A stretch of 64,000 bases of DNA from Guillardia theta CCMP2712 (Eukaryota; Protista; Cryptophyta). The position numbers and the translations under genes were made by a program. The notes below the pieces were generated by a model, which was given only the letters and a program-made list of their open reading frames with translations, did not search any database and was not told where the DNA came from. Shown one piece after another: positions 1 through 64,000 of this stretch. How positions within the stretch are numbered: the first letter of the stretch is position 1; each line of letters starts with the position of its first letter. Location: positions 197,781 through 261,780 of the forward strand of contig NW_005434666.1 in the NCBI RefSeq assembly GCF_000315625.1. Direction: 5' to 3'.

Positions 1-17656: not shown

Positions 17657-19005
17657 TCAGCAGCAAGAGGACGAGGGTCGTTCTTGCTCAGCAGTAGTTG
17701 CCTTGTCAAACACGTCAAGAGAAACGTTCAGAACTAAAACGAGCTTCTCACGAATAGCGTTGAGGTAGTCAAGGTGCCGTTGGAGTTCGACCTTCTGGTC
17801 GGTGATCAGCTGCCGGAGCTGCAGCTTGTCCGCGTCGACCCTCCGGCAGATCTGTTTGAAAACCTGAAGTACCCGAGGGTGAGACGCTGAACAAGCTCTT
17901 GCCCGGTGACAAGACAGAGAAGAAGCCTGAAGCATTCTCCTCCTCCTCCTCCTCCTCATCATCATCATCATCATCAGTAGCAGCAGCAAAAGCAGGAACA
18001 GCAGCACAACATATTCATATTCATAATTCCTCTTCATCACCATCACCATCACCACCAACACCAACACCAACACCAACAACTTTCTGCTCGTTGTCTGTCT
18101 CAGATCATTGCCGCATCACAACATCACCTGTATCCTCAGCTTGAAGTTCGGATCTCGATTGTCTGCTGCCTGCAACCAAACCATCACACCTCTCCTCCCA
18201 TCCTCCCTCCCTCCTCACCGTGTAGGGAGGAACTGTCGACAAGATATGGGAGGCAGGAGGAGGGATGGGACGGCTGAGGGCGAAGAGGAGCCCAGGTACT
18301 CCCGCAAGGTCTCCTGTGTTGTTGGCTTGCATGTCGATCACTTTTGAGAATTCGATGTGATGAACTAGCGGAGCTCCTCCCGATTTGTCGAAGTGAACGT
18401 GAACAAGTTCTGCGAGTACCTGTGAGGAGAGGAGGAGGAGAAAGAAGGGAGGAGAGAGGAGAGAGGAGGAGGAGAGAGGAGAGAGGAGAGAGGACAGGGA
18501 GGATGGAACATGATCAGGAGGAAGGAGGAGGAGAACCTTTAGGAAACGTCAACTTCTTGCCAGTGGCAGGAACCACTTCCCCGAAAAGCTTCAGAACGCC
18601 CGTGTGTGTCCCACAAGGATCCATCACAAGTGACAAGACAACCCTCCCGTCCTTCCCCTCCTCCTCCTGCGCCTGCCCCGAGCTCGACCTCCAGACCTTG
18701 GCCCTGTAGCTCCAGTCGGGAAACGCCTCCGCCATGGCCTCGAGGTGTTCGAAGTATGCATCCTTTTCTATGGTGATCGGGGTCGGCCAGCTGTGGCAGA
18801 AGGAGACGGTCAACTTCTCCGAGCACACCTCCCGCATCTCCTTGATGCCATCGTACTCGCTGTCGTTGGGATCCCTCTCCCACTTGGGACGGAAGAGCGT
18901 GTGGAGGATAGCTTCAAGGGGCTCCATGAAGGAATCTGGCAGACGTCAGCAACTGTTTCAGCGATGCTCAGCTCTTGACGATGATCAATGCAGAGTTTTT
19001 GAACC
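17657..19005 (-). CDS. SnoaL-like (NTF2-fold, ester cyclase family) domain protein with a C-terminal coiled coil; 5' end uncertain
   Basis: Motifs EAFPDW, GTHTG and VVPATGKKLTF match the SnoaL-like AFPD/GTHTG/PPTGK consensus. A downstream exon reads LQLRQLITDQKVELQRHLDYLNAIREKL. Confidence 0.7.
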
Positions 19006-19142
19006 TGCAAGAGCAGGTAAGTTGCAATCAGTGAAACTGCCAGTCAGCCAGGAGCATGATCGAGAGAATCTAAGAGCCTGTTCTGTTCATCGATTCCTTG
19101 ACACCAACTGTTGGCTCTATCGTTATCTCCTGCTCTCTCTAC

Positions 19143-19278
19143 TGCCCCTGCCCCTGCCCCTGCCCCTGCCCCTGCCCCTGCTCCTGCCCCTGCTCCTGCT
19201 CCTGCCCCTGCCCCTGCCCCTGCTCCTGCCCCTGCCCCTGCCCCTGCCCCTGCTCCTGCTCCTGCCCCTGCCCCTGCC

Positions 19279-19317
<39 letters not shown>
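19143..19317. repeat. Mixed hexamer microsatellite (CCCCTG/CTCCTG)n
   Basis: Directly visible; it is the source of the GA/PA/CP dipeptide ORFs. Confidence 0.95.
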
Positions 19318-19642
19318 CTCACTCTATCCCTTATCCCTTGCTTCTCATGCAGCCAGCGCGCATCTTTGGAGCATGTCCGTTGAGGGAATGAGCGGGGAAG
19401 AGGCCCATGTGGTATGAGCGGGGATGTGGTAAGTTTTGTCTCCTCAAGTGTCGCGTACATGCAGTGAAGTGAGTGAGCGAGGGGACGGGCATGGTGGAGG
19501 CGGGAGAGGAGAAGGAGATGGGAGGAAGAGAGGACGAGGAAGGGGGCAAACGGAGGACGGGGAGAAGGGGAAGGAGATGGAGTGAGGATGGTGGGGACTC
19601 GAACGACCTATCGCTGACTGAGACTACTCAAGCAGTATCCGC

Positions 19643-20516
19643 ATGGCCCTGAAGGTTTCCCGCACGGATAGGCCGTTCGTTCTGCTACTCTGCTGCTCTG
19701 CTGCGCTCCTTGCTGCCTTGCTGCTGAGCGGCGATGATGGTAGAAGGACCGAGCTAGCTGACAAATGGAAGCCTTACAAAGAGCCCACGAACGTCTTCGA
19801 CGACTTCGATGCAGACTTCAAGCAGGTCTGGCAACAGGATCTGATTGTTGAGGAGCTGACTAGCGTGTGAAGGGAGCATGGAAGGAGTATAAGGCACCAT
19901 CCAACGTGTTCGACGAGCTAGCAGGGCTGCAGGACGCGGACCACAAGTGGGAGGCCAACGTGCTAAATGACGAGAACGTGTTCAACGACATGCCTGACCG
20001 ATATCCCTTCGACGAGACCAAGGGAGGGCACAAGTGGCAAGTGTGGGAGGGAGAGACGACGTCCGAGGCGATCAGAGAGGTCTTGTGACATGGCAGTCGG
20101 AGCTGGAGCTGACGCAGTTGACAGCCCAATGTCTTCGACCATGGGACGGGTCTGCATGCCATCAACTTGGGAGAGCATGGTGAGGAGAGGAGAGGAGAGG
20201 CGAGGAGGGAGGGAGAGAGGAAGATGAATGATGATTCCGCAGCCATTGAGGGGAAGCCGTTCAAGGAGTTCAAGCCTGAGAAGAACGTGGGGACGAGAGT
20301 TTGCATGAAGAGATGTTGACGACCTGATCAGGTGTATGACAATCTTGTCCCTGAGGACAAGGCCGATATCCCTCCTGACACCAAGGTGACACTGTTCGCT
20401 CTCCTCTCCTCCTCCTCACTGTGCGGCAGGATGCAAGTCCTGAGTGGGGGAGAACAGTAGCGTCCTTGGAGGAGGATCAGAACGTGTTTGATAAGGAACA
20501 GTTTCCAGATTATTGA
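19643..20516 (+). CDS. Small signal-anchored/secreted protein with six NV(F/Y)(D/N) repeats, 6 exons
   Basis: Hydrophobic leader FVLLLCCSAALLAALLLS followed by GRRTEL. Spliced repeats: KWKPYKEPTNVFD, AWKEYKAPSNVFD, ENVFND, PNVFD, PFKEFKPEKNVYD, QNVFDKEQFPDY*. All junctions are GT-AG. Confidence 0.8.
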
Positions 20517-20615
20517 ATGAAATGGTGTCTGAATGGTGTGCGTGTGAGGATACGAGAGTTTGCATGACTTTACATGTCGTATACTTGCAAGAAGCTCACG
20601 TCGAGGGCCTGCGCC

Positions 20616-23600
20616 TCAGATGAATAGCTCCATCTCAACTCTACGATACGTGTTGTACTCGTCGTCCTCCAAGAGCGGGTACGCCGGGATGAGGGCATCC
20701 TGTTCGCAGTTGTCAGATACGAGCGCAACACCAGTCAGTGCCTACCTGCGACCCGATGTAGAGGTTGTTGTAGATCTTCCAGTACACTTCACGCACTCGC
20801 CTGCACGGGTGGAACAGACCCTAACAAGCGCAGCCGTCAGAAAGCCTGTCTAGACTAGAGTTGCCAGTTACCTGCAGAGTGTGCTGGAGGACCCTCGAGG
20901 CTCCGAGGCTGACTCGCATCGCTTCGATGGCTTCGAGAACCGCATTGATCACGTGAGGTGACTGTAACGTAACAACGAGTGAGCAGGAGACTTAATGCCT
21001 CAATCAAGAGGCTTTAACGACTCAACAAGCGGCAGGCCTCACCTGTTCGAAAATGTTGGGCCACACGAAATTGAGGAGATGAGCCAAGGCATCCTCGCAT
21101 CCAAGTCCGTACACACCCAGGGTAAGGTGCTTTACCACAGTGCTCGCAGTTTGCCTAGAGGGCAAGGACGAATCAGTCAACAACGCAAGCGCAAGCAACA
21201 CGAACAAGCACCTGTGCACCAGGTCACGATCCATAAGGGCGTCTTCAAGAAGTGGGGTAACAGCATAGACATAATCCTTGCCCATCTCTCCGATGTACTC
21301 GAAAAGGAACGACAACGCTTTCAGAACTCCGTTCTGGACATTGAGCTCGGGCAGACGATACTCATTCAACAACGCCGGGAGGACAGTGAACGGTCCGCAA
21401 GTCTCAGCAACGATAGCAATTGCAACCGTTGTACACACACGATTTTGCCTTTCCTGTACCTTCAGATTGTTGAGAAGAACAGCCAGCACGTCCTGAGGGC
21501 CAATGGCTTTGGCGATGTAGCCAAAAGTGTTGACAGTAGCACGACGAATGGCCTTCTTGTGCGCCTTGAGCATATCCAAGAGTTCGAAACAGATACGCAT
21601 CCATTCCTTGGCAGAGACAAACTCCGCTCCCCTGTCTGCAATACGACCAACCAAATCTATACAATTCTCCTGAACTTTCTCATGTCTGTTCCTCAAGATT
21701 GGCGTCAGACGTGGAAGCAAATCCTTGATGGGGGGAGTCATCTTCGCCATACCAACAACATTGACAATGCCCTTGAGACCTCCCAAAATCGAGCCCAACA
21801 CCTCGGGGTATTCCTCACCGAGATACTCATACAAAACAACGCCCAAATGGTTGAGCAACTGAACAATGAAGTTAGAAAAGACTAGAGGTGTAGAATGAGA
21901 ACTCAAATTACCTGCTCTTCTCCGCAACGCTTCATGACAGCTGCAATGCGACCAATCAGGTCTGCTGCTTGCTGGCGCACTTTCGCAGATTTGTTGTTCA
22001 AACGCCACTTCAGTGTACCGCAGATTTGTGGCAGGTAAGGCTTGACTCGTTCACGGAAGGAATTGACAACCGCAGCAACACCATCAAGCATAACCTTAGT
22101 GTCTTCCGATTGTTGCTCCTGGAAGGCATACAAGATACCATCAACCATTTGCTCTTCAAGGCGTTGATCAATATCCGTCGTTCCAAGGTTTGTGACAACT
22201 TTCTCTATGCTCTCCATGACCATCTTGCGGTATGGTTCTGACTCATCCTGCAATCAAAATGTTACCAACAGATATTTGTCAGAGACAGAAGACTGCATAC
22301 CTTGAGTCCATCAACAAGTCGATTTACAATGTCCGCCCCACCTACTTTGTTGGCGAGCTCGACTGTCGTATCCACCAACTGCCTGTAGTTTCGGCGATCG
22401 AGCGCCATTCTCCTGACCCACAGATACTTGAAGAAGTCTGGCAAGATCTCTGCTTTGACGTAGGGTGCATCCACACCCTCAGTTCCAACACACTGCTTCA
22501 CAACCTTCATCACAATCTTCTTCATTTCTTCATCAGGTGTCTGAAACTCTCTGATCAGAATGGGCATGATCTCCCTTGTGTAGAATCCAGAATGTTCTGG
22601 CTCCATGAGTGGGATGATGAAACCAACTGCCTTCAAAAACGCAGCAAGCACTTTTCCGTGATGTGCACGGGTGCCAATCCACAAGGGCTTGAGCACAGAG
22701 TCAAAAGCCTCAATACCGTAGGGCGTGGCAGCCTCCGCCAAGGCAGCCAAGGACAGAGCAGTGATCGTCCTAACCTTCTGTTGTTCATCAGTGAGTCCAC
22801 CCTCCATGATTTCGACCATCTGCTTCAAATGAGGCAAGACTGCACACCCCATCAGGATGGCAATCTGTTGAATAATTTTGATGCCGGTGTGTCTGGCCTG
22901 CCATGACTTCTTGCTTTGACAAACTGCCTTCAAAAATGGGAGGAGTGCAGGAATACCGAGTGCTGAAGCAACAACAGCGAAGGCTCGAGCGGTAGTATTC
23001 CTCACATATTCATCTAAATTGTCGATATCTGGACGCATCGTAGCAATCATGGTTGCAAGTCCTGCGGCCTTTGAAAGGTTCGCAATGATTTCACGTCCTT
23101 CCACACGAGCATAATAATCTTCATCAATCAGAAGTGGCTCAATCACGACCAAAATCTTGTGCACATAAGGACGAACCAGATCATCAAGTTTGTACAACAC
23201 CCTGCAAACGTAGTGAGAAAACCGAAGTAAAAGGTAAAAACAAACACCTGTCAATGACCTTCACGAGCAAATGGCGTTCTTGATCTTCCAGGGTAGGGGA
23301 CATCAAGAGGGGAAGGATTTGATTGAACAATGGTCCAGGTCCAAATTCCCTTGCTTTGTCCGTGATTTGCCTCAAAGCTTGTTTCCTCATCGGTGGAGTG
23401 CCATTCTTGACCTTCAAAAGCAACTTCATAATCTTCCTTTCGTTTCCTTCATCCTTGGACAGCTGATCTTCGTCAATGGTCTCGTCCAAAAGAGGGGCGA
23501 AAAACTGCAGCAAAATTTGAGTTGATGCGCATAAAACATGGCACAGAAGACACCTGGTAGTCCTCAGGCTTTACAAAAGGCAAATCAGCAGGAGTCGGAG

Positions 23601-25349
23601 GCACACTATAGGCATCTTTGGGCTTTTCAGCAGGGATTTGATACGCAGGAGTTCCTCCAGGAGTTGGTGTAGCCAACAATTTTCGTGATGGCGTTTGAAG
23701 GGGCTTGAAAACAAAACAAGTCAATGCTGATATCACTACGTCATATGTAGTCTGTGTTACCTTGTAACTAGCTGGAGGCTCCAGGATTTCATATCCGTCA
23801 GGTGGGAAGAGAGCGTCCAATTCCTCATCGACCCAAGGCCTGTTCCTGTCATCGACATCCCTCTGAAAACGGAGCTCTTGAAGTTGTTCAGGTGTCAAGG
23901 CAGAGAGATGGCTGGGAGTCATCATATCAATTCCGCCATAGGGTGTTGCTCCAACTACAGGGGTTGCACCGCCCAGCATAACTGGAGTTTCGTCCCATCG
24001 GGATCTCACTTTCTTCTCACTTCCACCTGGCGTTGCATCGGGACCGATTCTTTGCGGCGTCTCATCCCACCTATTCTTTCGAGATCCAATCACTGGAGTA
24101 GCTGAGTCCCATCTTGAGGGAGTGGCTGCCTCCGAAGCCTCCGAGGTATCCCAAGCACTCTTTGCAAGCGGAGTGACACCACCAAATCGTTTCGTGGAAG
24201 CTGAAGAAATCTGGGACGATCCTGTTCCCATTCTTGAGCTCTCACCATTGGTTTCCGACCTATTTAAAGCAGAGTCTCAGCAAGTGCACGTTTCACAAGG
24301 AAATTGAATCTAGAGAGGAAAGCAGCTGGGCTATTGGAAGGCTACTATCAGAAAAACGCAATAAAATTGTGCGCCTGTCAGCGAATCCTTCCATTCTCTA
24401 TGCCGAGTTGTTAGCCGCCAACGCATAGTACGCTGCGGTTTACTTCTCGGCAAAAGGACAGACAGACAAAATAACAACAGATTGGGAAGCTGGGGAGCAA
24501 CACTCACTTGACACGCTTCATGTCGGCACCAGCATCTGCACTGTCGCTGGGGCGCTTTTTCTTTTCTTTTTCCTCCTCCATGCGCTTTTGAACCTATTCA
24601 AGCAGTAAAAAGTCAGACAAAGCAAATCATGAGAGGTATAGAGCAAGATGGCTGACCTGTGCCATAACCGCTTCACGCTCCTTGGCCAACTGCTGCTCCT
24701 CCATGATGTCCTTGTAGGTTCTCACATCGGCAGCAGGCGTCTGATTTCCAAACCAGCACGTCAGGGAGAAACTTCAAGTCAAAGCTTTCCAGTGAATCAA
24801 TAACAGTGCGAGAGGGAGGGGGAGAAGAAGTGATGAATAGTGGAAGGCAGGACATCACAACAGGCTGTGCACCTGATCTCCAGCAGCAAATGGATCGTGC
24901 CTCTCTGGAGAGATGATCCTATTTCTGCGTCGCGCCTTGTACTCGTCCTCCCTGCGATATGTGGTTAATCTCTCCGCCAAGGTTTGAGGTGGGTGCAAGC
25001 TGCACCGATCAGCGATCCTCCTTGCGCGATGAGCGTCCATGGGGTCAAACGACTGTTGAAAAACCAAGACAGTCATCCAGCTGTTTGCTTTGAAACTGCA
25101 ACACCCAAGAACTAACCTCTCCTTCCTTCTCAGTCTCTGCGAGTGTAGACGCAGGAGCGGAGAAGGTGTTTCGAACAGTGGCTTTCGGCATGATGGACTG
25201 CAGGTGTGACTCTGCGTCCGCTTGATCGTCCTCATCGTTGACAGCGATGGAGGTCGCATACTGTGATCTGAAAAAGTACAATAAGAAGATGTTTCATTCA
25301 TGCAACAAGTAGATTACTTGTCAATTGCCTCGTTCTCCCACACATCCAT
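20616..25349 (-). CDS. SF3B1: Splicing factor 3B subunit 1 (U2 snRNP HEAT-repeat protein)
   Basis: RWDETP repeats; [23 protein letters not shown]; [28 protein letters not shown]; [13 protein letters not shown]; DEQQKVRT; [25 protein letters not shown]; C-terminus [10 protein letters not shown]. The start is inferred ([11 protein letters not shown]). Confidence 0.97.
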
Positions 25350-26502
25350 CTTGAATTATTGCTTTGTACAGAAAACCAAAATTTGTGCTGCGGGCAGTAA
25401 AGTCACGATTCAATGACAAACAACAACACATCACTTACATCGGATGAGTGTCTGACCTAGATAGATCCCGGCTACCTATGGCAGCTGAAATTTACCTGCA
25501 CAGAGATGTCATTTCCAGCGATCAGCCAAGAGTCTGATCCTGCATTTCGAGCTTTGTCTAGCAACAACAAGGCGCAAAGCTCCAACCATGATAATACAAC
25601 TACAACATGATATTGCAAACAAAGACAATAGATAGGATTGACCAAGAGCAAATTCAATTAAGACAAGTCTCCCTTTTCCTGACCAAATCCCTACAAATCA
25701 TGGGAACCTACTTCTACACAACACCTCCAAGCATCAGACATGGTGTCTTCAAAATACATCTAACATGTAAAACTTCATCATCACTTCATCTCTTTGCAGA
25801 ATCAGTTGTTTCCCCAAAACTTGCTCTGTGTCCCTCTTCTCCCCTCCCTCTCTCCCGCCATGCCGCTCCGCTGCTTTGCCTCTGCCACCCCACCCACCCC
25901 TACCCCCTTGTGTCCCACCTAATGTACCACCCACCCCGAACCTTAGCAAATCTGAACGATGCCACCCCCACTTTGAGCAACTCTTCCTATCTGTGATCCT
26001 GTGGGTCGGTACCTTCACCCACCCCAATCAAAATCCATCCCCCTAATCCAGGGAATTTTTACATATACCTTTCTAGTACCGGTGGTGGTGAATCATCTAC
26101 CCTACCCCATTGAAATCAACCACACATCCTCCCGAACAAGAGTGTTAATAACCCACCCTTCAAGCCTCAGTGGCTCACCCCCCACCCACCAAAACACCAA
26201 GAAGGACCTCCTCGTGCCTGCCGGTTACGTCACAGGACGGAGCAGGTAACGACTTATCGTTACTTTTATAATATATATTGTAACCGCCCGAGGATTTGGG
26301 CCGGACCCGGCAGGGCCCGGGAATTGCGTCCCTCTAAATCGACTGAGAGGCCGGCCCTCTTGCTGCCATGGCAGAGGAACGAGTGCAGTAGCCGCCTCGT
26401 CTCGCCCTCTCTCGATCAGCTGAGCATTGTGCCCTGATCCTCCTGTCTTCCTCCAGTGTCAGTAGTCGGCAGGTCCCTTGGGCAGCGCCTGCAGGTAGGC
26501 AC

Positions 26503-29413
26503 ATGAGCCATGTGCTGAAGCGTCGTGGAATCCTTCCCGTCCACATCCTAGTGAGGACGGCGATCCTGCCCGGACGGCAGAGGAGGCTCATGGGCCCAGG
26601 TAGAAGCTGCATGGAGGATTGATGGGACTGTGTTGCATCGCGTGGTGGCACGAGCTCTTGTCTCGTGGTTCTCATCCTTGTTTCAGCCTTCTCCCACGTC
26701 ACGATGCGCATCCGTGAAACCATCGTCTCTGCCATGGACGACAAGCTTGCCAGTGGAACCGTGGCTTCGGAGCTGGTCTATGGTGTTTTGAAGGCGCTCA
26801 GGTAAGACCTGCCTACTGTGCTCTCGGTACTGAGTTTGTTCTTCAGCCTTGCGTACTCTGCCGGGTTGTGGGTGAGGAAGGTCGCGTACAGGCTGCAACT
26901 GCTGCGGACGCATGTCCTCCCTGTCCCCGTGATCAGGTCAGGCAAGAGGAGGAAGGCAGTGTTAGGATGACGTGGACGTCGCACAAGTGTCGGGAACGTG
27001 ACGGTGGGAGGGAGCGGGAAGACACCGATGTGCGTTTACCTTGCGAAGCTGTCGAGGATGGCCAACCTGAGGTTGGACAGGCTGAAGGGGGAGGAGTGGA
27101 CTGAGGACTTGTAGGCCTCTGGTGCTGACGAGAGGATACGGCGAAGACGAAGATAAGATGATGATGCAACTGTGAGTGAAGAGAACGAAGATGAACGGGA
27201 TTTGGTTGGTGGGATGTTTGTGGTCGTGGGGGAAGGAGCGGAGGAGGGGGAGAAAGGAGAAGTGAGGCAAAAGAGAAGGGGAGCAAGGGGAGCAAGAGAG
27301 AGGGGGAGGAGAAGAGGGAGCGGGAGGGACTTGAGATAGATTTGATGAATGGAATGCAGATTGGACGGCGTTGCTGGAGTAGGGTCGGGTGCAAGGCGAT
27401 ACGAGATAGGAAGTCACATGTTGAATAACGAAGATGATCAGGTTCTTTCAATGATGCTTCATCAGCCTGATATCCTGTTATGCTTCCATCATTTTTAAAT
27501 GTCTTCATCCTTCACTTCTTACCAGTTGTCTGCTGTTACTCATGCTTGACTTGCTACATTCCTGGAAGAGATTATGCTCTCATTGTGTTTGTCAACCTCA
27601 TTGAATGCGTCTTCGTCAGTTACAAACTCTGGATTGCAAGTACAAGCATCTCCCCAACGGAACCATGGAGGTCAGGATCGATTGCTTGACGATTAAACTC
27701 ATCTCGATCACCAACCGTTTGCGAAGACGTCGGCTAACCATGGCCTCAACTACGACCTGATCATCTTGGATGACGGCTTGCAGCACTCACGAATCCTGCG
27801 TGACTTCCACGTGGTGAGACCACAAGCCCATGCTAACGATGACACATCACATCTGGACTTCACATCTGACACGTCTGATCGCTAGGTTATGATCAATTGC
27901 CTGGATCCTCCCACCCAGCACAAGCACCTCCTCCCAAGGTGAACTCATCGTTGAATGTGTTTCCGCGACTTCTCTGACCTGTTGGAGAAGAGGGAGGCTG
28001 AGGGAACCGTTGTGCGATGCGATCAAGCTCGCCGATGTGATCGTTGTGCACAATGCTGACAAAGTGAGCGAGAGGAAAGTGCAAGAGGTAGAAGACGACG
28101 TTCGGAGTCTGGCCGTCAACTCCCGCGGAAAGAGTTTCAATGTGCGCACAGCAAGCGGACTTTGCGAGATGCCGATGTCTGAAGAGAGTTGCAGACGACT
28201 GAGAGGAAGATGCATCTGACGGTGAGGTCGCACTTCTCTCCATCGCGGATGACGCGGCTGACGTGCAAGTAAGTGTAGGGGAACATTCTTATGTGAGAGT
28301 TGTGAGGTACAAGTTGCAGGGGAGATCAGGATAGGGAGATGCCAAGGTACTTCCAACAACTACGATAGTCCTCAAAGGAGTTTGAAGTGGTTTTGACTTT
28401 GGTGTCAGAAGACAAGAGCTAGAGCTGTCGAATTGTGCTGTTTATTGCTTTGCCGGGATAGCTAACCCAGAAGGTTGTGCGTCTTTCTGATTTGTTTAGA
28501 GAACACCAATAAGGAATGTACAATTATTATCACACCTTGATGTTCGAAACATTCTGAATGAGCAATGCTCGTGCATTAGATCATATAGTGTTGATTTTTG
28601 AGTGCTGACTGCTGACTTGTTATCTTTTCTCTCCTGTCATGATGCATGTGTTTGTGTTCCTCACTAATCGTGACTCTGTTTCTTCACCTGCAGGATTTTT
28701 CCAATCGGTGAAGAGTTTATCACCTGCCCTTTACCTGGGAGGTAAAAAATTCGCAAATTCTTGAGGAGGCGATTTTACATGTCTCTCAACAGAAACTTCT
28801 TTTCCTGATCATCACAAGTACTGTTTAAGGTGAGATTTGCAGTGTCAGGCAGAGTATGAATGCTGCAGAGCTTTTAAGATCTGTATCTTCCATGCTTGAC
28901 AAGTCCCATATCAGAGATCTTGAGGACATCACACAAGCTGCCAAGAGGGAAAATCAAGAGATTGTTTGTGTTCTTATGTTGTCTTTCGTTGTATCTCACG
29001 TCTTTCTACCAGCATGAAGATCGTCTCCCCATAGTGATCATCACGACGGAAAAGGCAACATATCAGCTCGCGTTGCTTGCCTTGAACGTGGACACAGGAC
29101 GTGGCAAGGAGCGGAGAGATGATAGAAACTTTCTTCAACCAGCAGCAAGTGGAGGTAGCAAGAGGGCATGGAGGGAGTGAGATAGCAAACCCCTGGAGCA
29201 GGTTTGCATTCTAGGAGGAGACCTCGTCCTTCACGGCGATCCATGTGAGTTTCAGATGCAACGAGCACCTGTTGCATGGTAGTTGCGGCAGTTGACAGAG
29301 ATGGAGTGGGAAAGCATGAACATGGCAATCACAAAGAATGCAAAAGTTGTTGTCTACGTGCGCGTAAGTGGGAGGCAGGCTTGTGTAATCATGATCATGT
29401 TTTGTGCTGTTGA
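26503..29413 (+). CDS. lpxK: Tetraacyldisaccharide 4'-kinase (lipid A 4'-kinase), multi-exon; 3' end approximate
   Basis: Spliced motifs LPVPVISVGNVTVGGSGKTP (P-loop), VLTRGYG, LIILDDGLQH (Walker B), HLLPRGRLREP, ADVIVV, AFAGIANP, FPDHHKY and IITTEKD occur in canonical LpxK order. Confidence 0.92.
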
Positions 29414-29641
29414 CTTGTCAAGGAGACGAAAGCGCTTGTCCACCTTAGGATCCTCCTCGACGTCACTTGTGACATGTTCTTGCAGCGCAACTTGTCGAGC
29501 TATGCCTACTGCCAAGCGCCCTGCGGCGCATGTTGACATCAAGGCCTTCCAGCTGATCAGCTACTCCTTGCCTCCTCCCTGTTGAGATCCCGTAACCAGC
29601 TTGCTCCTGCTTTTGTCTCCCTGTCTCCCTCGCCCTCTCAC

Positions 29642-30143
29642 TCAGGTCGCGCTCTTGCGTGCACTCTGAATGACTTTCAGCGAGTTGGAAGCGATCCACC
29701 CTGCAAGATGCTGTCACTGTACTCCTTCTCCTCCTCCTCCTCCTCCTCCTTCTCCTTCTGCTCCTCCTCCTCCTCCTCCTCCTTCTCCTCCTCCTCCTCC
29801 GCCACCGCCTCCTCATGTGCAATCACCACCATCCTTTCCCTCCTCCGTCTTCCCCGTCCTCTTTATGCTTTCGTCCTCCTCTCTTGAGTAAATGTGCATC
29901 CCCTCGTGGTAAATTTCTCCTCCTCCCTCTCGACCCGCCCACCTTCCTCCCCCTCCAGCATCACCTAGAGCTGCGATGCGCAGAATACTATTGAGGTAGA
30001 GCTTGGAATGGCGCTGACCATCGGAGTCAGCAAGGAAGAGGAGAAAGTGGAGAAAGAGGAAAAATGGTGAGATGCAGGAGAAACAGGCAGGGAACCTGAA
30101 GGAGCAGAAGAGAAGGAGAAAGAGGAGCAGGAGCGGGAGAAAG

Positions 30144-30175
<32 letters not shown>

Positions 30176-31849
30176 AACAACTGGCAGGTCGTGTACTGGA
30201 GTGCAAGACGAGTTGATCTCAACCTTAATGCGCCTGACGTGAGAGGTGGCGGTGGAAACGATCATCTCCCGCAACGGTTTGACATTGGTGTCCATCTACA
30301 ACAGAGTATGAGCTGTCAGGGGAAGAGGAAGGGAACAGAGACGTGGCAAAAAACTCGAGCACCCTCTTAGGAACAGGAGGGAGGCAGAGGAGGTGGGAGG
30401 AGGAGGGGCAGGCCGAAGGAGCAAAGGATCGGGAGAGAGCAGGATTGGAATCACCTGAGAGATGAAGCGAGTGATGTGCTGGATCGTCGCGCCGACGCCG
30501 GCATCCTTGGAGGAGGAGCATCAGCAGCAGCAAGAGGAGGAGGAGCGTCCTTGTACCTCAGGCCAGAGGCCGTAAGCCTTCAGGTTGACGTCCGACCGCT
30601 CTGACTCGACGTAACTGCAAGGCAGGTGAGCTTCGATAGGAGGAAGCCAAGGAGCGATGAGGGATGTGACTGAGTGAAACGAGAGGATTGAGGAGGTGAT
30701 GGGGAGAATTCAACATGTTGAAGATGGCGCAAATTTAGCGGAGGGCAGGTGTAAGAATGGAAGGAGCATGTAAGAGATGGAGGGGGAGAAGGAGGGGGTA
30801 TCGAAGTCCACAAAAGGAAGGGGAGGGGTAGGTTGAGAGCTGCCCACGTCTTCAGATCCATGCAAGCAATGTGGACAAGCAGCTTCGCTATGGCAACCTT
30901 GACGAAATGCGGGATGGGCCCTGCAGGGAGAAAGCGAGTGAGACGAGGAAAGAGAAGATAGCTCCTCACCCGAGATGTCGGCAGAGACTGTAAAGAACAC
31001 TTGAGTAGAGTTGGAGGATATCTCTTTAAGAGTATATTCGCCCTGTAAAAGACAAAATCAGACAAGTCGAGAGAAAGACAGCGGACGGCAGAGCAGAGGA
31101 GAGAGCAGAGCAGAGCACAAGGCTGAATGTGCATCTCATGCGCAACAGCAATGAGGCAGCAAGCTCGATTGCGGGTTCCTCCTCCTCACCCTCAGCATCT
31201 TGATCAGCCTGGTCGAGTGGACGTTGCGGAAAGCAACACGAGAAGGAGCGTTCATTGCCCAGTACCTGACATGAAGTGTGACCACAAATGTCCTCCTACC
31301 TCAAACAGCCTCACATGGAGAAGTAGAATTTGAGGCCGAAACACCCCGTGATGTACTGGATCTCCCAGAATGTCGGGGAGCTTTGCTTGATCACCATGTC
31401 TTTGATCCCATCCCCCGACCAATCGTTGTAGTGCTTGAAGTCTGTAATGACCTTGTAGATCTTCTTGATGGGCGCGTTGATCTGTCCCATTCACAACTCA
31501 GTCCCGCTAGCATCAGCGGCTGCTCTCAGCAGCCTTGAGGTCAGTCGCAGGTCACCGTGATAGTTCGCTCCATGCGCCCTATCCTAGATTTCGTCCGTTT
31601 CCCGTCGTGATTCTCCTCCCCGTGCTGGTGGGTAAAGCAGGATCCGAAGCACTGGAATACCGAGTCCAACCAGCCCCCCCCTCGCAGCCGCAAAGTCTGC
31701 GCCGTCATGAGCCGAGAAGCCAATCTGCACGGGACATTAGAGGACATAAAAGGATTTTGGACGGCAATAGCTCACCTCTCAGAGTCGCAGCACCCAACCT
31801 GCACGCACAACAGGGCCAGGGCGAAGAGAGCGAAATACTGCCTCGCCAT
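29642..31849 (-). CDS. Signal peptide + LRLRGG leader + START/SRPBCC (polyketide cyclase/Coq10-like) domain protein with a C-terminal hydrophobic helix
   Basis: Spliced: MARQYFALFALALLCVQVGCCDSERLASRLMTAQTLRLRGGGWLDSVFQCFGSCF...ERTITINAPIKKIYKVITDFKHYNDW...GEYTLKEISSNSTQVFFTVSADISGPIPHFVKVAIAKLL...LRIAALGWIASNSLKVIQSARKSAT*. Confidence 0.8.
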
Positions 31850-32214
31850 CGTGCCACCACGTTCTATGTCGAGCAACCTGTTACTCTCCCCTATCGTTCA
31901 TCCTTCTCTCCGCTTTCTTCACCTCGTCGGGGGGGCAGCAAGCTGTTCACGGCCCACGGGGAAGCTCCATCTAGCGATCCGCCTGCTGCTCAGCGGGGCA
32001 TAAAAATGGTCAAAATCAGCGCCATGGCTCATTTTGCACAACAATCTTCATGCGCATCCTTGATCTATCATCATATCCTTGTCTGCCTTCTCCTGTCTGC
32101 CCTCTCCCCCTCCCCATCTCTCAGCCCCCAGCCCCTCGCCTGGTTGCTCCCCATGCTGTGCATTCCGCCGGTTCAATCTTTCGTTACAGATGGCTACAAA
32201 AAACCGTTACTTCA

Positions 32215-32530
32215 TGGGGCCGGGCCGGGCCGCCCGGCCCGGCCGGGGCGGGGCCGTGTACTTCCGCCGGGTCCGATCCGACACGGTGGAGTCACACCGT
32301 AAGACGATGGCACGCCGCGGTGAGTCGGGCCGCCGTGGCGCAGTCTAAGCTCAGTGGGACTCGCAGGCTCTGCCGACGGTGACTCAGTGACTCGCCGCAT
32401 CTAAGGCTCAGGCTCAGCCCCGACGGTGCGAGCCTGTCTACTCGCGCCCGATCCGATGATCAACGGTCACTAGCAGCGCTGTAAAGTGCTGGGGCCACTG
32501 CCGCCGCGCCGAGGTGGGGCGTGCCACTCA
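32215..32530. promoter_or_regulatory. GC-rich palindromic island upstream of the START-domain gene
   Basis: ggggccgggccgggccgcccggcccggccggggcggggcc plus GACTCAG/CTCAG stutters. Similar islands precede several other gene starts. The regulatory role is inferred. Confidence 0.4.
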
Positions 32531-33895
32531 ATTTCATGGCCCATGCCACAAACGATTCACGGCGGAAAAACTGTACTCACTCCACTGATCGGACCTCTAC
32601 AGGCTAAGCGGTACGATGCACGGGCCCATTTCGAGAGACGGATGGCACCAGGAATATCATATAAAGGATCCGAATGGGCCCGCGCCACTACCACCCACCC
32701 AATACAAAAGACTACCCTACCTTTCAAGAGAAGAGTTATGATCTGAATCAAGAATACCCCGAAAATCGTGAGTATTTACCCGTCGTTTGCCCCAAGTACC
32801 CACCCCCCTTTATCAAGCTTTCCTCCTGCTACCCCCACCACAGCAGTTCGCTCACATAGAAGGGACCGGTCACGCACGAGAAAACCCTCTTTTGATACTT
32901 TACTATAGAACGAACTGGAGGGAGGAAGGCGAAAACATTCCTTTTCGAGCAATTCGCACTTGCAAGGCCCCCCGGGGGGGTGTTTGCGAATCGGGTATGC
33001 ATCCCTACCTGCCAGTATCAATCTTCTTCTATAGGCAATGACCGGTATCTTCATGACCCCCACCCCCCCAGTTTACCCTTTACCTGGCCTCCGATTTAAT
33101 AAATAAATCCCGCGCCCCCATTTATTTTATCACTCCTTTACAAGTACTGCATCGTCACCTACCCCCACCACCTTCGTTGCCCCCACCCCTACCTGATGGA
33201 AATTCAAATGCTCAATCGATTCATGTGGTACTCTAGACCCCTCCTTGAGAGCTTCAATTTAGGGGTCCATGGGTGGTACTTGCAGTTTTGGTACCCGTGG
33301 AAGGATCTCAGACCAACCCTTCACCCACAATCATGTAGGGGATTTACTACCCTTACCCCCTTTTTTAGCCACCCCTACCCCCATTCGCTGACAACGTCCC
33401 CCATCCCCCCGTTCGAACGAGCGAACATGTGAACGATTTGTTCGGGAGAAACGACGGAGCAAAACATGGGAGGAGAGAGGAGGAGGAGGCAGCGAGATGG
33501 AGGAAGGAACTGAGCAAAGGTTTTATGTCAAAGAAGCACGACCAGAACTTGAAAGGCAGTCTGTGAGTGAGGAGAATTGCTACCGCCATGTTAGAGGGTG
33601 GTAAGAATAGCATAAGATGTGATGAATGCCGTATGAAGCTGGATTGTAGAATGAAGTCAGAAGTAGGTGGGGTTAAAAGCGATTGAGGAGAGGGTCATTG
33701 TTTGTGGTCTTACTTCAAGACCGCCTTTCCCTTTATCAGTAATAAGCCTGCTCTTCTGATAAGATGTAGCTGGACATAACATTCCTCTTCACATCAAATA
33801 ATTGTTTTCCATCGTTTTAACCAGCAGACATCAGCGTCTGACACAGCTTCAGTCGTTTTCGCAACCTGACGCAAGCGTCATTGTGCAGATCTCGC

Positions 33896-36143
33896 ATGGA
33901 TACCGCAGAGCGACAGCTGCCATCAGTTTCCTCCTTGTTGCAATGGGCTCGAAGTGAGAACCAAAATGCAGCGCAGAGGAACTTTCCTCTTTCGTTTCAC
34001 CTCAGGGGAGACGTGAAGGTGCAGCAGCAGTCTCTACTAGGAGGAGAGGGGGAGTGGAGGGGCCTGCCGCTTCCCGAGAGCGTCATAGATCAGGCGATGC
34101 AGGAGCTCCCCCAGGGATCGCGCGTCGCTCTTCATTCTTGCATCTTTGCTTATAAGGTGAGGAAAGAAACGAGGGAGAGGGAGAGAGGAAGAGCCGTGTG
34201 CTAGCAAGAGGGCGTCTGACTGTGCGTTACCAGGAACGAAGACTGTCCGACACGGACTTTCTTCACTTCGCCAAGTCGCTGTCAAGGTGATTCGCTGCCT
34301 TGAGTTCTGATCAGCCCTGACCCTTGTCGATGCTCCAGTCAGAGCATGTCCCTCATGTCAGCGCTCAACCCACAGCTGCTGGGGCAGCCAGCCATGGTAG
34401 GAAAAGTTTCTAGTGGCTCCTTAAGCTATGGGCTGACATGTTGCCGGCAGGGCTTCTTGCATCGTGGGTTTGATCCTCGCCTGACCCTGACCTCTCAACC
34501 TCCGCCTCTTCCTCCTCCTCACGCTCTTTCCCCCCACTCCCTCGTGCCAGCGGTCAGCGGCTACTGTCCTGATGCCGCGGAGAGCGTTTACCCAGCAAAG
34601 AGGCAGAGGGTCGGAGAACAGCAGGTAGTTGTGGAGGGAGCTATTAGGAGTCTGCTGCAGCAGGAGGAGCACGGAGTGGCTTGGAAGAGACCAGCTTTCC
34701 CCCTCAACTTGAATCTTTCCTCGCTCCCCATGCAGCTGCTCGCAGAGAACGCGCAGGTTTCCATGCAGTCCAACTCCTCCTCTTCCTCCTCCACCTCGCC
34801 CGGAAGTCTATCGGGGGTTATCACCCCCACCAGCAAAATCCTTGCTCTGCGTCAGATTGTGACAGCAAAGGAGGAGGAGCCGAGGGAGGCTGGGGAGGAA
34901 GAGATTGAGGACAAACTCAAAAAGCTCGGGGAACTGGCATCGAGCATGTCAGCCAGCAAGGAACCTCCGAGCAAGCCTGCGGAAGGGAAGGAGGAGGCGG
35001 AGGGGAAGGAGCTAGGGAAGGAGGCGAGGGAGGAGCGGGTGATCAAGACTGGGGTCGAGGCTCCTCTACTTAGCATGTGGGTCGGAGGCTCCCATCTCGT
35101 GGAGAGCTTTGGGTCCGAGGAGAACAGCGCGCACAACAAGTACTGTCACTTCTGCCAGCATATCAAGGTGAGTGGCTGGTTGAAGGGCAGGATGACAAAG
35201 CGGGAAGGGAAGAGGAGGAAGAAAAGGGGAATCCAGGACAAGGAGGGGGGAGGACGAGGACGATAGAAGTGAAGGAAGCAGCAGCAGCCGTAAGTTTCCC
35301 GTCGCTGAACCTCTTGCTCCAGGTCAAACGCGCCTCGTCCATGCTGGCGTGCGAGAACCGTGGATGCAACCGACGCTTCTGCGAGCATTGCCTCAACACC
35401 CACATCGCTGACCCGAGCTCGACAGTGGAGTGGAGGAGGAGGGGGATCCCCTGGCACTGCCCCATCTGCAGGAAGACCTGCTGCTGTGCCATGCGGGAGT
35501 GCGGGAAGTCACATCGACATTGCAAGGCTTACAGGTTGGCCCCTCAACCTTCCTCCTCCCCCTTGGCTTCCTCCTGTCCAGTCCGATCTCATTCTCCCAG
35601 AATCTCCAATACTCCCTACCTCCTCTTTGTCCTCTCCAGCTCTCACAGCTCCTTATCCTCTCCCCCCCCACCCCCCCCTTGAACCTACCCTCCCCTTCTT
35701 TAAGAGATGACTTCTCTCCACACTGATATTCTCTCCCCAGGTATAGGAGGAAGCGAGCTCAACAAGCCGAAGTCGATACCTCTCCAACTCCTGAGCTACC
35801 CTCCATGCAGGTTGCCTGCTGCTCCTCCCTTCCCTGCTCTCAGCTGTATTCCTCCTTCCCTCTCCTGACCCTTTTCTCCCTCCTCCTCCTCCTCCTCCTC
35901 CTCCTCCTCCTCCTCCTCCTCCTCCTCCTCCTCCTCCTCTTCCTCCTTCTTTCCTCGCTGTTGCTGACTCTCTCCCAACAGAAGGAACCACCTCTTACTC
36001 ACTCTCATCTTCACTTCTCTCACCCTCACTTCCCCCACCCCGCCGGCCCATTCGCTCTTCCCGGCATGATCGGAGGTTTGCGCCTTCTTCAGCTTCCCAG
36101 CTCTGACCCTTTCCCCCAGCCATCCATCCCCAGCACCTCATAA
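33896..36143 (+). CDS. Cys-rich zinc-finger protein (zf-4CXXC_R1/CDCA7-like finger), probable nuclear regulator
   Basis: Spliced KYCHFCQHIK/VKRASSMLACENRGCNRRFCEHCL...WHCPICRKTCCCAMRECGKSHRHCKAY/RYRRKRA, plus an NLS-like PAKRQR. Confidence 0.75.
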
Positions 36144-36410
36144 GGCCCTTCTACTCAGCTGGGATGTAGCTGGTAGGGGGCTCTGGACTTCGCACGTGGG
36201 AGCCTGCTAAACTTTGTTGATTATTTTTTTTGACTGATTATATGCATGAAAACTTGTAAGGACGCGAAAATACATCTTTCCCCCTCCTCCCTCCTCCCTT
36301 CTCCCTCCTCCTCTATTTCTTTCCCGCTCTCAAGGTGGTGGAGGTGGTGGTGGAGGAGGAGGCGGAGGCGGAGGAGAATTGTTGCAAGGAACTGCTGGTA
36401 GTCACATGCT

Positions 36411-39400
36411 TCACTTCCTCAACTTCTGCTCGAGGTCTTTCTTCATCTCGCTGATCCGGAGCTGCTGATCGATCTGCCGCAGCCTCTCAGAACGGGAGGA
36501 GGAGGCGGAGACGGTCACCTGTGCTGCTGCCTCGCTAGGCAGGCTGGAGAGGGCGGCAAGAGCAAGATGGAGGCTGATACTCAGTCAGTCCCATCCCTCC
36601 CTCCTTCGTTGCTCTCTCGTCATCCTCCTCCACCTCATCCTCCTCCTTCTCCTCATCGATCTTCCCCCGCCTCCTCCCTCACACTTTCTCCCTCCCCGGA
36701 TGATCTTCTGCTATGTTCAGGCAGGGAACTCACTGCTCTATGGCCCTCCCGCCTTCCCCGTTGTTTCTGTACATCACAGCAGCGTCCTGCCCAACAAATC
36801 AGCCCCAACTTCTTATCTTTCCCTCTCTCCCATCCCTCCCCGTCCTCTCTCCTCCCTCCCCTTCCTCCCCTCACACAGTCTACTCTTCTCCGTCCCTCTC
36901 CTCCCCAACTCACCTTGAGCGAGATGGCGAGCAGCCCCCACTGACCGAGCATGTGTCATACTCTCTGCAGCTCCGGCCTCCTCCTCACCTGCTCCTTCTC
37001 CCTCCAGATCTTGCTGCACCGCTCGTAGACCGGCCCTGCCTCCGTCACCTGAGCATCCCTCAGAGGAAATGGAACCCAAGCAGAACCTTACCTGCCCGCT
37101 GTTGCGCAGTAGCAACGCGAAGTTGTGGAGAGTCTGAGCGACCTCGGGGCTATCGGGTCCCTTGAGCTGGAGAAGGAGGAGGAGGAGGAGGAGGAGGAGG
37201 AGGAGGAGGAGGAGGAGGAGGAGGAGGAGGAACTTATTTCACTTCATGAGCTCTTGTGAAGCAGAGCTACCTGCTCACGGATGGCCAGGGCTCGCTCGAA
37301 GCACTTTCTGGATTCCTCGTACCTTGGTGCTGGTCAGATGAGAATGAGGGGCAAGAGAAGAGATGAGAGAAAGATGCGAATAGAAGAGAGGGCGGACAGA
37401 ATGATTGGGAAAAATACAAAGTATTGAGGAGGAGGAGGAGGAGGAGGAGGAGGAGGAGGAGGAGGAGGAGGAGAAAAGGAAGGGAACCGGCTGAGAGGTC
37501 CAAGAGCAAGGCCAAGGTTACTCAAAGCAGTCGCGTACTCCAAGCTCTCAACCCCCTGATACATGAACAAAGTCAACCGGCACCTCCTCCCTCGCCCTCC
37601 TCTTTTCTTCTCCCTCCTTCCCTGCTCCTTCCCGTCGCTTGTGCTTCATTCACCCTCCCAAGTTCCTTCCCTTCACATCCCATCGGACTCCAACTCCTCC
37701 CCTCCCCCAACCCCAGCCTTCTCCTCTCCTCCTCCTCCTCCCTCCTCCTCCCTCCTCTCTGGCAACATGCAATCCTCACCTTTACGTGCTTGCTCAACGC
37801 CTCCCCTTTCTCACACCACACCAACATCTTCTGCCAATTTCCTCTGAACCCCAGGACGAGAAAGCAGCAATACACGTTCAGGTGACAAGAAGACATCGCA
37901 AGGTGTCGACTGACACTGAAGAACTCACAAACTCTTGTAGAGCATGACGTAGCTCTCGATGAAGACAATGAGGGACCAAGAGTTCTCTCCCGCCTGCAAT
38001 GGGCTACAACATCATCGCAAACATGTCACACCCTCACACTGGACCTTCTCCTTCAGTTTGTTGTACATCTGCTCCAGAAGAACCTCCGCTAGATCATGCT
38101 GATTGACATTGAGACAGGGAGGGACAGTGCATAGTGAGCCATGAGGGAGCGAGGAAGGATTGCAGATGAAGGATGGTAAAGGTCAACAAAGGGAGCATGC
38201 ATACGGAAGAGGACGAGGAGCAGGAGGAGCAGGAGGAGGAAGAGGAGGAAAGGAGGAGCAGGAGGAGGAGAAGCAACAGGAGCAGGAGGAGGAGAAGGAG
38301 GAGGAGAATGAGGATGATAACAGTAAGATTCGAGCAGCAGCAGAGAACAACTGCAGCTGACCTTCCCTGACATCATGAGCTGAGAAACCATGGCTGTCAG
38401 CTGATGGCTTGACTCCTCGACACACTGACAAACTGAGTGAATGATCTCCAGAGCAGCAAGTACAAACTCACAACAAGGTTTGAATCAAGCTTGATCGCTT
38501 GCGACATCGACTGAATGGCCTCGTGGAACTGTTGACAAGAATACCATCAGAAACGCAAGAGAGGAGACAAGCTGAGATGTTTCACTTCACCTTCCCCGTT
38601 GACAGTTTGTTGCACGCTTGCTGAAACGGAAATCAGATGATGCAGGTAAAGACATTCCAAGTAGACAACCCCCCCCCCCCCCTTCAACCCCCCCTTCCTC
38701 CTACCCTTTCCTTGCTCTCCCCCGCCGATCCTTCTTCTCCCGGTGATAACAATCGCTCACCTTGACCAAGGTTGCAGCTTTGTCGTTCACTTTGATCTTT
38801 TGACCATCGGCTAGCACAAACAGTTGTCAACAATCGTCAACTTGGCAGGTATGCCAATTCCCCTCATCCCCCTTTCTCAGCTCTCGAACATCCCACAAAC
38901 ATCCCATCTCCAAAACAGTCCAGCTCTCTTTATCTCCCTCCTTCTCCTTCTCTCCCTCCTCTCTTACTCGTGTGAATCTCGACCGGGCGGCTGGAGTTTT
39001 CGGAGAGAGGAGCGTTGTCTTTCCTGCTTGAGCTGAGGGCGGCGGAGGGGATCAACGCCGTAAGGATTTCTTGCAGCCCTTCTTGCAAGCTCTTGATATC
39101 CCCAATAGACACCTCGTGCTGTTTGAACTGAAAGAAACACAGTGAGCAGGAGAATGTTTCTATGGGGGAGGGAAAACACATCGTACGCGCAGCAGCACGC
39201 CGGTGAGTTAGAAGTTGAGAAGGAAAGAAGGAATCATACCAGGTTTGACAGATCCTCGCCTCCCAATCGTATTGCAGACGATTCAACCTGAGACAGCAGA
39301 ATGAAAATCTTCTTGTCCGTTGCTCCGGTCACTCAACCTCCTCTTTCTTGACGAGCTGACAAGCTCCGTCCACCCCCAGCTCAACTCCAAGAAATCTCGC

Positions 39401-40687
39401 TATCATCTGCACGATGTCCCAGTCTGTCCATCCCCCCTTGTCCTCCGGGTGCACAAACCTAGAAGCCGAACGAAGTAGATGCACAACGGACTTCAGAAGG
39501 GAAACCAACGAGCGCAAGTTTCTCACCCGTAGTGCCAGACCCCTCTCACTTCCCTTCCTGCCTTCACTCTGATCTCAGACAAAAACACACAGGCTCTCGC
39601 CACGTCTTTCGCAAATGCTGGGAACCGCTTATTCGTCCCATCGACTCGCTCGCCTACCTGCAACCTGTGTCGCCACCAACCACCCAGCAAGAAGCCCCAG
39701 CCCTTACCTTCACCCTCGGGAAGACAGCCTTGGTCAAGATCGTTATGGGCGATTCACCTTGAAGACTATCAGCAATCCCTCGCATTCCCATCAGATAATA
39801 GTGCAACCGATCTTTTCCAATGGCCCGTAGAGAGCCGGAACCCTTAGAACACCGCAGTCCCCGCCCGTTGCCCTCACTAGCGCAGCCTCGCACGCTACCT
39901 GCTCATCCGTCCCTTGTCACTTTGAAGCCGCAGGAGGGAGAAGCTACAACCTTGCGTGCTGCTCCTGCTGAGATCGGACAAACCTTGTCTGCTGGGGACA
40001 ACGGAATTTCTCTCCCCTGCAGGCGAGGCAGTCAGGAAGAGTCGAGGTAATGAAAGGGCAACCTTGCATCCTTCAAAGACCTGGTCGCATGATACATATA
40101 GGATCCAAGCTCCTCCTGCTGCTGCTAGTTTGCCGAACTGTGCATAGCATCAGAGCGCGGCGACCGTGCCCGGTAGACCGTACCTGCTCAATGTGCTGGG
40201 TATCTGGTTCGCCGGAGGAGGGATTCTCGCTGTCTTGACTTGTAAAGGAGGAGACGATGAGTTGTATGCTTCCCGTTGTCATCACAACTACTCACTCTCT
40301 TATCTCGTTGATGCACATGACGACAACTTGTGGCTCAAACTCCACAAACATCTGAGAGACCTGAGGGATCCACGACTAGCAGTCAGGAGCAGCGTGACCT
40401 TCCACACGAGAGAGAAACCTTGTCCGTATCATGCACGTCTAGGTGAGTCAGAGCATTCTTCACCCTCGTGCACGCAGTCCCTCTCACCTGCACATGAAAA
40501 GGGATCCTCAACTACGAAAAGGATAGTTGCCAACAAGACATCAACTAGAATCATCACAACTGTATGGGATCTCCCTAGGTGATCGCATGTCTAGCTTGTC
40601 ATCTGTTACCTCGTGTCCTTGACATCTGTACGCCTCCACCAGCTGCCTCCCGAGCAGCCCGCTCCCTCCGACCACAACAACTCGCAT
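36411..40687 (-). CDS. RmlD/MAT2B-like SDR domain fused to C-terminal TPR repeats
   Basis: Spliced MRVVVVGGSGLLGRQL...LDVHD...ILYVSCDQVFEG...VLRVPALYGP...KRFPAFAKDVARAC...RGVWHYG, then TPR exons (EYATALSNLGLAL; YEESRKCFERALAIREQ; KGPDSPEVAQTLHNFALLL), ending DLEQKLRK*. Confidence 0.75.
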
Positions 40688-41373
40688 TGTCTGGGATAAA
40701 ATTTTGGTTGAGTCATTCCCTTCACTCAAAGTTAAGTTAAAAATCAGTACGAGCTGCTACTTTTAACTTTCAGTTCAGTATCCAACTCTAAGGCGGCACC
40801 GGCGACCCGGGCCCCGGGCCGAGTCGGCGGCGGTGTGCGGCAAATATTTTTTACTCAAGTGATCCGACCCGGCGCGGGCCCGGGCCCAGCGCCGTTCAAA
40901 AATTCATCTGCACGCGCTTTCACGATGGCAGGGTGAGGAGAGGGAGAGGAGCAGGAGGAGCAGGAGGAGCAGGAGGAGCAGGAGGAGCAGGAGGAGCAGG
41001 ATAATGTGGGTGGTGGAGGAGGAGGGGGTGGTGGAGGAGGAGGAGCAGGAGGAGGAGGGGGATGGTCGGAATAAGCTCAAGAGATTATTTGATTGGGGAA
41101 AGAGAGAAGAATCGGCGAAGATGCAGTTCTTGTGCGGCAGGGAGGGAGGGAGGGAGGAGGGGAAGAGGGATGAGCAAGACACGAGGGCTCTGACTTTGGG
41201 GTTCTGAAGGAAGAGCGAGTGGTGAAGAGCTGTGCTTGTTGTGAACTACGGAAAGGGAGCGAGAGAACGAAAGAAGCTATTGCGAGAAGTCCTGCTTGAA
41301 TCGACCAGGTGCTCCTTCGGTGCTGCATGAAAGAGCTGGGTTGATGGGATGGGTTGCAGCGTTGTCTTCCACG

Positions 41374-42464
41374 ATGGCTTTTAACGTGAAGATGTTCATC
41401 ACTCCTCTTCTGGTCTACATTGTCAACTCAGCCGACATTGACTGGTGTGTTGCTGCTTGCTCGAGGTCTTGCACGTTGTTGTGAAGCTGTTCAATCCACC
41501 AGGACGGACGAGACTTACGTCCTGATCGTGCGGTCTACCTTTGCTGCGGTCATCGCCGCTGTCGTCTTGGTGAGGATGCTGCTTCCTCTATAGCTGGGGG
41601 TTGAACAGAAGGCAGTTGAAGCTCTGGTTGTTCTCCCAAGTCAACAAGGCGGCTGACGAGAGGCGCGTCAAGATCAAACCGACCAAGCTCGAGCCCGAAG
41701 GTGGGGAGGAACGGCAGAGTGCTCCGACTCGCAGCTGATGGCGAAGCAGGAAGGGACGTCTCTGTCCGCGAGCATGACATCGAGAAGCTGTCTCAGGCGC
41801 TGAGGTTGCCTTGACCTGAACCGATCGATGACGAGCCTGACTGCAGGGCAGGACCCTGGTCATGGGAGTAGGCATCACCGGTGCATGCTTTCACTCGCGC
41901 TCCCCCCCTCTGCTCACTCTGCTCCAGTGATCCTGCACATTCGTAACCAGTGGGTCCTCCCCATGATCATCCAAATCTTTCATCAGGTCCCCCCCTCCCT
42001 CCTCCCTCTCCCATGACGTCCTGGCAGCCGCTGGCTCTCTATGACTATCCGCTCTTCAAGATCTTCGTCCTTGGTTACAAAGGTCCCGCTCCCGTCTTCC
42101 CTCCCGTATGGGGCTGAACTTCCCGCAGACACTGGGGACAGCAACCCGTTGAAGCGACCCTGGGCAGGTGAAAATCCAGGTGGGCGCGATGAGCAAGCAG
42201 GGTGGGGGGAAGCTGAGGCCTTGCCGTCAGTGTTTGCAGACATCTGGAAGCAGGCTCAGATGATGAGCGATCCGAACTATCAGGCTGTCAGTTCCAACGG
42301 CAGGCTGTGAGGTGGTTGGTGATGTTGGTGTGCAGAATGAGAGGAAGGCCGAGAAGAAGAAGGCTGGTAAGCTCAACAAGCAAGTGAGTCCTCTGCCGTC
42401 TCTGTTGGTCGCCTCCCTTGTGACAAAGAGACTATGTCTGCAGCTGCAGCGATCTAGGCGGTGA
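41374..42464 (+). CDS. SND3: Pho88/Snd3 family ER membrane protein (SRP-independent targeting)
   Basis: Spliced MAFNVKMFITPLLVYIVNSADIDW/TDETYVLIVRSTFAA...SVREHDIEKLSQAL...VMGVGIT/VILHIRNQWVLPMIIQIFHQ/PLALYDYPLFKIFVL...NPLKRPWA...PSVF. This matches the Pho88 pattern (TVxxYD, MH, P-L, LKRPF). Confidence 0.82.
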
Positions 42465-42519
42465 GCAAGGGTTGGCGAGAGGATTCAATCATAACACATT
42501 AATGAATGTCAAGATTTGA

Positions 42520-44966
42520 TCATGCAAGAAACCTTTCGGCGATAGAACACACATCCTGAATCATGTACATAGATCTTCTCAGGCTGTCTTCCTCTTCGGC
42601 TTTCCTCGCTTTGCCAACAGCAAGGTCATCGAGTGCATAGCAGATTAAGGAGAGTTCACCAGCAAACGCCAGACCGCCTTGAGAACCCAAAAGACGCATG
42701 CTAAAGGAACCACAAGCACGATTCCTGCAGCACGATGATGAGAGGGCGAGCACGAAAGATCTTCGAACGAGTTGCGTGCGCCGAGACAGACGTCAAGAGG
42801 AGGAGGGGGAGGAGGGGATGGTCGGGATAAGCTCAAGAGATGGTTTGATTGGAAAAAGAAAGAAGGAGATGGTGCAGGGGAGGGAAAGGAGGAAAGGGGG
42901 AATGCGAAGAAGGGAGGAGGTGGAGGAAGAAATTGACCGATGATGATGGTGTCGCTTGCAATGACCTCAACCTGCAAGTCTTGTCACAGGCCCTCAAACA
43001 GTGTCGAGTGGATCAAGTCACTTACAAGTAGAGGATCTCCTCGATGAGGTTTGCAAGTCCACCCGGCGTCAGCGGCGTCATGGCTGCCGAGGAGCGAGAC
43101 GAGAGTGAGTGAGAGGAAGAAGGCGATGACGAAGAAGGCGGGAAGGCGGGAAGCGAGGTGGAAGAGAGGAAGGACAATAATCGGGAGGGAACGAGGAGGT
43201 GGCAGCGAGAGATTAGAGGGAGAGGAGAGCAACAAGCAGGAGGAAGGCTTAGGGGATGACGACGGGAGGAGGAGGGAGGAGGAGGGAGGATGACAGGGAG
43301 GGAGGAAGTTTGAGAAGGACGGAGGACGTCTTCCTCCTTTCCCTCCTAACTCCGAGGCCTGGAAGTCTCACCGATGGGAAGAGCTTGTGAGCGGGACTTG
43401 ATGCATGAGATGTTCATTTCCCGCTGGGTCTAAGATCCTGAGGACTAGTGAGCCACAAACAACAGCAGGGAGGGAGAAGGGAGACTTGAGGACGGCCATG
43501 CCTTCCGCTTCCTCCTTCTTCCACTGGAAGTCAATCTGCACTTCACCTCAGCTGCCGGACCTCAACGATCCTCCTCTACCAACCTGCGCGATGTTGAGCC
43601 CGGTAAAGATGCCCTCGATACTGATTGCAGGCATCAGATGGAGAGGAGGAAGGCAAGGGAGTTGGGCGGAGGTGGGCGGTGAAAGTGAAGTGGTGGAGCA
43701 GGGAAGGTGGAGGTGAAGGCTGAGGAGGAGTTGGCGGTGGGGTGGAGACGGAGAGAGGTGGTGGTGGTGGAGGAGGAGGAGGAGGAGGGAAAGTAAGGCA
43801 GAGGAAACGGCACGGAACCTTTGGAACCGGAATGGCATGATCCACATCACGAGCGCTAGAAGGATCCTCCCATTTAGAGGTCCCGTCCCCCACGAGTGCG
43901 TCATCCCTGCTAAGGCTCAGGTCCTCTCTCCCTCCCTGTTCCTCCTCCTCCTCCTCCTCCTACCGCTCGACGTCATCTCAAGCAGCTCCCGCGTCTCGTC
44001 CGCTCGCTCGCCGTGCTGGCAGACAGCCCTCGAAACTTCTGCGAAGTGAACGTCCCCGCTGAAGAGGATGAGGTTCTTTGCTCCCGAGGACAGCAGGACG
44101 TCCAGTAGTCTCTGCCGGGATTTGGGGAACCTCGCCCAGTTCTCGCCGTGCCACCGATGCTCTGTGAGGATTTGGATGCCGGAGACGACGATGTTGGCAT
44201 CGCTCCTGCTCTCTGCCAGCGTCTGCTCCAGCCACTCCCACTGCTCCTCCCCGAGGAAGTCCTCGCCTCCTCGACAGAGGGAGCGGAAGGGCCAAGAGCA
44301 GTAGGGGGACTTGTTGTATCGGTTGTCTAGCAGGACTATCTTGACCTCTCGATCGCCCACTCGAACATCATGAGCAGCATAGACGCCGTTGCGCTGCCTG
44401 CGAGCATCGGACTTGGAGACATCGAGAAAGTCCAGGAAGGCTTGCTTGCTCTCTTCGCGGAGAGTGTAGCGGTAGTCGCCGTCGTTGATGCCGTAGTCGT
44501 GATCATCCCAAGTGCCATAGATCGGGATCTTCTCCCTGAGCTCCTTGTAGCCCGGGTGTGCCTTCTGTGCTTCATACATCTTCCTCAACCTGGTCAGGTC
44601 CGATGGCTCGAACATGATCGACTCATAACCCGTCGGCTCCTCTCCCCGGAGCACCCTGATGAACTGAGCAAGGACGTTGGGAGAGCTCCTCTTCGTGTCT
44701 GCATAGACGTTGTCGCCCATCCATACCCATGCGTCAGGCCTCCTCCCTATGATCAGCTCCCAGAACGGCTGTTTCCTCTCGACCTTGTTACATGACCCGA
44801 GCATAATCCTCACCTTGTCTTCGACAGCTCCTTCCGCAGCGTTGCGAGCGCTGCTTGTTCCAGCCAGGATCACCAGCACAATCAGCTGTCTGAGAACAGA
44901 GATCTCGAGTATGCTGAACGATGTTGTCGGCATCTCGCGCTTCCTCTCCTTCTCTCCCGCCCTCAT
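42520..44966 (-). CDS. phoD: PhoD-type alkaline phosphatase (metallophosphoesterase) with an N-terminal signal and a C-terminal TM segment
   Basis: GSCN, WMGDNVYAD, GTWDDHDYGIND, LLDNRY, LGEEQWEWL, SGDVHFAE, EMTSSG/MTH; late hydrophobic exon VLVVPLACVFWVLKAVW. Confidence 0.9.
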
Positions 44967-45353
44967 GCCGCTCGCCCCTTGTCAGGCCGGACCATGTCGC
45001 CTTACTACACAAATATGACCGACATAAGTAAAAATGAGCTTGATGAGCCTTAGGATCCAGCAGCGGCAGGCGTACTAGCCTAGTAGCCGAGCTGCTGCCC
45101 TGGCACTCGGGGGCAGATGTCCCTTAGAGTGACTTGGCAGACTTGGAGTAGGTGAGGCCCCGGGCCGTCGCCCTTGTCTAGCATTCTGGGGGGCGCCGCG
45201 AGAACCTGTCACGAGCCACTCTCAGCCTCACTAGCCTTCCTCGGAGTCCGGTCGGAAACTTCGGCGAAAGGTTTGGCGCTGCGGCATCATCAGTGACATG
45301 CCCTGGGAAGGCTAGGGAATTCATAGTGTTACAGAGTTACAGTGTAGATTCAT

Positions 45354-46821
45354 TCACAACGCAAGCGCACTAGCACGTGGAGCTTCGGAAAAAATAGTTG
45401 AGTAGAGAGGAATAGTCTTGAGTGTAGACACGGCTACGTCTTCCTTCAGGGCGAGATTGTACGTGGGGGACCGTTTCCCCTTGATAACAGCGACGCCAAC
45501 CTTGAGGATTCCGAGGTCCTTCAACGGAGAAATCAGCTCCTTGACAAAACTTTGAGACAAGGGCGCCATGTTGCTCCTTCTGCAAGTCATGACATAGCCT
45601 GTTGTCAACTCCTGCGCCGTCAGGTCTTTGATTCCTTTCCGGTGGGCCAGAACGAGACTGCAGACAATCAGAGCTTGATGAAGGGGGAGCTGCTTCAGGC
45701 ACTCTCCCATCTTGTTGGAGTTTTGGAGGGTGCTGAGCGTTTTTGCTATGATTGGGATTCCGACAACAGTTTTGCACTGACTGAACACGGATCGCGCAGC
45801 TTCACGACAGGCTTCCATTGCCTTCCGCATATCACCACTCTCTGCTGAGATCCTCCTCGCGCATAACTCTAGAGCGCTCCTGTCAAACCAAATGGTGTTC
45901 TTGTCCTGTGCTTCTCCACCTGCCTTTTCAACGTTTCCATCATTCACGTTCAGCCTGCTCGCCAGAATTTCAACGATCTCGGATTCTGAATATGTTGGGA
46001 ACGACAGCAGCTTCGGAGCACATCCTTTGGCATGCAGTAGTGGAAGGAACCTGTGTGTCAGATCCAGCGCGTTCGCAATCCCCATGACAATCAACCTTGA
46101 GTCCTTGAGCTGAGACCAAAGAAATAGAGTGAGGAGTACATGGTTCTCAACGCAGTTCTCCAGAAGCGCATCTATCTCGTCCACCACCACCAAGTACACC
46201 TTTTGATCTCCCTTCACTCGAGGGGCAGTGAACAGTTTCTGTAACGATTCTTCAGCCACCAGGTCGTGTTTCTCTGCACCGGGGCAGATTTGCCTCAACA
46301 GCTCATCCCACAGACTTCTGGCTCCATCCACCAGAGACATGCCGTTCAGAAAGCAGGTCTTGCACCTGCGGCTGACTTGCTTCAAAACAGACTTGATGGA
46401 CATGGTTTTGCCTGTCCCCGGCCTCCCACACACGTACATGGACCCGTGGCCTGTCTCTAGAGCCTGATTGAAGAATTGAACCATCTCCTCACGTTCCTTC
46501 TCTCTTCCAATCAGGTCGGCCTGCCCATGGGGGCTGAGCGCTTCCAGCATCTCATCGAAGGTCATGTCGCCATTCTCACGCTTTTCCTTGACGGGGATCG
46601 CCCTGTGCTCCACTCTTTGCTTCTTGCAGGCAGGTTCGCTTCCTTTCGAAGATGGGGGGGCTAGGAATGCCGAACAGTTCCTCTTGGTCAACTCAGACGA
46701 AGTGGAACGAGGAGCAACAGGCTTTCTGTGAGATAGCTCAGTCAACAACTTGCAAGAACACTGGCTGGTATCACCGGCTGCGCAGCTTTCTCATGATGTC
46801 CTCCTGTATCGCTTCTGGCAT
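45354..46821 (-). CDS. CDC6: Cell division control protein 6 (Orc1/Cdc6 AAA+ ATPase)
   Basis: LIGREKE, MYVCGRPGTGKT (Walker A), VVVDEID (Walker B), GIANALDLT, FPTYSESEI, SGDMRKA. A short first exon MPEAIQEDIMRKLRSR is joined by a GT-AG intron. Confidence 0.92.
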
Positions 46822-47500
46822 GACGACTGTTGTTCTGAACTAAAATGAAATGTCATCGAATGATAGCTAGCTAAGGAGAAGTTAATCAATCAAAACTTCA
46901 GCAAGGATGTTATTCAGGGGACAAGTGCAAGAAAATCTTTCCAGAAATGAGTAGCCATATTCAGTTCCATGCATTCGTCTACCATGACTTGAATAGTGAG
47001 AGGAAATGATACGGAAACAGAAGCTAGATGCATCAGGCAGTGAAAGGAAGGTGAAGAATGAAAGGACTGCTGGAGAAAGAGCAACCATGAAGCGAGCGAG
47101 CAGCTACAAGGATATGTGGCATGTGGCATGGCCATGGAGCCAGTGATGAAGAAGGGCAGGATCTCATCGAACCCCTAAACAACCCAGGGGTGCGAGGATA
47201 AAAAGTACCCACCCTTTTTACAGAATCAATAACTAAGAAGTACGGGTAGTAAAATATAACAAGGGGTACCAATACATCGGGCCTGTTTTGGCGGGAACGG
47301 CACTGCCCGGGCCCGGCGCCGGCTAGCCCGCGCCGGCGCAAGGAAACGCCGGGCGGCGCTGGACTTCAGGCCAAGAGGAGTTGCTTCCTACCCGGGCCCT
47401 GCTTTTCACCGGCGATCCCCCAACGAATCATGGGTACTCGGGGGCCCTAGTTTTGACCGTCAGCGGCCAAATCAGTGGGTCGATCCTTGATTCACTGAAG

Positions 47501-48500
47501 TTAATTCAGTAAGACAGTCGGGCCCTGGACAAGGACTGTCGGGCTCGAGCATCGACGAGTGCTGCATCCGTCGGATCGCAACTCCAACATGAAGGACCTG
47601 CCGCAGTGGCGGCTGGCAGCGGCACCTCTATCACGGAAGTACAACCAACCAGTAACTCCCTCCTCCCTCCTTTCATGCTTTGTAGTGTTAGCCATGATAA
47701 CGCAGACAGCGCGGGCCAGTACGGTAGTCCTCACCACCACCACCGCTGCTGTCTTCCGAGTCTCAAACTGCGTGTACCGAAACGAGCCACCAGCGAGGTA
47801 ATGCTTCGACATAATCTGCTCTTCTTCCGTAACATTCCTCTTCCGTATCCTCATACCCTGGCAATTTGTACCGTACTGTAATCGTCAGCGTTCTCTCTAG
47901 CAGCGGACATGATAGACGCTTCTCTCTGTCCGGCCATTCTTGTGGTCCATTTCAGCGTGCATTCCACTGATACCGTGCACGACCTTCTCTTCAAGTAGTG
48001 TCTACGATCTGAACTGATGCACTCAGTCAAGTCAACTGAATCAAGCTGGAAGAAAGTTGTGCTCCACGGCTTCTTCTCCACTACCTTGAATTTCAACTTG
48101 AAACGCTGATGCTCGAGGAAGGATTCCCGGCAGTAAAGGAGTATCTCTCCGTCTCCTTGTACACCCCCTCTGTCTCTGTAGATGAAGCCTTTCTTTGTGA
48201 AGCTCCTTGAACCTATCTTAAAGCTGTATCTCTCGCTCGGTCTCCAAGATGCTTCTCTCGATCTCCAAGCCTTTTGTATCTCTTAAAATGGACCGCTTTT
48301 TTATCATTGAGTCCTGGTCATTGTCGAACTTCCGAAGTTTTTGAGCACCAGCTTCATCTCTCGTTGTATCTCCTTGATGTCTTGTTGTACTTCTTTGATG
48401 TCTCATTCTACTTCCTTGTTGCTCGACCTGATCGGTCCTAGTCTGTGATCCCCCATAGACCATCCGATCCTTCCACTGAGCCAAAGAGAGCACCATCTGA
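47501..48500 (-). pseudogene. Decayed coding-like sequence with coiled-coil heptads
   Basis: Heptad-like pieces in different frames are broken by stops (EVE*DIKEVQQDIKEIQREMK; LEIERSILETEREIQL*DRFKELHKERLHLQRQR). Confidence 0.35.
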
Positions 48501-48904
48501 ATCAACTCCCCATCCGCCCCGCCCCCCCTCCTTTTCACGTACATATAACAGCCTTCTCGTGCTAGTAGCACAAGTATCCGCGCCCTGCGCCCCGCCGGCC
48601 GATCAATCTTGATAGGAAAGCCGCAGCCGACAAACAAGTTTGAATCAACCCACGAACGAGGGGCTGGGGTGCCCACCGCGGGGTGGGTACTCCCGTGATC
48701 GAATCAAGGGTGGTCCTCCTACCCACCCTGGCTTGCCTCCTACCCCCTCTCTGTCCCCGCTTCTCCCCCTCCTCCTCCTACAACCCTCCATGATACATCT
48801 TTGCCTACCCTACCCCTTCCCCAGACTTCCTGCCAGTATAATGCTGTTTTATAAAGCTTTCATAAGCCCATATTGGGGGGTCCCCGAGTTCCCCGTCATC
48901 CACC

Positions 48905-50983
48905 ATGCCTTCTCCCCCCCTCAGACCCTCCTCCGCCTCTTCCTCCGCCTCCTCCTCCGCCTCCTTCCCTGCTCTCCTCCGTACCATGTCCCAGTCCTCC
49001 CTCACTGCCAAGCTCCTCCGCAAGCTCCTCCGTCATGATCCTGCCTCCCACGCTCGCCGTCGTCCGACCCCTTCCTCACCCGCCATGCAGCCCGATTATC
49101 CCAGCGACGTCGTCAAGCACCTCTGTGATGCCATCGGCTCTATGACGGGTCACTACGCCTCGCTCTCGCGGCGCGCTGCCAAGCAGAGCAAGTCCATCGT
49201 CGCCATGGCTGATGCCGTCGCTCAGTCCAACATGGCGGTCTGTGCCATGGTCGCCGAGCTCGCGGAGATAGCGAGCGGTCTCTCAGACGTCTGCCAGGCC
49301 GTCATGGCTCAGCAGGAGCAGGTGCTGGTGCTGCTGCAGGCCCAGCCTCTCCCGCCGCATGCCGTCTCCTACAAGGACGTCAAGATCAAACAGGACCTCT
49401 ATCCCGCTCACTCCCTCCCGCCCGACGAGGCACACGCCGCTGTCACGCTGCCACACCACAGCGACGTCAAGCCCTGCTCTAGCCTCCGTGTCGAGCCGGC
49501 CATGCTGTCTCCTGCTCCCTGCCCTCCAGTCGAGCCCGCCGCGGCCTTGCATGAAGCAACGACATGCGTCTCCCCGACTGCTCTGGCCAAGACAGACGAG
49601 AGGATCGAGCTCGACGAGCCGCTGGCGGATCAGCGGGAGCGAGGAGGGCCCGCCAGCTCGAAGCGCGAGGGCGCGGCCTCGAGCTTCGGCTTCGCCTCTA
49701 CCGTCGCCGTGTATCACCCGTTCCGAGGGAATCGGACTGAAATCAAGTACGTCGACTGGTTCGCCGTCAGAGGGCGCGTCGCCGCCCTGTGCGACGGAGG
49801 ACGGCACGGCCGGCTGTCGGAGCGGCTTGCCCGGAAGATGGCTGCTGCCTTCGTCTCTATGAGCCCGCCTTCTGAGGGCCCGTACCTGGCCGAGGACAGG
49901 TACTCGCAAGCCATCGACCAGACCAAGGCGGAGCTCAAGGAGAGTGACGCCTCGATCAAGGAGAGCATGAGGTCAGCGTCTTTCTTGGGGCTCGAGCTCT
50001 GCCCAGAGCATAGCAGCGGCAATGTCCAGGTACGCGCGCTGGTGATCGGGAGCCCCCGCTGGGCCGTCCTGTCCTACAACCAAGACGAGTCGAGGTCAGA
50101 ACACGCCCCCAATGCGAGCATGTCCCTGCTTCTGACTGACCGGCCGTGTGGCAGCTTCGAGTGTCGCCACCTCTCCGAGCCCTGCTCGGATGTCACAGGC
50201 TCCCGCGGGCTGGCGGCCCGGCCGTCCGCTCTCAGCATCGAGGCGCGGGACGGGGACATCCTTGTCATCGGCAGCGACGGCTTCTGGCGCAACGTCTTCT
50301 TGCCGGGGAGCGGGGGCGGCGAGTCGAAGCTGCGGTGTAGCCTGGTGGAGAGTGCGGGCAAGGCGCTCAAGTACGTCTCTACCCAGAGCACTCCAGGACA
50401 GGACTGGTCCCAGTGCACCAAGTTTGTTGAGCAGCTCGGCAAGGACTTGTACGGGATCGCCATGGGAAACATGAGCAATGTCAAGGGCTATGAGGACGAC
50501 ATGACCGTCCTTGTGACGCGGGTGAAGAGAGGAGAGGCCGGCGTCGAGCTTGACGCGAGCATCGACGCAAGACCGATGCTGACCGGCGGGTACTACGTCG
50601 TCAGGGAGCCGCCACTCAGCAGCAGGTCCGAGGAGCGTCCGGCGCCAGCGCCGGTCTCTCACAAGGAGCCTCAAGAACTCGGAGGCAGCTCAGTCAGGGC
50701 CGAAGGACCCGGAGGTCGCATCGTGTCGATGAGCCAGGCGGCTTGCGCTGATTGTCCTGGGCCGGCACCAGGAGCGCGGCGCTTTGGCGGCGGCGCCAAG
50801 CGGCAGCAGCCTGATGAGTCCGCCGCTGACAGCCACGGTGAGCCCCGGGAACAGCCCCGGAAGGTCGGCCCCGGAGCCGGGTTGCAATTTGGAGCAAAGA
50901 AGCCTGTGAGTACATTGTGTGCGGGGCTCAGAAACTGGACCGTCCGAGGCTTGAGGGACCCGTGCACTCAAGACTCTCAGTAG
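48905..50983 (+). CDS. Divergent PP2C/PPM (PTC7-like) phosphatase-domain protein, copy 1
   Basis: ALCDGG, GDILVIGSDGFWRNV and YEDDMTVLV match PPM metal-binding motifs. There is an N-terminal helical/coiled region, a probable in-frame intron at 50095-50154, and a possible donor near 50905, so the true C-terminus is uncertain. Confidence 0.75.
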   Translation: MPSPPLRPSSASSSASSSASFPALLRTMSQSSLTAKLLRKLLRHDPASHARRRPTPSSPAMQPDYPSDVVKHLCDAIGSMTGHYASLSRRAAKQSKSIVAMADAVAQSNMAVCAMVAELAEIASGLSDVCQAVMAQQEQVLVLLQAQPLPPHAVSYKDVKIKQDLYPAHSLPPDEAHAAVTLPHHSDVKPCSSLRVEPAMLSPAPCPPVEPAAALHEATTCVSPTALAKTDERIELDEPLADQRERGGPASSKREGAASSFGFASTVAVYHPFRGNRTEIKYVDWFAVRGRVAALCDGGRHGRLSERLARKMAAAFVSMSPPSEGPYLAEDRYSQAIDQTKAELKESDASIKESMRSASFLGLELCPEHSSGNVQVRALVIGSPRWAVLSYNQDESRSEHAPNASMSLLLTDRPCGSFECRHLSEPCSDVTGSRGLAARPSALSIEARDGDILVIGSDGFWRNVFLPGSGGGESKLRCSLVESAGKALKYVSTQSTPGQDWSQCTKFVEQLGKDLYGIAMGNMSNVKGYEDDMTVLVTRVKRGEAGVELDASIDARPMLTGGYYVVREPPLSSRSEERPAPAPVSHKEPQELGGSSVRAEGPGGRIVSMSQAACADCPGPAPGARRFGGGAKRQQPDESAADSHGEPREQPRKVGPGAGLQFGAKKPVSTLCAGLRNWTVRGLRDPCTQDSQ

Positions 50984-51716
50984 TCGGACCCGCCGCCGGG
51001 CCGCACGCGGGGGGCGCACTGAACTGTCCGGGCCGGGCCCTGGCAGACTTTCAAGTTGGCCTGACTCACAGCGGCCCGCCGCCAAACTTAGCCGCACTGC
51101 GGCATCACAGTTGGCGCCGCCGCTGCTGGCCTCTTTCAAGCCTGAGGAGTACGGTCGGCACTGAGAGTGTCTGAGCCTGAGTCATGCAGGTGCCGCCTGG
51201 GGGGGCGCCGTGGCTACCCAGTCTTCTTAGTCTCTACGCTGCCGGGCTGTGGCATCATGATGCGGGAACTTTGAAATGACAATCAAGACTCAGTGGGACG
51301 CTTGGCATCCGATCATGTCGGGGCCCCGTGAGAATCAGCCACGGTGCCAACAGGACCGGCCGGCCGGGCCCCGGGGCCGGGCCCCAATGATCTCAGCCCC
51401 GGTGACCAAAAAAGCCGCGGCAGGTAGGAAAGCCGCAGCCGACAAACAAGTTTGAATCAACCCACGAACGAGGGGCTGGGGTGCCCACCGCGGGGTGGGT
51501 ACTCCCGTGATCGAATCAAGGGTGGTCCTCCTACCCACCCTGGCTTGCCTCCTACCCCCTCTCTGTGCCCGCTTCTCCCCCTCCTCCTCCTACAACCCTC
51601 CATGCGACATCTTTGCCTACCCTACCCCTTCCCCAGACTTCCTGCCAGTATAATGCTGTTTTATAAAGCTTTCATAAGCCCATATTGGGGGGTCCCCGAG
51701 TTCCCCGTCATCCACC

Positions 51717-53780
51717 ATGCCTTCTCCCCCCCTCAGACCCTCCTCCGCCTCCTCCTCCTCCTCCTCCTCTGCTCTCCTCCGTACCATGTCCCAGTCCTCC
51801 CTCACTGCCAAGCTCCTCCGCAAGCTCCTCCGTCATGATCCTGCCTCCCACGCTCGCCGTCGTCCGACCCCTTCCTCACCCGCCATGCAGCCCGACTATC
51901 CCAGCGACGTCGTCAAGCACCTCTGTGATGCCATCGGCTCTATGACGGGTCACTACGCCTCGCTCTCGCGGCGCGCTGCCAAGCAGAGCAAGTCCATCGT
52001 CGCCATGGCTGATGCCGTCGCTCAGTCCAACATGGCGGTCTGTGCCATGGTCGCCGAGCTCGCGGAGATAGCGAGCGGTCTCTCAGACGTCTGCCAGGCC
52101 GTCATGGCTCAGCAGGAGCAGGTGCTGGTGCTGCTGCAGGCCCAGCCTCTCCCGCCGCATGCCGTCTCCTACAAGGACGTCAAGATCAAACAGGACCTCT
52201 ATCCCGCTCACTCCCTCCCGCCCGACGAGGCACACGCCGCTGTCACGCTGCCACACCACAGCGACGTCAAGCCCTGCTCTAGCCTCCGTGTCGAGCCGGC
52301 CATGCTGTCTCCTGCTCCCTGCCCTCCAGTCGAGCCCGCCGCGGCCTTGCATGAAGCAACGACATGCGTCTCCCCGACTGCTCTGGCCAAGACAGACGAG
52401 AGGATCGAGCTCGACGAGCCGCTGGCGAATCAGCGGGAGCGAGGAGGGCCCGCCAGCTCGAAGCGCGAGGGCGCGGCCTCGAGCTTCGGCTTCGCCTCTA
52501 CCGTCGCCGTGTATCACCCGTTCCGAGGGAATCGGACTGAAATCAAGTACGTCGACTGGTTCGCCGTCAGAGGGCGCGTCGCCGCCCTGTGCGACGGAGG
52601 ACGGCACGGCCGGCTGTCGGAGCGGCTTGCCCGGAAGATGGCTGCTGCCTTCGTCTCTATGAGCCCGCCTTCTGAGGGCCCGTACCTGGCCGAGGACAGG
52701 TACTCGCAAGCCATCGACCAGACCAAGGCGGAGCTCAAGGAGAGTGACGCCTCGATCAAGGAGAGCATGAGGTCAGCGTCTTTCTTGGGGCTCGAGCTCT
52801 GCCCAGAGCATAGCAGCGGCAATGTCCAGGTACGCGCGCTGGTGATCGGGAGCCCCCGCTGGGCCGTCCTGTCCTACAACCAAGACGAGTCGAGGTCAGA
52901 ACACGCCCCCAATGCGAGCATGTCCCTGCTTCTCACTGACCGGCCGTGTGGCAGCTTCGAGTGTCGCCACCTCTCCGAGCCCTGCTCGGATGTCACAGGC
53001 TCCCGCGGGCTGGCGGCCCGGCCGTCCGCCCTCAGCATCGAGGCGCGGGACGGGGACATCCTTGTCATCGGCAGCGACGGCTTCTGGCGCAACGTCTTCT
53101 TGCCGGGGAGCGGGGGCGGCGAGTCGAAGCTGCGGTGTAGCCTGGTGGAGAGTGCGGGCAAGGCGCTCAAGTACGTCTCTACCCAGAGCACTCCAGGACA
53201 GGACTGGTCCCAGTGCACCAAGTTTGTTGAGCAGCTCGGCAAGGACTTGTACGGGATCGCCATGGGAAACATGAGCAATGTCAAGGGCTATGAGGACGAC
53301 ATGACCGTCCTTGTGACGCGGGTGAAGAGAGGAGAGGCCGGCGTCGAGCTTGACGCGAGCATCGACGCAAGACCGATGCTGACCGGCGGGTACTACGTCG
53401 TCAGGGAGCCGCCACTCAGCAGCAGGTCCGAGGAGCGTCCGGCGCCAGCGCCGGTCTCTCACAAGGAGCCTCAAGAACTCGGAGGCAGCTCAGTCAGGGC
53501 CGAAGGACCCGGAGGTCGCATCGTGTCGATGAGCCAGGCGGCTTGCGCTGATTGTCCTGGGCCGGCACCAGGAGCGCGGCGCTTTGGCGGCGGCGCCAAG
53601 CGGCAGCAGCCTGATGAGTCCGCCGCTGACAGCCACGGTGAGCCCCGGGAACAGCCCCGGAAGGTCGGCCCCGGAGCCGGGTTGCAATTTGGAGCAAAGA
53701 AGCCTGTGAGTACATTGTGTGCGGGGCTCAGAAACTGGACCGTCCGAGGCTTGAGGGACCCGGTGTGCACTCAAGAGTAG
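51717..53780 (+). CDS. Divergent PP2C/PPM (PTC7-like) phosphatase-domain protein, copy 2
   Basis: Nearly identical to copy 1: a few substitutions (one D>N), a 12-bp microsatellite indel and different last residues. Confidence 0.75.
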   Translation: MPSPPLRPSSASSSSSSSALLRTMSQSSLTAKLLRKLLRHDPASHARRRPTPSSPAMQPDYPSDVVKHLCDAIGSMTGHYASLSRRAAKQSKSIVAMADAVAQSNMAVCAMVAELAEIASGLSDVCQAVMAQQEQVLVLLQAQPLPPHAVSYKDVKIKQDLYPAHSLPPDEAHAAVTLPHHSDVKPCSSLRVEPAMLSPAPCPPVEPAAALHEATTCVSPTALAKTDERIELDEPLANQRERGGPASSKREGAASSFGFASTVAVYHPFRGNRTEIKYVDWFAVRGRVAALCDGGRHGRLSERLARKMAAAFVSMSPPSEGPYLAEDRYSQAIDQTKAELKESDASIKESMRSASFLGLELCPEHSSGNVQVRALVIGSPRWAVLSYNQDESRSEHAPNASMSLLLTDRPCGSFECRHLSEPCSDVTGSRGLAARPSALSIEARDGDILVIGSDGFWRNVFLPGSGGGESKLRCSLVESAGKALKYVSTQSTPGQDWSQCTKFVEQLGKDLYGIAMGNMSNVKGYEDDMTVLVTRVKRGEAGVELDASIDARPMLTGGYYVVREPPLSSRSEERPAPAPVSHKEPQELGGSSVRAEGPGGRIVSMSQAACADCPGPAPGARRFGGGAKRQQPDESAADSHGEPREQPRKVGPGAGLQFGAKKPVSTLCAGLRNWTVRGLRDPVCTQE

Positions 53781-54758
53781 TCGGACCCGGGCGCGCCTGG
53801 GGGCCGCCACCTGAACTGTCCGACCCTGGCCGCCTGGCAGACTTTGGCCCGTGATAGCGGCCCGCCGGCGCCAAGCTAGTAGCGGCCGCATCACAGCCCT
53901 TGCGCCGGCAGTGGCCTCATTCAAATAGGAGTACTGTCGGCACTGAGAGTGTCTGAGCCTGCGTCATGCCGGTTCCGCCGGGGGGGGGGGCCCGTGGCTA
54001 CCGAGTCTTCTTAGTCTCTAACGGCTGCCGGGCTGTGGCATCATGCGGGAATGAGCATTCGAGGCTGGGGACGCCCGGCATCCGATCATGTCCCGGGGGG
54101 GTCACTGCCGTGGGCCCCCGGGCCGCCCCGGACCTGACTTATGCCAGTCCTCGGCCGATCAGTACTTCCAGTGACTTCTCTCCGTGCCAACAGGACCGGC
54201 CGGCCGGGCCCCGGGGCCGGGCCCCAATGATCTCAGCCCCGGTGACCAAACTTGAAAGCGAATCAAGGATGGTCCTCCTACCCACGCCGGGGGCTGGCTT
54301 GCCTACCCTACCCCCTCTCTGTCCCCGCTTCTCCCCCTCCTTCTCCTACAACCCTCCATGCGACATCCTTGCCTACCCTACCCCCTCCCCAGACTTCTTG
54401 CCAGTATAATGCTGGCCGGGCAGCGTCGAAAAGTCGGATCAGGCTTCCGAGGGCTCTGTAGTAACAGGCCCGGCTGCCCGTGAATGAGAGTCGGAAAACT
54501 ATCTGCGCTGGGATCGGACCGGTCCTGTCCTGGAGTGCTCTGGGTAGAGACGTAATGCCCGCTCTCTCCACCAGGCCTCTTACAGTACTCTAACGCGATC
54601 GATCTAAAAAAAAGAAGTTGCTGTCCGACTACCCCACGTTTCAGTGCACCCCAGATAGTCGAGGCAGGGGGGTGGAGTGACACGAAAAGGGCCGTCCCTC
54701 CGCCTGCTCCGCCCCTCACAGCGGCAGCTCCTCGCGAATGATCGATCGTTACTGCTCC

Positions 54759-57700
54759 ATGCTCTGGTTTGCACAGAGATGGCAGCCAACGCTGTTGCTG
54801 TTGCTGGCTGTCTGTCTTGTGTTCCCTTGCCTGTCTCAGAAAGTCCCCTCATGGATCGACATGGATAGCACGTTTCGAAGAAACAAAAGAAGCACGGACA
54901 GTTTCTGCATGACATGCGTCCAACGCACATTATTCAGTGAGATACAAGAGAACATGTCTGCTTTCCTGCCCTTCGACATGTGACTGTGCTGTTTCAGGTT
55001 ACAACAGCAACGCAGCATTTCAGCTCCTTGACACATCTAACAAGCTCGAGTATTGGACAGAAATCACAGCCGGGTCAATGGATGGTCCTGGACCGAAGAG
55101 CGGGTTTCAGCTGGTAATGACAAGTGTTGGAGATTCCTTGTATGTTCTGGGCATCTACGGTGAGTTTGACGAGCGTGCCTGTCCTACCTGATGAAGGAGC
55201 TTGATCTGCAGATATCACGGTCACTCAATCGCGAACTGTGGAGCTCTACGAGCTAAACATGTCTACCAACACGTGGACAAACTACACGTCGGAGATGAGA
55301 GGATCGGTGCCTGGACAGCAATATTCCTACAGCTTTTCACCTTACATCGTCACTGTCGCATCCTGTCAAAGATCGCTGTTTGCTGCTGGATTGACAGCAG
55401 TGCTTCAGCTGGACTTGGACACTTTGATATGGAGCGACGTCACAAGTGAACTCCCGAGAGTTTGGTTCGAGTCTGCGCAGTGGAATGCTCCATACCTGTC
55501 GGAGTATCAGGGAGACATCTACATGTCCGCTGTAGATGTAGGAGTTTCACACATGTTGGTCAACCGCGGATGCGGGACATCGGGATGGGAGGTCTATTTC
55601 TCCCTTGCAGAAATTTACAACAGTGCCATGAATATCATCATGAGCGGTGTAACCATCATCAGCAATGCAGCTGGAGTGATTCCTGTGGTAGGTATGCTAC
55701 GATTCAACCGGAATTACACGGATGTCGCAATGATGCTATCCGAGCTGGACAGCACTAACACGTTTGTCCATACCCCCTGTGATGACGGAAACATCTACAT
55801 CGTCGACACCAGCAATGAAGGTTTATGAAGCTAGTTGCTGATGTCGATATGACTTCAGTCTTCAGATATGTACATCATGCGTCCCGAATACCCCAAAGTC
55901 CTTAAAGTGTCCAACTCGGGCGGGGCTGGGATATTACCGGAGGATCAGCTGACCGGCATCACAAACTTTGTGTTAAGCAGATCCTTGATTTCCTGGGGCA
56001 GCAGTCTTGTGACTCAGCGCTATGATGGTGGAGGACATCTTTGCGGTGATGTATCGATCTGACTTCAATGCAGGGACTTATCAGACTTTCGATATGCACA
56101 GCCTGACGTGGTCTCAGATCAACATGATCGATACATACAGCCAGATGTCTCAGATCATACCCCAATACACAACATCCTCCACTATCTTCTCTTGGAATGG
56201 CGACTTGTACGGTTTCACCGATCTGCAAGGTGGCAAGATGTACAAATACGGCGGCAATGGAACATGGAGTCAACACCTACCGGATGTGAGTGTGAGCTTG
56301 GATTCGTATCTGCTTGCAACAGTCGCCTTCAATTCATATAATCTACTCCCGGACTATGCATCAGCTGTATCGGATTCATTTTATGCAATACAGTTCTCCA
56401 TTCAAGTTGAGAGTAAGTCTTTGCCTGAAGTGACTTGGATTCCTGATGTTCTTTGTCCTTCAGATTATTTCTATGGAGAACCTGTGACGGAGGCAGATGT
56501 TTCAAATGGTGGAGTATATCTCTACTATCCTGCCACAGGAAATTGGAACAGGTACAGCGTTGCAAAAGGAGCTCCTTTGAAATATCGCAATTCCATTGCT
56601 GCCACAGACAGGTTTGTGTATCACTTTGGAGGAGCCAACGTGGAGGTGGGCAGTCAGATTGCATGGAGTAAGCAATCACAACATGTTTGTTGAATCTTTT
56701 CTTAGGATTTGTTTTACAGATGTCGACCAAGTCATGGACAGCTGGTTGTACTGCTTCGATCTTGAAGGTCAAGAATGGATCATTCTGTCTAAGTCGCAAA
56801 CCAACTCTCCAACCCCAAGGTTGCATCCCTCCATGGTTGTGTACAAGACAAAGTTGTTTGTTTACGGAGGAATCATCAATTACGATACTGCAAATTTCTG
56901 GGTTGATCTCTACAGCTTTGATCTGGAGACGTTGACATGGACGGAGTTGTTCAGCAAGAATGATCGTCAAGACGGGGCCGTCTTCGTCGGGTTGGTCATA
57001 TCGATGGAGCTGCACAGCATGATCGGCTTGTACTACATCCCCTCTCCCACAACCATCGACCTGATGCTAACTTCTCGCAAGCTCCCCATGGACCGAGAGT
57101 CGACAGGACACATCATGCTTGACCTCCTCACCTCCTACGACTGGGACACCATCCTGCTACCTCCCTGCTCTCACGCTCAAGCCTGCCTCAGCCTCGTCAG
57201 TCAGCTCACCTTGTGCGATCGGTCCTGGATGCCTTGTTTCCTGTCGCTCAAGGGCAGCAACTCGGGGATAACGCTCTTCCATGACGCTGCCATCCTATGC
57301 GACGCCAAGCAAGGATGCTCCGGCATCTCAGCCTCGAACCTCACTCTCTTCTGCTCCGGCTACCGGCAAGGCACCAACGCCGCTCTCCGCATGCTCAGCG
57401 TGGGTGCGCACCTTGAGCTGGACCGAGTGTCGGTGTTTGGATGCTCCAGCCAGGACGACGGGGGCAGCGTGCAGCTGTACGGGGGAGCAACGGGTGCGCT
57501 TGCAAGCAGGCGGTTCGTGGGATCGTCTAGCGCAGGGAGCGGAGGAGCAATCATGCTGCAGGGATCCACCATGAGCATCGTCGACTCAACCTTCGAGGAC
57601 TGCTGGGCCTCAGCTGGGGGAGGAGCGATCGCCCTGCGCAGTCAACCGGTCGACTACTTTCCTACTGTCATGTCTCGCCCAGTCCTGCTGGTCGACCGCT

Positions 57701-60700
57701 CGCGCTTCTTGACAAACTCTGCAGTTGACGGCGGAGCTCTGAGAGCTGAGAACGGGTCCATGATCACGATCAGGAGCAGCGTCTTCAGCAGCAACACGGT
57801 TTCGCGCAATGGCGGGGCGATGTACCTGCAAGCAAGCGATGCGCGCCTCGAAGACGATCAGTTTCTGCACAACGAGGCTGTTGGAGGAGGAGGAGGAGCT
57901 GTCTTGTGGGAGCAGCGGGAGCCGGTAGTCGTCCATCAGAAGGAGTTCATGTCTTCTTCCTCCCTCTGCACGGACGACCAGCAAGGGAATAAGGCCTTTT
58001 ACGGCCCCTGCATCGCCTCAGGTTTCCACCTCCTGCAGCTGGAGGCAGCTGAGAACTCTTTCTACCCTGGAATTCTGTTCAGCCTCAACGTCACCAAGTT
58101 TGACTTCTACCGCCAGCAGGTTCGAACAGATTCGCAGGCCTCGCTGCAGGTCCAGACAGTCCGGCTGTCGAGCAGCAGTGGAGATGCGCTGGTGGTGGAG
58201 TCAAAGAGTATCAATCTCAAGGAGGGAGCGGCAGTCTTCGACATGTCAGTCAAGTCCTACTTCATCGCTTCCTCTCGCTTCCCGTTCGTTCAAGTAAGCG
58301 GCAACCCAGCGATCGAAGTCTTCGGACTCGACGCGGCCTCGGGCCTTCAGATCCAGTCCAACCCCATCGAGATGGAGACTTCTCCAGCTGTATGCCCAGC
58401 AGGGTACGTGCTCAAGGCGGACAGTGCCAGCTTCCCAGCCTTTGCGGTCTGTGACAGGTGCTCTCCTGACTCCTACGCTCTCAACGCCTTCAGCGGGAGC
58501 AACTCTACCCAGCTGGCTTGCCTCCGCTGCCCGCACGGCGTCTCATGCCAAGGAGGAGAGGAGGTGTTCAACGAGGCGGGGTTCTGGTTCAATCGAAGCA
58601 TCCTCCTTCGCCCGGAAATGCAGCGCAAGACCTTGAGGGCGTACAAGTGTGCCGAGGGATCGTGCTTCTCCCACTTCGTCTGCAAGGAAGGGCAGGAGGG
58701 TCGGGTGAGAGTCGATTGCTCCTCTGCGTCTCCTGACCCTTGCCTCTAGCTCTGCGGCCTGTGCAAGCAGGCAGGCCCGAAGGACGACTATTTCTGGAGT
58801 CTTCATCTTGGTGTTTGGCTTGCTGATGTTTCTTGCCGCCTGGTTCGACATGTTTACAATGAGACTGTTTGTGATGGCAGCGGCAGGATCTGGATCTTTC
58901 TGTTGCCTCTTCTCAAGTACCTAGGAATCGTCTCAGCGATAACGCAGATGGTGGATGAACCTGAGAAGAAGGAGGAAGAGAAGGGGAGGACAGGCTTTCT
59001 CTTCCAATGGCTAAGGGTACATCGGACGAAGATCGGATACATCAAGATTCTGATCGGTCCTCACTGCCTCGTATCTTCCCCAGCTGACGAGTCCCTCACA
59101 GGTTTCGTCCAGGTGTCCTCCAGCCTCATCTCCATCTACAACATTCGATGGCCCGACCTCATTGCTCGTCTCCTCACCAACATCGCTTTCATCAGCTTCG
59201 ACTTCATCTCGCTGCCTCAAATATCTTGCACCGCCTCTGACCTCTCCTTCCTAGACCGGCTGCTGCTCTACACAGTCGCTCCGTTGGGCCCCCTCCTCCT
59301 CCTCTCCTTCCCACACCTCATCACTGTGCTTGTCAAGAGGCCCCATTCGGAGGACCTGTCGAGGGACCTGCTCTACAAGCTTATGTTCTGGAGCATGTAT
59401 GTCACCGGAGAGGCAGGAGGGAAGGTTGACCTGGAACAACAGGTTCTTCATCTACATCATCTACATCCCTGTATCTGCCATGGTCGTCAGCACCTTCCTA
59501 TGTCAGGATCTCGGAGACGACGGTAACTGGCTTGCCCGGGATCTGCGCGTTCCCTGCCCTCGCACGTCGGCGAGCTTCTCCTATGGATGGGCCATCTTGA
59601 TGACGCTCGTCTACCCCGTCGGGTTTCCGCTCGTCATACTCACGATCCTCTATCGGTTGAAAGTGCCGAGGCTGGCGCAAGCGAAGCATGAGCACGCCTT
59701 CTTTCAGACCCTGAGCATGATGACCGAACTTGAACAAGTCAATGCTGACTGGAAGGACATGTGAGCGGTGCAAGAGCGATGGCAGGAAGAGTGGGAGACT
59801 TCGGTCTTTGAGCTGATAGACATCACAGATGTGATGAAGTTGCGACAAGTGCTGAACAAGTTAAAGAAGGGAGAAGACCACGATTCTTTGAACTCTGTAC
59901 CGGGGGCCATGTTTACAGCCGTGAGAGAATTCTCCAACGAAAGTCAAGCTGATGAAGTCATCAACAACGCGTTTGAACCGCTCCAGGCCTGGATCGACAA
60001 AGCAGACGAAGAAGAAAAGCGAGAACACCCAGGGGAAAACGCAAACGAGGAGCAGCGGAAGGAGAAGAGGAAGTTTACGACGAAGAAGGACAAGGCGGAG
60101 AAGGACAAGGCGGAGGAGGAGAACGCAGCAGCGGCGGCAGAGGAGGAACAAGACGTAGAAGCGCAGGAAGAGAAGGAAGCAGAAGCGATGGCGAGGAAAC
60201 AACTTCGATCCCTCTGTGACAACCTTGTCAAGCGGGGAATCGTGCAGTTGCCTGTTCTCAGCTGGAAGCAAGCGGAGGGGGCGGTCAAGGAGGGCTCAGT
60301 CTTCGCACAGTCCGAGAGGCACGCGATGCAGATCGCCGGGTTCTTGTTCTCCATGTACGAAGTGAAATACTGGTGGTTCGAGGTGCTGGAGCTGATGCGG
60401 CGTCTGCTCACCTGCATCATCATCAGCTTCTTCTTCACCGGCACCATCTTCCAGGTCGTTGTGGGTCTCATGCTCTTGTTCTTGTCTTTGGCAGCTCACA
60501 GTAGCCTCAAACCCTTCCAAGACATTTCGCAAGACAATATGATGTTCTATGGCCTCATCGCCAACTTTGCCACGCTGCTGTGTGAGTCATGGGGAGGAGG
60601 AGGAGGGGGAGGAGCAGGTGCACGAGCAGGTGGAGGGGGAGGAGGAGGGGGAGGAGCAGGTGCAGGAGCAGGTGGAGGGGGAGGAGGAGGGGGAGGAGGA

Positions 60701-60715
60701 GGGGTAGGAGGTGGA

Positions 60716-60746
<31 letters not shown>

Positions 60747-61020
60747 ATGACCTAGGTGTGCAGATGGAATCAGTTTAAGGCTGATGGAGGTCAGCGAGCT
60801 TCGTATCGATTCAACGACGTACGAGCTTGACCTGGTTCAAATTCTTCTAGTCGCCGCAAACATCTTCGTCCTTGTCTTCCCAATCACCCAGACACTCCTT
60901 GACCTTGTCAATGAGCTAGACTCAAAGTGGTTAGACAGAATGGAGCAGCAAGTCGACAAGGCCCTGTCAAGGATAGCGCACAATTGTCCACACCCAGGAC
61001 ACAGGAGGAGGACGAAGTAG
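54759..61020 (+). CDS. Large surface protein: signal peptide, Kelch repeats, Pmp-like GGA(I/L/V)/FxxN beta-helix repeats, Cys-rich region, multi-TM C-terminus
   Basis: Leader MLWFAQRWQPTLLLLLAVCLVFPCLS; Kelch PTPRLHPSMVVYKTKLFVYGG...DLYSFDLETLTW; FLTNSAVDGGAL, FSSNTVSRNGGAM, FLHNEAVGGGGGAV; CPAGY, CLRCPHGVSCQGG; TM region IKILIGFVQV, YPVGFP, GFLFSMYEVKYWWFE, LKPF. Confidence 0.85.
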
Positions 61021-61099
61021 ACTGCAAGGAGGAGGAGGAGAAGGAGAAGGAGGCGGCGGAGATGGTTTGTAGAATGCAATCACTGTTGCACACTCACAA

Positions 61100-63100
61100 T
61101 GAGCTTGTGCTTCATGTCATCGGTTTCTTCCACATATTCCCTTACAGTGTCCTGATGAGGCGTGGTTGGTACCCACCCCTCAAAACGTGAGCAATGCTGA
61201 GTTCCCTCGGAAGGACGGAGGAGAGAAGATGCTCACATTTTGAGGGGTTGATACCTTTCAGGAGCTACCATCTATCTTTGCATTGGTTTCTTTGCAGCGA
61301 TTCGGCGTAATGTCCCCGCAATGATTCATGTTCGACACATAAAGTTCATTTCTCGTTTTACAGTTCCACGCCGAATTAGCTTTCCTCGCCAAACGGCCAT
61401 GTCCCTGCGCGGCGTACAGTGACTGTGTTGCCCAGCATCACCCACAGGCATCCAGGACTTACTCTGTGGTTACTTGTACAGCGGTCCACCAACTCTGAGG
61501 GACATTGTACCAATATTGGTCCCAAGGTTTCAGCTTAACAACTCAATCCTTCATTCATCTCAATCTTATGCAGTAAAACCAAAGTATCTCGTTATTAATC
61601 CTCTCCTTCTGGAGATAAGCATCGAGAAACGTTTGATCAGACCAGAGCACAGTCCTCTTCTTACATGATCCCTGCTTCCCATCTTGATTGCGAAGCAGTG
61701 GGCTGCCGCAATCAGAAGGCGAGCTGTGTGCGATTGTGGTTGTGGTGCTGTACATGGAAGCAGACGAAGAGGTCCGGGTAGTATCGCCGCCGTTGAGCTC
61801 GAGCTGCAAAGAGATTTGCATTTGTTTTGCCATTCCTCTATCTCCTTATTTAGCGAGTTGTTGGCTTTTGATTTCCCGAACTCCATGTAATCGTTGCCGT
61901 TTGCCAAACGGTGTTTGTAAGACTTGACTGCCATGATCTGACAGAGGGCGTTAACCTCTCTACGGCGCTGTTTGGCTGAAGTCCAAGACTGGCTGAAGAC
62001 CTCATGGTAGTTTTGCTTGTCCAAACGGGAGGAGGATTTCACTGTCGACTGTTCTCTGTTTGATATCCGACATTTCAAGTCACGCATGATGCATTGAGGG
62101 AACAGAGGACCAGTGTTGTCTAAGATCTTGTGCTCAAAAGCATAAGGGTTGAGTCCACAAATAAACATGGTTTGTGAACTGAAAAATTGGCTTTATTGGT
62201 ACAGGGAGTTTGGTGGGAAAGGGCACAGCAGGAGAAGGGGAAGGGACAAGTGGTGATCAGAAAGCTCGTACAGCAAAGGGGAAGCAGACGATTTCGGTGA
62301 AGGAACAGGGAAGGAGAGCTGCGACGGGAAGCGTGGTCGCAGAGGAGGACAAGTAGAGGGTTCAGCCTGTAATAGAACTTTGAGGTGTAACCAGTGAGTA
62401 GCCTCGGAGGTTCAGTATCTTGAAGGGGTGGTTGGCCGGACCAGAGTCAGTTTGTGGATGTTTATCACTTAGACTAGGCTCTGTGTATAAATCACGCAAC
62501 TCAACGGAGCTCGTTTGAAGATCGCTTCTTCCAAGTTGGAGCTTGCTCGAGCCTCGCGGCCTTGAGCGAGACATTCCGTGGGGACAAGTTGTGTCAATCC
62601 GATGATCGGGTGTCGGTGATCCCAACAGCTGCTACCATGGTACTACCGCACGCATCGGAACCCAAGTTTCCATCATCTAGATATCTGTCACGACTATCCC
62701 TAGAATCTTGTATCAAGAGTCAGGAAGGACTTTGTTATGTGGCAAGCATTGATCGCCGGACAAGGATTTGAAGTTGCCAGACCCCTCTTGAGGAGATCAA
62801 ACACAACTCACGATGATGATCGAAAGTGGCATCCTCCCCTGCGCCATGGAACGGAGATACAACCTTTGCATGGACCGCATACAACGTCAAGGAAGTACCC
62901 TTATCCTCAAACTCAACCTCCTCAGCCTCCGGGAATCAGCTTCCTGGGCATCCGACCGTGTCGGACGAGCCGCGAAGAACCGGTGAAATCAGTACCCTCC
63001 CGCACTCGGCAAGGTCCAATGGAGGCAGCCTTCTCGTCCCAAACACAAACAAGTCACACCGTGACACCACGATCACATACATATGATTTACGGGACTAGT
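61100..63100. pseudogene. Unassigned decayed ORF-like sequence (possible mobile element or gene relic)
   Basis: A 200-aa minus-strand ORF (61566-62168) and overlapping stop-interrupted frames, without the local intron/microsatellite texture. No domain recognised. Confidence 0.3.
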
Positions 63101-63319
63101 GTCAATCGGGCCCGGGGTATCCGACGGTGATCCCAACGGCTCTGCTAGCCGCAGTGTGCTAGCCGCCTCTCCAGTGATTGCGACCTCGTACTAATTTTAA
63201 CTTAACTTTGAGTAAAGAGCTCCAACCCGGCCCGGCGGGCCCGTCTACCGTAGTACCGCCTCCCGGCCGCGGGTGCCTTTTCGAAGGTCACTGAACTGTA
63301 GACTCATCAGAGCTGTCAA

Positions 63320-63960
63320 GGGGGTGAAAACCGGCTCATATAACAATTTAAAATAAAATGTATTTAAACTTATTCTTACCACCAACCGTGACAAAAATGG
63401 TTTGAACACCCTACCCCTGGAACAATTCAACATCCCGATGTTCCTCACCCTACCCCCTACTTTCAGTCGCTGATGTGACCGCGGGTCACTGCCTTTATGC
63501 ATCAAGATCCTGAATCTACCACCCCCTCCTCCAACTTCGAAAAATATCCCCAGTTAAGGACCCCCACCTTCCATTTTGAAAGATTTCATGTCACCCCTAC
63601 CCCTAAAATAATGGAAAAGTACCCTACATTTTTCCCTTTCATTATTTCTGTCTGTACCCTCATCAAAGTCATAGTTTTTTTTCAACAACCCACCCCATCA
63701 ACGCCTGATTCGACATTGAAAACTACCCCACCAAGGTGGCGGTTCCGTTTTGAAAAAGAGTCCTTTGAATGTAGATTTCCTTTCTATGACAGATGTATGT
63801 TTTAAATAAGTTTTAAATAAAACAAGTATTTTGAAATTCAGAACAATCCTAGTTTGGTATCTTTCTGTCGGTATCCCCCACAACAAGATCGCACATTTAA
63901 AAGAATATGATTTGAAAATAATACTTATCGCAAAAGTACTTTTTTTAAGTATCTGGAGGT
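63320..63960. repeat. ACCCC/TACCC-rich, AT-rich intergenic degenerate repeat
   Basis: Same motif texture as 6720-7620, 25690-26200 and 32690-33420. Confidence 0.5.
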
Positions 63961-64000
63961 TTCAGAGGATCCGTCGCCGTATGGCAGTGCGCGATACAGG

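What the first reader, a model, noticed from the sequence alone, without database searches (positions are those of the whole stretch)
31630..31849. Signal peptide followed by a ubiquitin-tail mimic (LRLRGG) whose cleavage would unmask a myristoylation/palmitoylation N-terminus
Seen: after removing a 51-nt GT-AG intron (31725-31775), the protein begins MARQYFALFALALLCVQVGCC-DSERLASRLMTAQT-LRLRGG-GWLDSVFQCFGSCF, ahead of a START/cyclase lipid-binding fold. Established: LRLRGG is the exact C-terminus of ubiquitin, after which deubiquitinases cut; N-myristoylation needs an N-terminal G-x-x-x-S; nearby Cys residues are typical palmitoylation sites; complex red plastids import bipartite-leader proteins through a ubiquitin-dependent, ERAD-derived system (SELMA). 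Inference: a tripartite leader (signal peptide, basic spacer, DUB-type cleavage site) would release G-W-L-D-S...C...C. That would be a processing-dependent lipidation and targeting route, e.g. into the periplastid compartment.
Basis: partly seen in the sequence, partly recalled or inferred. Interest (0 to 1): 0.8.

Follow-up and report, generated by a model that had tools for sequence, protein, structure and literature searches.

The report
Ubiquitin-tail motif ends an algal import leader
A lipid-binding protein of the cryptophyte alga Guillardia theta starts with a secretion signal and a short, fast-evolving leader that ends in ubiquitin's last six residues (LRLRGG); all 11 relatives examined keep this tag, so it is probably where the leader is cut off, but the proposed myristate anchor is not supported.

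Summary
Transcript contigs from three studies confirm the 51-nt intron (31725-31775) and the whole 11-exon coding region. The spliced 306-aa protein is exactly GUITHDRAFT_161198 of Guillardia theta CCMP2712. It has a signal-peptide-like N-terminus, a 14-aa linker, LRLRGG (residues 36-41), a Cys cluster, a polybasic stretch, an SRPBCC/START-like domain and C-terminal helices.

LRLRGG is not chance. All 11 orthologues with a readable N-terminus carry [LM]-x-L-[RA]-G-G, including Hanusia phi, a Rhodomonas-cluster transcript and eight environmental sequences. The motif lies 40-51 aa before the domain in ten of them (69 in the eleventh). The sequence upstream is unalignable, and the motif starts at residue 36 to 113 in the eight with a hydrophobic N-terminus.

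Best reading: the motif ends a targeting leader, probably for the periplastid compartment, and marks a ubiquitin-tail-type cleavage site. Cleavage and location are inferred, not shown.

The lipidation part is only half supported. The Cys cluster is kept in 11/11, which fits S-acylation. Gly at +1 is kept in only 7/11. G. theta's own GWLDSV fails the myristoylation consensus, and 4/11 pass.

This scan had already noted the same leader motif on many other G. theta genes. I found no paper describing it.

The parts
29486..32096 (-). Whole transcribed gene, GUITHDRAFT_161198: a 5'UTR exon plus 11 coding exons. The CDS runs from 31849 to 29642.
   Evidence: Transcript-contig joints in X1, X2 and X8; splicing and translation; exact identity to P0177.
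31923..32096 (-). 5'UTR exon. It holds an in-frame stop and out-of-frame upstream ATGs, and is followed by a 59-nt GT-AG intron (31864-31922).
31787..31849 (-). Signal-peptide-like N-terminus, residues 1-21: basic n-region (MAR), hydrophobic core, c-region VGCC.
   Evidence: Kyte-Doolittle mean of 2.63 over 12 residues; AF2 helix 2-20. Comparable hydrophobic N-termini occur in every orthologue with a complete 5' end.
31725..31775 (-).
   Evidence: A joint from 31724 to 31776 in contigs of three runs; GTGAGC...GTGCAG ends.
31694..31786 (-). Variable linker, residues 22-35 (DSERLASRLMTAQT), interrupted by the intron. It has 4 Arg (counted with the motif), no Lys, and is disordered.
   Evidence: Unalignable among orthologues, with 1.7-3.3 bits of entropy per column.
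31676..31693 (-). LRLRGG, residues 36-41: the ubiquitin-tail motif and proposed cleavage site after Gly41.
   Evidence: [LM]-x-L-[RA]-G-G is present in 11/11 orthologues.
31634..31675 (-). Hydrophobic Cys cluster, residues 42-55 (GWLDSVFQCFGSCF): candidate S-acylation or membrane-binding segment.
   Evidence: 2-4 Cys within 40 residues after the motif in 11/11 orthologues, with variable Cys spacing.
31571..31603 (-). Conserved polybasic stretch, residues 66-76 (KRTKSRIGRME), just before the domain.
   Evidence: A K/R-rich run followed by x-[IV]-G-[RK] is kept across the orthologues.
30575..31585 (-). SRPBCC/START-like (Polyketide_cyc2) domain, residues 72-224, spread over exons 2-7.
   Evidence: Pfam PF10604 at 27.4 bits; AF2 pLDDT of 80-93; Foldseek matches at target TM-score 0.7-0.8.
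29642..30502 (-). C-terminal helical, amphipathic extension, residues 232-306, plus the stop codon (exons 8-11). No clear transmembrane helix.
   Evidence: AF2 helices 232-304 at pLDDT 51-67; best 19-residue Kyte-Doolittle window within the extension below 1.5 where it was resolved, in four orthologues.

Best explanation
GUITHDRAFT_161198 is a nucleus-encoded SRPBCC (START-like) lipid-binding protein of Guillardia theta with a tripartite leader: a signal peptide (1-21), a short variable transit-peptide-like linker (22-35), and a conserved L-x-L-R-G-G box (36-41) that copies the C-terminal tail of ubiquitin.

The proposed route is as follows. The signal peptide takes the protein into the ER lumen that surrounds the complex plastid. 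The remaining leader carries it across the periplastid membrane by the ERAD-derived SELMA route into the periplastid compartment. There a ubiquitin-tail-specific (LxGG-type) cysteine peptidase cuts after Gly41. The mature protein then starts with a hydrophobic Cys cluster followed by a polybasic stretch. These most likely hold the lipid-binding domain on a membrane surface through S-acylation plus electrostatic contacts.

Shown here: the gene model, the expression, the fold, and the conservation pattern of motif, Cys cluster and polybasic stretch. Inferred: cleavage after GG, the periplastid location, the type of protease, and S-acylation. N-myristoylation of the new N-terminus is unlikely.
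For: (1) The gene model and the intron are confirmed by transcript contigs from three studies, and the protein equals the NCBI model.

(2) The motif is kept in 11/11 orthologues: Hanusia phi P0151, a transcript of the Rhodomonas lens cluster (L003, MRLRGG), and environmental P0152, P0159, P0133, P0026, P0058, P0065, P0031 and P0056. L(-4), G and G are invariant. Motif-column entropy is 0-0.9 bits against 1.7-3.3 bits upstream.

(3) The motif sits at the border between variable and conserved sequence. It starts at residue 36 to 113 in the eight orthologues with a hydrophobic N-terminus. The distance from motif to domain is 40-51 aa in ten orthologues and 69 in P0026. Between G. theta and Hanusia the leader is about 47% identical (my count) and the rest about 86%.

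(4) The motif lies in a disordered segment (pLDDT about 30), so it is not part of a ubiquitin fold or of the domain.

(5) The motif-bearing proteins form one clade (SH-aLRT 99), separate from a paralogous subfamily without the motif.

(6) A Cys cluster plus a polybasic stretch is typical of proteins on the cytosolic face of membranes. Behind a signal peptide, that fits a cytosol-derived compartment such as the periplastid space (inference).

(7) The residue after the likely signal-peptide cut in G. theta is Asp. By the published rule, a non-aromatic residue there points to the periplastid space rather than the stroma (PMC4494062).

(8) Literature context: cryptophytes lack the diatom ptDUP deubiquitinase, and how they handle ubiquitinated imports is an open question (PMC12412216, PMC5756292). 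All four sequenced cryptophyte nucleomorphs encode a UfSP/ZUFSP-like putative deubiquitinating peptidase of unknown role (PMC6559170). This is a candidate only.

(9) Leads, not evidence: 35 notes of this scan report the same leader on other G. theta genes.
Against: No cleavage data, N-terminal peptide or localisation exists for this protein. Most deubiquitinases need the folded ubiquitin body, which is absent here. The linker has no lysine, whereas the SELMA model assumes that the preprotein is ubiquitinated (my recollection of that model). The non-aromatic +1 rule is not uniformly met in the orthologues: by my reading of the likely signal-peptide cuts, Phe is possible at +1 in P0031 and Hanusia and Leu in Rhodomonas, and those cut sites are guesses. 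The taxa of the eight environmental orthologues are unknown, so 'cryptophyte-wide' rests on three named genera. Conservation alone cannot tell a cut site from an uncut recognition motif. The raw-read RNA run X16 laid no reads, so the transcript support comes from assembled contigs only.
Confidence: 0.5

Rival explanations
1. The L-x-L-R-G-G box is a recognition or retention signal that is not cut. For example, it could be read as a ubiquitin tail by the SELMA Cdc48-Ufd1-Npl4 motor or by a receptor, and it would stay on the mature protein.
For: The conservation fits a binding motif as well as a cut site. Most deubiquitinases need the ubiquitin body, which is absent. The leader has no lysine, so a built-in ubiquitin-like tag could stand in for ubiquitination.
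Against: The sequence upstream of the motif evolves freely and varies several-fold in length. That is what one expects of a discarded leader, not of part of a mature protein. The strict GG with a variable +1 residue (G, A, F or V) is the signature of ubiquitin-type scissile bonds.
Confidence: 0.17
2. One reading: the cut after GG exposes Gly42, which is N-myristoylated, the nearby Cys residues are palmitoylated, and the result is a dual-lipid anchor.
For: Gly is at +1 in 7/11 orthologues and 4/11 pass PS00008. Cys follows within 2-10 residues in 10/11. Post-translational myristoylation after proteolysis is known for caspase substrates (established knowledge).
Against: G. theta's own GWLDSV fails PS00008 because of Trp at position 2. 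The +1 residue is Ala, Phe, Phe or Val in four orthologues. P0026 has 28 residues between the motif and the first Cys. No N-myristoyltransferase is known in the periplastid space.
Confidence: 0.07
3. This is an ordinary secretory or ER-resident protein, and the motif is cut by a secretory-pathway protease or is an intrinsic functional element of this protein family, unrelated to plastid import.
For: A signal peptide alone does not specify the plastid. The taxa of most orthologues are unknown.
Against: Unpaired Cys clusters with variable spacing and polybasic stretches are unusual for lumenal proteins. The paralogous subfamily with the same domain lacks the motif. Earlier notes of this scan report the same motif on unrelated cytosol-type proteins such as eL38, Hsp40 and a nucleoporin (these are leads that I did not test).
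Confidence: 0.12
4. LRLRGG is a chance hexamer in a linker.
For: About 1.4 such hexamers are expected per 10^7-residue proteome at typical residue frequencies.
Against: It is kept in 11/11 orthologues while the flanking leader is unalignable.
Confidence: 0.01

Closest known systems
Bipartite targeting sequences (signal peptide plus transit-peptide-like region) of cryptophyte and diatom periplastid proteins
   Same: A signal peptide is followed by a short region that is Ser/Thr/Arg-rich and poor in acidic residues. A non-aromatic residue follows the likely signal-peptide cut in G. theta (rule stated in PMC4494062).
   Different: No conserved end-of-leader motif or leader peptidase is described for periplastid-resident proteins in the papers I could search. 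Here the leader ends in a strictly conserved L-x-L-R-G-G.
Processing of ubiquitin precursors (polyubiquitin, ubiquitin-ribosomal fusions) by deubiquitinases after LRLRGG
   Same: The hexamer is identical, and the +1 residue is variable, as in natural ubiquitin fusions.
   Different: There is no ubiquitin fold upstream: only 14 disordered residues separate the signal peptide from the motif. The protein of interest is the downstream product, and the upstream piece is a targeting leader.
Papain-like proteases of coronaviruses (LXGG sites in unstructured polyprotein linkers; these enzymes are also deubiquitinases)
   Same: The invariant positions here (L at -4, G at -2, G at -1) are exactly LxGG, and the site is in a disordered linker. 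This shows that ubiquitin-tail-type cleavage without a ubiquitin body is enzymatically possible (established knowledge).
   Different: That system is viral, not a cellular import pathway. No such enzyme has been identified in cryptophytes.
Plasmodium PEXEL (RxLxE/Q/D), cut by plasmepsin V in the ER
   Same: A signal peptide is followed, after a variable spacer, by a short conserved motif whose cleavage licenses onward transport across a further membrane.
   Different: The motif, the protease class and the destination all differ.
Post-translational N-myristoylation after proteolysis (for example caspase-cleaved BID)
   Same: A cut would expose an internal Gly as the new N-terminus.
   Different: The consensus is not met in G. 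theta, and Gly is not conserved.
COQ10 / RatA-type SRPBCC proteins (the UniRef name of this protein and its Hanusia orthologue)
   Same: Helix-grip SRPBCC fold, with weak PF03364 hits.
   Different: PF03364 scores below its cutoff (21.1 against 23.4 bits). The N-terminus is a signal peptide rather than a mitochondrial presequence. The protein also has an extra Cys cluster, a polybasic stretch and a helical tail of about 80 aa.

Membership tests
SRPBCC / START-like superfamily (Pfam Polyketide_cyc2, PF10604) | Profile match at or above the Pfam gathering score | tested here: met
   P0177 scores 27.4 bits against a cutoff of 27.4, so it sits on the threshold. The orthologues P0151 (30.0) and P0026 (28.6) are above it.
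SRPBCC / START-like superfamily (Pfam Polyketide_cyc2, PF10604) | Helix-grip fold: a beta-sheet wrapped around a long C-terminal helix | tested here: met
   AF2 residues 72-224 have pLDDT 80-93, seven strands and a long helix at 191-213. Foldseek probability is 1.00 to ARO/CYC, START-superfamily, Bet v 1 and PYL structures, with target TM-scores of 0.65-0.82.
COQ10 (coenzyme Q-binding protein) | PF03364 above its cutoff, plus mitochondrial targeting | tested here: not met
   PF03364 scores 21.1 bits, below the 23.4 cutoff. The N-terminus is a hydrophobic signal peptide, not an amphipathic presequence.
Ubiquitin / ubiquitin-like domain proteins | A beta-grasp fold preceding the C-terminal LRLRGG | tested here: not met
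   Only 14 residues lie between the signal peptide and the motif. AF2 shows no structure there, with pLDDT about 30. There is no Pfam ubiquitin hit.
Deubiquitinase-type cleavage site (ubiquitin tail / LxGG) | The L-R-L-R-G-G or LxGG sequence, conserved | tested here: met
   The hexamer is exact in G. theta. [LM]-x-L-[RA]-G-G is present in 11/11 orthologues.
Deubiquitinase-type cleavage site (ubiquitin tail / LxGG) | Demonstrated cleavage after GG by a ubiquitin-specific peptidase | not testable with these tools
   This needs N-terminomics or an in vitro assay. No proteomic mention of this protein was found.
Periplastid-compartment bipartite leader of cryptophytes | [quoted passage not shown] | tested here: inconclusive
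   The hydrophobic N-terminus and a plausible cut at VGCC|D in G. theta fit. No signal-peptide predictor was available, and by eye some orthologues may have Phe or Leu at +1.
Periplastid-compartment bipartite leader of cryptophytes | Experimental localisation to the periplastid compartment | not testable with these tools
   No localisation data were found.
N-myristoylated proteins | N-terminal Gly fitting G-{EDRKHPFYW}-x-x-[STAGCN]-{P} (PROSITE PS00008, pattern from my own knowledge) | tested here: not met
   GWLDSV has Trp at position 2. Only 4/11 orthologues pass, and the +1 residue is Gly in 7/11.
S-acylated (palmitoylated) membrane-anchored proteins | A cluster of Cys residues beside hydrophobic or basic residues near a terminus, with variable spacing | tested here: met
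   There are 2-4 Cys in 11/11 orthologues, with spacings such as CxxxC, CxxCC, CxCxxxC and CxCxC, followed by a polybasic stretch. The acylation itself cannot be tested here.

The most novel reading that the evidence does not exclude
Cryptophytes use a copy of ubiquitin's tail (LxLRGG) as the cleavage signal that ends the import leaders of proteins resident in the periplastid compartment and nucleomorph. The cut would be made by a periplastid ubiquitin-type peptidase, possibly the nucleomorph-encoded UfSP/ZUFSP-like enzyme. For this SRPBCC protein the cut would free an S-acylatable N-terminal Cys cluster, tethering a lipid-binding domain to one of the plastid's inner membranes. This would give both the missing leader peptidase of the periplastid space and a first candidate lipid carrier there.
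Probability: 0.4. Interest if true: 0.85.

Novelty: new variant of a known kind. Interest (0 to 1): 0.68.

Why it matters
How the leaders of periplastid-resident proteins are removed is not known. It is also unknown which deubiquitinase works in the cryptophyte periplastid space, since cryptophytes lack the diatom enzyme ptDUP (PMC12412216, PMC5756292). A strictly conserved ubiquitin-tail box placed exactly at the leader/mature border gives a concrete, mutable site to test both questions. It also gives a sequence rule for predicting periplastid proteomes. This particular protein adds two things. It is a family in which the motif's conservation can be followed across at least three named cryptophyte genera and several environmental lineages. 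It is also a membrane-tethered START-like domain that could bear on how lipids move between the four plastid membranes.

Tried and rejected
(1) Chance occurrence was my first reading. I rejected it after the orthologue comparison.

(2) Other LRGG hits in the window, at 5641, 14058, 48924, 51736 and 61183, are not leader motifs. The VRLRGG at 14058 reads across what looks like an intron acceptor in mid-gene, and the others are in acidic repeats or non-coding frames.

(3) The alternative start inside the intron (the MSSNVPC... ORF at 31541-31747) has no support. All transcript contigs are spliced.

(4) The two profile word-searches and the single-sequence search returned almost only sequences I already had.

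(5) The taxa of the environmental orthologues could not be assigned. The cluster names, contig neighbours and run accessions were uninformative.

(6) The protein atlas gave only weak leads, all below 0.9.

(7) The raw-read RNA run X16 laid no reads.

(8) Literature searches for LRLRGG or LRGG together with periplastid, cryptophyte or Guillardia found nothing relevant. The one hit is an LRGGG in Omp85.

(9) PEXEL and RxLR readings of the motif do not fit when the sequence is inspected.

(10) A C-terminal transmembrane anchor is not supported.

Full report
**Observation.** The finding lies on the minus strand. Reading it directly gives an ATG at 31849, a GT-AG intron of 51 nt at 31725-31775, and a second exon that encodes LRLRGG.

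I laid assembled contigs of three runs from three studies on 29000-32600. The one raw-read RNA run laid no reads, so the transcript evidence comes from contigs only.

Splicing the joints gives a 306-aa ORF. An in-frame stop in the 5'UTR exon makes 31849 the first in-frame ATG. The protein is identical, residue for residue, to GUITHDRAFT_161198 of Guillardia theta CCMP2712. So the organism is the cryptophyte G. theta, and the public gene model agrees with the transcripts.

**Anatomy.**
- Residues 1-21 have a basic start, a strongly hydrophobic core and a small-residue c-region.
- AF2 with a 12-sequence alignment predicts a helix at 2-20 and a disordered stretch at 21-69 with pLDDT about 30. LRLRGG (36-41) lies in that stretch.
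- AF2 predicts a confident helix-grip domain at 72-224 and lower-confidence helices at 232-304.
- Pfam places Polyketide_cyc2 at 75-200, exactly at its cutoff.
- Foldseek matches polyketide aromatase/cyclases, a mycobacterial START-superfamily protein, Bet v 1 and PYL proteins, with target TM-scores of 0.65-0.82.
- No transmembrane helix is evident in the tail.

**Is LRLRGG more than chance?** One hexamer in one protein would not be. About 1.4 are expected per 10^7 residues at typical residue frequencies. The orthologues settle the question.

An exhaustive HMMER search with the 56-aa exon 3 found the family among many spurious repeat-protein hits. Cluster look-ups named two members: Hanusia phi (P0151) and Rhodomonas lens (P0153). 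The deposited Rhodomonas-cluster proteins start at an internal Met. Four transcript contigs of that cluster, from runs of unknown species, show that the ORF really begins 79 residues upstream. There it has a hydrophobic N-terminus, a 31-aa linker, MRLRGG and a Cys cluster.

In total 11 orthologues have a readable N-terminal region, and all carry [LM]-x-L-[RA]-G-G. Anchoring the sequences on the motif gives this picture:
- The 14 columns upstream have 1.7-3.3 bits of entropy. The maximum for 11 sequences is 3.46.
- The motif columns have 0.4, 0.9, 0, 0.4, 0 and 0 bits.
- The motif starts at residue 36 to 113 in the eight orthologues with a hydrophobic N-terminus. The distance from motif to domain is 40-51 residues in ten orthologues and 69 in P0026.
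- Between G. theta and Hanusia, the leader (2-35) is about 47% identical by my count and the rest about 86%.

The motif-bearing proteins form one clade (SH-aLRT 99), separate from a paralogous SRPBCC subfamily that lacks the motif.

The motif is therefore a constrained element placed at the border between a disposable leader and the conserved protein. The invariant positions (L at -4, G at -2, G at -1) are the LxGG core of ubiquitin-type scissile sites.

**What follows the motif.** All 11 orthologues have 2-4 Cys within 40 residues, set in hydrophobic residues with variable spacing. This argues against a metal site and for S-acylation or membrane insertion. A conserved polybasic run (K/R-rich, then x-[IV]-G-[RK]) follows, directly before the domain. 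Lipid-plus-polybasic anchors are typical of proteins on cytosolic membrane faces. Behind a signal peptide, this fits the periplastid compartment, which is the former cytosol of the red-algal endosymbiont. This step is inference.

**The myristoylation claim.** After a cut behind GG the new N-terminus in G. theta is GWLDSV. PROSITE PS00008, as I recall the pattern, excludes Trp at position 2, so it fails. Four of 11 orthologues pass. The +1 residue is Gly in 7, Ala in 1, Phe in 2 and Val in 1. In P0026 a 28-residue Gly-rich spacer separates the motif from the first Cys. An exposed Gly is therefore not a conserved requirement. I rate myristoylation unlikely and S-acylation plausible but untested.

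**Targeting and protease.** By the published rule, leaders whose transit-peptide-like part begins with an aromatic residue go on to the stroma, and the others stay in the periplastid space (PMC4494062). G. theta has Asp after the likely cut, but cut sites in some orthologues are ambiguous, so I rate this feature inconclusive.

Two papers report that cryptophytes lack the ptDUP deubiquitinase of diatoms (PMC12412216, PMC5756292). The second calls the handling of ubiquitinated imports in cryptophytes a conundrum. A third paper notes that all four sequenced cryptophyte nucleomorphs encode a zinc-finger protein with a Ufm1-specific-peptidase domain, described as a putative deubiquitinating enzyme of unknown role (PMC6559170). 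I name it only as a candidate.

I found no paper that mentions LRLRGG or LRGG in this context, and none that mentions this protein.

**Relation to earlier notes of this scan.** A word search returned 35 notes on this genome that describe a signal peptide plus LRLRGG on other genes, including eL38, Hsp40, a methyltransferase and a nucleoporin. Follow-up agents read these as the end of periplastid leaders. These notes changed my prior from 'chance' to 'recurrent'. I treat them as leads.

**Verdict.** A conserved ubiquitin-tail box ends the leader and a conserved Cys cluster follows. Cleavage, the protease and the location are inferred, and the myristoylation element is not supported. The kind is a known one (a bipartite plastid-type leader) with an undescribed, ubiquitin-tail-like end motif. 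This gene adds a well-resolved comparative case and a possible membrane-tethered lipid-binding cargo.

Noticed in passing
window 29000-29699: The 3' end of this minus-strand gene converges on a plus-strand gene, the LpxK-like gene noted at 26503-29413. Plus-strand GT..AG joints occur at 29152-29200 and 29244-29486. Single transcript contigs run through both genes, so the 3' ends abut or overlap.
   Followed up: partly
window 31864-32096: The 5'UTR carries its own 59-nt intron and several out-of-frame upstream ATGs. One upstream ORF reads into the main start codon. Contig X1 has 34 further unmatched letters beyond 32096, which may indicate another upstream exon.
   Followed up: no
window 32217-32256: A GC-rich run made almost only of GGCC/GGGCC units lies just upstream of the mapped 5' end of the transcript.
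   Followed up: no
L003-L006 (transcript contigs of the Rhodomonas lens cluster); P0006, P0153: The deposited proteins start at an internal Met (MMGGDND...). The transcripts show an in-frame ORF 79 residues longer that holds the signal peptide, MRLRGG and the Cys cluster. Automatic ORF calls therefore hide such leaders.
   Followed up: yes
P0108, P0114, P0178, P0197, P0179 (environmental): A paralogous SRPBCC subfamily lacks the LRLRGG box. Instead it carries long Gly/Ala/Val-rich repeats (GAVSGAMGAVSG...) and repeated FGSRR[LI] motifs upstream of the domain. These proteins end at ...YGLL, without the helical tail.
   Followed up: partly
window 48924 and 51736 (minus strand): Two nearly identical acidic segments (…EEGLRGGEGMVDDGELGDPPIW) lie about 2.8 kb apart. 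This matches the paralogous-segment note made on this window.
   Followed up: no
one search hit list: The exon-3 peptide (…HYNDWSGDGIKDM…) draws many multi-stretch hits in long repeat proteins, which I guess are MORN-like. These are spurious for this family and inflate the hit count of 234.
   Followed up: partly
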